DNA from: a bacterium
GTDB taxonomy: Bacteria; Krumholzibacteriota; Krumholzibacteriia; G020349025
Length of the DNA stretch: 64,000 nt
NCBI GenBank assembly: GCA_031362565.1
Contig: JANLSU010000073.1
Span: 64,001 to 128,000 of the forward strand
Reading direction: 5' to 3'
The notes under the pieces were generated by a model that saw nothing but the letters and a program-made list of their open reading frames with translations, ran no database searches and was not told where the DNA came from. This document shows positions 1-64,000 of this stretch, piece after piece. The number at the start of each line of letters is the position of its first letter. Position 1 is the stretch's first letter. Made by a program: the position numbers and the translations under genes.

Positions 1-858
1 CTCGGCGCCGATGGTGACCGTACCGCCCTCCAGCCGCGCGGCGATCCCATGCTTGACCGCGTTCTCGACGAGCGGCTGCAAGAGAAGCGGCGGGACTCGC
101 GAGGCGCGGGCCTCGGGCGTGGCGCGCACTTCAACCTGCAATCGTGATCCGAAGCGCACTTGTTCGATGGCCAAGTATTTCTCGACGAGGTCGAGTTCCT
201 CGCCGAGCGTGACCCAATCGCGGGCGCCAAGTGCCAAGGTGAGGCGCAAGAAATCACCCAGGCCTTCGCACATCCGGCGCGCTGCTTCGGGATCGCTGCC
301 GGCGAGGGCGTTGATCGAGTTCAAACTGTTGAACAGGAAATGTGGATTGAGTTGGGCGCGGAGGGCGCGAAGCTCGGCCTCGCGCGCTACGACTTGCGAC
401 TCGAGCGCCCGGCGCTCGGCGCGGCGTGAATCCTCGAACGCCGCAATCAGGTAGTGGATCGCGGCCGAGAACAAGTACAGAGGCACGCCGAGGGCGAGGA
501 AGGCCAGGGCGGGGACCGGCGCGTCGCTCGACGCGGCGTCGAATGCGAGCGCGGCGAGAACAGGCGTCCACGCTGCTCCCAACATCGCCCAGAACGCGCT
601 GGCAACGATTGCGGCGACGACGAGCGAGATACCGAGACGGAGTGGCGGCGTGCGTGCCAACGGTGCGGCGCGGCACACCCACCACGACGACAAGCACACG
701 AAAGCGTACGCCAGAGCCAGTGGGGCGGTGTACAAGGCCGCGGCCGCAAAGGGCCGCGCGGTGCCGCCGCGTCCGAGCACCGCAAACAGCAGGCCCAAGA
801 CGCCCCATGCGGCAAGGTAGACGCCGAGACGGGCGCGATTCCCCAGAATCGGATGCAT
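1..858 (-). CDS. LytS/YehU-type sensor histidine kinase (His_kinase family), 3' end runs off the window
   Basis: Not in the ORF track. Manual translation from ATG at 858 (MHPILGNRARLGVYLAAWGV...) gives several TM helices, then AELRALRAQLNPHFLFNSLNSI, TLGEELDLVEKYLAIEQVRFG and VPPLLLQPLVENAVKHG, all diagnostic of the family. Confidence 0.93.
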   Translation of the reverse strand, partial: MHPILGNRARLGVYLAAWGVLGLLFAVLGRGGTARPFAAAALYTAPLALAYAFVCLSSWWVCRAAPLARTPPLRLGISLVVAAIVASAFWAMLGAAWTPVLAALAFDAASSDAPVPALAFLALGVPLYLFSAAIHYLIAAFEDSRRAERRALESQVVAREAELRALRAQLNPHFLFNSLNSINALAGSDPEAARRMCEGLGDFLRLTLALGARDWVTLGEELDLVEKYLAIEQVRFGSRLQVEVRATPEARASRVPPLLLQPLVENAVKHGIAARLEGGTVTIGAE

Positions 859-861
859 CGG

Positions 862-1728
862 CTACGCGTCACGCGCGTTGCGGATTTCAACGCCACCCAT
901 CAGGACGATTCCCCTCACGTGCAGCACGAGGCCCGGCGCCGGTGGCGCCGCAGTGCGGATTTCTTCGACGCCGCCCATGATGCACTGGATTTCGTTCACG
1001 ACCGCCCAGTCATCCGGAACGAGAATCTCGACGCCCCCCATCAGCACCGTCAAATCGATCGTCGCTCCCCCGGGCACGGGCTTCGCGCCGCGGACGTCCA
1101 CGGTTCCGCCACCCATGATGGCGGTAAAGTCGCCACCGCGAAACGACTGCGAGGTGCACATGCGCTCGACACCGGACCAAATCGCCACCGCACTGAAGGT
1201 CTCGCCAGCCGAGGCGGTGCTGGCATCGCGGCCGGCGCCCGCATCTCCGCCCGCATCAGTCGCCGCGCTGCCGGACGCCGGCGCTCCGATCCCGGGCCAG
1301 GCATCGGTGGTGCCGCGATGCCCGCCATTCGTGCCCGGGCCATGGAAGCCGCGCCACACGATGCCGGCCCCGATCAGAATCAACACCACGGGCCAGAGTT
1401 CGTGCAGGCCCCACGGAATGTAGCCCAGATGCTGGAGAAGCAGCACGCTGCCGATCGCGATCCACAGCCAGCCGGCGGACGAGCGATGCGCGCGTCGATC
1501 GAGCAGTTTCGACACTCCAAAACCGATGAGCAGCACCGGCCACCACTCGAACGCCCGGTCGGAGTCCAAAATCCGCAAATTGTCGAGCGTCCACAAGACG
1601 CCGACAGTCACGAACGCAATGCCGAACCAGATGCGGGTGGCGAGACCGGATCCCGGACGTGTCTGCAATCCCCCGCCCCAAATGCCGCGGCGCTTGAAAC
1701 GCCGTTCGGCGCTTGACCCTCTAAGCAT
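862..1728 (-). CDS. LiaF-like membrane protein (DUF5668 TM region + LiaF/DUF2154-like C-terminal beta domain)
   Basis: AAGGAG RBS before ATG at 1728. TM segments WWPVLLIGFG and LWPVVLILIG; C-terminal FRGGDFTAIMGGGTVDVR...LMGGVEILVPDDWAV...LMGGVEI. Confidence 0.85.
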   Translation of the reverse strand: MLRGSSAERRFKRRGIWGGGLQTRPGSGLATRIWFGIAFVTVGVLWTLDNLRILDSDRAFEWWPVLLIGFGVSKLLDRRAHRSSAGWLWIAIGSVLLLQHLGYIPWGLHELWPVVLILIGAGIVWRGFHGPGTNGGHRGTTDAWPGIGAPASGSAATDAGGDAGAGRDASTASAGETFSAVAIWSGVERMCTSQSFRGGDFTAIMGGGTVDVRGAKPVPGGATIDLTVLMGGVEILVPDDWAVVNEIQCIMGGVEEIRTAAPPAPGLVLHVRGIVLMGGVEIRNARDA

Positions 1729-2113
1729 GCAAATCTCCTTTCGACGCCGACACGACCGGCGCGCGGCGCTCGAAGGCCGGATCCAGGAGCGCGCGAACGA
1801 CCATGCCAGCGCCGATGGCGATGAAGACCATCGGCCACGACGATCCCCAATCCAGCCCGTACCATTCGTTCGCACTCACCAGGAACCACAGTCCATAGAA
1901 GACCCACGACACTCCGGAAGCGACCGACCGCGACGATTTCCACGCCGCGATGCGCACGACTCCAAAACCGACGGGGAACAATCCCCACCAGGTCCACGTG
2001 TCGTGAAGATCGAGAATGTCGAGGCGGTGGAGCAGGAACAGTGTCCCCAGGGCGACGAGAACGACTCCGAATCCAATGTGGTCGGTCCGGTCATCGTAGG
2101 TTCGGTGACGCAT
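1721..2113 (-). CDS. LiaF/LiaI-like small membrane protein (DUF5668-like)
   Basis: 130 aa, four hydrophobic segments (GVVLVALGTLFLL, SWPMVFIAIGAGMV); overlaps the start of the next gene. Confidence 0.75.
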   Translation of the reverse strand: MRHRTYDDRTDHIGFGVVLVALGTLFLLHRLDILDLHDTWTWWGLFPVGFGVVRIAAWKSSRSVASGVSWVFYGLWFLVSANEWYGLDWGSSWPMVFIAIGAGMVVRALLDPAFERRAPVVSASKGDLHA

Positions 2114-2322
2114 GGCAATCTCTCCCTCTCTATTCCGGACGGCACCTCCGCCGGGTGTGTCACAGGGTACGGTCGTGCAGGCAGAAGGTGGCGCGCATTT
2201 CGGCCAGACGCGGAATCAGTCGGTGGGTGCCGCCGTCCGGCGCGGCGGGAACGGGATGGCGGCCGGGCCCGGCGGCGCCTAGAATCCGCACGGCTCGCAT
2301 CCTCTTGCCACGGAGATCTTGC

Positions 2323-3573
2323 ATGCGCCGCTTGACGTTTGCCCTGTCGTTCGCGGCGCTGTTTGCCGCTGGCCTCGCACGCGCCGTGGCACCACCCGGT
2401 GCACCGCCCGCCGTCGAGTTGGGGGAGACGCGGCCGCTCGAAACGACGCTCGGCGATCCGGCGCTGCCCACCGCGAGCGACGTCTGGCTGAACATGATCC
2501 GCGGCGCCAAACGCCAAGTGGATCTCGAGAGCTTCTACCTGTCGCGCAAGCCCGGCGAGGCGCTCGATCCGGTCCTCGACGAGATCGGCCGCGCCGCCAA
2601 ACGCGGAGTGCGCGTGCGCTTGTTGCTGGATGCCGGCATGCACAAAACCTATCCACAGCCAGCCGACTCACTCGGCGGTTTACCAGGCGTCTCGGTGCGA
2701 GTCATCAACTATCGCAAGCTCGCGGGCGGCGTGCAGCACTCGAAATTCATGGTCGTCGACGAGTTCGACACGTGGGTCGGCAGTCAGAACCTCGATTGGC
2801 GCTCGCTGTCGCACATCCACGAGCTGGGGGCGCGGGTACGGTTGGTCCCCGTGGCGCAGGCATTCGGTGATGTGTTCGAGACTGACTGGGCTGCAGCGGA
2901 CACCACCGCGACCCCAGCGCCGCTCGACCGTCATCCGGCAAAGTGGCCGCTCGCGTTCGAACAAGACGGCGCGCCCGGCGACCTGTGGGTGAGTGCCAGC
3001 CCGCGCGCGCTCACTCCGGCGTCGATTCCGTGGGATCAGCAAGTGTTGGTCGACGCCGTAAACAAAGCCCAGCACGAGATCGTCGCCCAGGTGCTGACCT
3101 ATGGTGTGGGCGGCCGCGGGGTGAGTGACTCGACACTCCACAAGGCGCTCATTGCGGCGGCCGGGCGTGGCGTGCAGGTGAAGCTTGTTGTTTCGGACTG
3201 GGAAGTGGGCGGCCGCGGCGAACCTGATGTACGGGCGCTCGCGGCGACTCCCAACATCCAGGTGCGCATTTCGCGCGTCGCCGACTGGAGTGGCGGCTAC
3301 ATTCCATTCGCGCGCGTCGAGCACTGCAAATACATGGTTGCAGACTCGACCTGGCTCTGGCTCGGCACCAGCAACTGGGAGCCGTCCTATTTCGTCACAT
3401 CGCGCAACCTCGCCATCACCGTCAAACATGCACCGCTGGCGCACCAGGCCCGCGGCATCTTCGAGACGAGCTGGACGGCACCGTCGGCCATGCCGCTGAA
3501 TGCCGAGGCCAAGCTCGCGCGCCGCGCGCATGCCGAAACGCCGCCGCCGGGCGCGAAACTCTACGGCGAATAA
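2323..3573 (+). CDS. Secreted phospholipase D superfamily protein (PLD3/K4L-like)
   Basis: GGAG RBS; signal peptide MRRLTFALSFAALFAAGLARA; two HKD motifs (QHSKFMVVD...GSQNLDWRSL and EHCKYMVAD...GTSNW). Confidence 0.9.
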   Translation: MRRLTFALSFAALFAAGLARAVAPPGAPPAVELGETRPLETTLGDPALPTASDVWLNMIRGAKRQVDLESFYLSRKPGEALDPVLDEIGRAAKRGVRVRLLLDAGMHKTYPQPADSLGGLPGVSVRVINYRKLAGGVQHSKFMVVDEFDTWVGSQNLDWRSLSHIHELGARVRLVPVAQAFGDVFETDWAAADTTATPAPLDRHPAKWPLAFEQDGAPGDLWVSASPRALTPASIPWDQQVLVDAVNKAQHEIVAQVLTYGVGGRGVSDSTLHKALIAAAGRGVQVKLVVSDWEVGGRGEPDVRALAATPNIQVRISRVADWSGGYIPFARVEHCKYMVADSTWLWLGTSNWEPSYFVTSRNLAITVKHAPLAHQARGIFETSWTAPSAMPLNAEAKLARRAHAETPPPGAKLYGE

Positions 3574-3644
3574 CGTCTGCAGCTCGAGTCGTGATCTTGG
3601 TTCCCAGTACCTTGGGCGACACACTTCGGTGTTGTCCGCCGCGC

Positions 3645-4112
3645 CTAGCGCGGCACACGCCCGCTCCAGCCGAGGATCCAACGCGTGCAACGGTGCGCCG
3701 GGTCGACGGGCTCGCAGTACATGAGCGGGCACCCGCCGACAATGCACTCGATCCCGCGTGCTTCGCTGTCGCAAATCGCCGCGGCCGAGACGCTGCCCGC
3801 GCCAATGGACCGGTGCAACCAGACGCGCTTCACCCCATGGTCGGCGCACTGACGCACGACGGCCGCCGCGACATTCGGATGGGTCGCGATCACGACACCA
3901 TCGACCGGCACGGGAAGTGCGCCGACATCGGAAAAGCACCGGACGCCTTCGACTTCAGGTGTGTTGGGATTGATGGGGAAGACGTCGTAGCCAAAATTGC
4001 GCAGCTTGTGGAAGACCGCGTTGGCGGCCTGGCCCCGGCGGCGCGACACGCCCGCGACGGCGAAGCGCCGGCCGCTCAGAAAACGCGCCACCTGTTCAGG
4101 GATTCGTGACAT
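3645..4112 (-). CDS. CoA-binding protein (CoA_binding_2/YccU-like)
   Basis: FAVAGVSR, GYDVFPINP, VKRVWLH, IVGGCPLMY; GGAGG RBS. Confidence 0.85.
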   Translation of the reverse strand: MSRIPEQVARFLSGRRFAVAGVSRRRGQAANAVFHKLRNFGYDVFPINPNTPEVEGVRCFSDVGALPVPVDGVVIATHPNVAAAVVRQCADHGVKRVWLHRSIGAGSVSAAAICDSEARGIECIVGGCPLMYCEPVDPAHRCTRWILGWSGRVPR

Positions 4113-4449
4113 GTCGACCTCCAGTCATCACTGGTCGCGGAGATTGTGCACCTGCCGGGAGATTAGCGCCATGGAGATGCGAGTGCTGCTTGCAAATTCA
4201 ACGCATAGGTGGCGTCTGCGATCCTAGGACGCCAGGCGCCGCGTCCTTGACGTTGATGCCGGTCAGGCGGGGGCGCGGGCGTTGCCCTGGCGAGACGGCT
4301 TTGACCACCGAACGTCTCGAGCCGGGTATGGCGCACCTGCGTGCCGTCCCCCTGGAGCAGTTTCTGTCGATTGGTCCTTGGTGGCGGTTGCAACGGGCCG
4401 CGGTCTCCGACTATGGTCGCGCACGCGTCTTTCTCCTGGGAGGGAACCC

Positions 4450-7400
4450 ATGCTGCGCCGTCTGTTGCCGGTGGCCGTCTGGCTCGTGAGCGCGGCGGTG
4501 CGGGCCGCGCCGGTCGATCCCGCCCTGTTTCAAGACTTGCGCTGGCGGTGCATCGGACCCCATCGCGGCGGCCGCACGGTCAGCGCTGTCGGGATCCCGG
4601 CCGAACCCAACGTGTTCTATATCGGCGTCAACAATGGCGGGGTGTGGAAGACGACCGACGCCGGACGAATCTGGAAACCGGTTTTCGATCAGCAACCGAC
4701 GGGTTCCATCGGTGCGATCGCGATCGCGCCTTCCGATCCGAACGTCGTGTACGTTGGCAGCGGCGAGGGACTGCAACGGCCCGACCTCTCGACCGGTGAC
4801 GGCATCTACAAGTCGGTCGATGCGGGACGCACTTGGCGTCATCTCGGATTGCGCGATGGCCAGCAGATCGGCGCCATTGTCGTCGATCCCAATGATCCCA
4901 ATCGGTTGTTCGTCGCGGTGCTCGGCCATCCCTATGGCGCCAACCCGGAGCGCGGTGTCTATCGTTCGACCGATGGTGGCGAGACGTTCGAGCGCGTCTT
5001 GTACAAGGACGAGGATACCGGTGCGATCGCGCTCGCCTTCGATCCGGCGACGCCGCAGATCGTTTACGCCGTGCTGTGGTCGGCACGGCTGGCGCCGTGG
5101 GAAAACGGCCATTGGTCCGGGCCGGGCAGCGGCCTCTTCAAGTCGATCGATGGCGGAACCACCTGGCGGCCGCTGACACAGGGCCTGCCGACGTTCGATC
5201 AAGGCTTGGGGCGCATTGGGCTGTGCGTGGCGCCCTCCGACTCGCGGCGCTTGTACGCGACCGTGGAAGCATCGGCCGAGCGGGGTGGCATCTACCGCTC
5301 CGACGATGGCGGTGAAAATTGGCGCCGGGTCAACGCGGATGCGCGTCTGTGGAGTCGCGGTTCGGACTTTGCAGAGGTGCAGGTTCATCCGGACAACCCC
5401 GATATTCTGTTTGATATCAACATTGTCGCCTGGAAGTCTACCGATGGCGGCGCGACGTTCGACGCCTTCCGCGGTGCGCCGGGCGGCGACGATCCGCACC
5501 GGCTCTGGATCAATCCCTTGCACCCAGAGATCATGCTCTTGGCCGGCGACCAAGGTGCGATCGTCACGGTGAACGGCGGCGAGACCTGGTCGTCGTGGTA
5601 CAACCAACCCACCGCGCAGTTCTATCATGTGAGCACCGACAACCAATTTCCGTACTGGGTCTATGGCGGCCAGCAGGAAAGCGGCTCGGTAGGCATCGCC
5701 AGCCGGGGCAACGACGGCCAAATTACTTTTCGCGACTGGCATCCGGTAGGCGCCGAAGAGTACGGGTACATTGCCCCCGATCCCTTGAATCCGAACCTGG
5801 TGTACGGCGGCAAGATCACGCGCTTCGACCGCACCACCGGCCAGGTGCAGAACATCGCCCCGGAGGCGATTCGCTCCGGGCGCTATCGCTTCCTGCGTAC
5901 GGCGCCGGTGCTCTTCTCGCCGGTCGATCCGCACGTGCTGTACTACGCCGGCAATGTCTTGTTCAAGACGGCGAACGGCGGCCACAGTTGGGACATCATC
6001 AGCCCGGATCTGTCCCGCGCCCAGCTCGAGGTACCGGCGAACATCGGTGTTTTTCGAACCGCGGACCTCGAGCACATGGCGCGGCGCGGGGTCATCTATA
6101 CCGTCGCGCCATCGGGGCGCGATCGCGGCACATTGTGGGCTGGTACCGATGACGGGTTGATTCATGTGACGCACGACGGCGGCAAGACGTGGACGAACGT
6201 GACGCCGCCGGAAATCACCCCGTGGAGCAAGGTGTCACTGATCGATGCCGGACACTTCGACGTCGAGACCGCCTATGCCGCCGTGAATCGCATTCGCCTC
6301 GACGACCAGCGCGCGCACGTGATGCGCACTCACGACGGCGGCAAGACGTGGCGCGAAATCGTCGCCGGCTTGCCGGACAAGCCCGTGAATGCGGTGCGCG
6401 AAGATCCGAAGCAGCCAGGGCTGTTGTTTTGCGGCACGGAGCGGGCCGTGTACGTGTCGTTCGACGATGGGGACCATTGGCAGTCGCTCCGGCAGAACAT
6501 GCCGGCGACCTCGATTCGCGATCTGGTGATCAAAGCCGACGACATTGTCGTCGGCACGCACGGCCGGTCGTTCTGGATCTTGGACGACATCACGCCGTTG
6601 CGCCAGCTCCCGGCGAATGTGTCGGCGGCGAAAGCTTTGTTGTTCGCGCCGCAAACCGCCATCCGCGTCCGCTGGAACATGAATAGTGACACGCCGCTTC
6701 CGCAGGAGGAACCCGGCGGCCAGAACCCGCCCGATGGCGCGATCCTCGACTACGCGTTGAGTGCCAAACCGGCGGGTGCGGTGCGTCTCGAGGTTCTGGA
6801 TGCCCGCGGCGTTCTGGTGCGCCGCTACTCGAGCGACGACCGGTTCGAATCGATCGACAGTCTCGCCAAGCAAGTGAACATTCCAACCTACTGGATCCGC
6901 CCCCCACAAATCGTTTCAACCGCACCCGGCATGCACCGGCTCGTGTGGGACTTGCACCATGCGCCCTGCGACTGGCTGCCGCCGCAGTATCCGATTGCGG
7001 CGATTTACCAGGACACGTGGCGCGAACCGCAGGGCCCGTGGGCCTTGCCGGGCACCTACACCGTCCGTTTGTCGGTGGACGGACGGGAGTTCACGCAACA
7101 GCTCGTGCTGGAGATGGATCCGCGCGTCAAGACGCCGAAAGGCGGCATCGCGCGCCAGCACGCGATCGCCATGCAGTGCTATGCGGGTTTGCAACGCCTG
7201 TGCGATGCGCTTTCGGTGGTACGCAAGGTGCGGAGTCAGTTGCAAGAAATCGCCCAACGCCAAACGGCGCCGGTCGCACTGAATTCGACCCCGGCGGCCT
7301 CGACCGCGGCCGATTCGAGCCTCGCCGGCGCGAGTGCGGCGCTCGACAAGAAGCTGGCGGCGCTGCAGAGCGAAAGCGCGCCGCCCCGCACGGGAGCCGG

Positions 7401-7683
7401 GGCCGGCGGCGCGCCCGCCGTCGGCCTTCTGAGAGCCGCATTCGAAGCCCCGACGCTCGGCGACGTCAACGCCCAAGAACTCGCACTCATGGATCTCGTC
7501 GAGAGCGTCGATGCAGAACCCACCACACAAGCAATCGCCACCGCCAAGGATTTGGTGGGGCGCGAAGCGTTGGCGCTCGGACGGTGGCGCGCACTTGCCG
7601 CCGCCGACGTGCAGGCGCTCAGCGCCAGACTCGCGCGGGCCGGCCTGCCGGCACTCGTCGTCGAGCCCGAGGGTCCGAAGTGA
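4450..7683 (+). CDS. VPS10/sortilin-like BNR-repeat beta-propeller protein (often annotated glycosyl hydrolase)
   Basis: Signal peptide; LRWRCIGPHRGGR; many S/TxDGGxTW Asp-boxes; WYNQPTAQFYHV; GTHGRSFWILDDITPLRQ; GQNPPDGAILDY. Confidence 0.9.
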   Translation: MLRRLLPVAVWLVSAAVRAAPVDPALFQDLRWRCIGPHRGGRTVSAVGIPAEPNVFYIGVNNGGVWKTTDAGRIWKPVFDQQPTGSIGAIAIAPSDPNVVYVGSGEGLQRPDLSTGDGIYKSVDAGRTWRHLGLRDGQQIGAIVVDPNDPNRLFVAVLGHPYGANPERGVYRSTDGGETFERVLYKDEDTGAIALAFDPATPQIVYAVLWSARLAPWENGHWSGPGSGLFKSIDGGTTWRPLTQGLPTFDQGLGRIGLCVAPSDSRRLYATVEASAERGGIYRSDDGGENWRRVNADARLWSRGSDFAEVQVHPDNPDILFDINIVAWKSTDGGATFDAFRGAPGGDDPHRLWINPLHPEIMLLAGDQGAIVTVNGGETWSSWYNQPTAQFYHVSTDNQFPYWVYGGQQESGSVGIASRGNDGQITFRDWHPVGAEEYGYIAPDPLNPNLVYGGKITRFDRTTGQVQNIAPEAIRSGRYRFLRTAPVLFSPVDPHVLYYAGNVLFKTANGGHSWDIISPDLSRAQLEVPANIGVFRTADLEHMARRGVIYTVAPSGRDRGTLWAGTDDGLIHVTHDGGKTWTNVTPPEITPWSKVSLIDAGHFDVETAYAAVNRIRLDDQRAHVMRTHDGGKTWREIVAGLPDKPVNAVREDPKQPGLLFCGTERAVYVSFDDGDHWQSLRQNMPATSIRDLVIKADDIVVGTHGRSFWILDDITPLRQLPANVSAAKALLFAPQTAIRVRWNMNSDTPLPQEEPGGQNPPDGAILDYALSAKPAGAVRLEVLDARGVLVRRYSSDDRFESIDSLAKQVNIPTYWIRPPQIVSTAPGMHRLVWDLHHAPCDWLPPQYPIAAIYQDTWREPQGPWALPGTYTVRLSVDGREFTQQLVLEMDPRVKTPKGGIARQHAIAMQCYAGLQRLCDALSVVRKVRSQLQEIAQRQTAPVALNSTPAASTAADSSLAGASAALDKKLAALQSESAPPRTGAGAGGAPAVGLLRAAFEAPTLGDVNAQELALMDLVESVDAEPTTQAIATAKDLVGREALALGRWRALAAADVQALSARLARAGLPALVVEPEGPK

Positions 7684-7828
7684 TCGTGTGCCGTGACCTG
7701 GTGAGTCTATGGTATTTTACCAAGCCTCTGGCGCGGCGGCGGCTGTCGGCCCGCGTCCCGGATTTTAGGGCTGCACGACGGACCTTCGTTCAGCCGCCAT
7801 CGAATCACCCCACGAGGTTTGTTTCGCG

Positions 7829-9526
7829 ATGAACACGATGACGACTCTCTTGCTGGCAGGCGCTATGACCACATTGCAGACCGCGTCCCAGACCGATCTC
7901 CAGACCATGTCGGCGCGATTCGCGCCGGTCGAACTCCGCGCCGATGTATCGAAGTTGTCGCCCGGCGATCGCGCGGCTCTGGCCAAGCTCGTCGAGGCAG
8001 CCCGCATCGTCGACGTCCTGCAACTCCGCCAACGCTGGGCGCAGAACGAGGCGCTGTGGGCGGCGCTCCAGAAGGACACGTCGCCGCTCGGCAAGGCGCG
8101 GAGCGCCTATTTCTGGCTCAACAAGGGGCCCTGGTCGGTGCTCGACGACAACAAGGCGTTTTTGCCGGCGATTGCCGGCATCGAGATCCCGGCCGAAAAA
8201 CCGGGCGGCGGCAACTTCTACCCCGGCGATGCGACCAAGGAAGAACTCGATGCATGGATGAAGGGTTTGCCGGACGCCGAGCGGACGCAGGCCCAATGGT
8301 TCTTCACCGTGATCCGGCGTGACGCGGCGCGCAAGTTCACCATCGTGCCGTATTCACAGGAATACCAGGCCGATCTCGAAAAGCTGGCGGCGCTCACCAA
8401 GGAAGCGGCGGCGCTCACCAGCAACGCCTCACTGCGGCATTTCCTCGAGCTGCGGGCGGCGGCGTTCCTGAGCAACGACTACTTCGATTCGGATGTCGCA
8501 TGGATGGATCTCGATTCACCGGTGGACGTGACGCTTGGACCGTACGAGACCTACAACGACGACTGGTTCGGCTACAAAGCGGCGTTCGAAGCCTACGTGA
8601 GCGTTCGCGACGACAAGGAAACCGACAAGGTGCGGTTTTTCTCGAGCCACATGCAGGAACTCGAAGACAGCTTGCCGATTGCCGCCGAATACCGCAACAA
8701 GAAGGTCGGCGCTGCGGCGCCCATGGTCGTGGTGAATCAAGTGTTCAGCGCCGGCGACGGCAACATGGGAATCGCGACCGCCGCCTACAACCTGCCGAAC
8801 GATGAGCGCGTCGTGAACCAAAAGGGTTCCAAACGCATCATGTTGAAGAATATCCAGGAACTCAAATTCAAGACGACGCTGACGCCCATTTCGAAGATCG
8901 TCCTGCGTCCGGCGGATCAAAAGAACTTGGACTTCGACGCCTTCTTCTCACACATCCTGGCGCACGAAATCACCCACGGCTTGGGGCCGCATGCGATCCG
9001 TGTCGGTGGCAAAGACACCACACCACGCCAGGAACTCAAAGACACGTACTCGACCATGGAAGAGGCGAAGGCGGATGTGACGGGGCTGCATGCGCTGGCG
9101 GTTCTCATGGACCGCGGCCTGCTGCCGAACGCCGAGGCCGATCGCCACAAGCTGTATACGACGTTCTTGGCGTCGTCGTTTCGCACCCTGCATTTCGGAC
9201 TCACGGACTCGCATGCGCGTGGCATGGCGATGCAGTTCAACTTCCTGTGGGACAAGGGTGGGTTCGTGGCGAACTCCGACGGCACGTTCTCGGTGGACTT
9301 TGCGAAGATTCGCCAGGCGGTCAGCGATCTCGACCACGAGCTGCTCATGATCGAAGCGACCGGCGACTATGCCGGCGCGAAGAAGATGATGGCGGAACTG
9401 GTGGTCGTGCGCCCCGAAGTGCAGAAGGCGCTCGACAAGCTGGCGGCGTCGGTACCGAACGACATTCGCCCGGTGTTCGTTACTGCGAATGAAATCGCCG
9501 GCCGGCCGGCGCCGGCCGCCCGGTGA
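7829..9526 (+). CDS. Peptidase family M49 (dipeptidyl-peptidase III-like, HExxH type)
   Basis: GPYETYND, AYNLPNDERV, HILAHEITHGLGP, EEAKADVTG. Confidence 0.9.
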   Translation: MNTMTTLLLAGAMTTLQTASQTDLQTMSARFAPVELRADVSKLSPGDRAALAKLVEAARIVDVLQLRQRWAQNEALWAALQKDTSPLGKARSAYFWLNKGPWSVLDDNKAFLPAIAGIEIPAEKPGGGNFYPGDATKEELDAWMKGLPDAERTQAQWFFTVIRRDAARKFTIVPYSQEYQADLEKLAALTKEAAALTSNASLRHFLELRAAAFLSNDYFDSDVAWMDLDSPVDVTLGPYETYNDDWFGYKAAFEAYVSVRDDKETDKVRFFSSHMQELEDSLPIAAEYRNKKVGAAAPMVVVNQVFSAGDGNMGIATAAYNLPNDERVVNQKGSKRIMLKNIQELKFKTTLTPISKIVLRPADQKNLDFDAFFSHILAHEITHGLGPHAIRVGGKDTTPRQELKDTYSTMEEAKADVTGLHALAVLMDRGLLPNAEADRHKLYTTFLASSFRTLHFGLTDSHARGMAMQFNFLWDKGGFVANSDGTFSVDFAKIRQAVSDLDHELLMIEATGDYAGAKKMMAELVVVRPEVQKALDKLAASVPNDIRPVFVTANEIAGRPAPAAR

Positions 9527-9564
9527 GACGGTAGCGGCGCCGAGCGCAGGCTTTTCAGCCACCG

Positions 9565-9595
9565 AGGCAATAGGGGCCCCCGGCCCGTGTTGCCT
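9565..9595 (+). terminator. Hairpin downstream of the M49 peptidase gene (possible terminator)
   Basis: AGGCAATAGGG...CCCGTGTTGCCT imperfect inverted repeat; weak U-tract. Confidence 0.35.
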
Positions 9596-9844
9596 ACGCC
9601 GTAGCTTGTTCGTCCGTCGAGGTTCCGCGTCGGAAAACCAGGTGGTCCACTGGTTGCCAGGCCTGTTCCCTGGCGTGCGTGCGACACGCGCCGGTCTAGC
9701 AAAAGGCTCAAGTCCGGCCCGGTTGCGTTGCTCCGCGGGAGCTTTCCAGTCTCCAGCACGCAGACCTCGTCCGAATTCCCGCCGTTGCCGGCGTGAACTC
9801 TTTTCCGTCGTGCGTCATCCTACCGTTCGTCCACACGGCACCGC

Positions 9845-10304
9845 GCGAAGCTTCCTTGAAGTTCTCGTGAGATGCGCTGTTTGGCGTAACTGCAGGCCAA
9901 CCTGCTGTTCGCGGCGCGCGGCACGCGGCGCGCCGGCGACGGAGCACGAAGATCGGCGCGCACGCGGGCGGTGAAGGCGGAGCAAGGGCCGCGCAATCCG
10001 AAGCGGACCGGCTCGACCAGAGCGAGCCTATTCGGCCCACGACGACCCGCTGGATCGATTGCCGGCTCCGGACGGCGCTGCTCGGTTGGCCCTGCCCCGC
10101 CTCACGACTTCGCTCGACACCCTTACCGCCGCCCGAAGGGGGCTCGCATGCTAGCAGCGTCAATGTGAGCCCGGTGCGAAGGTTCATTGAGATCTGCTCG
10201 CAGTTCCGTACGCTCCGCGACCGAACCAACGTCTCACGCCAGCCACATGGAACCTTCACGAGCCTTCGTTAGGATCGAATGAGTGAAGCATTCGTGAGCT
10301 TGAA
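9845..10304 (+). promoter_or_regulatory. Three arrays of 11-bp-period (G/T)(T/C)GA(A/G) direct repeats, candidate OmpR/PhoB-family binding sites upstream of exbB
   Basis: 9845 GCGAAGCTTCC-TTGAAGTTCTC-GTGAGATGCGC; 10165 GTGAGCCCGGT-GCGAAGGTTCA-TTGAGATCTGC; 10283 GTGAAGCATTC-GTGAGCTTGAA. Confidence 0.45.
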
Positions 10305-10341
10305 GCCATCGCTTCCAGGGGTTCAAAGGAGAACGGACCAT

Positions 10342-11109
10342 ATGAGACCAGGCGTGTTCATTACACTCGTCCTGATTGCCGCCCTGGGGATTTCGGGCGC
10401 GATCTACGGCGTGCTTCTACCCGACTACATCAAGGCGGGGGGGCCGCTCGTCGTTGTCCTCATGGCGCTCTCGATCATGGTCATCGCGTTCTCCGTCGAG
10501 CGCCTGCTGGCGCTCCAAAAAGCCCAGGGCACGGGTTCTTTGGCGACATTCCTGAAGCGCGTCCAGAGCCAGGTCGAGGCCACGGACATCGAAGGCGCGA
10601 TCGAGAGCTGCAAGAAGCAACGTGGCTCTTGCGCCAACATCATGCGCGCCGGGCTCGAAAAGTTCCGGTCGACGCGCGGCCAGCTCGATGCCAAGACGGT
10701 CCAGCAGGAAATGCAAGCCGCCATTCAGGAATCCATGATGCTCGAGTATCCGCTCCTGGAGCGCAATCTCTCGGCGATTTCGACGATCGCCTCGATCGCC
10801 ACGCTCGTCGGCTTGCTCGGCACGACGCTCGGCATGATCCGGTCCTTCAAGGCACTCGCCCAAGCCGGCGCGCCGGATGCCATTGCGCTGTCACTCGGTA
10901 TTTCGGAGGCGCTGGTCAATACGGCAGGCGGACTGCTCGTCGCCATCGTCGGCATCATCGCCTACAACTACTTCTTCAATCGCATCGACAACTTCACGTA
11001 CCAGATCGACGAAGCAGCGAACTACGCCATGGTGCAGACCCTGGCCGAGAAGCTCGCCGCCGCGCCCGAACATGAAGCGCGGCCGCTGGCCGAAAAAATG
11101 TCGGCGTGA
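10342..11109 (+). CDS. exbB: MotA/TolQ/ExbB proton channel
   Basis: AAGGAG RBS; STIASIATLVGLLGTTLGMIRSF; GISEALVNTAGGL. Confidence 0.93.
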   Translation: MRPGVFITLVLIAALGISGAIYGVLLPDYIKAGGPLVVVLMALSIMVIAFSVERLLALQKAQGTGSLATFLKRVQSQVEATDIEGAIESCKKQRGSCANIMRAGLEKFRSTRGQLDAKTVQQEMQAAIQESMMLEYPLLERNLSAISTIASIATLVGLLGTTLGMIRSFKALAQAGAPDAIALSLGISEALVNTAGGLLVAIVGIIAYNYFFNRIDNFTYQIDEAANYAMVQTLAEKLAAAPEHEARPLAEKMSA

Positions 11110-11120
11110 CAGGAGCAGTC

Positions 11121-11588
11121 ATGGTGCGCAAAAAACTGGGCCGGCTATCGGTCTTCATCGACATGACGCCGATGGTCGATGTTTCCATGCTGCTCCTGAC
11201 GTTCTTCATGCTGACGACGCAATTTCGTCCCGCCGCCGAGGCCGAGATCGTCCTGCCGACTTCGAACTCGGCGATCAAGCTCCCGGAGTCCGACGTGATG
11301 ACGATCACGATCAGCAAGGACAACCGGATCTTCATTGGGGTCGACTCGCAGCGTTTGCGCGGCGAGCTGTTCGGCACCGGCAACGCGTTGAGTGGCGGCG
11401 TACACGTGGAGAACATGGAACAACTCGCAACCCTGCTCATGCAGGCGAGGACGCTGAATCCGAAGCTGCGCACGGTCATCAAGGGCGACCAAGGCGCGCC
11501 GTACGGCCCCGTGCAGGACGTCATGGATGTTCTACAGCGAGTCAGGATCACCCGTTTCAATCTCGTGACCGATCTCGAGAAGAGCTGA
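11121..11588 (+). CDS. exbD: ExbD/TolR family protein
   Basis: IDMTPMVDVSMLLLTFFMLTT; VIKGDQGAPYGPVQDVMDVL. Confidence 0.92.
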   Translation: MVRKKLGRLSVFIDMTPMVDVSMLLLTFFMLTTQFRPAAEAEIVLPTSNSAIKLPESDVMTITISKDNRIFIGVDSQRLRGELFGTGNALSGGVHVENMEQLATLLMQARTLNPKLRTVIKGDQGAPYGPVQDVMDVLQRVRITRFNLVTDLEKS

Positions 11589-11598
11589 GGCGAACAGT

Positions 11599-12102
11599 AT
11601 GGCCGGCGGCGACATGGGAGCTCCGCGCCAGGCGCGGCACGGCAACAAACCTCACAAGGCGCGGCGGCGCCTGAATGTGCGCATCGACATGACGCCCATG
11701 GTGGACGTTGTGATGCTGCTCATCACGTTCTTCATGCTGACGACCGTGTTCAACACGCCTCAGACCATGGAAATCAACATGCCGTCGGAGGAAGGCGCGA
11801 CCGTCGAAGTGGCGGAATCGAACCTGCTGACGCTGCGTGTTTCGCACGGCGACAAGATCTTCTGGAACATCGGCGTGGAGCCGCCCCGGGGTTTGGAATT
11901 CGACCAGCTGCGGCCGCTCCTGCTGCGCGAGATCGCGGCCAACCCGAAGCTCATCACGCTGGTCAAGGTCGACCGCACGAGCAGCTACAAGTCCATGGTC
12001 GATGTGATGGATGAGCTGAACCTGGCCAGCATTTCACGGTTCAGCCTGGCGCCGTTCAAGGATTTCGACCGCGAACTGGTCGACGCCGCAGCCGCGCCGT
12101 GA
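11599..12102 (+). CDS. exbD: Second ExbD/TolR family protein
   Basis: IDMTPMVDVVMLLITFFMLTTVFNTPQTMEINMP; SSYKSMVDVMDEL. Confidence 0.92.
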   Translation: MAGGDMGAPRQARHGNKPHKARRRLNVRIDMTPMVDVVMLLITFFMLTTVFNTPQTMEINMPSEEGATVEVAESNLLTLRVSHGDKIFWNIGVEPPRGLEFDQLRPLLLREIAANPKLITLVKVDRTSSYKSMVDVMDELNLASISRFSLAPFKDFDRELVDAAAAP

Positions 12103-12851
12103 AGCGGCGAGTTGCTGAGGAGACGGTGTTGAAAATGACATCCGGCGGCGCCTACGGCGCCATCGAACTGAAGCAAGTCGAGCACCGCAACATGACGTGG
12201 GCACTGGCCATCGCCGGCCTGCTGCACGTCGTGCTGGTTGGGGCTTGGTGGCTCTCGACGCGTCTCGGTGGCGAAGAGCCGCCGTCGCGGACGGTGCGCG
12301 TCATGAAGTACAGCGAGCTCGGCCCACCGCCGTCGGTTTCGAGCGCCAACGCTCCGGCAGCGCTGGCCATCAAGATGCCCGTTGCGCCCGTCCAACCGCG
12401 CATCGCGGTGCCGGTGCCGGTTCCGGACGAACAGGTGCCCCTCGAACAGACGATTCCAACCCAAGAGGAAGTGTCGGCGCCGGTCGCCGATGCCGGCGAC
12501 GGCACCGGGACACAAGTCGAGCCGGACATCGCCGTCGACAAAATCGAGTCCAACGCGCCGCCGCCGGACTTCGTCGCTTTCGAGAAGGAACCGCAGGTGG
12601 TGCACCGGATCGAACCCGCGTATCCCGAAGCCGCCAAGCAGTCCGGCATCGAAGGCGCGGTTTTCGCGAAACTCTGGATCGACAAGGAAGGCAAGGTGAA
12701 GGACGTCGTGATCCTCAAATCGCCTTCTGAGTTATTCAACCAAGCGGTGATCGACGCGGCCAAACAGTGGCTGTTCACACCGGCCGTCATGAACAGCGGT
12801 CCCGTGGCCGTGTGGTTCCCGGTCAAGTTCTCGTTTCACCTTTCCGGATGA
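12099..12851 (+). CDS. tonB: Energy transducer TonB
   Basis: N-terminal YGAIELK followed by TM helix with His; Pro-rich linker; TonB_C domain PAYPEAAKQSGIEGAVFAKLWIDKEGKV...AAKQWLFTPA. Start may be 12135. Confidence 0.92.
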   Translation: MKRRVAEETVLKMTSGGAYGAIELKQVEHRNMTWALAIAGLLHVVLVGAWWLSTRLGGEEPPSRTVRVMKYSELGPPPSVSSANAPAALAIKMPVAPVQPRIAVPVPVPDEQVPLEQTIPTQEEVSAPVADAGDGTGTQVEPDIAVDKIESNAPPPDFVAFEKEPQVVHRIEPAYPEAAKQSGIEGAVFAKLWIDKEGKVKDVVILKSPSELFNQAVIDAAKQWLFTPAVMNSGPVAVWFPVKFSFHLSG

Positions 12852-12901
12852 CGGGTGCGGCGCGGCGCGGGCGCTACCACCCCCAAGGAGGCATCGTTCG
12901 A

Positions 12902-13897
12902 ATGAGAATGCATCGACCGCATCACGGACTTCGCGTTTCACTTGCCATGCTTGCGGCGCTCGCAACCGGCTGCGCCCGCGTGCCGGCCGAATCGCCGACG
13001 CGCGGCGCATTGCGCGTCGCAGCCGCCGAATCGCATGCGCCGCTTGCGGCGCGCGAAGCGGCGCGCTTCACGAGCCTGTATTCCGACGCCCAAGTGCAGG
13101 TGCGGAAAACGACGACCCGCGAGGCGTACGTGGCATTGTTTGCAGACAGCGTTCGTCTCGCGGTCGTCGACCGTCCGCCGAATGCCGAGGAGCAGCAGGC
13201 GATCGAGGAGTTGGGGCTCGAGATCCAGGAGGTGCCGATCGCCGAAGATGCGCTTGGTATCGTCGTGAACAAGGCCAATGCTCTCGAGAGCCTGTCGACG
13301 GGAGAGATCGCGGCGCTGCTTTCTGGCCTCGTCGCCGACTGGCGCCAGGTGGATGGCGCGGGACTCTCGGGACCCGTGACGCTCGTCACGACGGGCCGCA
13401 ACTCCGGCGCCTGGGAACTCTTGGCCGGGAATTTCTTCGCGGCGCATGGGCCGATCCGGCCGGGCGTCGTGGCGTCGAGCCAGAGCGATGTGCTGGCGCG
13501 GGTCGCGGCCGATCCGCGGGCGCTCGGCGTCGTCTCGGTTGCAGCTCTGAAGGAACCAGTCAATTCCAACGTCGCGGCGGCATCGGCGGCGAGCACCACC
13601 ACCGCTGCGGGCTGGGCACCCGGGGTCGGCGCATCGCAACGATCGGGCAACGTCCGCGCGCTCGCGATCGCCGGCGTCGATTCACTGGGGCAGCCGGTTC
13701 GCCACGCATTGCATCAAGCGAACATTCATCTCGGCTTCTATCCGCTGCACTACCCGGTCTATGTCGTCTTCAACACGAAATCCCTGCTGGCGGCGGGATT
13801 CAGCGCGTTCGTGGCGAGTGCACCCGGTCAAAAGCTGGTTCTTGCAGCCGGCCTCGTACCCGCGACGATGCCCGTACGAATCGTCCAACTGGACTGA
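12902..13897 (+). CDS. PstS-like substrate-binding lipoprotein (PBP_like_2)
   Basis: Lipobox LATGC; IAEDALGIVVN, GRNSGAW, GFYPLHYPVY, GFSAFVASAPGQKLVLAAGLVPATMPVRIV. Position matches the Bacteroidota exbBDD-tonB-PBP-TPR cluster. Confidence 0.8.
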   Translation: MRMHRPHHGLRVSLAMLAALATGCARVPAESPTRGALRVAAAESHAPLAAREAARFTSLYSDAQVQVRKTTTREAYVALFADSVRLAVVDRPPNAEEQQAIEELGLEIQEVPIAEDALGIVVNKANALESLSTGEIAALLSGLVADWRQVDGAGLSGPVTLVTTGRNSGAWELLAGNFFAAHGPIRPGVVASSQSDVLARVAADPRALGVVSVAALKEPVNSNVAAASAASTTTAAGWAPGVGASQRSGNVRALAIAGVDSLGQPVRHALHQANIHLGFYPLHYPVYVVFNTKSLLAAGFSAFVASAPGQKLVLAAGLVPATMPVRIVQLD

Positions 13898-13903
13898 AAG
13901 GGA

Positions 13904-15304
13904 ATGGGTCGCATGCGACAAATCGCCATGGCGATGTTCACGACACTTGGTCTGATCGCCGCAGTCGGACCCGCCGCGGCCGGGCCGCAAGACGACGGTG
14001 GGCGGGCGAGCGCCGCGGATCTGATCGACAAAGGCCGCCAAGAGATCACCGCCGGTGCGTTCGATGCAGCCATTCGCACCCTCACGCTGGCGCGCGAAAA
14101 GGCGCCGGACGACGCCGGCGTCTACAACGCGCTCGCGGATGCATACATCAAATCCGGCACCGAGCCGATGGGCGTCATGCAGTTGGAAAAATCTCTGGCC
14201 CTCGACTCGACGCAGGTGGACACCCGGCTGCGCCTCGCCGAAATTCATTCGCGCAACCGGCGCTGGAACGAAGCTGGACGGCAGTATCAGGCGGTCTTGC
14301 GCCGCAATCCCGACAACGATGCCGCCGCACTCTTGCTCGGGCATTTGTATCTGATGGCCAAGCAACACTCGAGCGCCGCACGGGCGCTGGCCGGCTACGT
14401 GGCGCGGCATCCCGCCGACGAGCCGACAGCGACCGAGTATCTCGATGCCCTGGCCAAAAGCGGCCAGGACGCCGGGCTCGCCGTCGCTGCCGAGTCGATT
14501 CTGAAATCGCTGCCGGACTGGGTTCCGGCGCTGCGCTACGCGGCACGGGCCCGCGCCCGCCTCGGCAAACCAGAGGCGGCGCTCGAGCACTACCGGCGTC
14601 TCGAGGCGCTGCAGCCGCTCGGTGCCGAGGATGCATTCGTGGTGGGCCGTTGCCATTTGACTCTCGACGACGAGGCGGGCGCGGCACCCTGGTTCGAGCG
14701 TGCGCTTGCTGATTCGCTCGACAGCCGCACCGATTGGTCCGAGCCGGCGGGCCGATTCATGCGGCGCCAATCCTGGCCGCTCGCCGCACGCTTGTACGAG
14801 CGGCGGATCGCTCAGGACTCGATGTCGGTGGGCGCCTGGGTGAACTACGCGCTCTGCGAACAACAGATGAAGAACTACGAGACGTCGCGGCGGGCGCTGG
14901 TGCGCGCCGTCGCACTGCGGCCCGACTACATTCCCAGCCAGTACGCACTCGCGACGATCTACGTCCAGATGGATTCGACACGGGCGGCGCGCCGGCAGTT
15001 CGACCGGGTGGCCCAACTCGGGATCGGCCACGAGGACGAGAATCGCGACGCGCTCCGCCAAGCGTACCGCTACGTGAGCGTCGCGCAACTCCTCGACAAG
15101 AATTGGAGTTCGGCGCTCGAGACTCTGGAGAGAGCACTGCGGCTCGATCCAAAGGATGTCGAACTCCGCCTGTACCGCGCCCAGGCGTTCTTGGCCACGA
15201 ATCGCAAAGCCGATGCACGGCGGGAGTTCGAAACGGTGCTCGAGCTGCAGCCGGCGAACAAGGCAGCGAAGAAGGGCCTCAGTCTCGTCGCGCAGTACAA
15301 CTGA
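13904..15304 (+). CDS. Tetratricopeptide repeat protein, exported
   Basis: Signal peptide; multiple helical TPR-like units (ALALDSTQVDTRLRLA, ALRLDPKDVELRLYRA, VLELQPANKAAK). Confidence 0.88.
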   Translation: MGRMRQIAMAMFTTLGLIAAVGPAAAGPQDDGGRASAADLIDKGRQEITAGAFDAAIRTLTLAREKAPDDAGVYNALADAYIKSGTEPMGVMQLEKSLALDSTQVDTRLRLAEIHSRNRRWNEAGRQYQAVLRRNPDNDAAALLLGHLYLMAKQHSSAARALAGYVARHPADEPTATEYLDALAKSGQDAGLAVAAESILKSLPDWVPALRYAARARARLGKPEAALEHYRRLEALQPLGAEDAFVVGRCHLTLDDEAGAAPWFERALADSLDSRTDWSEPAGRFMRRQSWPLAARLYERRIAQDSMSVGAWVNYALCEQQMKNYETSRRALVRAVALRPDYIPSQYALATIYVQMDSTRAARRQFDRVAQLGIGHEDENRDALRQAYRYVSVAQLLDKNWSSALETLERALRLDPKDVELRLYRAQAFLATNRKADARREFETVLELQPANKAAKKGLSLVAQYN

Positions 15305-15529
15305 GCGCGACGGGCCGGTTCGTTGTGGGGTCGATGATTTCGTTGCACCGTTCAACGTTGGTCCGATGCTCACACGCACCACGCACAAGTCTGATGAATT
15401 CGTGAAGCACCCTTAATCGCATCCCAACCGGCGAGGCCTAGACTTTGTTCGCTGTCGGATCCACCGCGGCGACGAGTGGTTGGCTCGCGGGTCGAGCCAT
15501 GCCCCGAGACCTGAGAGGTTGAACCGTTC

Positions 15530-18253
15530 ATGAGCAAACTCGTCGTTGTTGCGGCTCTCTGCAGCCTTCTGGGCTACGCCAACAGTGGGGCGGCCCAAGG
15601 TTTGGGCAGCGTCACGGGCACCGTGCACGATCAAAAAACCGGCGAGGAGTTGGTCGGTGCCAACGTCGTCTTGGTCGGAACGAGTCTCGGTGCTTCTGCA
15701 GACCTGGACGGCAAGTTCACGATTCGTAACGTACCGCCGGGTCCGTATGACGTCCGGGTTTCGTACATCGGCTACACGCCGAAGGTCGTGCAGGCACTAA
15801 CGGTGCGCGCCGACCAGGCGACCACTTTGGATGTCGCGCTGGGGCAGGAGGTCGCGGAAGCCAAGGAAGAGGTCGTGGTCACGGCCGAGCGCGTCCTGTC
15901 GACCGAAGCAGCCGTGCTGTCGGAGCGCAAGAAATCCGCCACGATCGGCGACGCGGTGAGCGCCGAACAAATCAAGCGGTCGCCGGACGCCACCTCGAGC
16001 GATGCTCTCAAGCGGGTCACCGGCCTGACGATCGTCGACGACAAGTTCGTGTTCGTACGCGGCGTCACCGACCGCTACAACGCCACGTCGTTGAACGGCA
16101 CCAGCGTCACGAGCACCGACACGGACGTCGACCGCAAGAGTTTTTCGTTCGATTTGGTGCCGTCGAACCTGCTCGAAAACACGGTCGTCGTCAAGACCGC
16201 GACCCCCGACCTGCCCGGCGATTTCAGCGGCGGTCTGGTACAGGTCAACACGCTCGACTTCCCAACCAGCCGTACGATCCGCCTGTCGCTGTCGTCGGCG
16301 CTGGATGCCAGTACGACGCGCAAAACCATGTTCGCAGCCCCGGCCGGCGGCCACGATTGGCTGGGGCGCGACGATGGCAGCCGGGCGCTGCCGGGCGGCA
16401 ATTTGACCGGCAACGCGCTGGCGCACGAACTGCACAACACCTGGCAGTTGCGCTCGCTCGACGCACCCTTCGACAACGCCGCGAGTCTCGCGGTCGGCGA
16501 CCGCCACCCGATCGGCAACGACGAACTGGGATATGTGGGGGCGCTCTCGTACCGCAACACGTACCAGACGAGTTCGTTCGAGCTGCGGCCGTCGTTTCAA
16601 GGCGTTCCACTCTTGGATTTCACTGGCGATCGCTACAAACGCGCCGTGCTGTGGGGTGGCCTGCTGAATCTCAACTACAAGCTGCGGGGTCTGAACAAGC
16701 TCAGCTTTCGCAACAACTACAATCAGTCCGCACAAGAAAAGGTCATCGTCTCTTCCGGCCTGCCGACGAGCGGCGAGTTCACCCGCAAACAGGTCGCCGA
16801 GTGGGACGAGCGCTCGTTCTACCTGAGCCAGCTCGCGGGCGAACACAAGATTCCGGCGCTCGGCGGCCTGGTCGCCGAATGGAAGGGCTTCTATTCGAAA
16901 TCCAGGGCCGAGGAGCCGGATCGCAAGCAAGCTTCCTACGAGCGTGCCTCGAGCGGTGCCTTTGCGCTGCGCGAAAACTACCGGACCTGGTCGACCCTGG
17001 ACGAAACGTCGCGGGGCGCAAATACGGACTTGGCGTGGTCGCACGGACGCAGCCGCATCAAGACCGGCGCGGCATTCGAGCGCCGGGCTCGCGACTACGG
17101 AATTCGCGCCTTTGCGACCGATGCCTCGCACGTGGTCGCGCCGAACTACGACTTGCTCGTCCTGCCCATCGAACGGGTGTTCGCCCCGGAGAACTATGGC
17201 GCGGGCAAGTTCTCGTTCGTTCCGGTCACGACGTTTACGGGCGAATATGACGGCCGGCAAGATGTCCGCGCCGGCTACGCGATGGCGGACGAGCAGCTGA
17301 CGCTCCTCGGCCGCGGGCTGCGGGTGGTGGGAGGGGTGCGGGTCGAAGACGCTGAAATTCTGGTGCACAGCATCGCGCAGACCGGCGACCCGCGCCCGGT
17401 CACGGTGCGCGTCGCCAACACGGATTGGCTGCCATCCGCGAACTTGACCTGGGTTCTCGGCGACGAGTTGAATTGCCGGCTGGCCTATGGCCGTTCGGTG
17501 AACCGGCCCGAGTTTCGCGAACTGGCCGACGTGCTGTACCTCGACTTCGACGCCGAGCAGAACGTCATCGGTAATCCCGATCTGAAACGGGCCCGAATCG
17601 ACAACTACGACGCGCGGCTGGAGTACTTCCCCAATCCCGGCGAAGTCTTGGCCGCGAGCGTGTTCTACAAGCAGCTCGACAATGCGATCGAGGAACGGCT
17701 GCTGCCCTCTCCCGAACGCTTTGTACGCACTTGGTTCAATTCACCGGACGGCAAGAACTACGGCTATGAGCTGGAGGCGCGGAAATCGCTCGGGCTCCTG
17801 GGCGCGCCGTTGCGCGGCTTCTCGCTGACCGGCAACTACACGCGCATCAAGTCGAGCATTTCGTACACGGAGACGCGGACCGGAGCCGGTGGAGGCGCCG
17901 TGACCACGGAGCGCGAACGAGTCATGCAAGGCCAGTCGCCGTGGTCGGCCAACGTGTCGCTGCTGTACGCGGCGCCGCCGCGCTTCGGCACGTCGGTGAA
18001 TGTGCTGTACGGCAAAGTCGGGCGCCGTCTGCAAGACGTCGGCGATTCCCGCGACGAAGACGTCTACGAAGAGTCACGTGACTTGTTGGATATCGCGGTC
18101 ACACAGAAGTTCCTCCGGCGCTACGACGCCAAGTTCGCAATCAAGAACGTGCTTGGCGAAGACGAGGTCCTGACCAGCGGCCGCGAGAAATCGACTTTCT
18201 CGCGCATCTCGCGAGGCACGGCCTATTCCCTGGCGTTCGCGATGGGGCTGTGA
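15530..18253 (+). CDS. TonB-dependent receptor with N-terminal CarboxypepD_reg-like domain
   Basis: VTGTVHDQKTGEELVGANV; plug DALKRVTGLT...VRGVTDRYN...KTATPDLPGDFSGG; SVNRPEFRELA; GNPDLKRARIDNYD; MQGQSPW. Confidence 0.95.
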   Translation: MSKLVVVAALCSLLGYANSGAAQGLGSVTGTVHDQKTGEELVGANVVLVGTSLGASADLDGKFTIRNVPPGPYDVRVSYIGYTPKVVQALTVRADQATTLDVALGQEVAEAKEEVVVTAERVLSTEAAVLSERKKSATIGDAVSAEQIKRSPDATSSDALKRVTGLTIVDDKFVFVRGVTDRYNATSLNGTSVTSTDTDVDRKSFSFDLVPSNLLENTVVVKTATPDLPGDFSGGLVQVNTLDFPTSRTIRLSLSSALDASTTRKTMFAAPAGGHDWLGRDDGSRALPGGNLTGNALAHELHNTWQLRSLDAPFDNAASLAVGDRHPIGNDELGYVGALSYRNTYQTSSFELRPSFQGVPLLDFTGDRYKRAVLWGGLLNLNYKLRGLNKLSFRNNYNQSAQEKVIVSSGLPTSGEFTRKQVAEWDERSFYLSQLAGEHKIPALGGLVAEWKGFYSKSRAEEPDRKQASYERASSGAFALRENYRTWSTLDETSRGANTDLAWSHGRSRIKTGAAFERRARDYGIRAFATDASHVVAPNYDLLVLPIERVFAPENYGAGKFSFVPVTTFTGEYDGRQDVRAGYAMADEQLTLLGRGLRVVGGVRVEDAEILVHSIAQTGDPRPVTVRVANTDWLPSANLTWVLGDELNCRLAYGRSVNRPEFRELADVLYLDFDAEQNVIGNPDLKRARIDNYDARLEYFPNPGEVLAASVFYKQLDNAIEERLLPSPERFVRTWFNSPDGKNYGYELEARKSLGLLGAPLRGFSLTGNYTRIKSSISYTETRTGAGGGAVTTERERVMQGQSPWSANVSLLYAAPPRFGTSVNVLYGKVGRRLQDVGDSRDEDVYEESRDLLDIAVTQKFLRRYDAKFAIKNVLGEDEVLTSGREKSTFSRISRGTAYSLAFAMGL

Positions 18254-18364
18254 ACGTTTCCCGGAGGTTGTCGGCGGCAAAATACGACACAGCATGTCGC
18301 ACGACACCAAAGGTTGATCGAGGGCGGGATGTCACTGCAACTTACAACGGAAGGCCGAACTGAA

Positions 18365-20035
18365 ATGAAGAATACCTTATTGAGGACGGCGCTGGTGCTG
18401 GCGGCGTGGAGCGCCATCGCACAGGCGCGTCCGGTCGTGATCATCGGCCCGGGGCTCAATACCGGGCGAACGATCTATCACCAGCACTTCAATCGCACTC
18501 TGCATGCGGATTCGCTCTACACGTTGACCGGCCAGTATCTCGTGGACTCGCTCTTCAGCATGACGATCGAGCCCGGAACGATCGTGCAGGGCGACACGGC
18601 GGCAGTGCTTGTCGTGACCCGCGGCGCGAAGATCTTCGCGAACGGTGAGCCGTGCAACCCGATCGTATTCACGAGCCGCAAACCGGCCGGACTGCGAAAT
18701 CGCGGTGACTGGGGCGGCGTTGTCCTCTTGGGCGCCGCGCCGATCAACAAGGTGAACCCGTTGATCGAAGGCGGCATTCTGCAGGGAACCTATGGGGGCA
18801 ATAACGCCAACGACAACAGCGGCGTCCTCAAGTACACCCGCATCGAGTACTGTGGCTACCGGTATCAACTCAACAACGAGATCAACGGCTTGACCTGTGG
18901 TGGCGTCGGCGCCGGGACCCAAATTCACCACATCCAGGTCAGCTACTCGTTCGATGATAGCTACGAGTGGTTTGGCGGTACGGTGAATGTCGATCACTTG
19001 ATTGCAATTGGCGGTACGGACGACGAGTTCGACACCGATTTCGGATACTCGGGCAAGGCGCAGTTCTTGTTCGCGGTGAAGGACCTCAACTACTGGGATC
19101 CGACCGGCCAGAGCAACGGCTACGAATCGGACAACGACGCTTCGTCGGCTTCGACGGACCAGCCGTACACCTCGGCGGTGTTCTCGAACTGCACGCTCGT
19201 CGGCCCGGAGCGGACCGATGCTTTGCTGGGTACCGTGCCCCTCGCGGCGACTTTCGAATACAGCGCCGTTCTGCGCCGCTCGACCAAGGAGTCGATCTTC
19301 AACACGGTCATCACGGGCTATCCGTTTGGACTGAGTCTGCGCGACGCGACGACGCAGAACTGGGCCAACACTGCCGAGCTGCAACTCCGCAACGTGAGCA
19401 TTACGGCAACCAAGATTCCGACGGGCTCGACGACGGTGCATGACCAAGTGCGCTGGGCGGGCGTCAACACGTTCTTCAATACGCCCGCCTTCAGCAACAT
19501 CGGTTCGGCGCCGCGCAATCCGAGCGCCGTGTTGCTCACCGACATGAGCAACCTCAACAATCCGAATCCAGTGCCGGCAGCGGGTTCCGAATTGATCAAC
19601 AGCGCCAGTTTTGCGAGTGCGAAGCTCGCCGGTCTTCAGGTTGTGACCTATCGGGGCGCATTCGACCCCGCGGTGCCGATGTCGCAGCAGTGGACCAAGT
19701 GCTGGACGAACTTCGATCCGCAGGGGTTCTGGAATCCGGCCACCGACGCGCCGGAGGAAATTGCCGCGCCACGCGCCGGCCGGCTCGAGCAGAATGTGCC
19801 GAATCCCTTCAATCCGCGTACCGCGATCCGTTTCAAGGTGCCGGTGCGCGGCCACGTGACGCTGAAGGTGTACAACGCCCGCGGCGCACAAGTAGCGACT
19901 GTCGTCGATCAAGAGATGCCGGCAGGCGCCTACGAACGTTCGGTCGACATGACACAACTTCCATCCGGTACTTACTTGTACCGTTTGAATGCACCGGGCG
20001 TGACCGAGTCGAAGAAAATGGAGATGGTGAAATAA
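18365..20035 (+). CDS. Secreted beta-helix-like protein (ElpS-like) with C-terminal FlgD-Ig/T9SS-like tail
   Basis: Signal peptide ending AQA; GDWGGVVLLGAAPIN, YGGNNANDNSGVLKYTRIEY, EINGLTCGGVGAGT, DDSYEWFGGTVN, DDEFDTDFGY; tail LEQNVPNPFNPRTAIRF...LPSGTYLYRL...KKMEMVK. Confidence 0.8.
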   Translation: MKNTLLRTALVLAAWSAIAQARPVVIIGPGLNTGRTIYHQHFNRTLHADSLYTLTGQYLVDSLFSMTIEPGTIVQGDTAAVLVVTRGAKIFANGEPCNPIVFTSRKPAGLRNRGDWGGVVLLGAAPINKVNPLIEGGILQGTYGGNNANDNSGVLKYTRIEYCGYRYQLNNEINGLTCGGVGAGTQIHHIQVSYSFDDSYEWFGGTVNVDHLIAIGGTDDEFDTDFGYSGKAQFLFAVKDLNYWDPTGQSNGYESDNDASSASTDQPYTSAVFSNCTLVGPERTDALLGTVPLAATFEYSAVLRRSTKESIFNTVITGYPFGLSLRDATTQNWANTAELQLRNVSITATKIPTGSTTVHDQVRWAGVNTFFNTPAFSNIGSAPRNPSAVLLTDMSNLNNPNPVPAAGSELINSASFASAKLAGLQVVTYRGAFDPAVPMSQQWTKCWTNFDPQGFWNPATDAPEEIAAPRAGRLEQNVPNPFNPRTAIRFKVPVRGHVTLKVYNARGAQVATVVDQEMPAGAYERSVDMTQLPSGTYLYRLNAPGVTESKKMEMVK

Positions 20036-20071
20036 GGCAAGTCACCGTCTGCAAAGTCTGCGGCTCGTCGT

Positions 20072-20110
20072 GGGGTGGCCCTACTCGGAGGGGCCACCCT
20101 ACATTTGTTT
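20072..20110 (+). terminator. Intrinsic terminator
   Basis: GGGTGGCCC-loop-GGGCCACCC followed by TACATTTGTTT. Confidence 0.7.
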
Positions 20111-20197
20111 GGGCCAAGGCCCCCACACTCGCCGTCGCCGCCGTCGTGGTACCATCCGGGTTCGGGGCCGGCCGCGGCCCGTCCCAGGAGCGTGACC

Positions 20198-20857
20198 ATG
20201 GAACGGCTGACCGGCGGCGCCACACGCCGCCTCATCGTCGGAATCTCCGGTGCGAGTGGCGCCCTCTACGCGCAGCGGACGCTCGTCGCGCTCGCCACCA
20301 CGCCGCACCAGGTCGAAGTCGTCGCATCCAAGGTCGGGGCGGAAATTTTCCGCCAAGAGACCGAGCAAGCACTGCCGCGATTCATCGAAGAATTGGTGGC
20401 CCGCGGTGCGCGCCTGCGCCTCTGGGATCCCAACGATTTTTACGCGCCATTTTCGAGCGGCTCCCAATCGTGTGACATGGTCGTCGTGCCGTGCAGCGGC
20501 GGAGCGCTGGGCCGCATCGCGTTCGGGACCTCGCCGGATCTCCTGTCGCGTGCCGCGGACGTCTGCCTTAAAGAGGGCCGGCGGCTGGTGCTCGTGCTGC
20601 GGGAGACGCCGCTTTCCGAAGTACACCTGCGAAACATGCTGCGCCTGCGGCGCGCGGGTGCGGTGATTTTGCCGGCGGCCCCGGGTTTCTATTCGCATCC
20701 CAAAGACTTGGTCGAACTCGCCGACAGTCTCGTGCAACGGGTGTTCGATCAACTCGAAGTCGACGTGCCGGTGTTTCGCCGCTGGCGCGAGCGCGCCGCG
20801 GAGATGCGGCCACCGGGCCCCGAACCCGCGAGCGGCACCGGCGAAGCGCGGGCCTGA
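20198..20857 (+). CDS. ubiX: Flavin prenyltransferase UbiX
   Basis: LIVGISGASGALY, APFSSGS, MVVVPCS, LLSRAADVCLKEGRRLVLVLRETPL, PAAPGFY. Confidence 0.95.
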   Translation: MERLTGGATRRLIVGISGASGALYAQRTLVALATTPHQVEVVASKVGAEIFRQETEQALPRFIEELVARGARLRLWDPNDFYAPFSSGSQSCDMVVVPCSGGALGRIAFGTSPDLLSRAADVCLKEGRRLVLVLRETPLSEVHLRNMLRLRRAGAVILPAAPGFYSHPKDLVELADSLVQRVFDQLEVDVPVFRRWRERAAEMRPPGPEPASGTGEARA

Positions 20858-20934
20858 TCGCGCCGCTTCATCACCAACACCGGCGCCGCGTGGTTCTGCA
20901 CCGCACGCAGCGCGTTCGCGGAGTAACTTCGTCC

Positions 20935-21789
20935 ATGCAGCGTTTGCGACTCTTGCTCGACATGATCAAATTCGAGCACACCATTTTCGCGCTGCCCTTT
21001 GCGCTTCTGGCGTTGTTTCTAGCGTCCGACGGTTGGCCGGCGCCACGCACCCTGCTCTGGGTGCTCGTCGCCATGGTCGGGGCGCGCAGCACCGCGATGG
21101 CGATGAATCGCATCGCCGACCGGCACATCGATGCCGCGAATCCGCGCACCAGCAGCCGCCATCTGCCCGCCGGCCTCGTCTCCTTGCGCGCGGCTTGGGC
21201 ATTCGCGCTCGGATCGGCGGCACTCTTCGTTGGCGCGGCAGCACGTCTGAACTCCTTGACGCTCGCCTTGTCACCGGTGGCCCTGGCGGTTGTGTGGGGC
21301 TACTCGTGGACGAAGCGCTTCACGTGGGCGTCGCATCTCTTCCTGGGGCTCGCTCTCGGACTCGCGCCGCTGGGTGCATGGATCGCGGTGCGCGGCCGTC
21401 TGGACGCGCTGCCGCTCGTGCTTGGCGCCGGCGTCGTGTTGTGGGTGGCGGGATTCGACACGATCTACGCGTGCCAGGATGCGGACTTCGACCGGGCGCA
21501 CGGTCTGTTTTCACTGCCGGCCCGCTGGGGCACACGCGGCGCGCTGCGCGTGGCGCGCGCCCTGCACATTCTCATGCTGGCGACTTTTGCATTGCTTGGT
21601 GTGGCATTCGGCTTCGGCTCGCTCTACGCGGTCGGGCTCACGTGTGTCGCGGCCCTCGTCGTGGCTCAGCACGCGCTCGTGCGAGCGAGCGATCTGCGTC
21701 ACATCGATGTTGCTTTTTTCAACGTGAACAGTATCGTGGGCGTGCTCTTGATGGCCTTTACGCTCGCCGATCGTTTCTTGCGGCGGTGA
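20935..21789 (+). CDS. mqnP: UbiA-family polyprenyltransferase (MqnP type)
   Basis: MIKFEHTIFALPFA, MNRIADRHIDAANPRT, YSWTKRFT, GFDTIYACQDADFD; lies between ubiX and mqnA. Confidence 0.88.
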   Translation: MQRLRLLLDMIKFEHTIFALPFALLALFLASDGWPAPRTLLWVLVAMVGARSTAMAMNRIADRHIDAANPRTSSRHLPAGLVSLRAAWAFALGSAALFVGAAARLNSLTLALSPVALAVVWGYSWTKRFTWASHLFLGLALGLAPLGAWIAVRGRLDALPLVLGAGVVLWVAGFDTIYACQDADFDRAHGLFSLPARWGTRGALRVARALHILMLATFALLGVAFGFGSLYAVGLTCVAALVVAQHALVRASDLRHIDVAFFNVNSIVGVLLMAFTLADRFLRR

Positions 21790-21997
21790 ATCAAAGGCAG
21801 ACGCGGTGCGGAATGCGCGGCCATGGCCGCCGTCTCGCGCCGCCTCGGCAGGAACGCACGCTCGGACGGCCTGGAGTTTGCACAGATCCGTCACGTGTGT
21901 CTCGTAGGACGCGACCGCGGCTCCGCCGGAGCAGGGACGCGCCGGGGGAAGCCGGGCAGGGTGGGGCGGACGAGAACCGGGACGAGGAGGCTCGACC

Positions 21998-22795
21998 ATG
22001 TCGCGCGTACGCATCGGTGCAGTTTCATTTCTGAACACGCGTCCACTGGCGCACGGCCTGCAATCGGGTCCGGACTACGTCGTGAGCTACGATTCGCCGG
22101 GAAATCTCGCTGAAAAGCTCCGTTTGGGCGAGATCGACGTCGGTCTCATCCCGATCGTCGAGCATTTGCGCGGCGTCGGCGACTCCTACGTGCCTGGAAT
22201 CGGGATCGCGTCCGACGGGCCGGTTCGCACCGTCAAGCTGTACAGCCGCGTGCCGTTCGAGTCGTTGCACGATGTGGCCGTTGATGGCAGATCGCGGACG
22301 TCGGTGGCGCTGCTTCGCATCCTGCTCTCGGAGCGCTTCGGTGTGACGCCGGACTTCTACAGCCACAGGGCCGACCTTCCCGACATGCTGCGGGCGCACG
22401 AGGCGGGTCTTGTCATCGGCGATGCGGCGTTCCCGGATACCGGCGCACCGCATGTCTGGGATCTGGGCCAGGCGTGGAAGGAACTCACCGGGCTGCCGTT
22501 CGTGTACGCCGTATGGACGATGAATGAGGGCGTCGATCGTGAACGCGTCGGGCGCTGGCTCAAGGATTCGCTCGCCTCGGGTCTTTCGCACCTCGAAGAC
22601 ATCGCCGTGCAGGCGGTGGAATCGGTGCCGGGCGAGGAAGCGCCGTCGCTGCTCCGCTACCTGCGCGACAACCTGCATTTTGTGCTCGGCGATCGCGACG
22701 TGCAGGGGATCGAGACATTCCAAAAGCTTTGCCAGCGCTACAATCTGATTCCGGCGAGCACGACGCCGCGGATTCTGGCGGCGGCTCACCCCTGA
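21998..22795 (+). CDS. mqnA: Chorismate dehydratase (futalosine pathway)
   Basis: IGAVSFLNTRPL, GIASDGPVRTV, SRTSVALL, LVIGDAA, DLGQAWKELTGLPFVYAVW. Confidence 0.93.
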   Translation: MSRVRIGAVSFLNTRPLAHGLQSGPDYVVSYDSPGNLAEKLRLGEIDVGLIPIVEHLRGVGDSYVPGIGIASDGPVRTVKLYSRVPFESLHDVAVDGRSRTSVALLRILLSERFGVTPDFYSHRADLPDMLRAHEAGLVIGDAAFPDTGAPHVWDLGQAWKELTGLPFVYAVWTMNEGVDRERVGRWLKDSLASGLSHLEDIAVQAVESVPGEEAPSLLRYLRDNLHFVLGDRDVQGIETFQKLCQRYNLIPASTTPRILAAAHP

Positions 22796-22867
22796 CCGTA
22801 AAGACTCGCGGGCCGGCGTTGTCTCCAGGCCGGCGCCTTCGGGTCGGAGCGTGCGTGCCTGGCGCTC

Positions 22868-24238
22868 TCAAGCGCCGCTCTGCCACGCCGGTCCCAGTGT
22901 TTCGCGCTCGTGCCGCAGCACGAAATCCGCTGCCGCCCACAAGATGAGCACTCCCACGAGATGCACTGCGGTGACCGCCACGAGCGGTCCGTGCCGGAGC
23001 GCCGGCCAGAGAATCGGCACGTGCGCCGAAGAGAAGAAAAATCCAACGCATGCCGCCAGCCCCACCCGCCGGGCCCAGGGTGCCCCGTTCTCGCCGGCGC
23101 GCAGAACCGCCAGCATCAGCACCGGCCACACGAACAGCATCGCTGCCAGGGTCTGAACCCAAGTCAATTTCATCAGCGCCAGCAACGCCAAGACCACGAA
23201 GCCGAGTTCGAGCGGCACGAGTGCCGCGGCGCGCCGTCGGGCCGCTAAGCGTCGCAGTGTCGCCCATCCAACCACCGCCGCTGCCATCACCGACAGGACG
23301 CGTTTCAATCCCGGCGCATCGAAGGGTGAATTCACCCAGGCACTCGGGACGAGAAAGCGCGACAGCACGGCGTCGAGACTCTGGTTCATGGGCGGGGCGA
23401 CTTCGTCACGCACCCCAGGCAGGATCGCATCGCGGACGTACGCCGTGATGATTCCCGGCCCCCAATGGACGATCGCCGGCACCATGCTGAGGGCGAGCCC
23501 GAGAAGGGCGATTCCCGCCGCCCGGCGCCGCCCGCGCCAGGCAACGAACGGCAAGAGCACCACCGGCACGAGCTTCGCCCACGTCGCGAGGCAGATCGCG
23601 CCGGCGAGCAGCATGTCGCTCGCGAGATTCGATCGGCTCGCTTCCGGTGCAACCGGGGTTCCGGTCGCGGGCCGTGGCGCCGGCGGGGCCGGCAGCATCG
23701 CCAACGCCATTGCCGCCATACAGGCGAACAACAGCGCACCGACCGAACCGGCGCGAATATCGTTGTGGACGCTCGTCGAGTTGAGCGCCGCGGCAAAGAA
23801 CGCCGCGAGCAACATCCAGACGGGTCCGGGGTTCACAATCCCGAGCCAGGCAGCGTTCCGGCGCACGAGCCGCACGGTGAACGCCATCGCCGCCAGCAGC
23901 CATGCCGTCGTGAGCAGCATCCACACTTGGCGCGCTTCCTCGTACGACAAGTGTGCGAGTGGTTGCATGGCGAGCGCGAACGGCGGCGGATACAAGAACG
24001 GAAATTGGTCGTACCCGAACCCCAGGGCGCGGCCGCGGGCGGCGATCGCGCCGCGATCGTACGGCGACCGGTGGTCGCGCGTTTGCGCCGCGGCCAAGTA
24101 ATACGTCGCAAAGTCGGTGCTCGGCGGCAGGTTGTTGATTTGCACGCCGGTTGTCGCGATGACGAACTCCGCCGTCGTTACCAGCATGATGCCGATGCAA
24201 ATGCGCCGCACGAGCCGATCGGAGTTGGCGGCCGTCAT
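22868..24238 (-). CDS. GT87-like (GT-C fold) membrane glycosyltransferase
   Basis: TDFATYYLAA, PFLYPPPFAL, WAKLVP, NQSL motifs; many TM helices; ATGA overlap with upstream GT4. Confidence 0.82.
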   Translation of the reverse strand: MTAANSDRLVRRICIGIMLVTTAEFVIATTGVQINNLPPSTDFATYYLAAAQTRDHRSPYDRGAIAARGRALGFGYDQFPFLYPPPFALAMQPLAHLSYEEARQVWMLLTTAWLLAAMAFTVRLVRRNAAWLGIVNPGPVWMLLAAFFAAALNSTSVHNDIRAGSVGALLFACMAAMALAMLPAPPAPRPATGTPVAPEASRSNLASDMLLAGAICLATWAKLVPVVLLPFVAWRGRRRAAGIALLGLALSMVPAIVHWGPGIITAYVRDAILPGVRDEVAPPMNQSLDAVLSRFLVPSAWVNSPFDAPGLKRVLSVMAAAVVGWATLRRLAARRRAAALVPLELGFVVLALLALMKLTWVQTLAAMLFVWPVLMLAVLRAGENGAPWARRVGLAACVGFFFSSAHVPILWPALRHGPLVAVTAVHLVGVLILWAAADFVLRHERETLGPAWQSGA

Positions 24239-25458
24239 GCGGGCTCCGAGGCGCGCCCCGTGAGCCGGTCGACGAGGGCGATTTCGGCCGCGACGCGCGC
24301 CTCCCATCCCATGAAGTGCGCCCGTGCGAACTCGCGCGCCTGCCGGCCGAGGCGTAGGCGGAGATCGCGATCACTGGCGACACGCACCATGCATTCGACG
24401 AGCGCCGCGGCGTTTTCCTCCGGCGCCAGCAGGCCGGTTTCGCCGTCGCGCACCACTTCCGATGTGCCGCCGACGTCGAGGGCCACGACCGGGGTTCCGA
24501 CGACCATCGCTTCGCAGGTTGGAATCGACATGTTGGTGAGCGTCGAGGTCGAGACGAACACATCCGCGCCGGCCATCACGAACGGCACACGATCGTGGGT
24601 GACGGTGCCCAGAAATCGCGCCCGGATGCCCAACGCCTGGCAGCGCCGTTCGAGCCCCGGGCGCGACGGGCCGTCGCCCGCGATCCACAGTTCGACCGGC
24701 GCCGTGCTGCGGCGCATGGTTTCCGGCATCGCTTCGACGATGCGGTCGACGCGTTTCGATTCGACAAGCCGCGACAGCGAGAGAAAAACGACGGTGTCGC
24801 GCCCGGTGCCGAACTCGGCACGGGTCGCCTCGCGCCCGAAGTCGCGCTCGGCCCATTCCATGTCGATGCCGTTGGGCAAGTACGTGATGCGGCCGGCCGG
24901 CACGCCCCAGCGCCGCGCTGCCGCCGCGCCGCGCGTGCCGTCATTCAAGATCAGAAAATGATCGAGCGGCACCTTGAAAGCGAGGATCCCTTCGGCGGCG
25001 TGATACAGGTAGCGCGGCAGCGGCCAATCGAGGCGTACCGCCTGCATGACTCCGAACAACTTGAGAACCGACGGCACCCGAGCGGCGCGTCCGGCGCGCC
25101 ACGCCGGCCAGGCGCCATAGTGTGAGAAACCCATGACGAGCGCCGGCCGCAATTCGCGTCCGAGCCGCACGGCATGGCGTCCCGCGACGGCCCAAAACGC
25201 CGGCAACAGCCACAAGCGCTTGAGGGGCGCCGGAAGGAAACCCGGCACGGCCAACACATTGGGGAAGGTGTGCACAGTGAGACCGGGTTCCGACACGATG
25301 CGATCACCGGTCCGCGGCACCAGCAGATGCAGGTCCCACCCGGCGCGGCGCAATCCCGCGAACATGTGGCTCTCGTCCGAGACCCCGGCGCCTGGTGCCA
25401 TCGACCAGAGGCTTGGCCATGGGCTCACGATCAAGATGGAACTTCGCGGCGCGACGAT
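24235..25458 (-). CDS. Glycosyltransferase family 4
   Basis: LPNGID, SLSRLVESKRVD, IAGDGP, ADVFV...CEAMVVGTPVVALDVGGTSEVVRDGETGLL. Start uncertain: TTG at 25434, or non-canonical ATC at 25458 just after GAGGAGG. Confidence 0.9.
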   Translation of the reverse strand: MVAPRSSILIVSPWPSLWSMAPGAGVSDESHMFAGLRRAGWDLHLLVPRTGDRIVSEPGLTVHTFPNVLAVPGFLPAPLKRLWLLPAFWAVAGRHAVRLGRELRPALVMGFSHYGAWPAWRAGRAARVPSVLKLFGVMQAVRLDWPLPRYLYHAAEGILAFKVPLDHFLILNDGTRGAAAARRWGVPAGRITYLPNGIDMEWAERDFGREATRAEFGTGRDTVVFLSLSRLVESKRVDRIVEAMPETMRRSTAPVELWIAGDGPSRPGLERRCQALGIRARFLGTVTHDRVPFVMAGADVFVSTSTLTNMSIPTCEAMVVGTPVVALDVGGTSEVVRDGETGLLAPEENAAALVECMVRVASDRDLRLRLGRQAREFARAHFMGWEARVAAEIALVDRLTGRASEPA

Positions 25459-25504
25459 GGTTCCTCCTCGTGCAGCGTGCGCGCCGGGCGCGCCTTCCCG
25501 TGGG

Positions 25505-25534
25505 TTGCGGGCTGACCGAAGACGACACTATACT
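25505..25534 (+). promoter_or_regulatory. Candidate sigma70 promoter TTGCGG-N18-TATACT
   Basis: Located in the divergent intergenic region before the 25602 gene. Confidence 0.45.
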
Positions 25535-25601
25535 GGCCGGGCTCTCGAACCGCTGGCCCGGGCTTCTCCAGACTAGAGGAACGCGCCTCGTGACCCATTC
25601 G

Positions 25602-27527
25602 ATGCGTGCCCGCCCTCTTGCGATCGCCCTCGTTGTGGCCTGCGCCGGCTTGGGCTCTGCAGGGGCCTTGCCCCAACGCACCCTCGTTGCCCGGCCGTTG
25701 CCGCCCAGCGTGCTGGCTGCAGCCGAGTCCAACGGCGGTCCGCGGCTCACGGCCGAGTCCGCCCGCGCGCTCGCCGATTCACTCCTGGGTGGCGTGAGCG
25801 GCGTGCGCGGATTGAAGAGTCTGCGCCCGGTCCCGGTCGAGGCGCTCGACCGTTCCCACATGCGGGCGCGCCTGGAAGAGATTGCCCGCCAGGACGGCAT
25901 CGAGCCGGCGTTGCGTCAGGAAGAAACGCTGCTGCGCTGGCTCGGGCTCATGCCCGCGGATGCGGATCTCGTGCACCTCTACCATGACTTGCTCGAAGAG
26001 CAAGTCGCGGGGTTCTACGACATCGACCGGCGCGAACTCGTGCTCGCCGACTGGGTTCCCCGCCAGTTGCAAGCCGTCGTGCTCGAGCATGAACTCGTGC
26101 ACGCGCTGCAGGACCAACATTTCAGTTTGCGGGTGCGCAAGCGCTTGGGGTTCGACAATCCCGACGCCGAGGCGGCTTGGCATGCCCTCATCGAGGGTGA
26201 CGCGACCGCGGTCATGGCCGAGATGGAACTCGCGCCGACCGGCGCACATTTCCCGGCGCTCTTGGACAGCGGCACGACGGTGACTCTCGCTTCACCGGCG
26301 GCGCGCGCGGCAGCCGGCGGTTACGACTCGGAGCGCTTTCGCGCCGCTCCGGCCTCGGTGCGCCAAAGTTTGGCCTTTCCGTACGTCAGCGGCATGCGTT
26401 ACGTGGCGGCCCTTTTTCGGACCGGCGGCTGGCCGGCCGTCGATGCGGCCTTCGTGCATCCGCCGGTTTCGACCGAGCAGATCCTGCATCCCGATCGCGT
26501 CGACAACGCCAAGGATTTGCCGGTACGCATCGCGTTGCCCGACCTGACCGGCATGCTGGGTGAAGGCTATCGATTGCTCGGCACTGGTTTTCTGGGTGAG
26601 CAGGATCTGCGTGTTTACTTGGCCCAGTACGTGGATCATGACCTTGCCTCGGTGGCGTGCGATGGATGGGCCGGCTGCGCTTGGGCATTGTATGGCGGTG
26701 ATGCGTCGATCAAACCAGTCTTCGTGCTGTCGTCGACCTGGGATTCCGACGACGACGCGGTCGAGTTCTTTGGCGGAGTCATTGGCACGCTGGAAGCGCG
26801 CTACCCGCAGCAAACCGGCTACACGGACGCCTCGACGCAAGATCAAATCCTCTGGAACGAGGACAAGGACGGCAAGTTCTTGAACGTCCTGCGGGTGCGC
26901 GAAAAACAAGTCCTGTGCGTCGAAATGCTGCCGAGCACCAAATTGCAGCGGGTACTGGGCAAACTCGACACGGCGTCGCAGTTCGACGACCCGGCGCCCG
27001 AGGTGCGGGCGCGCGAGAAGGGGAACCTGCCCTGGAACCGTCTCGTTCGCGCTGTCGGCGCCAGCGCGATGACCCTGCAAATGGATTTGCCGGACGGCTG
27101 GACGCTGCTGCCGGCGGCGCCGGACTCGTCGATCATTCTCGCCGCAACGCGCGGCACCGCGCGCTTGCAATTGCAGATCGACCGCCATGCATCACGCGAA
27201 ATCGGTCTCGACGGCCACGCCCATGCGGTCGCGAGCGCGCTGCAGAAACACGGCCGGGGAATCTACGTGCAGACGGACGTCACCTACCCGCGCAAGGACG
27301 CGCGGATGTATCAACACGTCTTCACGCAATACGAAGGCGAGGAACAATTCGCCTACTACATCGCGGTCCTCGATCTCACCGAGGGCATGGGGACTTTGAC
27401 GATTCGCGGCTCGGCGGAGAAGGATCCGGGCCTCGAACCCCTCTTCTACTCGCTGCTCGAAACGGTGCGCGTGGTACCGGCCGTGGCTTCGGACACGGTG
27501 CTGCCCATTCCGCCGCACGGCAACTGA
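25602..27527 (+). CDS. Exported HExxH zinc-metallopeptidase-like protein with extra C-terminal domain
   Basis: Signal peptide; EQVAGFYD, VLEHELVHALQDQHF, ALIEGDAT, FPYVSG, PPVSTEQILHP. Confidence 0.75.
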   Translation: MRARPLAIALVVACAGLGSAGALPQRTLVARPLPPSVLAAAESNGGPRLTAESARALADSLLGGVSGVRGLKSLRPVPVEALDRSHMRARLEEIARQDGIEPALRQEETLLRWLGLMPADADLVHLYHDLLEEQVAGFYDIDRRELVLADWVPRQLQAVVLEHELVHALQDQHFSLRVRKRLGFDNPDAEAAWHALIEGDATAVMAEMELAPTGAHFPALLDSGTTVTLASPAARAAAGGYDSERFRAAPASVRQSLAFPYVSGMRYVAALFRTGGWPAVDAAFVHPPVSTEQILHPDRVDNAKDLPVRIALPDLTGMLGEGYRLLGTGFLGEQDLRVYLAQYVDHDLASVACDGWAGCAWALYGGDASIKPVFVLSSTWDSDDDAVEFFGGVIGTLEARYPQQTGYTDASTQDQILWNEDKDGKFLNVLRVREKQVLCVEMLPSTKLQRVLGKLDTASQFDDPAPEVRAREKGNLPWNRLVRAVGASAMTLQMDLPDGWTLLPAAPDSSIILAATRGTARLQLQIDRHASREIGLDGHAHAVASALQKHGRGIYVQTDVTYPRKDARMYQHVFTQYEGEEQFAYYIAVLDLTEGMGTLTIRGSAEKDPGLEPLFYSLLETVRVVPAVASDTVLPIPPHGN

Positions 27528-29458
27528 GCCCCTGGCGCCGCGGTGGCTTCGTAGCCCGGCCAGGCGCGCAACCGTTTCAGGTTCGGTTCCGTCTTCTGCT
27601 GCAGTTTGTTCATCCGGTGCAGGATGCGATCCAGCAGCCGCATCGCGTCGATCACATGCGGACCTTTGTTGAGCATGACGCATTCGGCGCGCACCGCGGA
27701 AGCCGCGTCGGTGATTTCGGCCCGCGACGGCAAGCCGGTCTTTGTGAGCGACTCGAGAACCTGGGTGGCCCACACCACCGGAACGTGAGCCGCGGCGCAG
27801 ATCCACAGGATCTGTTCCTGGATTTCGGCCAGTGATTCCCAACCACACTGCACCGCCAGGTCGCCGCGCGCGATCATGACACCGACCGCACGATCCTGCA
27901 TGGCCGCCAGGAGCAAGTCGGGCAGGCGCTCGAAGGCCAGGCGGGTTTCGATCTTGAGCAGGATACCGACGTGCTCGGCGTGCAAGGCTCCTAGGCGCGA
28001 TTGCAACTCCAGAACGTCGGCCGGGCTCTGCACCCATGACAACCCGGCGATGTCGGCATGCCCGGCGACGAACGCCAAGTGCTCGACGTCCTGGGGGGTG
28101 AGTGCCGGCAGTTGCAGGTCGCTGTCGGGGAGATTGATGCCGCGATCCGCATGAATTTTGCTTCCGTCCGGATGGGCGTGATGAATGTCGATTTCGACGT
28201 CACCGTCGGCGACCTGGCGCACGGTGCCACCGATCTTGCCGTCATCGATCCAAACCGGCTGGCCGGCGCGGACGCGTTCGAGGGCTGCCGGGAGGGTGCA
28301 CGACACGATCGCCGGCGCAATGACGCGCCCGCTCGCATCGACCTGTGCCGGTGCTGCAACGACGGGCTGCGATGTCAAGACGAGCCGGTCGCCCGGGCGC
28401 ACGACGATGGCGCCCGGGCGCCGTTGAATCCCGTAAGCGTGCGCCCACTCACCGCCGCCGGAACGCCGGCGCCGCGAACTCGTGCGCTGGAATCGCGTTT
28501 CCGGTGTGACGTACGCCGTCCGCGAACAGGAGCCCCAGCAACTGCGTCCATGAGATTCCGTGATGTCGATCGACCGCCGGTCGCCGCGCGCATCCTCGAA
28601 TTCCACGCTGTCACCCGGCCGTAAGGATTCGAGCCAATAGGCCGGCAATCGCAGTGTCGCGTCGGGTTGACGCGGTGCGGGTTCGGGGTGCGGCCAGGGT
28701 GTCAGCCACAAACGTGCCGGCGAGAGCACCCGGCCCAGTTCATCGCGCCGCGGCTTCCAACGCAGGACGGGCGCCGTTTCGCTCACCGGACCGGTGCGTA
28801 TTTTGGGACCGGCAAGATCCATGAGGATTCGGCAGGCGCGTTGCGTGTCGCGCTGCGCGCTGCGTAGGTTGGCAATCATGCCTGTCCACGCCGCCGGGCC
28901 GTCGTGCGCACAATTGATGCGCATGCAGTCCATGCCGCTGGCGAGCAATGCCTGAACGAAGCCGGCATCCTCCGCCGCCTGTGACGGCATGGTCACCATG
29001 ATGCGGCCCTTGCGTCCGCGCGGCGCCGGCCCCAGGAGAGCCTCGGTGCGCGCCGCCAACAGCGCCGGTCCAGCTCCGAACGGCACGACGCGCGACGCGG
29101 TAGGAAAGGGCGGCGGACTGCGGTCCGCGAGGCAGCACAAGACGCGGAGCACTGCCTGCAGGTTGCCCATCACGTGGGACTCTGCACGGCCGAGCGACGA
29201 AACGCCGAGTGACTGCAGGCTCGCCTGCAGCGGGCGAATATCGCCGCTGCGAAGTGCAAGGTAGTGGATAAGATTGCGCGCGCTCGGCACGTGCGCCGTG
29301 GAAACCCGCGCCAGCGAGGGCGCGTGCTCGTCCTCGACTCGCACCAAGCGTTCGGACAATGCGGCAAGCTCCTCGATGAGAACATCGAGGCTGCGGGGCG
29401 GGAACGGGCCGGGCGACACATGGTCGTCCTGCATGCCGGGCGCGGAAATCATGTCCAT
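27446..29458 (-). CDS. pyk: Atypical long pyruvate kinase (expanded B domain, no C domain)
   Basis: IMVTMP, MRINCAHD, MDLAGPKIRTG, WIDDGKI, RGINLPD, LKIETR, MIARGDLAV, WATQVLES, PSRAEITDA, CVMLNKG. Start is one of 29458/29452/29434. Confidence 0.88.
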   Translation of the reverse strand: MDMISAPGMQDDHVSPGPFPPRSLDVLIEELAALSERLVRVEDEHAPSLARVSTAHVPSARNLIHYLALRSGDIRPLQASLQSLGVSSLGRAESHVMGNLQAVLRVLCCLADRSPPPFPTASRVVPFGAGPALLAARTEALLGPAPRGRKGRIMVTMPSQAAEDAGFVQALLASGMDCMRINCAHDGPAAWTGMIANLRSAQRDTQRACRILMDLAGPKIRTGPVSETAPVLRWKPRRDELGRVLSPARLWLTPWPHPEPAPRQPDATLRLPAYWLESLRPGDSVEFEDARGDRRSIDITESHGRSCWGSCSRTAYVTPETRFQRTSSRRRRSGGGEWAHAYGIQRRPGAIVVRPGDRLVLTSQPVVAAPAQVDASGRVIAPAIVSCTLPAALERVRAGQPVWIDDGKIGGTVRQVADGDVEIDIHHAHPDGSKIHADRGINLPDSDLQLPALTPQDVEHLAFVAGHADIAGLSWVQSPADVLELQSRLGALHAEHVGILLKIETRLAFERLPDLLLAAMQDRAVGVMIARGDLAVQCGWESLAEIQEQILWICAAAHVPVVWATQVLESLTKTGLPSRAEITDAASAVRAECVMLNKGPHVIDAMRLLDRILHRMNKLQQKTEPNLKRLRAWPGYEATAAPGAQLPCGGMGSTVSEATAGTTRTVSSSE

Positions 29459-29586
29459 CACTTCATGCGGGGAACCGTCGCGAACGCAAGAAGCGAACGA
29501 ATGTTCTTGAAGCGCAGCGCCACATTTGCACCGCCACCGCGCCCGGCGCAACGGTTTCTTGGCGAGGGAACGCAATCTCAGCGGGA

Positions 29587-29613
29587 TTCACATGTTCTTC
29601 ACATTGCTCACAT
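29587..29613 (-). promoter_or_regulatory. Direct repeats ATGTGA(A/G) upstream of the pyruvate kinase gene
   Basis: On the + strand, TTCACAT at 29587 and 29598 (11-bp period) plus CTCACAT at 29607. Confidence 0.45.
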
Positions 29614-29667
29614 GGGATGGCCATGCAATCGGGATGTATGCTTCATCCTCGAAGATGGTGGGCAGAA

Positions 29668-31248
29668 CTAGTGTGTGAGGATGTGAAGTTGGCGGTGAAA
29701 CGCGCGCTGGAATCGCTCGGCCAAAACCCGTGGCCGCCAGCCCCCGAGAACTTCAGAGTCGAGGCTGAGCGCCGCATCGGAGAGGCGGAAGCGGACCGCC
29801 AAGGGCAATGCCGGGACGCATCGCCGTTCGATCTCATCGGCCAAACGCAGCAAGATCGCCAGCTTGCGGACCAGTTGGCCGTCCTGTTCGAGAAGCGCGG
29901 CGCGGATCGTTTTCAGGTGGTTGGCCTCGTTGTCGGCTTGCATCAAGGTGGCGAACACCAGCGCGACGGTGCGCGGTGTGAAGCCTTGCAAGTCGGCCGC
30001 CGCCAGAATCATGGCGGCATTCCGGAAGCGGTCGAAGTAGTCGACGCTCCGTCCGATGTCGACCGACGTGCATACGAAGCGCAGCGTTTCGCGGACCTCT
30101 GGGTCGGATTCGGGTGCGAGGATATCCAGCAACCGTTCGGCGATCCGGGTCCGGCGGCGGGCCACCTCGTGGTTGTAAGTCGTGAAGCGCCGCATGAGCG
30201 CGGCAATGGACGCGGCGCGGACTTCGCGAGCTGGCGGCGGACCCTTCCCGAGGGTCGCAAGAGCGATTCCCTCGCGCAAACCCTGGCCGGAGGCCTGCAA
30301 GTGCTTGGCGCCGACGAAATCCATCGCGGCTTGAATCGTCACGAAGCCGCCGACGATCGAATCGGCGCGGTCGCGGCTCAATCCGGGCAGTGCACCGCGC
30401 GCCGCCTGGCCGAGCGCCGCGGTGCGCCGCGCGAGCGCCCGCACTTCGGCGCGCGTCAGGACAAAGCCGTGAATATGCGGCAGCGGATCGCGGCGCAGGC
30501 GCGCTTGCATCTTGGCCAGATTGCGAACGGTGCCGCCGGTGCCGATAAGCGTCTCGTCGTCCAGAAGCTTGGGGATGCCCGCCTTGCGCATGGTCTTCTC
30601 GACGTGGGCCCGCAAATGGCGCAATTCACCAGCGCTAGGTGGGTTCGAACGCAGGAAGCGGTCCGAGACGCGCAAGGCGCCGAGCGGCAGGCTCCACGTC
30701 TCGTGCAGTTTGCGGGCCCGAAACCGCGTCACTTCGAGGCTGCCGCCGCCCAAGTCGAAGAGCAGTCCGTTGTCCGCCGGCAGGCCATGAACGGCACCCA
30801 GGAAGGCGAACGTTGCTTCTCGCATGCCGTCGATGACCACGACCCGCAGCCCCAATTCGAGGCGGGCGCGTTCCACCAGTTCGTCGCCGTTCTTTGCTTC
30901 GCGCGCCGCCGAGGTGGCGACCGTCAGGATACTTGTCGCACCGGCGCCGAGGGCCACGGCGCGAAAATCGCGCAACGCCAACAAGGTGCGCTCCATGGCC
31001 ATCGGGCTGATGCGCCCCGAATGCGCGATCTCCCGCGCCAACCGCAACGGGGCGCGCGAATCCTCCAAAACGTCGAGGTGTCCGCTCGGGTGAATCTGCA
31101 TGACCGTGACGCGGCCGGAGTTCGACCCGATATCGATGACGGCGAGCGGCGGCGGCAGGCGTGGCGCTGCTCGCCGCGCGGTCGGGCGCCGTGGCGCCGC
31201 GCGCCGCGCGGGCTTGGAGGTGCGAGGACGCCGGGATCGGGACGACAC
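29668..31248 (-). CDS. ppx: Ppx/GppA exopolyphosphatase
   Basis: AVIDIGSNS, VATSAAREAKNG, REATFAFLG, DLGGGSLE, GTGGTVRNLA, RADSI, GLREG. GTG start after AAGGAG; divergent from phoB. Confidence 0.92.
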   Translation of the reverse strand: MSSRSRRPRTSKPARRAAPRRPTARRAAPRLPPPLAVIDIGSNSGRVTVMQIHPSGHLDVLEDSRAPLRLAREIAHSGRISPMAMERTLLALRDFRAVALGAGATSILTVATSAAREAKNGDELVERARLELGLRVVVIDGMREATFAFLGAVHGLPADNGLLFDLGGGSLEVTRFRARKLHETWSLPLGALRVSDRFLRSNPPSAGELRHLRAHVEKTMRKAGIPKLLDDETLIGTGGTVRNLAKMQARLRRDPLPHIHGFVLTRAEVRALARRTAALGQAARGALPGLSRDRADSIVGGFVTIQAAMDFVGAKHLQASGQGLREGIALATLGKGPPPAREVRAASIAALMRRFTTYNHEVARRRTRIAERLLDILAPESDPEVRETLRFVCTSVDIGRSVDYFDRFRNAAMILAAADLQGFTPRTVALVFATLMQADNEANHLKTIRAALLEQDGQLVRKLAILLRLADEIERRCVPALPLAVRFRLSDAALSLDSEVLGGWRPRVLAERFQRAFHRQLHILTH

Positions 31249-31349
31249 GCTGCGCGAACTCCTTGCACGATGAACGGCGGCGCTCTGGTCGCACGCCGCG
31301 CGCAGACTAGCACGCCGCGGCACGGAGGGCGAGCGGAGTTCGCATACGC

Positions 31350-31378
31350 TTGTCACATTGGCGGTCGCTGGCTATCCT
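31350..31378 (+). promoter_or_regulatory. sigma70-like promoter TTGTCA-N17-TATCCT for phoBR; TGTCACAT half-sites at 31351 and 31387
   Basis: Read directly from the sequence; spacing is exactly 17. Confidence 0.55.
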
Positions 31379-31433
31379 GCAACCCTGTCACATCGAGCCG
31401 CGAGTCTCGGTGCGCCACATCCGGAGGCCCCTT

Positions 31434-32120
31434 CTGAAGCGCAAGGTACTCATTGTCGACGACGAATCCGACATCGTGGAATTCGTCCAGTACAATCTCC
31501 GCAAGGAGATGTACGAAACGCTGTCCGCCGCGGACGGCCCCAAAGCACTGCAGATGGCGCGGCAGCACCATCCGGACTTGGTGCTGCTCGACCTCATGAT
31601 TCCCGGGATCGACGGCCTCGAGGTGTGCCGGGCCCTGAAGGCCGGCCGTGACACGGCCCACATCCCGATCATCATGCTGACCGCCAAAGGCGACGAAACG
31701 GATGTCGTCACCGGGCTCGAGATCGGCGCCGACGACTATGTGGCGAAGCCGTTCAGCATGCGGCTCCTGCTGGCACGCATGAAGGCGGTCCTGCGCCGGA
31801 GCGGGCGCTCCGAAGAGCCGGTGTCGGGAACGATGGTCAAGATGCATGGCCTGGCCATCGACAATGACCGTCACGAGGTCACCTTTGGGCCGCACCGGGT
31901 CCCGCTTACCTTGACCGAGTACAAGCTGCTACGTTTTTTGGCCCAGCACCCGGGACGGGTCTTTACACGGACGCAGATCTTGAACAACATCCAGGACGAG
32001 CACGTGATCGTGATCGACCGGGCCATCGACGTGCACGTCGCGGCGCTGCGCAAGAAGCTGGGCGACGCGGGGAAGTTCGTGGAAACGGTGCGCGGCGTCG
32101 GATACCGATTCAAAGACTGA
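31434..32120 (+). CDS. phoB: OmpR-family phosphate response regulator
   Basis: VLIVDDE, LLDLMIPGIDGLEVC, MLTAKGDE, GADDYVAKPFS, IDVHVAALRKKL, ETVRGVGYRF; next to phoR and pst. Start either GTG 31410 or CTG 31434 after GGAGG. Confidence 0.93.
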   Translation: MKRKVLIVDDESDIVEFVQYNLRKEMYETLSAADGPKALQMARQHHPDLVLLDLMIPGIDGLEVCRALKAGRDTAHIPIIMLTAKGDETDVVTGLEIGADDYVAKPFSMRLLLARMKAVLRRSGRSEEPVSGTMVKMHGLAIDNDRHEVTFGPHRVPLTLTEYKLLRFLAQHPGRVFTRTQILNNIQDEHVIVIDRAIDVHVAALRKKLGDAGKFVETVRGVGYRFKD

Positions 32121-32174
32121 ACGGTCGAGGGCGCGCTCGGGCGCGCCGGCAGCGCCACGCGGAGGGTTCTCCAC

Positions 32175-33980
32175 ATGCTCCGACGGCGGCTGCTCTGGAA
32201 GCTGTTCTTCAACTACAGCGTGGTGATTCTGTTCTGCTTGGCGCTGGTGGGCGGTGTTCTTCTGCACCGCGAGCGTGCCACGAACAGCGCCCAGCTCGAA
32301 GGCGATCTAGCCCAGCTCGCGCGCGCGCTGGACGAGCGCCTGGCGCCATCGATGGATCTCGCCCGCGGCGCCGCCGCCGACAGCCTGGCCAAGATCATCG
32401 GTGCACGCACCGGGACGCGCATCACCATCATCGCCCCCGGCGGCCAAGTCCTCGCGGACACCAACGTCGATCCGCGCGGCATGGAAAACCACCGCTTCCG
32501 CCCCGAAGTGCAGGCGGCGCTCGCCGGCGGCATCGGACACGACACGCGGCTCAGCAAGAGTGATTTCGCGCCGCACCTCTACGTCGCCATCCCGTCCGTG
32601 GAGCGGCCCGGCTGGGTCGTACGGGTCGCGATTCCGATGGACTCGTATCTGCGCCGCCTCCGTGAGTCGACATCGATTCTCGTCGTCGGCGGTATTGTCA
32701 CGGCGGCGCTGGCACTCCTTCTGGGATTCGTGTTCACGCGCCGCATTACCCGCCCCCTGGAGTCGATGGCGCGCGGACTCGAACGGCTCGAACGCGGTGA
32801 ATTCGGCGTGCGGCTCGACCCGGGTTCGGACGACGAGGTGGGCCAGCTGGCGCGTACCCTCAATCGTGTCGAAGAGCGCCTTGAAGCCACGATTGCGTCG
32901 CTGACGTCGCAGCGCAACGAACGCGAGGCCATCCTGGCGAGCATGGTCGAAGGTCTCATCGCCTTGGACGGCGACGACCGCGTCCTGGTGATGAACGCCG
33001 CCGCCCGCCAAGTGTTGGGTATCGCCGAAGGCGACGAAGAAGGCCGCATGCTGCTCGAAGTGGCGCGTTACCCACAGCTCGTCGCCTTCGTGCAACAAGT
33101 GCGGGAATCGGGCCGGCCGCTGGCGGTGGAACTCGTGGTGCGCGACCCGCGCCCGCGCTACCTGGATTTGCACGGTGCGCCGCTGCGCATGGGAGAGTCA
33201 TCGACCGGGGCCGTCGTCGTCTTCAACGACGTGACGCGGTTGCGCAAACTGGAGGAAGTCCGCAAGGAATTCGTCGCCAACGTGTCGCACGAACTCAAGA
33301 CGCCGATCACATCCATCAAAGGCTTCGTCGAGACTCTGCTGGATGGTGGCGCACTCGATGAACCGGAGAGCGCGCGGCGCTTCTTGACGATCATCGCGCG
33401 GCAGAGCGATCGTCTTGCATCGATCATCGACGATCTTCTGTACCTTTCCCGGCTCGAATACGAGGAGCGGAAGATCGCGCTCCAGCCGGTGGATCTGGCG
33501 CGTGTCATCGAGCATAGCGTCGCCAACTTCGAGCACGCGGCCGAAACCCGGCGGATCGACCTGCGCTTCGAGATCACGGCCGCGCACCCGTGGACGCTCG
33601 GCGACGGCAGCCTCCTGCTGCGCGCCGTCGACAACCTGGTGGACAACGCGCTCAAGTACAGTCCGCCGGGTGGGCGTGTCGACGTACAGCTCGCCGAGCG
33701 CGACGGCGAACTGCAAGTCGCCGTGCGCGACCAGGGCATCGGCATTCCCGACGAACACTTGCCGCGTATTTCGGAACGTTTCTACCGCGTCGACACGGCG
33801 CGCTCCCGCGAGCAGGGCGGCACCGGCCTCGGGCTCGCGATCGTCAAGCACATTGCCCGTGTCCACGCCGGCAACTTGCAGATTGAATCGCACCTTGGTA
33901 CCGGCAGTTGCTTCACCATCCGCCTTCCACACCGCGCTGACCCCGTCTGGCGCGACGAGCTCGACACGCCTGTTTCATGA
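32175..33980 (+). CDS. phoR: Phosphate sensor histidine kinase (HAMP-PAS-HisKA-HATPase)
   Basis: MENHRFRPEV, EFVANVSHELKTPITSIKGFVETL, NLVDNALKYS, ERFYRVD, GGTGLGLAIVKH. Confidence 0.93.
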   Translation: MLRRRLLWKLFFNYSVVILFCLALVGGVLLHRERATNSAQLEGDLAQLARALDERLAPSMDLARGAAADSLAKIIGARTGTRITIIAPGGQVLADTNVDPRGMENHRFRPEVQAALAGGIGHDTRLSKSDFAPHLYVAIPSVERPGWVVRVAIPMDSYLRRLRESTSILVVGGIVTAALALLLGFVFTRRITRPLESMARGLERLERGEFGVRLDPGSDDEVGQLARTLNRVEERLEATIASLTSQRNEREAILASMVEGLIALDGDDRVLVMNAAARQVLGIAEGDEEGRMLLEVARYPQLVAFVQQVRESGRPLAVELVVRDPRPRYLDLHGAPLRMGESSTGAVVVFNDVTRLRKLEEVRKEFVANVSHELKTPITSIKGFVETLLDGGALDEPESARRFLTIIARQSDRLASIIDDLLYLSRLEYEERKIALQPVDLARVIEHSVANFEHAAETRRIDLRFEITAAHPWTLGDGSLLLRAVDNLVDNALKYSPPGGRVDVQLAERDGELQVAVRDQGIGIPDEHLPRISERFYRVDTARSREQGGTGLGLAIVKHIARVHAGNLQIESHLGTGSCFTIRLPHRADPVWRDELDTPVS

Positions 33981-34000
33981 AGATTGTTCAAAGAATCAGT

Positions 34001-34025
34001 CACCCTTAACGTGATCTTAATCGTT
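34001..34025 (+). promoter_or_regulatory. Candidate Pho box: CTTAA-N6-CTTAA upstream of pstS
   Basis: CTTAA at 34005 and 34016 (11-bp period) in an AT-rich patch. Confidence 0.5.
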
Positions 34026-34116
34026 TCCGACGATCCTAGAGAACGAGGCAAGCGGGGTCGAAGGTGGTCACGGAACCACCGACGGTTGGCCCCGCCGCCG
34101 GTTCTCTCCAAGGAGG

Positions 34117-35124
34117 ATGTCCGTGAAACGACTCACGTCCAGCGCCGCGCTTCTCGCCCTGGCGATCGGATTCGGCCAGACCGCAGCGCGTGCGGACGAA
34201 GCCGTCCAGGTCGACCCCACGATTCCGGCCTACAAGAAGGTTCAGGGAATCTCGGGAAATCTCTCCGCCATTGGTTCCGACACCATGAACAACCTGATGA
34301 CGTTGTGGGCGGAAGGCTTCAAGAAGTTCTATCCCAGTGTCAGCATCCAGGTCGAAGGCAAAGGCTCGAGTACGGCGCCGCCGGCCCTCATCGAGGGAAC
34401 GGCGCAATTCGGCCCGATGTCGCGCGACATGAAGGCCGAGGAATCCGACGCCTTCGAGAAAAAATACGGCTTCAAGCCGACGCGGTTGCGCACCTGCCTG
34501 GATGCGCTCGCAGTGTATGTTCACAAGGACAATCCGCTCAAGTCGATGACGCTCGCCCAGGCCGACGCGATTTTCTCGAAGACGCGCAAGTTGGGTGCCG
34601 CCGAAGACATCACGACTTGGGGACAGTTGGGCCTGACGGGTGAATGGGCCCGCAAGCCAGTGAGCCTGTACGGACGCAACTCGGCATCCGGTACATACGG
34701 TTACTTCAAGGACCACGTTCTGCTGAAGGGCGACTTCAAAGACACGGTCAAGGAGCAGCCCGGGTCGGCATCCGTCGTGCAAGGCGTCACCGAGGATCAG
34801 TTCGGAATCGGCTATAGCGGTTGCGGCTACAAGACTTCGGGCGTCAAAGCACTGGCGCTGGCCAAGGACGCTAAGTCGCAGCCGGTCGACGGCCACTACG
34901 AAAACTTGCTCGCCAACACCTATCCGCTGAGCCGTTACCTGAACCTGTACGTGGCAAAGGAACCCGGCAAGCCGCTGGACCCAGTGCGCCGTGAATTCGT
35001 GCGCTTCGTGTTCAGCAAGGAAGGCCAGGAAATCGTCGTCAAGGACGGTTACTTCCCGCTGCCGCCGGCAACTGCGGCTCTGGAACTGAAGCAGATCGAA
35101 GACGGAGCCGCGGCCGGGAACTGA
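34117..35124 (+). CDS. pstS: Phosphate ABC transporter substrate-binding protein
   Basis: GSDTMNNL, GKGSSTAPPAL, PMSR, YGRNSASGTYGYFK, YPLSRYL. Confidence 0.96.
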   Translation: MSVKRLTSSAALLALAIGFGQTAARADEAVQVDPTIPAYKKVQGISGNLSAIGSDTMNNLMTLWAEGFKKFYPSVSIQVEGKGSSTAPPALIEGTAQFGPMSRDMKAEESDAFEKKYGFKPTRLRTCLDALAVYVHKDNPLKSMTLAQADAIFSKTRKLGAAEDITTWGQLGLTGEWARKPVSLYGRNSASGTYGYFKDHVLLKGDFKDTVKEQPGSASVVQGVTEDQFGIGYSGCGYKTSGVKALALAKDAKSQPVDGHYENLLANTYPLSRYLNLYVAKEPGKPLDPVRREFVRFVFSKEGQEIVVKDGYFPLPPATAALELKQIEDGAAAGN

Positions 35125-35154
35125 CCCGAAGGCTTCGATTGTTACGAATCGCAC

Positions 35155-35185
35155 CGGGGCGGGGCGGCCAAGCCGCTTCGCCCCG
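35155..35185 (+). other. Stem-loop between pstS and pstC (mRNA-stabilising or attenuating)
   Basis: CGGGGCGGGGCGGC-CAA-GCCGCTTCGCCCCG. Confidence 0.55.
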
Positions 35186-35204
35186 TGTGTTACACGGGAG
35201 CCGC

Positions 35205-37520
35205 ATGCGCCGGAGACTCGAAGCGTCCCCGCAGACTTGGAATCGCCTCGCCCGGTGGGTGATCACTTCGGGCGGCGTCCTGCTCATTCTCGCCGTGCTG
35301 GCCATTGTCGCCTTCATTGCCCGCGAAGCCTTCCCATTGTTCGGCAAGTCGCACGTCACCGCCGAGGATTCCCGTTCGCCGGCGGTTCGCTCTTCGGCGC
35401 TCGCGGCCGGCATCGACGACGACCGTGACCTTGCGTTCGAAGTGCATCCCCATGCCACGGTGTTCTTCCGCATTGCCGACGGCGAGACGATCACCACGCG
35501 GCCGCACCCGTTCGGCAACGGCGTGGCTGCGACTTGTGCGCGCTTCGACGCGCGCCGCGGAGCGCTCGTGCTGGGCAGCGCCGATGGCCGGGTTGCGTAC
35601 GGCAACGCCGAATTCGACGTGCGCTGGGACGGCGAGAAGCGTGTCGTGGTGCCGGCGTTGCGTTGGCGCGGAACGGCGGTACTGGATTCGACGGGCGCGG
35701 GGCTCGAGGATGCGACGGGCGACCGTGACGAAGACGGGCGGCTGGCGTTTGTCGGGCGCACCACACCGGGCCATGTGCGTTACGTGGCGACCGACGAATC
35801 AGGTACTCCCACGGGCCGGTTGGATCTCACCCCACAGGTTGGTTCGGTACCCGCAACGAGCTTGCTCTTGTCGTTGCACGCGGCGTTGCTCGCGGTGGGA
35901 TCGGCGGACGGCACGGTGTATGTGTGGCAGCTCGGTGATCCCGCGGCGCCGCATCTCGAGGACCATATCCGCGTGACGCCGGATACCATTACAGCATTGG
36001 GGCTGCTCCTTGGTGATCAGACTCTTGTTGCCGGGACATCGCGAGGCGACATCTCGAGCTGGCTGCGGGTGCGCTATGTCATCGCCAAGAATGAAAGCGA
36101 GGTCCCGGTCCGCGTCGACCAACAGATGCTGGCGCCGGGCCAAGAGGCAACCATGCTCGATCGCGACTACGGCCGGCGCCTTGGGCACATCCCCGGGCTC
36201 CGATTCCGCACTGCCGGCCAGCCGTGGACCCACGTGCACGACTTCGGACGCCATCCCGGCCCGATTGTCGCAATCGCCGCCGGGCCGCGCGGTCGGACGT
36301 TCGTAACCGCGGACGCATTGGGCCACTTGCGCCTCCAACATGCAACGACCTGCCGCACCCTCGTCGAAGTCGTGGTCGATGGCACCGAGCCGCGCGCTCC
36401 GGCCTTCGCGCCCAAGGGCAATGGACTCGCGGCGCTCTCGGACGGCCAGCGACTGCATGTCTGGGGTGTCGAGAATCCACATCCCGAAACAACCGTCGCT
36501 TCGCTCTTCCGTCCGACGTGGTACGAAGGCTACGCGGAACCCAAACATGTTTGGCAGTCGACCGGCGGCAGCGACGAGTTCGAACCCAAGCTCGGACTCG
36601 TGCCGTTGCTCGTGGGAACGCTCAAGGGCACGTTCTATGCGCTGCTCTTCTCGGTGCCGATCGCGGTGTTCGCGGCGCTCTATCTCTCGCAACTCGCTTC
36701 GCCGGGACTTCGCACCGCGGTCAAGCCCATCATCGAGCTGATGGCCGCAATGCCGAGCGTGGTGGTGGGGTTCTTGGCAGCGCTGTGGCTGGCGCCGTTG
36801 ATCGAGAGCCACCTGGGTGCGACGGCGGGGGCGCTGGGTGGATTGCCGCTCGGCCTCGTGCTCGCGGTCGCGGCGTGGTACGCGCTGCCGCGACGGATGC
36901 GGCTCGCCGCGCGCCCCGGCGTTGAACTCGCGTTCCTGGTGCCCTTTCTCCTCGGCGCCGTGTGGGCCGGTGCGAGCGCTGGTGGCCCGCTCGAAGCGGC
37001 GTGGTTCGGCGGCGATTTGAAGCAGTGGCTCTTCGACCGTCACGGCATTACGTACGACCAACGCAATTGCATCGTGGTTGGCATCGCGCTCGGTTTCGCG
37101 ATCATTCCGATCATCTTCACGATCTCCGAGGATGCGATGGCGGCCGTGCCGCCGTCGCTGCGCACCGCGGCGTTGGCGCTGGGGGCAAGCCGCTGGCAGT
37201 CGGCGCTGCACATCGTGTTGCCGGCCGCGAGCCCCGGAATTTTTGCCGCGGTGATGCTGGGGCTGGGGCGCGCCATCGGCGAGACGATGATCGTGCTCAT
37301 GGCGACCGGCAATACACCCATCTTGGATTTCTCGCCGTTCAATGGCATGCGCACCATGTCGGCCGGCATCGCCGTCGAAATTCCCGAGGCGCCGCATGGT
37401 GGCACTCTGTATCGCGTTTTGTTCTTGACCGGATTCCTCCTCTTCACATTCACATTCTTGCTCAACACCGTCGCGGACGTCGTAAGCCGCAGGCTGAGGA
37501 AACGCTATGGCCAGTTCTAG
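35205..37520 (+). CDS. pstC: Phosphate ABC transporter permease with large periplasmic WD40-like domain
   Basis: VWQSTGGSDEFEPKL, GTLKGTFYA, KPIIELMAAMPSVVVGF, EDAMAAVP, GRAIGETMIVLMATGN. Confidence 0.93.
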   Translation: MRRRLEASPQTWNRLARWVITSGGVLLILAVLAIVAFIAREAFPLFGKSHVTAEDSRSPAVRSSALAAGIDDDRDLAFEVHPHATVFFRIADGETITTRPHPFGNGVAATCARFDARRGALVLGSADGRVAYGNAEFDVRWDGEKRVVVPALRWRGTAVLDSTGAGLEDATGDRDEDGRLAFVGRTTPGHVRYVATDESGTPTGRLDLTPQVGSVPATSLLLSLHAALLAVGSADGTVYVWQLGDPAAPHLEDHIRVTPDTITALGLLLGDQTLVAGTSRGDISSWLRVRYVIAKNESEVPVRVDQQMLAPGQEATMLDRDYGRRLGHIPGLRFRTAGQPWTHVHDFGRHPGPIVAIAAGPRGRTFVTADALGHLRLQHATTCRTLVEVVVDGTEPRAPAFAPKGNGLAALSDGQRLHVWGVENPHPETTVASLFRPTWYEGYAEPKHVWQSTGGSDEFEPKLGLVPLLVGTLKGTFYALLFSVPIAVFAALYLSQLASPGLRTAVKPIIELMAAMPSVVVGFLAALWLAPLIESHLGATAGALGGLPLGLVLAVAAWYALPRRMRLAARPGVELAFLVPFLLGAVWAGASAGGPLEAAWFGGDLKQWLFDRHGITYDQRNCIVVGIALGFAIIPIIFTISEDAMAAVPPSLRTAALALGASRWQSALHIVLPAASPGIFAAVMLGLGRAIGETMIVLMATGNTPILDFSPFNGMRTMSAGIAVEIPEAPHGGTLYRVLFLTGFLLFTFTFLLNTVADVVSRRLRKRYGQF

Positions 37521-39246
37521 TGTTCAGCCCGCCAGACCGGCCGGCAGTGCGGCGGCACCGCACGCCATGACGGCGCCTGAGCCGGCGCCGCCGGGCGGCA
37601 ACCAGGCGCGGCGCCGATTGCATGTGACGCGCGACGGCTGGCTCGACTTTCGCCGCCAAGGCATCCCGGCGGTCTGGTCCACGGGTGCCATGGTGCTGCT
37701 CATCTTGATGTTGGTCGTGGGGATGATCGCCCTCGTGCTGTCGCAAGGCCTGCGACATTTTTGGCCGTCGGCCATGGTGCAAGTGACCGCGTCCGACGGC
37801 ACCGTACTCGGTCCCATCATGGAACACGAGGTCCTGGCGGCACGCCGCGGCGACCCGGCTCGCGATCGCATCCTGCTCAAGATCGGCAATCGCGACATCA
37901 ACGGGCTCGACTTCAAGTGGTTCGACACGAGCGCGATTCAAGCGCGCAGCGCGCCCGCTGCTGCCGTGGTGGTCGAGCGGCGCGAGCATGGCGACTTCCA
38001 TGGTTACTTACGCCGGATCCTGCGGGACCAATCGGTCGTGGCGGATAGCACGGCTGCCTGGGGCGCGCTCGCACAACAGATGTCGCAAGTACGGGACGAA
38101 ACGCGGGCGCTGGAGAAAATCGATGCGGCGCTCGAGAAACTCCAGGCGCCGGCGGTGCGATTGGAAGCACAACGCGACCTGGCGCGCCGGCGCCATGCGC
38201 CCGACATCGGTGCGATCGAGACACGTCTCGAAGCCGAACGGCACAGAACCGCGGCGCGCACTGCGCAACTGGAGGCGGAGCGCGACGCGCAGGCCGCCCG
38301 CCTCGCGGGACGCGTCGCCATCTTCGCCACTGCCGACGGAGCGGAAAAGACGCTGCGTCTCGACACCATCGTACGCGCCTACCGGCCGAACGCCATGAGC
38401 CTGCCGCGCAAAGTCCAACACTACGCCGCCAAGTTGGTGGAATTCGTGTTCACCGGGCCGCGGGAATCGAACACCGAAGGTGGCATCCTGCCGGCGCTCT
38501 TCGGCACCTTCCTCATGGTGGTCCTGATGACGATCGTGGTGGTGCCCTTGGGCGTCATCGCCGCGCTGTATCTGCACGAGTATGCCAAGCAAGGTCCGGT
38601 GTTGCGGGCGGTGCGGCTTGCCGTCAGCAACCTGGCGGGCGTACCGTCCATCGTCTTCGGGATGTTCGGTCTCGCCTTCTTCGTGTATGGCGTCGGCGGA
38701 TTCCTCGATCGGACATTCTTCGCGGCGTCGCTTCCCAACCCGACGTTCGGGACCGGCGGTGTGCTGTGGGCGTCACTGACGCTGTCGCTGCTGACTCTGC
38801 CAGTGGTGATTGTCGCGACGGAGGAAGGCTTGAGTTCGGTGCCGCGCGCCAACCGCGAGGGCTCGCTCGCCCGCGGCGCCACCCAGTGGCAGACGTTGCG
38901 CCATGTCGTGCTGCCGAATGCGCTGCCCGGGATCTTGACGGGCTTGATCCTTGCAGTCAGCCGCGGCGCCGGCGAAGTCGCCCCGCTCATGCTGACGGGA
39001 GTCGTCAAACTGGCACCGGATTTGGCGGTCGATGCCACCGCGCCGTTCATCCACCTGGAACGCAAGTTCATGCACCTGGGATTCCATATCTACGACGTGT
39101 CGATGCAATCGCCGAATGTCGAGGCCGCGAAGCCGATGGTTTATACGACGACGTTGTTGCTGCTCGTGCTGGTGGTGGCGTTGAACGCCTCCGCCATCGT
39201 CATGCGCAACCGGATGCGCCGTCGCTACCGTGGAGCTGCATTGTGA
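37507..39246 (+). CDS. pstA: Phosphate ABC transporter permease with periplasmic coiled-coil insert
   Basis: [54 protein letters not shown]. Confidence 0.94.
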
Positions 39247-40094
39247 ACGCCGAAGAGACACCGGCCGGCGCCGCGAATGGCGCTTTGTCCGCTGCACCCG
39301 AAGCCGGAACCGCCGCCGCCGTGCCGGGCGTGAACGCCGAGTCGTGGGCCGTGGAAGCACGGGCGCTGCGCTTTTACTACGGCCCGTCGCTGGCGCTCAA
39401 GGGCATCGACATTCAGATTCCGCGCAATCAGGTCACGGCGTTCATCGGGCCGTCCGGCTGCGGCAAATCGACCCTGCTGCGCTGCTTCAACCGCATGAAC
39501 GACCTGATCGAACACTCGCGAGTCGAGGGCCAGGTGCTGGTGGATGGCGAGGATATCTACCACCGCGACATGCAGATGGAAGCGCTGCGCAAGCGTGTCG
39601 GCATGGTGTTCCAGAAGTCGAACCCGTTTCCGATGAGTATCTACGAGAACCTCACCTTCGGACCGCGGATGCGCGGCATTCGCAACCGGACGGCGCTCGA
39701 CGGCATCGTGGAGCACGCGCTCAAACGCGCCGACCTATGGCGCGAGGTGAAGGACCGGCTCAAGGACTCGGCGCTCGCGCTCTCCGGCGGCCAGCAGCAG
39801 CGGCTGTGTATCGCACGCACGCTCGCCAACGAACCGGAGATCGTTCTCATGGACGAGCCGGCCTCGGCACTCGACCCCATCTCGACCGGCAAGATCGAAG
39901 AAACCATTCACGAGCTGAAGCAGGAGTACACGATCATCATCGTGACGCACAACATGCAGCAGGCGGCGCGTTGTTCGGACTTGACCGCGTTCTTCTACTT
40001 GGGCGAACTTATCGAGATGGATCGCACCGAGCGTATCTTCAGCGGGCCGTCCAAGAAGGAAACCGAAGACTATGTGACCGGGAAGTTCGGATGA
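39243..40094 (+). CDS. pstB: Phosphate ABC transporter ATPase
   Basis: [56 protein letters not shown] overlap with pstA. Confidence 0.97.
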
Positions 40095-40122
40095 GCGTGT
40101 CGACCAAGGGGCGGTGCAGGCG

Positions 40123-40779
40123 ATGAAGCGGCATTTTGAACGCGAAATGGACCATCTGAAGGCGCGGCTGCTGCACATGGGGGCTACGGTGGAGGATCTG
40201 GTCGCGCGGTCCATTCAAGCGCTGACGGAGCGCAACCGGGAACTCGCCCTGGAAGCCATCGCGCTGGAGCGCGAAATCGACCAGCAGGAAATTCAGATCG
40301 AGGAAGAGTGCCTGAAGCTGCTGGCGCTGTATCAGCCGGTGGCCGGCGATCTGCGCTTCGTGACCGCCGTCCTGAAGATCAACAATGACTTGGAGCGCAT
40401 GGGCGATCTCGGATTTCACATCGCCGAGCGCGCCCTCGTTCTGTGTGACCACAAGGATGTGCGCCTGCCGGTCGATCTGCGAAACATGGCGGCGGCCGTG
40501 CAGCGCATGCTGCGCATGTCACTCGACGCCCTCGTGAACCAGGACGCGGAGATCGCCGCACTCGTCATCGCGGCCGACGCCGAGGTGGACGCCTATCATC
40601 ATGAGATGTACCCAATGATCGCGCGCCAGGTGAAGATCGCGCCGGATTCGACCGAGGTGCTGCTGCACGTGCTCTCGGCGTCGCGCCACTTGGAACGGAT
40701 CGCCGACTACGCGACCAATGTCGCGGAGGATGTCGTGTATCTGGTGCGCGGCGAAATCATCCGCCACCGGCAGGACTGA
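40123..40779 (+). CDS. phoU: Phosphate signalling protein PhoU
   Basis: QPVAGDLR, DLERMGD, LERIADYATNVAEDVVYLVRGEIIRH. Confidence 0.96.
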   Translation: MKRHFEREMDHLKARLLHMGATVEDLVARSIQALTERNRELALEAIALEREIDQQEIQIEEECLKLLALYQPVAGDLRFVTAVLKINNDLERMGDLGFHIAERALVLCDHKDVRLPVDLRNMAAAVQRMLRMSLDALVNQDAEIAALVIAADAEVDAYHHEMYPMIARQVKIAPDSTEVLLHVLSASRHLERIADYATNVAEDVVYLVRGEIIRHRQD

Positions 40780-40799
40780 CGCCGCGCATTCCAACGCAG

Positions 40800-43223
40800 T
40801 TAGATCTTCAGCTTGCCGCGCAAGCGCGCCCAGAAACCGGAGCGCTCTTGCTGCTGTTGCTGCTGGATGCCGGGATCCGGTTTCGCCTCGTCGGGTCCGA
40901 AGATGCGGTCGAAACGGTCGCCGAAGGATGGCGAGTGCAGGCTGCAATAATCTTGCGGACCGGTGTCGGCGAGATACGCTGCCGGCTCGACGTCGGGGCA
41001 GGTGCTGTTGGCGATTTGCCCGGTGAGCGGATCGATGGACCGGAAGGTGATGCCCTCCGGCTCCTTGAACGTCGCATCCCAGCCCTGGCCGAGCCAGGCC
41101 GCCATTTCGCCGCACCAAACGGGCAGCGCCGCCGAGGCACCGGAGAGCTTGGTGGGCGCGTCGTCGTCGTGCCCCATCCACACCGCGCTCACGAGTTCAG
41201 GCGTATACCCCACGAACCACGTGTCGCGCGCTTTGTCCGAAGTGCCGGTCTTGCCCGCCGCCAAGTGATTGAAGCCCAAGCGCGACGCCGAGGCACCGGT
41301 GCCGAAACGCAAGACGCCTACCAACATGTCGGTGACGAGGTACGTGCCCTCGGCACTCGCGACGCGGGTTGCCGCGGGGCGTTCGGCGCGGACGCTGCGG
41401 TCGCCGATCCAGACTTCGGAGAGGGCGTGCGGGGTGACCGTGAAGCCACTGTTCGCAAAGCACGCGTAGGCGCCCGCGAGCCGTAACGGCGATGTCTCGA
41501 CGGCGCCCAAACAGATGGACGGGTTGCGCGGGACCTTGTCGGCGACGCCGAGGCGTTCCGCGAGCGCGGCCACGCGGCCAATGCCGACCTCCATACCGAG
41601 CGCCACGGTCGCGGTGTTGATCGAGTGCTCGAGCGCTTGGCGCACCGTGACCGTGCCGCGGAACTCGCCGTCGAAGTTGGCCGGTGCCCACGTCTGATCG
41701 CCGACCTGGTAGGTGCGCAAGGTGTCGGGCAAGAGCGTCGATTGAGTGACCAAGGGTCCATCGTCGAGGCCGCCCATGGCGGCCAAGTACACGAACGGCT
41801 TGAAGGTGCTGCCGACCTGGCGTGAAATGCTCGTCGCCCGGTTGAACGGCGCCAATGCGTAGTCGCTGCCGCCGACGACGGCCCGCAATGCGCCGTTACG
41901 CGGGTCGAGCGAGACGACCGCGCCCTGCAAGGCAGTCTTCGACTTGGAGCGCGAATCGCGCTTGGCCGCCGCCACGAGGCCGCGTTCGAGCGCCTGGGCG
42001 GCGCGCAATTGCAGAATGGGATCGACGCACGCCACGATCGTCGCCGGCGGCTCGATGCGATGCTGCTCCCGCAGATCCTTCCATTCCTTGTCCAAGACAT
42101 CGAAGAAGTACGCCATCTGTGCTTCGTCGAAGTCGATGCGATCGGCGGTCGAGGCTGCGGTCTCGAGCGCCACCGGCGCCGCTTCATCATCCGGACCGTC
42201 CCAGGCGGCGTCCGCCTTGCGGTGTTTCGCATCCTGTTGTTTGACGTCGGGCGCCGCCTTGGCGATGGCCTTCGTGTAGTCCGCCAGGCGCTCTCGATGC
42301 CGCTTCGGCGACGCCGCATTGGGAGCCCGAATCGCCGCCGCTAATTCGTAGCACTGTTTGTCGGTGAGTTCGACGAGCGACGTGCCGAAGAAGTAGCGGG
42401 CGCCTTCGGCGGCGCCGTGAATGTCGAAGGGTCCCTCGTGACCGAGGTAGACGTTGTTCAGGTACACCGTGAGGATGTCCTGTTTGGTGAACCGGCGTTC
42501 GACGAGCAACGCCAACAGCGCCTCGTCGATCTTGGCCGGTAGTTCGCGGCGGGTGCGATTCAAGATGATCTTGATGGTTTGCTGGGTGATCGTGCTGCCG
42601 CCCTCGACGACACGTCCGTGCGAGGCATTGCGGGCCAGGGCGCGGACGATACCTCGCCAGTCGACGCCCGGGTGTTCGAAGAAGCGGCGGTCTTCGGCGG
42701 CAAGCACCGCGGTGACGAGCTGCGGTGGAATGTCGGCGTACGTGACCGGTGCGCGCCGCTCGTGCAGCGACGTGAGAAAAGAGGTGAGGTGCTCGGGCGG
42801 CAATGCCACCTGGTCGGCGTATTCGCCGTGAATCGTCACCGACGAGACGACGCCGGCAGCCAAGTCGAGGCGGACGGGGTTGTCGGCATCGTCGGCACGC
42901 CGGTATTCGATGGCATCGGCGAGAGCCCGAAACTGTCCGGCAGCAGGTTCGTCGCGCACCCGGCGCAGGCCGGCGCGTGCGAGGCGGCCGGCGATACCAG
43001 TGGCGCGCGCATCGGTTCCGGCGCGCACGTGCAACGGTTCGGCGACGACGTGAAAGTAGGCGCCACGCGATAGCGATTCGAATTCGTTCAGCACACGGTG
43101 ACTGCTGGTGCCGAAATGCAGCCCATACAGACCTGTCAGGCCCAAGGCAAGAGTGCCGGCAGCTAGGCCCATGATGCGCACCATGCGACGCAGCCTCGAA
43201 GTTTGAGATCCTTGGACCGCCAC
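40800..43223 (-). CDS. Class A penicillin-binding protein (PBP1b-like)
   Basis: TG motifs EDRRFFEHPG and GGSTITQQ; TP motifs STFK, SIN, KTG; N-terminal TM anchor and UB2H-like region. Confidence 0.92.
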   Translation of the reverse strand: MAVQGSQTSRLRRMVRIMGLAAGTLALGLTGLYGLHFGTSSHRVLNEFESLSRGAYFHVVAEPLHVRAGTDARATGIAGRLARAGLRRVRDEPAAGQFRALADAIEYRRADDADNPVRLDLAAGVVSSVTIHGEYADQVALPPEHLTSFLTSLHERRAPVTYADIPPQLVTAVLAAEDRRFFEHPGVDWRGIVRALARNASHGRVVEGGSTITQQTIKIILNRTRRELPAKIDEALLALLVERRFTKQDILTVYLNNVYLGHEGPFDIHGAAEGARYFFGTSLVELTDKQCYELAAAIRAPNAASPKRHRERLADYTKAIAKAAPDVKQQDAKHRKADAAWDGPDDEAAPVALETAASTADRIDFDEAQMAYFFDVLDKEWKDLREQHRIEPPATIVACVDPILQLRAAQALERGLVAAAKRDSRSKSKTALQGAVVSLDPRNGALRAVVGGSDYALAPFNRATSISRQVGSTFKPFVYLAAMGGLDDGPLVTQSTLLPDTLRTYQVGDQTWAPANFDGEFRGTVTVRQALEHSINTATVALGMEVGIGRVAALAERLGVADKVPRNPSICLGAVETSPLRLAGAYACFANSGFTVTPHALSEVWIGDRSVRAERPAATRVASAEGTYLVTDMLVGVLRFGTGASASRLGFNHLAAGKTGTSDKARDTWFVGYTPELVSAVWMGHDDDAPTKLSGASAALPVWCGEMAAWLGQGWDATFKEPEGITFRSIDPLTGQIANSTCPDVEPAAYLADTGPQDYCSLHSPSFGDRFDRIFGPDEAKPDPGIQQQQQQERSGFWARLRGKLKI

Positions 43224-43582
43224 CGCCCGTCCTTCCTCGGACGTCGGCGGGTCGTCGTTCCCTCCCCGCGTCCGCGATTCGCTGCAGAGCTTAGCGGCCC
43301 GCCGGGAGGGCGCAAGCGCGGACTCGACTATTCGCTGTCGAGGCCCTCCCCGTGTCCGAGCGGACACGGTCGGACGGCGTACTGCATGGAGCGTTCCGGG
43401 CCCTGTCCTTACGGAGGCCCCACCCCCGGGCGCCGCTTTTCGGCGCAATCCATGCGTCCCGAGTCGGTTGGGGGTCCCTCCCGGCTACGGGTTGGGAAGG
43501 ATTCAGAGCCCAGCGCGGGCCCGGCCAAGCCCCGGCGGTCGATGTCGCACGTTCGTGGTCTGTCAACTCGAGGGAGAGCGCG

Positions 43583-43804
43583 ATGGATCCGGTTTCCGAA
43601 GTGGACGCACTGTTGCGCGGCCACACGCTCGATGCACGTGAACGTCTCGACGATGCGGTGCAAGGGACGCGCGAGAGGATCGAGGCCCACATCGAAGCCC
43701 ATCCGATGCGCACGATTTTGCTGGCGGTTGGCGCCGGCCTGTTGCTGGGATTGCTGTGGGGAGCGGCGCGTCATCGCCGTTCGGACGGTGATTCAAAGCC
43801 CTGA
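43583..43804 (+). CDS. Small ElaB/YqjD (DUF883)-like tail-anchored protein
   Basis: HIEAHPMRTILLAVGAGLLLGLL followed by a basic tail; GGGAG RBS. Confidence 0.65.
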   Translation: MDPVSEVDALLRGHTLDARERLDDAVQGTRERIEAHIEAHPMRTILLAVGAGLLLGLLWGAARHRRSDGDSKP

Positions 43805-43852
43805 CGCCTTTGGGGGTTCGCTGACACCGATGCAGCCACTTTGCGCGGATCC

Positions 43853-44284
43853 TCAGCGCGGCGGATGATGCGGCTCGGAAGGAGCCGGCTCAGGCGGCAT
43901 GGGGGGCAAAGGCGGCGCGGCGTCTTCCGGCGGCGTTGGCACGGCGAGGCGATAGAGCAGCACGCCTTGCCGGCCGAGATCGAACCCATACACGAACAGC
44001 CGTGTTGCGTCGGCGTCGGGCGTGAATCGGTACACCGCGGTCTCGCGCCACGCCGAATCGCTTCGCGCCGGGGGATCAAAACGCACCGCAAGCGTGTCGC
44101 CGTGAATTTCGTAGTCGGCGCCTCGTCCATCGATCCGCACTCGGCCGTCCTCACCCATCGACCAGGTCACCGCGAGGCCGTTGCGCGTTCCCACCCACTC
44201 GCCATCGAGCTTGGCCCGCGTGCCGGTGCCCCAAGCCGCCGTCGCGGTGAGCGCCGAGCACAAAAGCAGCATCCAGGAACGCAT
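43853..44284 (-). CDS. Small exported hypothetical protein with Pro-rich tail
   Basis: Signal peptide MRSWMLLLCSALTATAAWG; LDGEW beta-rich core; AAGGA RBS. Confidence 0.55.
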   Translation of the reverse strand: MRSWMLLLCSALTATAAWGTGTRAKLDGEWVGTRNGLAVTWSMGEDGRVRIDGRGADYEIHGDTLAVRFDPPARSDSAWRETAVYRFTPDADATRLFVYGFDLGRQGVLLYRLAVPTPPEDAAPPLPPMPPEPAPSEPHHPPR

Positions 44285-44395
44285 CGCGTCCTTCCTTCCA
44301 ACGGGCGTCTTGGTACGATCCTCGGCATTGGGGGATGGGCGAGGAATCTGGGAACCGAAGGGAATGATGCGAGACGGCCGGGGAGCCGTCAAGTG

Positions 44396-46543
44396 TCAGA
44401 CCTCGGACGCCCCACGGTCTGGGGTTGCATAAGCCGTGCTTTGCGCCACCAGTGGCGCGCTACGGGTGCGCCGCCACGCATAGAGCGCGACCGCGGTCGC
44501 GGTGGCGGCATTCAGCGACTCATTGCCGGGCAGCATCGGAATCCTCAGGGCCGTGGGGCGCCAAGTGTCCGGCAATCCCGGCCCCTCGAGTCCGACCAAG
44601 AGCCCGAATTGGTCCGGGAATGCGACGCTCCCTACATCCTGTCCGCCCGGCGAAAGCGCCAGGACCGGCGCATTTTGCGGCGCGAAATCCGCCAGCGCCG
44701 GACCGCGTTGCAATTCGACACGCAAGAGCGCGCTGCCCGCAGCACGGGCGCTGCGCGGGTGAAATGGATTGGCGGCTTCCTGCAACAACACGACGCGCGT
44801 GACGCCAAAGGCGGCGGCCGAGCGGATCACGGCGCCGACGTTTTCGGGATCCTGAAAGGGCACGAAGAGCGTGCAGCCGTCCACCCAGTCGGTGTCCTGC
44901 CACGGCGCGAGGGCCGGCGCGTCGATGAGCAAGAGCGGTGCACCGGTGCCGATCGTATCGAGCTCTTGAAAGAGCGGCGGCGCCAGGCGATACCACGCGA
45001 GCCCGAGCGGCGCACCGGCGGGCGGCGGCGGATTCGACCCCGGTGTGATCCAGGCCTGAGCCCGCTCCGGGTACGCAGCGACGATTTCGAGAATGGCGCG
45101 GGCTCCCGAGACGAGCGCGCAGCCATGCTTGCGAATGCCGCGGCCTTCGAGAGCCGCACGTAGCGTTTTGTAGGTCGGATTCGTGGCGCTCAGAATGTCG
45201 CGTGTCTCGCGCCCATCCGTTGACGGAACGAGTTCCGCGCCTTCGTCGACGGGTACGGCGCCGGTGCCGGTATCGACGTGCACCGGGGCTGCAGTCCGCT
45301 CGAAGACAACGAGGCGGCGGGCATGCGGTGTCTCGGCAATGGTGTACGGTACGTCGCGCACGACGCGAAAGGCGTGGGCCCATTCCTTGCGGGCGGTGTC
45401 GAGTTCCGGTTCGACGCCGGGCCCTTTCATGAACAGAATCCGGCTCCCGGGTTCGAGCCACCCTTCGACGCGCGCCAATGTCGCCGCAATCGTTTCGACG
45501 GCGCGCGTGATGACCCCACGCACCGGATATTCGAAACGTGCCCCGACGCTTTGCGCCACGACTTCGATGTCCTGAAGTCCCAGTTCGCGGATGGCCTCGC
45601 GCAGGAACTCGACGCGCTTCGCACGCGGCTCGCCCAACACGATCTGCACATCCGGCCGCACGATCTTGAGCGGAATCCCCGGGAATCCGGCGCCGCTTCC
45701 CAAGTCCAAAAGCGGCGACGGCAAATCGACGAGGGTCGCGACCAGCGCGCAGTCGACGTAGTGCTTGAGGACGATGGTGTCGAACGAATGCAGCCGCGTC
45801 AGATCGAGTTCATCATTGCGCAGCCGCAAGAGCTGGTGGAACGCCCAGAATTGCTGGACTTGGAGCGGTGACAATCGGAGCCCGCTGCGCGCGAACAGGA
45901 CGCGCAAACGTTCCGGTCCGGGCGGGCCCTCACTGGGGGCCGCCGCTGGCGCTGGGCGCGCCGGCCGCGCGGGTCGCACTGGCCGCGCCGGCCGCACCGG
46001 CCGCTGTACTGCAACATTCGATTCGCTTGGGAACGCGGCGCGCGCCGGCCGAAAGGCCGGCCGCTCCGATGATGGGAGATGCGCGTCCCTGCCACGCAGC
46101 GGCCGCGAATCGCCGCGTTGTGATCGCGGTGCCGCCGGGTCGTTGCCGCGCCTCGGCCGCGCCCCGGGAGGCTGTGATCGCGGTGCCGGCCCGTTTCTAT
46201 CGCGCCCAGGCCGCGAATCAGGCCGCTGGGAACGGGATGACGGCGCGCCCTTGCCGCGCGTGGGCCGCGAATCGGGCCGCCGGGAACGGGATGGCGGCGC
46301 GTCTTTGTCGCGCATGGGTCGCGAATCGGGCCGCTGGGAACGGGATGGCGGTGCATCTTTGTCGCGCGTCGGCCGCGAATCAGGCCGCCGCGATCGCGGT
46401 GCGGGCCCGCGCTTCCCATCCGTGGGGCGGCTGTCGGGATGACGGGAGCGCGCTGGTGCACCGGTCGGAGCGCCTCGCCGGTCACGCGGCGCGGAATGTC
46501 GCGCTGGTGTGGACGGACGATTCGCTGGTGGACGGCGTGCCAT
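44396..46543 (-). CDS. rsmG: RsmG (16S m7G527) methyltransferase fused to a TrmH/SpoU-family methyltransferase, with N-terminal Arg/Pro/Ser repeat region
   Basis: RsmG: DLTRL, KHYVD, DLGSGAGFPGIPLKI, KRVEFL, VITRAV. SpoU: QDPENVGAVIRSAAAFG, VGLEGPGL, IPMLPGNESLNAATA. Confidence 0.9.
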   Translation of the reverse strand: MARRPPANRPSTPARHSAPRDRRGAPTGAPARSRHPDSRPTDGKRGPAPRSRRPDSRPTRDKDAPPSRSQRPDSRPMRDKDAPPSRSRRPDSRPTRGKGAPSSRSQRPDSRPGRDRNGPAPRSQPPGARPRRGNDPAAPRSQRGDSRPLRGRDAHLPSSERPAFRPARAAFPSESNVAVQRPVRPARPVRPARPARPAPAAAPSEGPPGPERLRVLFARSGLRLSPLQVQQFWAFHQLLRLRNDELDLTRLHSFDTIVLKHYVDCALVATLVDLPSPLLDLGSGAGFPGIPLKIVRPDVQIVLGEPRAKRVEFLREAIRELGLQDIEVVAQSVGARFEYPVRGVITRAVETIAATLARVEGWLEPGSRILFMKGPGVEPELDTARKEWAHAFRVVRDVPYTIAETPHARRLVVFERTAAPVHVDTGTGAVPVDEGAELVPSTDGRETRDILSATNPTYKTLRAALEGRGIRKHGCALVSGARAILEIVAAYPERAQAWITPGSNPPPPAGAPLGLAWYRLAPPLFQELDTIGTGAPLLLIDAPALAPWQDTDWVDGCTLFVPFQDPENVGAVIRSAAAFGVTRVVLLQEAANPFHPRSARAAGSALLRVELQRGPALADFAPQNAPVLALSPGGQDVGSVAFPDQFGLLVGLEGPGLPDTWRPTALRIPMLPGNESLNAATATAVALYAWRRTRSAPLVAQSTAYATPDRGASEV
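46085..46445 (-). repeat. 54-bp (18-aa) degenerate tandem repeat, about 6 copies, in the rsmG N-terminus
   Basis: CGCGAATC at 46104, 46212, 46266, 46320, 46374; peptide unit ~PSRSxRPDSRPxRDKDAP. Confidence 0.85.
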
Positions 46544-46654
46544 GGGACTCCCTTCCCAGGCACTGTACCAGGCATCGTACCGGCGCGTCCGGTGGTCGTC
46601 CGGGCCAAAGATTCACGCGGCCCTGTGCGGAGATGGGAGCTGCTTCGGCCAAGG

Positions 46655-49597
46655 TCACTTGAGCAATTGCATCTTGCGCACGATCGATCCGGCGCCTTCG
46701 ACCGCGAAGCGGTAGAAATAGGTGCCGCTGGGCTGCAGATGGCCGGCGTCGTCGCGGCCGTCCCAGGTCGTACGATGCGCACCCACGGCGCGTGTTTCGT
46801 GCAACAGGGTGCGCACGAGATGGCCGTCGACGGCGTAGATCTTCAAGTCGATCGCTGCCGATCGCGGCAAGTCGAAGGCGATCGCGGTCGTAGGATTGAA
46901 TGGATTGGGCGCATTTTGGGCCAGCCGCACGAGTTTCGGTGCTGCCGCCACGGGGTCGTCTCCCGGGCCGGTATCGGTTGGCATGCCGTTGTACATCACT
47001 TGGGCGGCGCCGGCGTGGGTTTGCAGATCCGCCAAACTGGTGCCGCCCAGGAAAGCAAAAGCCACGATCGCCGACGCCCCGGGTGCAAGATTGAGCGGCC
47101 CGGTCCCGAGGCCGACCGAGATATCCCCGGGGCCAATGACGACATGCGATTGGCCCGCGGTCGCGATCGTCTGAAACTTCTCGGCGTCGGTGTAGCCGTC
47201 GTACACACCCCAGTCCGACGCCTGGATGGGGTCGTTCCAAATGCCGCGCGCCGCCGTCGTGCCGAGCGCCGATAGGGTCATGATTCCGACGTAGTCCTTC
47301 GGCCCGTTGGCGCTCGTGTCGAACGCGTACATCATCCCGTGGGCGGCGTCATATCCGGTCTTGTTCGACCCGGAGCTGCCGCTGTCGATGTCCCAGTCAC
47401 AGTACCAGCCCGCGTACAAGCCGTTGAGCGGCGTGCCGCTGTCGTTGCGGATCTTGTACCGCAGCACCAAGAAGTCCTGGTTGGCCGGGGCGGTCGACTC
47501 GATGCTCATCTGCTGAATGGTGAGTCCGAGCGGCACGTCGGAAATGGCGTCGTTGAAGGACGCGAACCCGACCTCCGCGTACGGTGGCGCCGGCTCGGTG
47601 ACCATGGGAACGCCGTTCGGCAACGTCAAGAAATCGTCGTCTTGCGCCGTGCCGCCCACCCGGCAGGCATTCGAAATCGCCGCCGGGCTGTTGCCGATCA
47701 TCAGGCCGCCCTCGAACAAGTAGCTGGCGGAACCCTTGTAACTGAATCCGATGCCGTCCTTGCCGGTGCCGCCTGCTGCCAGCGCATAGCCTAGTTTGCC
47801 GACGCTCGTCACACTGCAGTCGACGTGGTTGGCGTCGTGGGTCGCGAACACCGGCAACACGGTGAGTTCGAAGCGGCTCACGTCGGAGTAGGCCGGCGCG
47901 CCGGCGCTGATGGCCACCGTGAACAGCACGGTGTGTTGAATCGGGCTCGACGGCGACACCGTGAAGGTGAGTGGTGCCAGCGTCGCGGTCTGCATCGAAT
48001 CGATGCCTGCAACCGCCACCGAGCTGTCCACCTCGGTGATGTTGACGGAATTGTCGCGCAGCTTGAAATTAACGTTGGAGCACGCGGCCAGCCAGTTGGT
48101 GACCTGCAGGTTGAGCGTCACCGTCTCGCCCGGCTCGATGATGGCGTCACCGTCGCTGGTCGTGAAGGACTTGCCGACGACCGAGATCGCTGGGGTCGCC
48201 TTGGTGAGGGCACGCGCCGCATTGATGCGCCCGTAGCCGAGCTTGCCGCGCACCGCGACCGCGTTGAGCGCGTCGATGTTGTCGGCCGTGACCCGCACGC
48301 GCTGCATGACTTGCTCGGGCGAATAGCCCGGGAACCGCGTCTTGACCAGGGCGCAAAGGCCGGCGGCCTGCGGACTCGCCATCGAAGTGCCGGTCAGCAC
48401 GCCGTAGCCGTTGGCCGGCGAATTGAAGGTGCTCAGGATGTTGGTGCCGAGTGCAGCGACGTCCACCCAGATGCCATACGTCGAGCTCGAGTTGCGAACA
48501 TCGTTGTTTTGGACGTTACAAACCGCCAGCACGTGATCGTAGCCCGAAGGCAAATGCAGGACTTCGGTGCTGGTATTGCCGGCGGCGCAGACGACGGCCG
48601 TCCCATGCTGGTATGCATAGGTGATGACATCTTGTTCGAAAGCCGAAGGGCTGCCGGCGCCGCCCCAACTGCAGTTGACCACGTCCGCATGATTGTCGGC
48701 GGCGTAGATGATGCCGTCGTAGCCGAACGCGATCGCCAGGTCGGTGGTGGGCGACGAGGTACAGATCGGCATGAACTTGGCGTTGTATGAGGCGCCGGCC
48801 ACGCCAACGACATTGTTGGTGGCGGCACAAGCGATGCCGGCGACGTGCGTCCCGTGATTGGCGCTCGACGGTGTCGCCGGCAGCCCGGTTGGATCGTTGG
48901 TGCCGTTGGCGAAGTTCCAGCCGTGCACGTCGTCGACGAACCCGTTGTGATCGTCGTCGATGCCGTTGGCGGCGATTTCGCCGGGATTCGTCCATACGTT
49001 GGCGTGCAAATCAGCGTGGTCCCAGTCGGTGCCGCCGTCGCAGATCGCCACCACGACGTTGCCGGTACCGCCGGTTGTCACGCCCCAGCCGTTCGGGAAG
49101 TTCATCTTGGCCATGTACTGCGCTTGGCTCACCGCATAGTTCGGATCGTTGGGTACGAGATCGAGCCCGTAGACGAAGAGCGGCTCGGCATACTCGACCT
49201 CGGGGTGGGCGGCGAATTCGCGCGCCACATCGAGCGCATCGGCACCATCGGCGTAGCGCACTTCGTACACCCGGCCGAGGTCGACGAGCCCCGGCTTCGA
49301 TGGCCGTGGTGTTTGCTTCGAGACCGGATCGATTGCAACCACGGCATGCTGGTGCAAAATGGCGTCGATCGCCGGGGTGCCGCTCGATTTGGCGGCGCCT
49401 TGCGCCGGTAGGGCAGCGCGAAACTTCACGACAACACGGCCGGCGGAATAGGCCGCATGGTCGCCGGCCTGCAACACGGGATTGTCGAGCCCAGGAGCGC
49501 GTCCGTACTTGGATGCGGCGCCCAGGGCCGATCCGGCGGTGAGTGCCAGCGTAGTGCCTGCCAGCATGGTGACGGCATAGCTTCGAGCGGACAACAT
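46655..49597 (-). CDS. Secreted S8 subtilisin-like protease with C-terminal FlgD-Ig/T9SS-like tail
   Basis: Triad motifs ICDGGTD, HGTHVAG, GTSMASP; NGIDDDHNGFVDDVHGWNF; tail LAQNAPNPFNPTT...WDGRDD...SGTYFYR...RKMQLLK. Confidence 0.93.
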   Translation of the reverse strand: MLSARSYAVTMLAGTTLALTAGSALGAASKYGRAPGLDNPVLQAGDHAAYSAGRVVVKFRAALPAQGAAKSSGTPAIDAILHQHAVVAIDPVSKQTPRPSKPGLVDLGRVYEVRYADGADALDVAREFAAHPEVEYAEPLFVYGLDLVPNDPNYAVSQAQYMAKMNFPNGWGVTTGGTGNVVVAICDGGTDWDHADLHANVWTNPGEIAANGIDDDHNGFVDDVHGWNFANGTNDPTGLPATPSSANHGTHVAGIACAATNNVVGVAGASYNAKFMPICTSSPTTDLAIAFGYDGIIYAADNHADVVNCSWGGAGSPSAFEQDVITYAYQHGTAVVCAAGNTSTEVLHLPSGYDHVLAVCNVQNNDVRNSSSTYGIWVDVAALGTNILSTFNSPANGYGVLTGTSMASPQAAGLCALVKTRFPGYSPEQVMQRVRVTADNIDALNAVAVRGKLGYGRINAARALTKATPAISVVGKSFTTSDGDAIIEPGETVTLNLQVTNWLAACSNVNFKLRDNSVNITEVDSSVAVAGIDSMQTATLAPLTFTVSPSSPIQHTVLFTVAISAGAPAYSDVSRFELTVLPVFATHDANHVDCSVTSVGKLGYALAAGGTGKDGIGFSYKGSASYLFEGGLMIGNSPAAISNACRVGGTAQDDDFLTLPNGVPMVTEPAPPYAEVGFASFNDAISDVPLGLTIQQMSIESTAPANQDFLVLRYKIRNDSGTPLNGLYAGWYCDWDIDSGSSGSNKTGYDAAHGMMYAFDTSANGPKDYVGIMTLSALGTTAARGIWNDPIQASDWGVYDGYTDAEKFQTIATAGQSHVVIGPGDISVGLGTGPLNLAPGASAIVAFAFLGGTSLADLQTHAGAAQVMYNGMPTDTGPGDDPVAAAPKLVRLAQNAPNPFNPTTAIAFDLPRSAAIDLKIYAVDGHLVRTLLHETRAVGAHRTTWDGRDDAGHLQPSGTYFYRFAVEGAGSIVRKMQLLK

Positions 49598-49933
49598 CGG
49601 CGTCTCCCTGAGCAGATCGAGTCGCGGCGAGGTGCGAAAATGCGGCTGAACGGGGTGGGCGCGAACCCGGGCGGCCTCCGGAAGGAGAGATGTGGGCCGC
49701 GGGTGTCGCTCTACGAACGACGCTCCATGATTGTACCGTTGTTTGGAGGCATGCAGCAAGTCGAGATGCACGTTCGCGGGCATCGCTGGTTTTGAAATCG
49801 ATCGCGTCGGTTGCGAGTGTGGGCGCAGACGATCTGCATGTCGCGGGTGTTGGCATCGGCGGGCGCGAAATGGGACGCGCGGCCGCGGGGTGGCTGCCGG
49901 TGCCCCGCGGTCGCGCGCCGTTCCCTGCGCCGG

Positions 49934-52900
49934 TTACTTGAGGAGCGTCAGGCGGCGCGTCAGGCTCGTTCCACCGGCGCGCAAACGCGCCATGTATGCG
50001 CCGCTCGCCACCCGGCGGCCGCCGTCGTCACGCCCATCCCAGGTCACGTGCTGGATGCCCGGCTCGACATGCGGTTTGTTCCAAAGCACGCGCACCCGCT
50101 GGCCGCGAGCATCGTAGATCTCGAGATTCGCCGCTCCCGCTGTCGCCAGCCCGAAGGTGAGCGTCGTCGTCGGGTTGAACGGATTCGGCGCCGCGGGCGC
50201 CAAGAACGTCCGCGCCGGTGCATTGTTGTTCTGCACCTCGATGCGCACCCCGGCGTGCAACACCAGCCCGCCGTTCGCGAGAACTTCGGCGACGCGATAG
50301 ACACTCGTGCCGGGCTCGGGCGTCGCATCGCGGAACTCGTACGTGTGATCGGACCTGCGCTCGACATCCGGGCCAAGAGATTCGAACCCGCCGCCGTTCG
50401 CGCTGCGCTGAATGCGGAACACCACGACATCCGTTTCGGGCCCGGTTCGCCAGTGCAGCACCACGGCGCCGTTGTCGTTGCTGGCGCTCAGTTCTTGGAT
50501 CTCCACCGGCACGCCGCTCTCCAAGTGCGTCCACTTGATTGCCGCGGCATCGGCATGGCTCTGCAGGGCGGCGAGATTGTCGCCGCCCAGAAACGCGAAG
50601 CCGACCTCGATGGAGTCGCCGGGCGCGATGTTGAACGGCCCGGTGGCGATGGCGATGGAGATGTCGGTCGGGCCGGCGACCGGATGCACCACACCGGCCG
50701 CGAGGCACGCCCACTTTTCGTCGTCTGCGAAACCGTCGTACACGCCCCAGTCCGGAGACAGGCCCGCATCGTTCCAAATGCCGCGATACGAAGTCGCGCC
50801 CAGCGCGCTGACAACCTGGACACCGACGTACTCCGTGGGGCCGCTGGCGCTGGTGTCGTAGACGTAGCCCAGGTTGCGGGCGGCATCGAAGCCGGTCTTG
50901 TTCGAGTCGAACGTCGAACCGTCGAGATCCCAGTCGCAGAACCAACCGACCCGCACACCGGTCAGGGTCGTACCGCCGGCGTTGCGAATGGCGAGGTGGA
51001 GCAATACATAGTCACCGTGAATCGGCCCCGGAAACGCGTACGACGTTTGATGCACGACCACCGGCAGCTTCGACTCCGCGATGCTGTCGTTGAACACGGC
51101 GACAATCGCTTGGCTGCCCGCCGGACCCGAGAGCAGCGCCTTGGGCACGCCGCCGGGGCGGGTCGCGAAATCGTCGTCGGTGTCCGGTGGGTTATTGCCG
51201 CGTGCCGCATCCGAGATCTTCGAGGGTCCGATGCCGATCATGAGCGAGCCTTCGTAGATGAGGTTCTCGCTGCCCTTATACCTGAACCCGACGCCGTCGC
51301 TGCCGGTGCCGCCCGACGCTGCACTGAAGCCGATCTTGCCGACGCTCGTTACACTTGCCTTGACGTTGTTCAGATCGTGCGTCGCGAACGTCGGCAGGAC
51401 CGTGAAATTGAACCGGTCTTTGTCGACATACGCCGGCCCGGCGGTCGAAATTGCCAGGATGCAACTCACCAGTTGCTGGATCGGCGCATTGGCGGCGATG
51501 GTCAAGTGCAACGGCGGCAGCTGCACGGACTGCAGCGAGTCGAGCGATCCCAGCGTCACGATGCTGTCGACAGGTGACGCGTACGCGGAAGTTTCCCGCA
51601 ACTTGAACGTCAACCCGGTGCACGCCGCCAGGTAATTGGTGACCTGGATATCGACACGTACGTCTTCACCCGGCTCGACGGCTCCGTCGCCGTCCTGGTC
51701 GGTGAGTTGCAGCGCCGAAATCCGTATGGCCGGAGTGTTCTTGGTGAGCGCAATCAAGGCGTTCACCCGTCCGTAGCCCAGGAGACCGGCACGGGCCGGA
51801 TTCGCCGCGTCGATGTTGTCGCAGGTGACTCGGACCCGTTCCATGACCTGGTCCGGTGTGTAGCCCGGCCACCGCGTCTTGATGAGCGCGCAGATGCCGG
51901 CGACTTGCGGGCTCGACATCGACGTACCGGTCAAATACCCCGTCAATGAGCCACTCGAGGCGGGAGTCGTGCTGAAAATCGTCTGACCCTGTGCCGACAC
52001 GTCGACGCTCGGGCCGTAATTCGACAGTGAATTCTTGACGTCGTTGTTGGCGACGTTCGCGACCGACAGGACATGGTTGTATGCCGACGGATAGTGCGCC
52101 AGCGGCGAATTGTTGTTGCCGGAGGCCGCGATCACCGCGGTGCCGTGCTCCCAGGCATAGGTGACGACATCCTGCTCGAACGCGCTGGGGGTCGACAGGG
52201 CGCCCCAACTGCAGTTCACGATGTCGGCACCGTTGTCTGCCGCATAGAGGATTCCCGCGTATCCGTAGGCGACCGTGCCGTCGGTGGTCGCCGAACTCGT
52301 ACAGATCGGCATCAACTTGGCGTTCCAGCTCGTGCCGCACACGAGCGTGGCATTATTGGTGACCGCGCAGCAAATACCGGCCGTGTGCGTGCCGTGGATC
52401 CCATTGTCATGCAAGACACCGGTCGGATCGTTGGTTTCGTTGGAGAAGTTCCAGCCATGCACGTCGTCGATGAAGCCGTTGCCGTCGTCGTCAATGCCGT
52501 TGGCGGCGATCTCGCCGGGATTGGTCCAGATGTTGGCCAACAGGTCCGGATGGCGCCAGTCGGTGCCGCCGTCCGAAAGCCCGATGACGACGCTGCCTTG
52601 TTCGCCCTTGGTGAGGTTCCAGGCCGCCGGTAAGTTCATCCGCAGCAAGTACCCGGTCTGCGAAATGAAGTTGGGGTCGTTGGGATTGACGCAGGTCGGG
52701 TACATCCACTGCGGTTCGGCGTATTCGACCTCCGGCTGGCGCGCGAGTGCCGCAGCCACCGCCTCGGGCGGGGCGCCGTCGGCGTAGCGCGCGATGACCA
52801 CATTCGACAGGTCGGTGTGGCCCACCTTGCGCGGCTTCTGCCGCACGGGCAGCACCGGAGCCACCTCGAGGACCCCGTGACGGGCGAGAATCGCGTCGAT

Positions 52901-53095
52901 CGTCGCCACCCCGGTGGCTTTGCCGGCACCGTCGGCGCTCGCCGTGCGAAGCTTGACGATGACCCGCCCGGGAAACGCCGTGCGCTCGCGGAGTGGGTTG
53001 GCGGTCGAAGGGTTCGGAATTTGGGCGGCTACGGCAGGCAGGACGCCCGCTGCGAGTGCGAGCAGTGCGATGAGCGTGCGGGTCGTTGGGTTCAC
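49934..53095 (-). CDS. Secreted S8 subtilisin-like protease, tandem paralog, with FlgD-Ig tail
   Basis: LSDGGTD, HGTHTAG, GTSMSSP; tail APNPFNPTT...WDGRDD...SGAYMARL...RRLTLLK. Confidence 0.93.
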   Translation of the reverse strand: MNPTTRTLIALLALAAGVLPAVAAQIPNPSTANPLRERTAFPGRVIVKLRTASADGAGKATGVATIDAILARHGVLEVAPVLPVRQKPRKVGHTDLSNVVIARYADGAPPEAVAAALARQPEVEYAEPQWMYPTCVNPNDPNFISQTGYLLRMNLPAAWNLTKGEQGSVVIGLSDGGTDWRHPDLLANIWTNPGEIAANGIDDDGNGFIDDVHGWNFSNETNDPTGVLHDNGIHGTHTAGICCAVTNNATLVCGTSWNAKLMPICTSSATTDGTVAYGYAGILYAADNGADIVNCSWGALSTPSAFEQDVVTYAWEHGTAVIAASGNNNSPLAHYPSAYNHVLSVANVANNDVKNSLSNYGPSVDVSAQGQTIFSTTPASSGSLTGYLTGTSMSSPQVAGICALIKTRWPGYTPDQVMERVRVTCDNIDAANPARAGLLGYGRVNALIALTKNTPAIRISALQLTDQDGDGAVEPGEDVRVDIQVTNYLAACTGLTFKLRETSAYASPVDSIVTLGSLDSLQSVQLPPLHLTIAANAPIQQLVSCILAISTAGPAYVDKDRFNFTVLPTFATHDLNNVKASVTSVGKIGFSAASGGTGSDGVGFRYKGSENLIYEGSLMIGIGPSKISDAARGNNPPDTDDDFATRPGGVPKALLSGPAGSQAIVAVFNDSIAESKLPVVVHQTSYAFPGPIHGDYVLLHLAIRNAGGTTLTGVRVGWFCDWDLDGSTFDSNKTGFDAARNLGYVYDTSASGPTEYVGVQVVSALGATSYRGIWNDAGLSPDWGVYDGFADDEKWACLAAGVVHPVAGPTDISIAIATGPFNIAPGDSIEVGFAFLGGDNLAALQSHADAAAIKWTHLESGVPVEIQELSASNDNGAVVLHWRTGPETDVVVFRIQRSANGGGFESLGPDVERRSDHTYEFRDATPEPGTSVYRVAEVLANGGLVLHAGVRIEVQNNNAPARTFLAPAAPNPFNPTTTLTFGLATAGAANLEIYDARGQRVRVLWNKPHVEPGIQHVTWDGRDDGGRRVASGAYMARLRAGGTSLTRRLTLLK

Positions 53096-53365
53096 GGAGC
53101 GTCTCCGGGGAAAGGGACCGACAGATCAATATGGTATGCGTTGGGTCGGTGGCTCGCAAGTCGGGTCATTTCGCGCACACGGAATGGGATTTGGGTGCAG
53201 GCGACCGAATTCGGCCCTAGGCTGGCGCATTCTTTACGAAACAGCCACGGAGATCCTTGATCCCGGCACCAAGTTGGACGCATACTGGGCGAGCTTCCCC
53301 AGCGTGCCATAGTTCAGGGCCTCGTCGTTCGCCCCCGCGCGATGCCCAATCCGTTGGAGTCCCCG

Positions 53366-54118
53366 ATGCGCTCGCGAACCTTGTTTCGCGACGTCCGCCT
53401 CAGCCGGCCGGACGCCGTAGTTTTCTCGATCTCTCTACTCACATCTCTTGCGGTGCTTGCCGGTACCGCAGGTGCGACGATTCTTGATTTTTCTGCTGCA
53501 CTCCAAAACATACCGGCGGGTGCGCCGGTCGGAACGGTGACGTTGCCGAACGGCGCGACGATGCACGTGACCGCAGACAACACGGGCGACGGGCCTGATC
53601 TCGCCATCGTCTTCGACTCGGCGCATCCGACCGGTGACAACCGTGATCTCGGAACTCCCAACGAGGATTTCGGCGGACCCGGGATCGGCGCCGGTGGGCA
53701 CCGCGGCAAGCCGGGCGAGAATGCCATCCCGCTTGGCAATGTTCTCATCATTGCCGACAACGACGCGGATGAAAATGGCGACGGGCTCGTCGACGATCCG
53801 GAGAATTCGCATGCCGGAGTCCTGACGCTGAAGTTCTCGCACGCCGGACGTGTCGCTCTCACATTCATCGATTTCGGCGATGACGATCCGGGACCGCGCT
53901 TGGTGCTGTTCGATGACGGCAACGAGGTGGGCGAGGCCCGCGGCCACAACATGGGCAACAACGGCGCGCAACACCTGGACCTGGCATCGTATGGCGACAT
54001 CGACCAGGTGGAAATTCATATGCGCGGCAGCCACTGCATCGGCGCCATCACGGTCGACGTGCCCGTCGTCGGCGTCGACACCGGCACGTGGTCGAAGGTG
54101 AAGTCGCTGTTCCGGTAG
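53366..54118 (+). CDS. Exported acidic hypothetical protein with C-terminal TWSKVKSLFR motif
   Basis: Signal peptide ending AGA; DLGTPNEDFGGPGIGAGG, LGNVLII, DENGDGLVDD (possible Ca site); followed by a terminator. Confidence 0.75.
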   Translation: MRSRTLFRDVRLSRPDAVVFSISLLTSLAVLAGTAGATILDFSAALQNIPAGAPVGTVTLPNGATMHVTADNTGDGPDLAIVFDSAHPTGDNRDLGTPNEDFGGPGIGAGGHRGKPGENAIPLGNVLIIADNDADENGDGLVDDPENSHAGVLTLKFSHAGRVALTFIDFGDDDPGPRLVLFDDGNEVGEARGHNMGNNGAQHLDLASYGDIDQVEIHMRGSHCIGAITVDVPVVGVDTGTWSKVKSLFR

Positions 54119-54136
54119 GGGCACGCAGCGAGCCTG

Positions 54137-54179
54137 AGCGCCGTCCTCCGAACGAACCGGAGGGCGGCGCTGTTTCTTT
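54137..54179 (+). terminator. Intrinsic terminator
   Basis: AGCGCCGTCCTCCG-loop-CGGAGGGCGGCGCT followed by GTTTCTTT. Confidence 0.8.
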
Positions 54180-54268
54180 GGGGGCCACGGTCGAGGCGGT
54201 GCCTCGATTTCCGGACGCCGCGCGCGTACGATGGTGCCCAGGGGTACTTTGGCCGTGGAGGGCGCACG

Positions 54269-55666
54269 TTGTTGAAACAGTACTATCTTGGGTGTCTCGC
54301 ACATGCTTCCTACTTGATCGCCGATGAAACGACCGGGGTGGCTGCCGTTGTCGATCCGCAGCGCGACGTGGATCAGTACCTGTCTGACGCGGCCGCGGGC
54401 GGCCTGCGGATCGAACACGTTTTCTTGACGCATTTTCACGCCGACTTCGTCGCCGGGCATCTCGAACTGCGGGCCCGCACCGGGGCCACCATTCACCTGG
54501 GGGCGCGGGCCGAGGCCGACTACGCATTCGTTCCGGGCCGCGATGGTGACCGCCTCGAACTCGGTCCCAACGTCCGTCTCGAAATTTTGGAGACGCCGGG
54601 GCACACCCCCGAGAGCATCTCGCTCGTCGTGCACGATCGCCAGCAGGATGCCGTCAATCCATATGCAGTTTTGACTGGCGACACGTTGTTCATCGGCGAT
54701 GTCGGGCGCCCGGATCTCATGGCTTCGGTGGGCATGACCGCCGAGGAATTGGCCGGCCTGCTTTACGATTCGCTGCGCAACAAACTGTTGGTGCTGCCGG
54801 ATGCGACGCTCGTCTATCCGGCCCACGGCGCCGGTTCGATGTGCGGCAAGAATCTCTCGAAGGAAACCGTCTCGACACTCGGTGAGCAGCGCAAGTTCAA
54901 CTACGCATTGCAACCCATGGCGCGGGACGAGTTCGTGCGCTTGGTGACCGCCGATCAGCCGGAAGCGCCCGGTTATTTCGCCTATGACGCCGATCTCAAT
55001 CGTCGCGAACGGCCAACGCTCGACATGACACTAGCGCGCATGCTCCAACCGCTCGCGTTGGAGGAAGTGCTCCGCATGGCGGCTGCGGGCGCCTACGTTC
55101 TCGATGTCCGCGACCCGGCGGATTGGGCCGGCGCACACCTGGCGGGCAGCATCAACATTGGTTTGTCGGGGCAGTTCGCGACTTGGGCTGGATCGCTGCT
55201 CGATCGGACTCGCGCCATCGTCGTCGTGGCTGATCCCGGCCGCGAGAGCGAAGCCGCGACGCGGCTCGGCCGGATTGGGTTCGATCACTTGGCGGGCTAT
55301 CTCGACACCGGGATGGCGGCGCTCGCGGGCCGCCCCGAATTGCTGCGGGCTCACGAACGGGTCACGGCACCGGTGCTGGCGGAATGGCTCGCCCAGGCGG
55401 CGCCACCCGTCGTCCTCGACATTCGCAATCCAGGCGAACGCGACGCGAAGCACATCGCTGGCAGTCTGCACATTCCGCTCGCCCAGCTCGAACGCCGTCG
55501 CGGCGAAATACCGCGTGGCCGGCGGCTCGTCGTGCATTGCGCCGGTGGCTATCGCTCGATGATCGCTCTCAGCTTGCTCGAACACCACGCTGTTCCCGAC
55601 GCCACCGACCTGGTGGGCGGCATCGCCGCCTGGGAGAAATCGGCGCTGCCGGTGCAACTCGCGTAG
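54269..55666 (+). CDS. MBL-fold hydrolase (persulfide dioxygenase-like) with two rhodanese domains
   Basis: CLAHASY, THFHADF, TPGHTPE, TGDTLFIGDVGRPDL, PAHGAGSMCG, VHCAGGYRS. Confidence 0.92.
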   Translation: MLKQYYLGCLAHASYLIADETTGVAAVVDPQRDVDQYLSDAAAGGLRIEHVFLTHFHADFVAGHLELRARTGATIHLGARAEADYAFVPGRDGDRLELGPNVRLEILETPGHTPESISLVVHDRQQDAVNPYAVLTGDTLFIGDVGRPDLMASVGMTAEELAGLLYDSLRNKLLVLPDATLVYPAHGAGSMCGKNLSKETVSTLGEQRKFNYALQPMARDEFVRLVTADQPEAPGYFAYDADLNRRERPTLDMTLARMLQPLALEEVLRMAAAGAYVLDVRDPADWAGAHLAGSINIGLSGQFATWAGSLLDRTRAIVVVADPGRESEAATRLGRIGFDHLAGYLDTGMAALAGRPELLRAHERVTAPVLAEWLAQAAPPVVLDIRNPGERDAKHIAGSLHIPLAQLERRRGEIPRGRRLVVHCAGGYRSMIALSLLEHHAVPDATDLVGGIAAWEKSALPVQLA

Positions 55667-55779
55667 AGCAGTTGGTTGTTTCTACCGAAGGACATCCCGA
55701 CAACCCCCGGCGGCTCGAAACGGAGCGCCGCTTGCTAAACGGCGGAGAGATCCCCGTTGTCGTGTTTGGAGGGGGCTGC

Positions 55780-57063
55780 GTGGAACGCCCGATCAACCGC
55801 GTCGTCGTGCTCGGTGCGAACGGCACGATGGGGGCCCAATCGGCCGCGCTGTTTGCACGTGCCGGTGCCGAGGTCGTGTGCGTCAGCCGGACGGTGGAGA
55901 AATCCGCTGCCGCGATCACCCGCCTCTTGGCCAAGGAACCTGAACTCGCGCCGCGCTTGCAGGCGATCGCGTACGACGGCCTGCCGGCCGCGCTCGTGGG
56001 CTGCGACTGGGTGTTCGAGGCCCTGGGCGAGGACGCAACGCTCAAAAGCACCATTTTTGCGATCATCGACCGGCACCGGGCACCCGATTGCGTCGTCAGC
56101 ACCGTGACGAGCGGCCTTTCCATCACCGCCCTCGCCGCGAGCTGCAGCCCGTCCTTTCAGCAACATTTTATCGGCACGCACTTCTTCAACCCACCGGCGA
56201 AGCTCCTTGCCTGCGAGCGGATCGCGCATCCCGCGGCGCGGCCGGAGTTCGTCGAGTTCATCGACACCTACTTGCGCGAGCGCTTGCAACGCGTCGTCAT
56301 TCCGGCGCGCGATGTGCCGGGGTTCGCGGGCAATCGCATCGGCTTCCAGTTCCTGAATCAGGCGGCCCAGGCGGCCGAGACGCACGGTGTGTTGGCGGTG
56401 GACACCTTGCTCGGCGGCTACACGGGGCGGGCGTTGCCGCCGCTCGCGACCATCGATCTCGTCGGTCTCGACGTGCACCGGGCGATCGTCGACAACGTCT
56501 TCGCCAATGCCGCGCACGATTGCCGGGAATGCTTCCAGGTGCCGGAGTTCGTCGCCGCGATGATCGGCCGCGGGCAGCTCGGCAAGAAGGCGCCGCAAGC
56601 CGGCGGATTCTATGGCCCGCGCACCAACGGCGCTCGGCCGGTGTGGAACGTGCAGCTCGCGGTGCACGAAACCCCCGAAGCACCGCGCTATGATTTCGTA
56701 GACGCCGCAATCGCGGCGCTGCAGACGGGCGATGCGGCGGCCGCGATCCGCGGCGTGTTCGCGGCGACTGAAGGGCCGGCGCGCTTCGTTCAAAAAATAC
56801 TGGCAAACTACCTGCACTACTCGTTCTCGCGAGTCGGCGATGTTACGGACACTGCGGACGGCATTCATGGCATCGACGCCGTGATGGCGCACGGGTTCTG
56901 CTGGGCGCCACCTGGCGCGTTCGTGGATCTGCTCGGTGGGCCGGCGGCGACGGCGCGCGTGCTCGTGGCGAACGGGTTCCGGGTGCCGGTGGCGCTTGCG
57001 GAGCTGCCGGAGGGTGCCAGCGTTTGTCGGATTGCCAACCCCGCGAAGTTCTTCCTCGTCTGA
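55780..57063 (+). CDS. 3-hydroxyacyl-CoA dehydrogenase-like protein
   Basis: VLGANGTMG, WVFEALGED..LK, TVTSGLSI, GTHFFNPP, PGFAGNRIG, TIDLVGLDV, GQLGKK. Confidence 0.85.
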   Translation: MERPINRVVVLGANGTMGAQSAALFARAGAEVVCVSRTVEKSAAAITRLLAKEPELAPRLQAIAYDGLPAALVGCDWVFEALGEDATLKSTIFAIIDRHRAPDCVVSTVTSGLSITALAASCSPSFQQHFIGTHFFNPPAKLLACERIAHPAARPEFVEFIDTYLRERLQRVVIPARDVPGFAGNRIGFQFLNQAAQAAETHGVLAVDTLLGGYTGRALPPLATIDLVGLDVHRAIVDNVFANAAHDCRECFQVPEFVAAMIGRGQLGKKAPQAGGFYGPRTNGARPVWNVQLAVHETPEAPRYDFVDAAIAALQTGDAAAAIRGVFAATEGPARFVQKILANYLHYSFSRVGDVTDTADGIHGIDAVMAHGFCWAPPGAFVDLLGGPAATARVLVANGFRVPVALAELPEGASVCRIANPAKFFLV

Positions 57064-57102
57064 CCGGAGGTCCAGGCGCTTCGCGCCTGGACGACTGCCC
57101 CT

Positions 57103-57132
57103 TGGACACCTAGCCTCCACGCGCGGTAGAAT
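57103..57132 (+). promoter_or_regulatory. Candidate sigma70 promoter TGGACA-N18-TAGAAT upstream of the aro-cmoA operon
   Basis: Located in the 151-bp gap between the HADH-like gene and the CM/DAHP synthase gene. Confidence 0.5.
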
Positions 57133-57214
57133 CCCTGCCGAACGCGGCGCACGGCGCCCCGATCCGAGCCCGGATTCTTCACTGATTCACCCACCGTGCA
57201 TTGGAGAACGTCGC

Positions 57215-58282
57215 ATGTCCGACGTCACCATCACTGCCTTGCGCCAGAGGATCGACGCGCTCAACACCCAGCTTCTGGGGCTTCTCCAGGAGCGCGCCGC
57301 GGTTGTGCTCGACATCGCCAACCTCAAACAGTCGCACGGCATCGACGGCTACGACCCGAAACGCGAAGAAGAAATGCTGCACCGGCTCGTGGCCGAGGCC
57401 AACGGGCCTTTCGGGCCCGCCGAGGTCAGCGAAATCTTCAAGACCATCTTCCGGGTTTCACTCGATATTCAGGATCGCGACCGGCAGCAGAAGCTGCGGG
57501 TGCGGCGCCGCGACTTGGTACCCGAGGGTGGGCTGCGGGTCGGCAAAGCGGTGTTCGGCGGCGGCAAACCGGTGCTGATCGCCGGACCTTGTTCGGTGGA
57601 GTCGGCCGAGCAAATGGAGCGCATCGCGGCGGGACTGGCGAAGATTCCGGCGGTCAAGCTCTTGCGCGGCGGCGCCTTCAAGCCGCGCACCAATCCCTAT
57701 TCGTTCCAGGGCCTGCGCGAAGAAGGGCTCAAGCTGTTGCAGGATGCCGGCCGCCGGCATGGCCTGACGACCGTCACCGAAGTCTTGGACACTTCGACGC
57801 TCGATTTGGTGAGCGAGTACACGGACATGTTGCAGGTCGGTTCGCGCAACATGTACAACACCGAACTTTTGAAGGCGATTGGCAAGACTCGCAAGCCGGT
57901 GCTGCTCAAGCGTGGCTTCATGGCGACGCTCGAAGAATTCATGCTGGCGGCGGAGTACATCCTGGCCGAAGGCAACGACAAGGTCGTGTTGTGCGAACGC
58001 GGCATTCGCACCTTCGAGCGCTGGACGCGCAACACCCTCGACATTTCCGCCGTGCCGCTCCTCAAGCAGGAGACATCCTTGCCGGTGATCGTCGACCTGA
58101 GCCACGCGCTCGGGCGGAGCGACATCTTGACGCCGTGTGCGCGTGCGGCTCTCGCCGCCGGCGCCGACGGGCTCATGATCGAAGTGCACGACCGGCCGGA
58201 TCAAGCTTTGTCCGACGGATTCCAGCAGGTCGATCTCGCGGTATTCGAGAAGTTCGTGCGCGACGTGGGGGTCCAAGCGTGA
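57215..58282 (+). CDS. Bifunctional chorismate mutase (AroQ-type) / class I-beta DAHP synthase (Bacillus AroA/AroG type)
   Basis: N-terminal LRQRIDALNTQLLGLLQERA...YDPKREEEML; DAHP synthase IAGPCSVES, RGGAFKPRT, QVGSRNM, LLKRG, CERGIRTF, DLSH, IEVH. Confidence 0.95.
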   Translation: MSDVTITALRQRIDALNTQLLGLLQERAAVVLDIANLKQSHGIDGYDPKREEEMLHRLVAEANGPFGPAEVSEIFKTIFRVSLDIQDRDRQQKLRVRRRDLVPEGGLRVGKAVFGGGKPVLIAGPCSVESAEQMERIAAGLAKIPAVKLLRGGAFKPRTNPYSFQGLREEGLKLLQDAGRRHGLTTVTEVLDTSTLDLVSEYTDMLQVGSRNMYNTELLKAIGKTRKPVLLKRGFMATLEEFMLAAEYILAEGNDKVVLCERGIRTFERWTRNTLDISAVPLLKQETSLPVIVDLSHALGRSDILTPCARAALAAGADGLMIEVHDRPDQALSDGFQQVDLAVFEKFVRDVGVQA

Positions 58283-59070
58283 AACCGGTCGACCCGCAGC
58301 CCGCCGCGGACTCTTTAGTGCGGCCTCGTGGCGCCAGCGTCCCTAAAGATCAGGTCTTCGCCCAGCCGCGCGCCAAGATCGAAGACTTCAACTTCGGCCA
58401 CGACACGGCAGTCGTCTTCGACGACATGCTGGAACGCTCGGTACCGTTCTACGGTGAAATTCAGCGCATGGTGGCCGAGTTGGCCGCCGATTTCGCCGCC
58501 GACGGGACTGCAGTCGTCGATCTCGGCTGTTCGACCTGCACGAGCTTCCTGCAAATCGGCGCGGCACTGCCGCCGGATGTCGGGGTGCGCTTCGTGGGCA
58601 TCGACAGCTCGGAGGAAATGCTCGATCAAGCCCGCGAGAAACTGACCGCGGCGCGCTTCGCACGTCCCTACGAATTGCGCTGCCAGAACATGGACCAGGG
58701 CGTCGACGTGAGTGGCGCTTCGGTGGTGCTCCTGGTGTTGACCCTGCAGTTCGTGCGGCCGTTGCATCGCGAGCGCATCATGCGCAGCATCTACGACGGC
58801 ATGGAACCCAACGGCTGCTTGATCCTGGTGGAAAAGGTGTTGGGTGAGAGCTCCACCTTCAACCGGCTCTTCATCAAGCACTACTACGACATGAAGCGCA
58901 AGAACGGTTACAGCGATCTCGAAATTGCCCAAAAGCGCGAAGCGCTCGAGAACGTCCTCGTTCCGTACCAACTGGAAGAGAATAAACTGCTTCTCCAGCA
59001 GTGCGGATTCCGCAGCGTCGATGTGTTCTTCAAGTGGTACAACTTTTGCGGCATGTTGGCGATGAAGTGA
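58279..59070 (+). CDS. cmoA: Carboxy-S-adenosyl-L-methionine synthase CmoA
   Basis: VFDDMLERSVPFY, DLGCST, IDSSEEM, TLQF, EK, KRKNGYSDLEIAQKREALENVL, YNF align with E. coli CmoA motifs. GTG start overlaps the upstream TGA. Confidence 0.92.
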   Translation: MKPVDPQPAADSLVRPRGASVPKDQVFAQPRAKIEDFNFGHDTAVVFDDMLERSVPFYGEIQRMVAELAADFAADGTAVVDLGCSTCTSFLQIGAALPPDVGVRFVGIDSSEEMLDQAREKLTAARFARPYELRCQNMDQGVDVSGASVVLLVLTLQFVRPLHRERIMRSIYDGMEPNGCLILVEKVLGESSTFNRLFIKHYYDMKRKNGYSDLEIAQKREALENVLVPYQLEENKLLLQQCGFRSVDVFFKWYNFCGMLAMK

Positions 59071-59831
59071 ACACGCCGGCCGCTATCCCGGCGCCAGCAC
59101 CGGCGCGCACCCCGCTCGTGGCTCTGGGTAAGGTCTTTTTCCGGAGCCGCGACGTGACGCTGCCGGCTGTCCTGGTGCTGCTCACAGCCCTCGGTACCGC
59201 CCGCGATCCACTCGCTGGACCGGCCGCGGACCGGGTGATGACCGTGCTGGGCATCGCGCTCGCCCTCGCCGGCCAAGCCTTGCGCGCCGTCGTCATCGGC
59301 CTCGTCTACATCCAACGCGGCGGCAAGAACCGCCGGATTCATGCCGATACGCTCGTCACGGACGGCTTCTTCGCCCACTGCCGGAACCCGCTCTACGTCG
59401 GCAACATCGCGATCCAGGTTGGACTGTTGTGCGTGCTGCACTCGTTCTGGGGCTACGTCATTGGAGTGCCCTTCGTGCTGCTCGTGTACGTAGCGATCGT
59501 TGCCGCCGAAGAAGAGTTCCTGCGCCGCCAATTCGGTGCCGCATATCACGCCTACTGCCGCCGGGTGCGCCGCTTCGTGCCGCGTTTGACCGGCCTGGGT
59601 GAAACGCTGCGCAGTACGTCGTTCGAGTGGCGCCGTCTGGTCCGCAAGGAGTACGGCGCGACCGCCGCCTGGATGTCGATGTGCGGCGCCATTCTCTTGT
59701 GGAAGACCTACCGCCAGGGTGGGTTCGCGGCGCGGCCTGACTTCGTGCGTGGCGTCGTGATCGCCTGGGGCCTCGTTCTGGTGGGCTACGGCGTGGCGCG
59801 CGCCCTCAAGAAGGCCGGCCGGCTCGGCTGA
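59067..59831 (+). CDS. ICMT/PEMT-superfamily integral membrane SAM-type transferase, LmtA (lipid A phosphate methyltransferase)-like
   Basis: GKVFFRSRD, LVTDGFFAHCRNPLYVGN, AEEEFLRRQFGAAY..Y...VRRFVP, FEWRRLVRKEY; GTGA overlap with cmoA. Confidence 0.85.
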   Translation: MNTPAAIPAPAPARTPLVALGKVFFRSRDVTLPAVLVLLTALGTARDPLAGPAADRVMTVLGIALALAGQALRAVVIGLVYIQRGGKNRRIHADTLVTDGFFAHCRNPLYVGNIAIQVGLLCVLHSFWGYVIGVPFVLLVYVAIVAAEEEFLRRQFGAAYHAYCRRVRRFVPRLTGLGETLRSTSFEWRRLVRKEYGATAAWMSMCGAILLWKTYRQGGFAARPDFVRGVVIAWGLVLVGYGVARALKKAGRLG

Positions 59832-59867
59832 TCGGGAAGTCTGCTGCCGGCGCATTCGCGCCGGCGA

Positions 59868-62273
59868 CTAGCGGCCGGCCGCCTTCAGGATCGCCGCCAC
59901 AATGTCGTCGTAGTTCGAGCCGAAACGGTGCCCGCTCGCGATTGCGTGCTTCTCGACGAGCGTCGAATCGAGTTGCGGGCCGATCGTGTCCGCGTCTTCC
60001 GTGCCATAGAAGGCCAGCATGCGGGTGCCGCGCAGTTGCTCGAGCTCGGGCAATGTCGGGCGCGCCGTCGGACGCTTGGCGTCACGAATCAGATCCATCA
60101 TATGGAATTCGAAGTCGGCACGCGCCGCGATGCCGAGGAGCGCGACCACATCGGTGCGCTGCCGGAGATCGCGTGGCAGGCGATTGAGCAGGAACGGCAG
60201 GACGTCGGCGCCGTGCGAGTATCCCACATAGACGACGCGCTCCTTGTGCCAGGCAGCGAGATAGTGCCGCAGGAGGCGTTCGAGGTCGTGCGCCGCGCCC
60301 TCCGGTGTCCGCGGCGTCCAGAAATAGTGCTGTGAATTCACCACCACGACGGCGATGCCGTGCGCCGAGAGTTCATTGGCGATGCCTTTGTCGGTGACGC
60401 CGTAGCCGCCGTCGCCAGTCCACAGAACCGCAAGCTGGTCGGTCGCGGCCGCGAGCGGTTCGACTTCGGCGAGCGGCAAGTCGGCAAGCGAGTCGACCGC
60501 CGCCGCCGGCGGCTCGCTGTGATCGGCGCTCGCCGCGACGCGCGCGAAGGCGTCCTTGAACTGCGGCAGCCAATTCTTCGGCACGGAATAACCATGGCCG
60601 ACCTTCGGCAGCATTATGAGTTCCGCACCGCGCACCCTGTTCACGTAGGCCTGCGTCGCAGCGGGGTCGCACACTTGATCGACGGTGCCTTGGAGCGCGA
60701 CCCACGGCACTTCGAGTCCGCGTGCCGGCCGGAAGAGCACACCTTTCCCCTTGGGACCAGGGTCGAATTCGAGGCCGCTGCCCTTGCAGAACGGCTTCGT
60801 GAGCGGCAAATCAGGGCAGAAGCCCAGACTGACGGCGCCCTTGAACGTGGTCGCCGGCGCCTGCACCACGATCGCATAGACGAGCGTCGCACCCGACGAA
60901 TACCCGACGAGGACGGGCTTGGAGTAGCGCGGGTAGTCGAACTTCTTCTGGATGAACTGGCTCAACGCCTCGAAGTCGGCCGCCGGGTACGAGCACTTCT
61001 CCGGCGCCGCTTCGAGTTTCTCGAGGTAGTGCGTGATGTCGATGCCGACGACCAGCGCGTCGAGGGCGGCAAGATCGTGCGCCATGTCGACGACGCCTTC
61101 GTTCCAACCGCCGTCGCCCGACACGAAGAGCACGACGTTCTTCGGCTGTGGCGATTCGAAGTACAGATGCACGGTCCCGAAGCGTCCGAAGGTAGCGACG
61201 TCCTCGGTCGCATGAGCCGCTGGTGCCGCGGCCATGAGCATGCAAGCCGCGATCGCGATGGCGCCGGCGCCCGGCGCCGCACGCCGCACGACGCGCGCGT
61301 ACAGGAACAGGCTCAGCACGAACGGCACGAGGTAGTACACGGCGCGGAAGACGATCGCAGCAAGCACGGCCTGTTCGAAGTCGACCCCCAGCAACACATA
61401 GACGCCGGTCATCGAACCCTCCTGAATTCCCATGCCGCCAGGCAGCATGGAGACGACTCCTAGGGTCACGCCGATAGCGAACCCGGTGATGAGTACACCG
61501 ACGTGCAATGGCGCACCGAGGGCGCGAAAGCAGAAACCGAGCGCCACGACACAGGTCACCCAGTCGGCGAGCACGAATGCGAGCGGCACTCCAAGCAAGC
61601 GGGGCCGGCTGCGAATCGTCATGATGCCGCGCCCGAGGGTGGTGTCGAGGTTGTGCAGCGCGGGAGCGAAATCCCGGCGCAGGAACCGCTGCCCTGCACG
61701 CGCCAGCAGGCGGGCCACGGCTTGCCGGGCCCGCGCCGTGACGAGCAGTGCCGTCGTGGCAACGAGCAGCAATACGACGAGCGCCGTCGCCGCGCATAGT
61801 GCTGCCGTGCGGCTTTGCCCCAGCGGATGATTCATGAGCAAGTACACGAGTCCGGCGGGCAAGAGCGACATCATGACCAGATGGTTGAAGTATGAGTGGA
61901 CGAGCGACGCCGCCAGAATGTCCTCGAGCCGATAGCCGCGCCGCCGCAATAAGATCGTCCGCAGCGAATACCCGGCGGCCCCACCCACCGCCACCAAGTT
62001 GTTGAGCGCGAAAGATACGAAACCGATTTCCAGCTGGTCGCGGCTGTCGAGCCGAATCCCGAAGATGCGGTTGATTGCCGTGAAGCCCTTGGTGAGGCAG
62101 GCATACGAGACGGCCGTGAAGAGCAACGCCGGCACCAGCGCCCGCCAATCGGCGCGCGATACGACGCGGAGCGCCTTCTCGCCGTCCATCGCCACCGCGA
62201 GAGCGCCGACGAAAGCCAACCCGATGATCAGACTGGCGACGAGGGCGCGGTGTCCAACGGCCGGTTTCGCCAT
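59868..62273 (-). CDS. Fusion of a lysyl-PG flippase-like TM domain (UPF0104/LPG_synthase_TM) with AcvB/VirJ aminoacyl-PG hydrolase
   Basis: N-terminal ~8 TM with LPGGMGIQEGSM and VFRAVYYLVPF; C-terminal two alpha/beta-hydrolase domains (SGDGGW...GYSSGA; TGDGGY...YFWTPRTPE...GYSHGADVLPF...GHRF). Confidence 0.85.
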   Translation of the reverse strand: MAKPAVGHRALVASLIIGLAFVGALAVAMDGEKALRVVSRADWRALVPALLFTAVSYACLTKGFTAINRIFGIRLDSRDQLEIGFVSFALNNLVAVGGAAGYSLRTILLRRRGYRLEDILAASLVHSYFNHLVMMSLLPAGLVYLLMNHPLGQSRTAALCAATALVVLLLVATTALLVTARARQAVARLLARAGQRFLRRDFAPALHNLDTTLGRGIMTIRSRPRLLGVPLAFVLADWVTCVVALGFCFRALGAPLHVGVLITGFAIGVTLGVVSMLPGGMGIQEGSMTGVYVLLGVDFEQAVLAAIVFRAVYYLVPFVLSLFLYARVVRRAAPGAGAIAIAACMLMAAAPAAHATEDVATFGRFGTVHLYFESPQPKNVVLFVSGDGGWNEGVVDMAHDLAALDALVVGIDITHYLEKLEAAPEKCSYPAADFEALSQFIQKKFDYPRYSKPVLVGYSSGATLVYAIVVQAPATTFKGAVSLGFCPDLPLTKPFCKGSGLEFDPGPKGKGVLFRPARGLEVPWVALQGTVDQVCDPAATQAYVNRVRGAELIMLPKVGHGYSVPKNWLPQFKDAFARVAASADHSEPPAAAVDSLADLPLAEVEPLAAATDQLAVLWTGDGGYGVTDKGIANELSAHGIAVVVVNSQHYFWTPRTPEGAAHDLERLLRHYLAAWHKERVVYVGYSHGADVLPFLLNRLPRDLRQRTDVVALLGIAARADFEFHMMDLIRDAKRPTARPTLPELEQLRGTRMLAFYGTEDADTIGPQLDSTLVEKHAIASGHRFGSNYDDIVAAILKAAGR

Positions 62274-62278
62274 GCGCT

Positions 62279-63913
62279 TCAATCCTCGGTCATGCGGGTC
62301 AGTGCGACGCCGGCGTTGACGAGCCCCGCAGGTCCGCCCTGATAGGCCAGGAAACGGTCCTCCCAGGCGGGTTCGAACTTGGCCTTGTAGTTCCGCAGTC
62401 CCTTGTACGAGAAGAACCGGTTCAGCCGTTCGTACAACTGGTGCACGGCGCGTTCCTCGAGCGGCGCGCCCGGGCGGTCGCCAACGCCGGCGAGCGGCGC
62501 GAGCCCGAGGCTGAATCGGCGCGCGCCGCCGGCGCCGAGCCGTGTCAGCGTCTCCATGAAGAGCAGGTCCATCGTGCCGTTCGGAATCTCCACCCGGTGT
62601 CGCATGAGATCCACGGTGGCATCGCCGTGGGGCCAGCAAGGAATGATGTTGACGAACGCCAGCGCCCGCCCTTGCGCGTTGCGACAGACGTAGAGCGGCG
62701 TCGTACCGATGTAGTCGCGCGTGAACGTGCCGAGCGTGAAGCCGCGCTCGCGGCGGCCCGGCACCGTGAGCCACTCGTTCGAAATCGCCTGCACGGCGTC
62801 GATCACCGCGGTCTCGTGCGGCGGCTCATGATACGTCACGATGAGTTCGAGCGTCTTGGCGCGGTTGGCGATACGGCGAAAGGTGTTCGAGCGGCACGTC
62901 GTCGCGGCGAAAGTCGGCAAGTCGACGAGTGCTTCTTCACCGATCTTGAGCACTCCCAAACCCAATTTCTGGTACAGCGGCAAGAGCGTCGGCAGCGTTT
63001 GGTGAAACGCTACGCGCCAGCCATTGTCGGCCGAGAAACGCAGGAAGGACTGGACGGTGGGCTCGATCTCGCCGGCGGGGCCGACCGGGTCCCCGAGCGC
63101 GATCGCAAAACCCCACGCGGCGCGATAGGCGATGACGCCCGAATCACCGGGGCCGAAGAAGAAGGACTTGTCAGGCCAGGTCTTGAAGTAGTCGAGCGAC
63201 GACCGGCCATGCGCCTCGATGATGTGCCGGGCCCGTTCGCGCTCGTTGGGCAGCGTGCGCAGCCGGAAGGCCAAGGGGCGATAGAGCGAAAACACCGCGA
63301 AGCCGAGCGAAGCGACGCCCATCACCTGCAACGAATCGAGAAACCAGCGCGCATGGCGCGTGTGCGCCACGAGGTCGGCGTTGCCCGAGAGCCCGTACCC
63401 GAGCAGCGAGCGGCGGATGGCGTCGCGCCACGCGAACTCGAGGCCGAAGTCACGCCGGTCGAGCAGCCAGAATCCGGCGGCGCCATAGGCGATGGCGGCG
63501 ATCAGGCTCGCGGCCACCAGCAGGATGCCTTGCGCGATGCTACGTGGTTCACTACGCACCGTAAAACGCCGCCGGAGCGCCAGGAGCAACACCAACGTCG
63601 CAGCGGGTGCGATCGCCAGCGTCGGGTGATGGCCACGGCCGAGGTGCGCGCCCGCTGCCACGGCGAGTGTGGCGCAGGCCAGCCACCAGGCGGCCCGCCG
63701 GCGCCGATACAAATGGTAAGACAGGTCCGCAAGCAAGAAGCCGCTGGCCAGCGTGACGTGCTTGCTCCAGTGATGTGTGCCGAACGGCAGCACGAATGAG
63801 AAGAGCGCCGGGGCGTCGTGGGCGCGGACGAAGAGCGTATGCAGGATCCCGAGCGCACCGCTAGCAAGAGTCAACAGCGCAACAAGAACGATGGCGGGAT
63901 CGCGACGCTGCAT
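62279..63913 (-). CDS. mprF: Aminoacyl-phosphatidylglycerol synthase (MprF/LpiA C-terminal DUF2156 domain with ~5-6 TM)
   Basis: LYRRRRAAW, DKSFFF, ALGDPVG, KIGEEALVDL, RERGFTLG, VDLMRH, GTMDLLF, FSLGLAPL, FFSYKGLRNYKAKFEPAWE. Confidence 0.92.
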   Translation of the reverse strand: MQRRDPAIVLVALLTLASGALGILHTLFVRAHDAPALFSFVLPFGTHHWSKHVTLASGFLLADLSYHLYRRRRAAWWLACATLAVAAGAHLGRGHHPTLAIAPAATLVLLLALRRRFTVRSEPRSIAQGILLVAASLIAAIAYGAAGFWLLDRRDFGLEFAWRDAIRRSLLGYGLSGNADLVAHTRHARWFLDSLQVMGVASLGFAVFSLYRPLAFRLRTLPNERERARHIIEAHGRSSLDYFKTWPDKSFFFGPGDSGVIAYRAAWGFAIALGDPVGPAGEIEPTVQSFLRFSADNGWRVAFHQTLPTLLPLYQKLGLGVLKIGEEALVDLPTFAATTCRSNTFRRIANRAKTLELIVTYHEPPHETAVIDAVQAISNEWLTVPGRRERGFTLGTFTRDYIGTTPLYVCRNAQGRALAFVNIIPCWPHGDATVDLMRHRVEIPNGTMDLLFMETLTRLGAGGARRFSLGLAPLAGVGDRPGAPLEERAVHQLYERLNRFFSYKGLRNYKAKFEPAWEDRFLAYQGGPAGLVNAGVALTRMTED

Positions 63914-64000
63914 GTTCTCACTTTCGAGGTCGCGGCACGAAGCAGCGATCGACCTCCACGCAGCTTAGTGCAGGGAGGGGGGGGCCGCCCACTGCCGCGT

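Follow-up and report, generated by a model that had tools for sequence, protein, structure and literature searches.

A putative membrane carboxymethyltransferase encoded together with a carboxy-SAM synthase and a chorismate mutase/DAHP synthase in the Krumholzibacteriota

The window analysed here, a 64,000-nucleotide stretch of DNA from a member of the phylum Krumholzibacteriota, contains three overlapping genes on the (+) strand. In 5' to 3' order these encode a chorismate mutase/DAHP synthase, a CmoA-family protein and a membrane protein of the ICMT/PEMT fold. The genes and the features around and within them are:

57103..57132, (+) strand: promoter-like site, TGGACA-18 nt-TAGAAT (10/12 consensus positions)
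57215..58282, (+) strand: gene 1, chorismate mutase/DAHP synthase, 355 aa, ATG at 57215, assigned from profile matches
58279..59070, (+) strand: gene 2, cmoA, 263 aa, assigned from its TIGR00740 match
59067..59831, (+) strand: gene 3, ICMT/PEMT-fold integral membrane protein, 254 aa, assigned from Pfam matches
59316..59318, (+) strand: codon of Arg84 of gene 3, specific to the clade and located in the loop that immediately precedes the cofactor motif
59571..59573, (+) strand: codon of Arg169 of gene 3, a clade-specific residue after the FG..Y..Y motif
59846..59865, no strand assigned: hairpin GCCGGCGC-ATTC-GCGCCGGC with a perfect 8-bp G+C stem, possibly a terminator

A preliminary description of this DNA had placed three GTGA-joined genes behind a candidate promoter. 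The order, strand and overlaps are confirmed by our reading of the sequence, in which start and stop codons share GTGA at 58279-58282 (gene 1/cmoA) and at 59067-59070 (cmoA/gene 3); the promoter is a consensus match only, being the sole such site in 56900-60100, where shuffled sequence gives 0.4 +/- 0.6. In all three related genomes examined, cmoA likewise shares four bases (ATGA or GTGA) with the membrane gene, making four of four for the family, and we read these overlaps as translational coupling of the two genes. The hairpin lies between the operon and a convergent downstream gene and might be a terminator. Its predicted folding energy is -22.9 kcal/mol (z -1.86), with 9 of 200 shuffles folding equally well; it is without a T-run and was not called by the scan that gave the promoter-like site.

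The product of gene 1 is a member of the Bacillus-type bifunctional DAHP synthase/chorismate mutase family (NF009239, 478.8 bits against a cut-off of 279). Both domains are present, an N-terminal chorismate mutase domain of the AroQ type (Pfam CM_2, residues 9-86, 76 bits) and a DAHP synthase domain (DAHP_synth_1, residues 112-347, 257.6 bits). Gene 1 is an extra copy, as another DAHP synthase, of the stand-alone kind, and a chorismate mutase-prephenate dehydratase are encoded elsewhere in the genome. It differs from the Bacillus-type enzyme in its predicted co-transcription with cmoA and not with aromatic amino acid genes. We propose that its role is the supply of prephenate.

Gene 2 encodes the only CmoA that a profile search found in the genome (TIGR00740, 235.2 bits against a cut-off of 193.3). 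By a hand count on the alignment to 4gek, its Arg220 aligns with Arg199 of E. coli CmoA, the residue that forms a salt bridge with the carboxylate of the cofactor (PMC3663124). The equivalents of Arg199 and Glu164 are invariant in all 38 of the CmoAs that are linked to the membrane gene. The gene 2 product also keeps the equivalents of Tyr39, Asp62, Gly64, Ser66, Asp89 and Phe137, and carries substitutions at two other positions of the E. coli protein, Asn132 to Val and Asn90 to Ser. Judging from its family membership, gene 2 would make carboxy-SAM from SAM and prephenate.

Gene 3 belongs to the ICMT/PEMT superfamily of membrane methyltransferases and has the ICMT fold. It matches PF04191 (PEMT) with 41.3 bits (cut-off 25) and PF04140 (ICMT) with 26.1 bits (cut-off 24), and the best fold matches of its structural model, which has a pLDDT of 87.3 overall, are the ICMT structures 5vg9 (Z 11.8), 5v7p (Z 10.5) and 4a2n (Z 10.2). 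In these, 140-147 residues align with an rmsd of 3.0-3.3, while unrelated entries reach a Z of at most 7; the Foldseek matches have a probability of 0.97-0.99 and an E of 0.06-0.2. What gene 3 shares with ICMT/Ste14 is the fold of the cofactor core and the motifs LVxxGxFxxxRNPxY and EExxL...FG..Y..Y, but its N-terminal half is different, a helical hairpin is added at its C-terminus (residues 187-254), and it is bacterial, with no prenylation context. Assignment as a protein-S-isoprenylcysteine O-methyltransferase proper was rejected, its NF040696 score being 45.1 bits against a cut-off of 160, with only the core residues 94-173 covered.

The nearest named family is LmtA, the lipid A Kdo2 1-phosphate O-methyltransferase (TIGR04571). 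LmtA methylates the 1-phosphate of lipid A. About 200 of the 252 positions of that model can be aligned with gene 3, and the length and helix layout are similar. The term LmtA-like, used in the preliminary description, holds for the nearest relative and fails as a statement of membership: gene 3 scores 72.8 bits and its Crenothrix homologue 80.2 bits against a cut-off of 325. The cmoA-linked proteins form a separate clade. This clade, on a long branch, is split from the LmtA-like proteins as a sister group with an SH-aLRT of 100, which is the outcome of the phylogeny against LmtA that had been suggested. LmtA-like sisters are present in the same phylum, where the 3 of 11 that were scanned reach 226-245 bits on TIGR04571, also below the cut-off. 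None of the 11 sisters has an adjacent cmoA, and none occurs in a genome carrying the linked clade; one of them weakly matches MddA (20.4 bits).

Three residues mark the clade: Arg84 (Thr in the sisters), Arg169 (Ala/Val in the sisters) and Tyr163 (Trp in the sisters). At position 84 there is Arg in 76/76 linked sequences versus Thr in 11/11 sisters, and Arg in 129 of 132 clade representatives; at position 169 there is Arg in 97% of the 76 linked sequences versus Ala or Val in 11/11 sisters, and Arg in 126 of 132 representatives. Arg84 lies in the loop QRGGKNRRIHAD (residues 83-94 of gene 3), which had been suggested to bind the carboxylate of the cofactor through its basic residues. Support for this idea is partial: within the loop, Arg84 alone is clade-specific and near-invariant, the other basic residues vary, the cmoA-free sisters likewise have a basic loop at this position, and residues 83-92 are disordered in the model (pLDDT below 50).

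The linkage of this membrane protein to CmoA was examined in the 208 genomes of the Krumholzibacteriota, in which the clade protein was scored with our profile A1. The protein was found in 5 genomes (270-385 bits), and CmoA above its cut-off was found in the same 5 and in no other (5/5 vs 0/203). In each of these carriers cmoA adjoins the membrane gene, and in a further, sixth genome, which is 64% complete, cmoA is cut by the contig end. The absence of cmoB, reported earlier for the window, extends to the whole 100% complete assembly, where no protein scores above 36.7 bits on TIGR00452 (cut-off 275), and to all 208 phylum genomes; the TrhO N-terminal domain family (PF17773) was likewise not found.

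Metagenome loci were also picked by the membrane protein alone, and the best 80 of 557 were taken, of which 76 have at least 100 nt upstream. The suggested gene-neighbourhood survey finds the linkage conserved: a CmoA-family gene alongside, as for other carboxy-SAM transferases, accompanies the gene 3 clade in 73/76 of these best-80-of-557 loci, where the CmoA-like match lies directly upstream, and in 16/16 genomes of two unrelated lineages. If only intact or contig-cut copies of cmoA with at least 50% identity are counted, the figure is 70/76 for the same loci (best 80 of 557), and 56 of 62 clusters after redundancy was removed at 90% identity. In G+C content these loci span 33.5 to 72.7%. 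Three of the 76 have no cmoA upstream (L051, L088 and L093), two have cmoA remnants only (L092 and L095), and in L078 a 26%-identical methyltransferase is found upstream. The membrane proteins of these six loci all nest inside the cmoA-linked clade, suggesting that the enzyme can persist with no intact cmoA next to it, though cmoA could sit elsewhere in those genomes. In Crenothrix's order the membrane protein is present in 11 of 151 genomes, and cmoA adjoins its gene in all 11. Every one of these carriers also has CmoB, the usual sink for carboxy-SAM, whose gene is never beside cmoA. As the linked CmoA is the sole CmoA in 9 of the 11, it must supply CmoB too.

A link to prephenate is seen in three independent forms. 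Upstream of cmoA, 18 of the 36 loci with room carry either a chorismate mutase/DAHP synthase (15 loci) or a chorismate mutase alone (3 loci); in the other 18, genes for either enzyme are missing from the vicinity. In L077, L087 and G123 a DAHP synthase of another lineage is encoded downstream. In five 50%-identity clusters the membrane domain is itself fused to a C-terminal CM_2 domain (56-66 bits). These fused domains do not keep the equivalents of two residues that we take to be Glu52 and Gln88 of E. coli chorismate mutase, so that they may bind a ligand without catalysis. A fusion of CmoA to the membrane enzyme was not found in a weak search.

In the literature consulted, carboxy-SAM has only four known uses, in tRNA, in one peptide antimetabolite, in microcin C-like antibiotics and in phage DNA. 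The CmoA/CmoB pathway for cmo5U in tRNA has in common with the operon that CmoA, with its carboxylate-binding arginine, is the first enzyme, and that a dedicated synthase is paired with a dedicated transferase. It differs in that the transferase of the operon is non-homologous to CmoB and has an integral membrane ICMT/PEMT fold instead of a soluble Rossmann fold, and in that the operon brings its own chorismate mutase/DAHP synthase. Moreover, CmoB was found neither in this genome nor in the 208 genomes of its phylum that were searched, and the target of the operon cannot be tRNA. In the same literature, a CmoA homologue beside a non-tRNA transferase also occurs in TglE/TglF (3-thiaglutamate), in MccS and MccB's C-terminal domain (microcin C-like compounds) and in phage CmoA/CmoX (5-carboxymethylcytosine); the CmoB and MccB domains have a Rossmann or methyltransferase fold and CmoX is a C5-methyltransferase homologue. 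TglF, MccB and CmoX have a peptide, a nucleotide or DNA as their substrate, whereas gene 3 is embedded in the membrane and its acceptor is presumably a membrane component. We know of no transferase among the four uses that is not a soluble enzyme.

On the basis of comparative genomics, the interpretation of this operon as a carboxy-SAM module is strongly supported. We consider it likely that it is a self-contained module that both makes carboxy-SAM and uses it at the membrane, where the membrane protein would transfer the carboxymethyl group to a membrane acceptor. Gene 3 is most likely the first membrane-integral carboxy-SAM-dependent carboxymethyltransferase, of which our literature search found no account, and its reaction is probably carboxymethyl transfer to a cell-envelope lipid, which would be new to the literature. 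The central claim of the preliminary description, that a dedicated prephenate supply and a carboxy-SAM synthase serve a membrane enzyme in the place of CmoB, is supported in this form by the conserved linkage, by the exact co-occurrence of CmoA and the membrane protein in a phylum in which no CmoB was found, and by the chorismate mutase fusions. Of the three outcomes that it had named as refuting, none was seen as far as they could be checked.

In the proposed mechanism, the extra chorismate mutase/DAHP synthase would raise the flux from central metabolism to chorismate and prephenate. CmoA would then carboxylate the methyl group of SAM, as its family does, with one prephenate consumed per turnover. 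The membrane protein, with six predicted helices and an ICMT/LmtA-type cofactor core on the cytoplasmic side, would take carboxy-SAM in place of SAM and hand its carboxymethyl group on to a nucleophilic group of an acceptor embedded in the membrane. Because they are present in the cmoA-linked clade and absent from the SAM-type LmtA-like sisters, Arg84 and Arg169 are candidates for holding the extra carboxylate, which is recognised by a basic residue in known users (Lys91/Arg315 in CmoB and Arg350 in CmoX). Our best guess for the acceptor is an abundant envelope lipid, the first choice being the phosphate group of a lipid, for instance LmtA's own target, the 1-phosphate of lipid A. The presence of LpxC and LpxK indicates that lipid A is made by this organism, and this substrate could be present in the cell. 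The modification would add 58 Da and a new carboxylate to it. A bulk lipid acceptor, at one prephenate per carboxymethyl, would also explain why the operon has its own shikimate-pathway entry enzyme, which is absent from the tRNA system.

It is possible, though we think it rather unlikely, that carboxy-SAM is used by the membrane protein on some other acceptor. This could be a thiol or another small lipophilic nucleophile, a quinol, or the C-terminal end of a lipidated protein. Precedents exist in MddA, an ICMT-family methanethiol methyltransferase, in the thiol carboxymethylation by TglF and in true ICMT, which acts on the C-terminus of lipidated proteins. The superfamily spans carboxylate, phosphate, amine and thiol acceptors, known carboxy-SAM users serve O, S, N and C nucleophiles, and one sister has the MddA match mentioned above. 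No lipid A or phospholipid gene is conserved among the neighbours of the surveyed loci. Against this stand the LmtA-like scores of gene 3 and its nearest relatives (73-80 bits, and 226-245 bits in the sister clade), the dedicated DAHP synthase, which argues for a bulk acceptor, and the variable neighbours, which lean to the envelope: PMT_2/ArnT-like genes in 9 loci, a YhdP-like protein, DedA/VTT, ECF sigma factors, and MprF-like genes in the 64-kb window.

Two further explanations would remove carboxy-SAM from the membrane. That gene 3 is an ordinary SAM methyltransferase of the LmtA/ICMT kind, with cmoA as its neighbour for some other reason and carboxy-SAM consumed by a soluble enzyme that has escaped recognition, or by CmoB in genomes that have it, is unlikely in our judgement. 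Its core motifs (RNPLY, EE and FG) match those of SAM-using relatives, the carriers in Crenothrix's order all have CmoB, 5 of the 76 loci (best 80 of 557) are without an intact adjacent cmoA, and a few engineered and natural methyltransferases take both cofactors (PMC7496830). However, this would leave unexplained the exact co-occurrence in a CmoB-free phylum, the near-universal adjacency over G+C contents of 33-73%, the position of cmoA beside the membrane gene and apart from cmoB in 11/11 genomes, and the fusion to a chorismate mutase domain. We know of no role for prephenate in plain SAM methyl transfer. Very improbable, finally, is that the CmoA homologue of the clade makes no carboxy-SAM but acts as a methyltransferase, or yields some other derivative of SAM, with the pair carrying out a different two-step chemistry and the chorismate mutase domain as a regulatory ligand sensor. 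The substitutions of Asn132 and Asn90, the two catalytic positions not kept in the fused chorismate mutase domains and the lower TIGR00740 scores of linked CmoAs in Crenothrix's order (209-264 bits, versus about 276-331 bits for cmoB-adjacent CmoAs) agree with such a reading, but every linked CmoA is above the curated cut-off, the Arg199 and Glu164 equivalents are invariant, and the need to supply CmoB in Crenothrix's order requires carboxy-SAM.

We give about an even chance to the wider proposal that an envelope lipid, for example lipid A at its 1-phosphate or a phospholipid at its head group, is carboxymethylated in several phyla of soils and sediments by an LmtA/ICMT-fold offshoot that switched from SAM to carboxy-SAM, its cassette of cmoA and transferase travelling often with a shikimate-pathway entry enzyme or a chorismate mutase fusion. 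If carboxy-SAM is indeed used at the membrane in this way, its chemistry would extend to a further enzyme fold and to a new kind of target, a lipid-type acceptor. One would also predict an envelope lipid bearing a carboxymethyl group that has so far escaped description, and with it a new class of acidic membrane lipids. The SAM-type LmtA-like sisters and the carboxy-SAM-type clade, differing at Arg84 and Arg169, would form a natural pair for the study of cofactor specificity in a membrane methyltransferase. A function would also be given to a large family, with 379 clusters at 50% identity below an E of 1e-30, whose members at present bear the annotation 'Ste14' or 'methyltransferase family protein', and carboxy-SAM, beyond its part as a trace tRNA cofactor, would be a bulk metabolite of envelope biogenesis.

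The gene order and strand reported in the preliminary description were confirmed from the sequence and its translations, as were the GTGA overlaps (58279-58282 and 59067-59070) that join the three genes of the operon, and the observation on which that description was built thus stands. The features of the operon are as follows.

57103-57132, promoter-like site TGGACA-18-TAGAAT, the sole such site within 56900-60100 (shuffles 0.4 +/- 0.6)
57215-58282, + strand, gene 1, chorismate mutase/DAHP synthase, 355 aa (NF009239, 478.8 bits versus a cut-off of 279)
58279-59070, + strand, gene 2, cmoA, 263 aa (TIGR00740 CmoA, 235.2 bits versus a cut-off of 193.3)
59067-59831, + strand, gene 3, membrane protein, 254 aa (PEMT, 41.3 bits; ICMT, 26.1 bits)
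59846-59865, perfect 8-bp G+C hairpin between the stop codon of the operon and the gene converging on it from downstream

Gene 1 combines a CM_2 domain (residues 9-86, 76 bits) with a DAHP_synth_1 domain (residues 112-347, 257.6 bits). The hairpin is weakly better than shuffled sequences (z -1.86), and a terminator scan 3' of the operon called none. Upstream, window positions 54269-57063 encode a metallo-beta-lactamase-fold/rhodanese fusion (54269-55666) and, inside 55384-57063, a 3-hydroxyacyl-CoA dehydrogenase, both on the + strand; these genes have no apparent link to the operon.

It had been proposed that this operon feeds its own prephenate to CmoA and that the membrane enzyme replaces CmoB as the user of carboxy-SAM, with an envelope lipid as the target. 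Several independent comparative lines support this interpretation, but the role that it gave to a basic loop is only partly borne out. Judging from these sequence comparisons, the membrane enzyme is likely to be a carboxymethyltransferase that uses carboxy-SAM and modifies a component of the membrane.

A survey of gene neighbourhoods showed that the linkage of cmoA and the membrane gene is conserved in metagenome loci and in two sets of genomes. The metagenome loci were picked by the membrane protein profile alone; of the 557 relatives confirmed, the 80 best were kept, and in 76 of them the match was preceded by 100 nt or more of sequence. A CmoA-like match lies directly upstream in 73 of these 76; in 72 it has at least 50% identity and extends to the C-terminus of CmoA, and in 70 cmoA is complete or truncated solely where the contig ends. 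The upstream gene of L078 is a 26%-identical methyltransferase, and three loci (L051, L088 and L093) have no cmoA upstream. Two loci within the 72 have cmoA fragments only: L092 (299-574) carries a remnant with an internal deletion and L095 (1114-1275) the last 54 cmoA codons alone, in each case 5' of an intact membrane gene, so the membrane gene can outlive its cmoA neighbour. A non-redundant set was built from 74 of the 80 loci, since four lacked upstream DNA and two had a shortened membrane-protein match; it comprised 62 clusters at 90% identity, 56 of them with cmoA upstream. The G+C content of the metagenome loci ranges from 33.5 to 72.7%, and they are therefore not one lineage. Beyond cmoA and the chorismate mutase/DAHP synthase gene, the loci surveyed have no general conserved neighbours.

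The assembly of the window's genome (100% complete, 133 contigs) has a single CmoA, that of the operon, and the absence of cmoB first noted for the window extends to the whole genome, in which the best CmoB match scores 36.7 bits versus a cut-off of 275. A search of this genome for PF17773, the family of the N-terminal domain of the tRNA hydroxylase TrhO, was likewise negative, and none of the 208 genomes of the phylum has a CmoB at E 1e-20 or better. Strong matches to A1, the profile of the gene 3 family, occur in five of the 208 (G000, G001, G005, G006 and G123; 270-385 bits), and CmoA exceeds its cut-off in exactly the same five. The two genes adjoin in all five carriers, and in the family to which the window belongs (four genomes) they always share a 4-base overlap. 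A sixth genome (G004, 64% complete) has the chorismate mutase/DAHP synthase gene and then cmoA, ended by the contig edge. Long open frames in G005 and G006 were considered as possible fusions of cmoA to the membrane gene; this was ruled out, as cmoA ends in a stop codon of its own and overlaps the membrane gene by 4 bases.

A second lineage with the pair is the order of Crenothrix, including two Crenothrix genomes in which the pair is in reverse order; their loci were the only ones that a scan with a single protein had yielded. The membrane protein is present in 11 of 151 sampled genomes of this order (223-333 bits) and cmoA adjoins its gene in all 11, with cmoA first in eight and the membrane gene first in three. 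Across the 151 genomes, CmoA exceeds its cut-off in 113 and CmoB in 122, both tallies including G252, a genome flagged as unpublished on which no conclusion depends. Each of the 11 carriers also encodes CmoB, but on a different contig or 200 kb or more distant, and cmoA and cmoB abut in at least 29 non-carriers (for example G301, G279, G358 and G218; tables read by eye). The linked CmoA is the sole CmoA in nine of the 11 carriers; of the other two, G327 encodes a further complete CmoA and G267 an incomplete one. Because CmoB needs carboxy-SAM, we infer that the linked CmoA is a functional carboxy-SAM synthase in those carriers. Linked CmoAs score 209-264 bits on TIGR00740 versus about 276-331 bits for those abutting cmoB. 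These lower scores, together with the position of cmoA beside the membrane gene and not cmoB, suggest that in the carriers the resident cmoA gave way to an incoming cassette of cmoA plus the transferase gene. In Crenothrix loci L010 (2840-4878) and L011 (2738-4776) the pair lies 3' of guaB, guaA and a gene for a tadA-like deaminase (MafB19-deam/dCMP_cyt_deam_1), a context of housekeeping genes that differs from that of the window.

The operon CmoA was aligned to E. coli CmoA (4gek), with positions counted by hand and contact residues taken from PMC3663124. By that list, Tyr39, Asp62, Gly64, Ser66, Asp89, Phe137 and Glu164 of the E. coli enzyme are kept, as is the carboxylate-binding Arg199, which corresponds to Arg220 in the operon CmoA; Asn132 is changed to Val and Asn90 to Ser (E. 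coli numbering). All 38 linked CmoAs compared have both Arg220 and Glu185.

The connection to prephenate recurs outside the window. For 36 metagenome loci the sequence extends 400 nt or more 5' of cmoA; there the upstream gene encodes a chorismate mutase/DAHP synthase in 15, chorismate mutase only in three (L098, L108 and L110) and unrelated proteins in 18. In L077, L087 and genome G123 the membrane gene is followed downstream by a gene for a DAHP synthase from a different lineage (34-36% identity). An exhaustive profile search with the membrane protein gave 379 cluster representatives below E 1e-30, and all 12 proteins of at least 309 residues among 150 of these representatives were scanned. 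An earlier word-index search had given no longer relatives at E 1e-20, but it overlooked the fusions described next and is given no weight. Five of the 12 (P0168, P0171, P0187, P0194 and P0196) are fusions that carry a chorismate mutase type II domain (56-66 bits versus a cut-off of 27) C-terminal to the membrane domain and keep the clade motifs YIKRGGK and PRW; one of the fusions is an NCBI record named 'chorismate mutase' from a Phycisphaerales MAG, and another is named 'Ste14/chorismate mutase' by JGI. We know of no reason for a plain SAM methyltransferase to be fused to chorismate mutase. According to PMC10491745, CmoA requires prephenate to make carboxy-SAM, and such a fusion therefore makes sense for a carboxy-SAM user. 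Gene 1 of the operon is itself an extra copy, as a stand-alone DAHP synthase (480 bits versus a cut-off of 335) is encoded elsewhere in the window's genome, along with a KDO8P synthase and a chorismate mutase-prephenate dehydratase. Four basic residues and one aspartate are invariant in all ten chorismate mutase domains aligned, the fused ones included. Glu52 and Gln88, which we take to be key positions of E. coli chorismate mutase, are lost in the fused domains, and these domains may bind a ligand without catalysis. Two other architectures were seen among the relatives. P0134 and five members of its cluster (501-507 aa, on six contigs) have two tandem ICMT/PEMT domains, the first of the cmoA-linked type, and P0263 (442 aa) is a clade member with a linker of about 100 residues and a C-terminal OmpA-family (peptidoglycan-binding) domain which, if periplasmic, would require an extra membrane pass.

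The AlphaFold model of gene 3 (pLDDT 87.3, pTM 0.85) is confident apart from residues 1-5 and loop 83-92. Its top fold matches are ICMT structures, followed by sterol reductases of the same superfamily, with unrelated entries at a Z of 7 or below.

Closest structures to the model of the gene 3 membrane protein
5vg9 (ICMT), Z 11.8, 140 residues aligned, rmsd 3.0
5v7p (ICMT), Z 10.5, 140 residues aligned, rmsd 3.1
4a2n (ICMT), Z 10.2, 147 residues aligned, rmsd 3.3

Foldseek placed the same ICMT entries on top with weak E-values, and matches in the protein atlas were to generic PEMT/ICMT clusters only. From the helix positions and the positive-inside rule, we read both termini, loop 79-107 and region 148-187 as probably cytoplasmic, a topology consistent with a cofactor on the cytoplasmic side and with the fusion of chorismate mutase to the C-terminus.

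Gene 3 scores far below the cut-offs of the LmtA model (72.8 bits versus 325) and the ICMT equivalog model (45.1 bits versus 160). Full-length relatives scoring 112-135 bits on A1 were found in 11 other genomes of the phylum (G013, G030, G032, G033, G055, G066, G067, G074, G108, G109 and G136; loci L117-L127). The three of these 11 sisters that were scanned match the LmtA model TIGR04571 end to end at 226-245 bits, versus its Leptospira-specific cut-off of 325. A quick maximum-likelihood tree of 103 rows (95 different) separated the 92 rows of the cmoA-linked clade from the 11 sisters by a long branch with an SH-aLRT of 100. Rows without an upstream cmoA nest within the clade, and those of the Crenothrix order are spread over at least five places. 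The 11 sisters never adjoin cmoA, nor do they occur in genomes that carry the linked clade, a distribution that would be in keeping with the two groups modifying one acceptor in alternative ways.

Clade and sisters have a cofactor core in common (A93, L96, G100, R106, P108, Y110, N113, E148, E149, L152, F156 and G157) and differ at seven positions.

Residues that distinguish the linked clade from the LmtA-like sisters
Position 70: linked clade Gln, sisters Leu
Position 81: linked clade Tyr, sisters Pro
Position 84: linked clade Arg, sisters Thr
Position 85: linked clade Gly, sisters Ser
Position 97: linked clade Val, sisters Asn
Position 163: linked clade Tyr, sisters Trp
Position 169: linked clade Arg, sisters Ala/Val

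Of 132 full-length clade representatives, 129 have Arg84, 126 have Arg169 and 130 have Tyr163. Since an Arg or Lys holds the carboxylate of the cofactor in CmoA, CmoB and CmoX, Arg84 and Arg169 are by analogy natural candidates for holding the carboxylate of carboxy-SAM. The whole basic loop had been put forward as this site and is rejected as such: Arg84 is its only clade-specific residue, the other basic residues vary, and the loop of the sisters is also basic.

Genes near the operon homologues are variable and lean towards the envelope. They include PMT_2 (ArnT-like) membrane glycosyltransferases in nine loci, a YhdP-like protein, a DedA/VTT protein, ECF sigma/anti-sigma pairs and two-component systems. 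In the window, a split MprF-like system of two genes (59868-63913, - strand) is convergent with the operon. In the product of the first gene LPG_synthase_TM (106.6 bits) is fused with a hydrolase domain of the VirJ/AcvB type (196.6 bits), and the second encodes an LPG_synthase_C transferase domain (234.4 bits), domains that assign the pair a predicted function in aminoacyl-phosphatidylglycerol metabolism; the true start of the long ORF at 59868-62774 is probably well within its 968 codons. These MprF-like genes are not conserved beside the operon in G001, G005 and G006. The window's genome also has LpxC and LpxK. The neighbours, the MprF-like pair and LpxC/LpxK are compatible with a lipid acceptor without singling one out. 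If the enzyme is indeed a carboxymethyltransferase, a lipid A phosphate is a candidate acceptor, though less likely than not. As one prephenate is spent per carboxymethyl group, a bulk acceptor would explain a private DAHP synthase, and we infer that the acceptor may be of this kind.

The part of the literature searched, mostly outside subscription journals, contained no description of a membrane-bound user of carboxy-SAM. To our knowledge, all four known carboxy-SAM transferases (CmoB, TglF, the MccB C-terminal domain and CmoX) are soluble. In published descriptions, CmoB and the MccB domain have a Rossmann or methyltransferase fold and CmoX is a homologue of C5-methyltransferases. The operon has in common with these systems the logic of CmoA with a dedicated transferase, but differs from them in its new enzyme fold and its new, predicted, cellular location, and its product is probably a new class.
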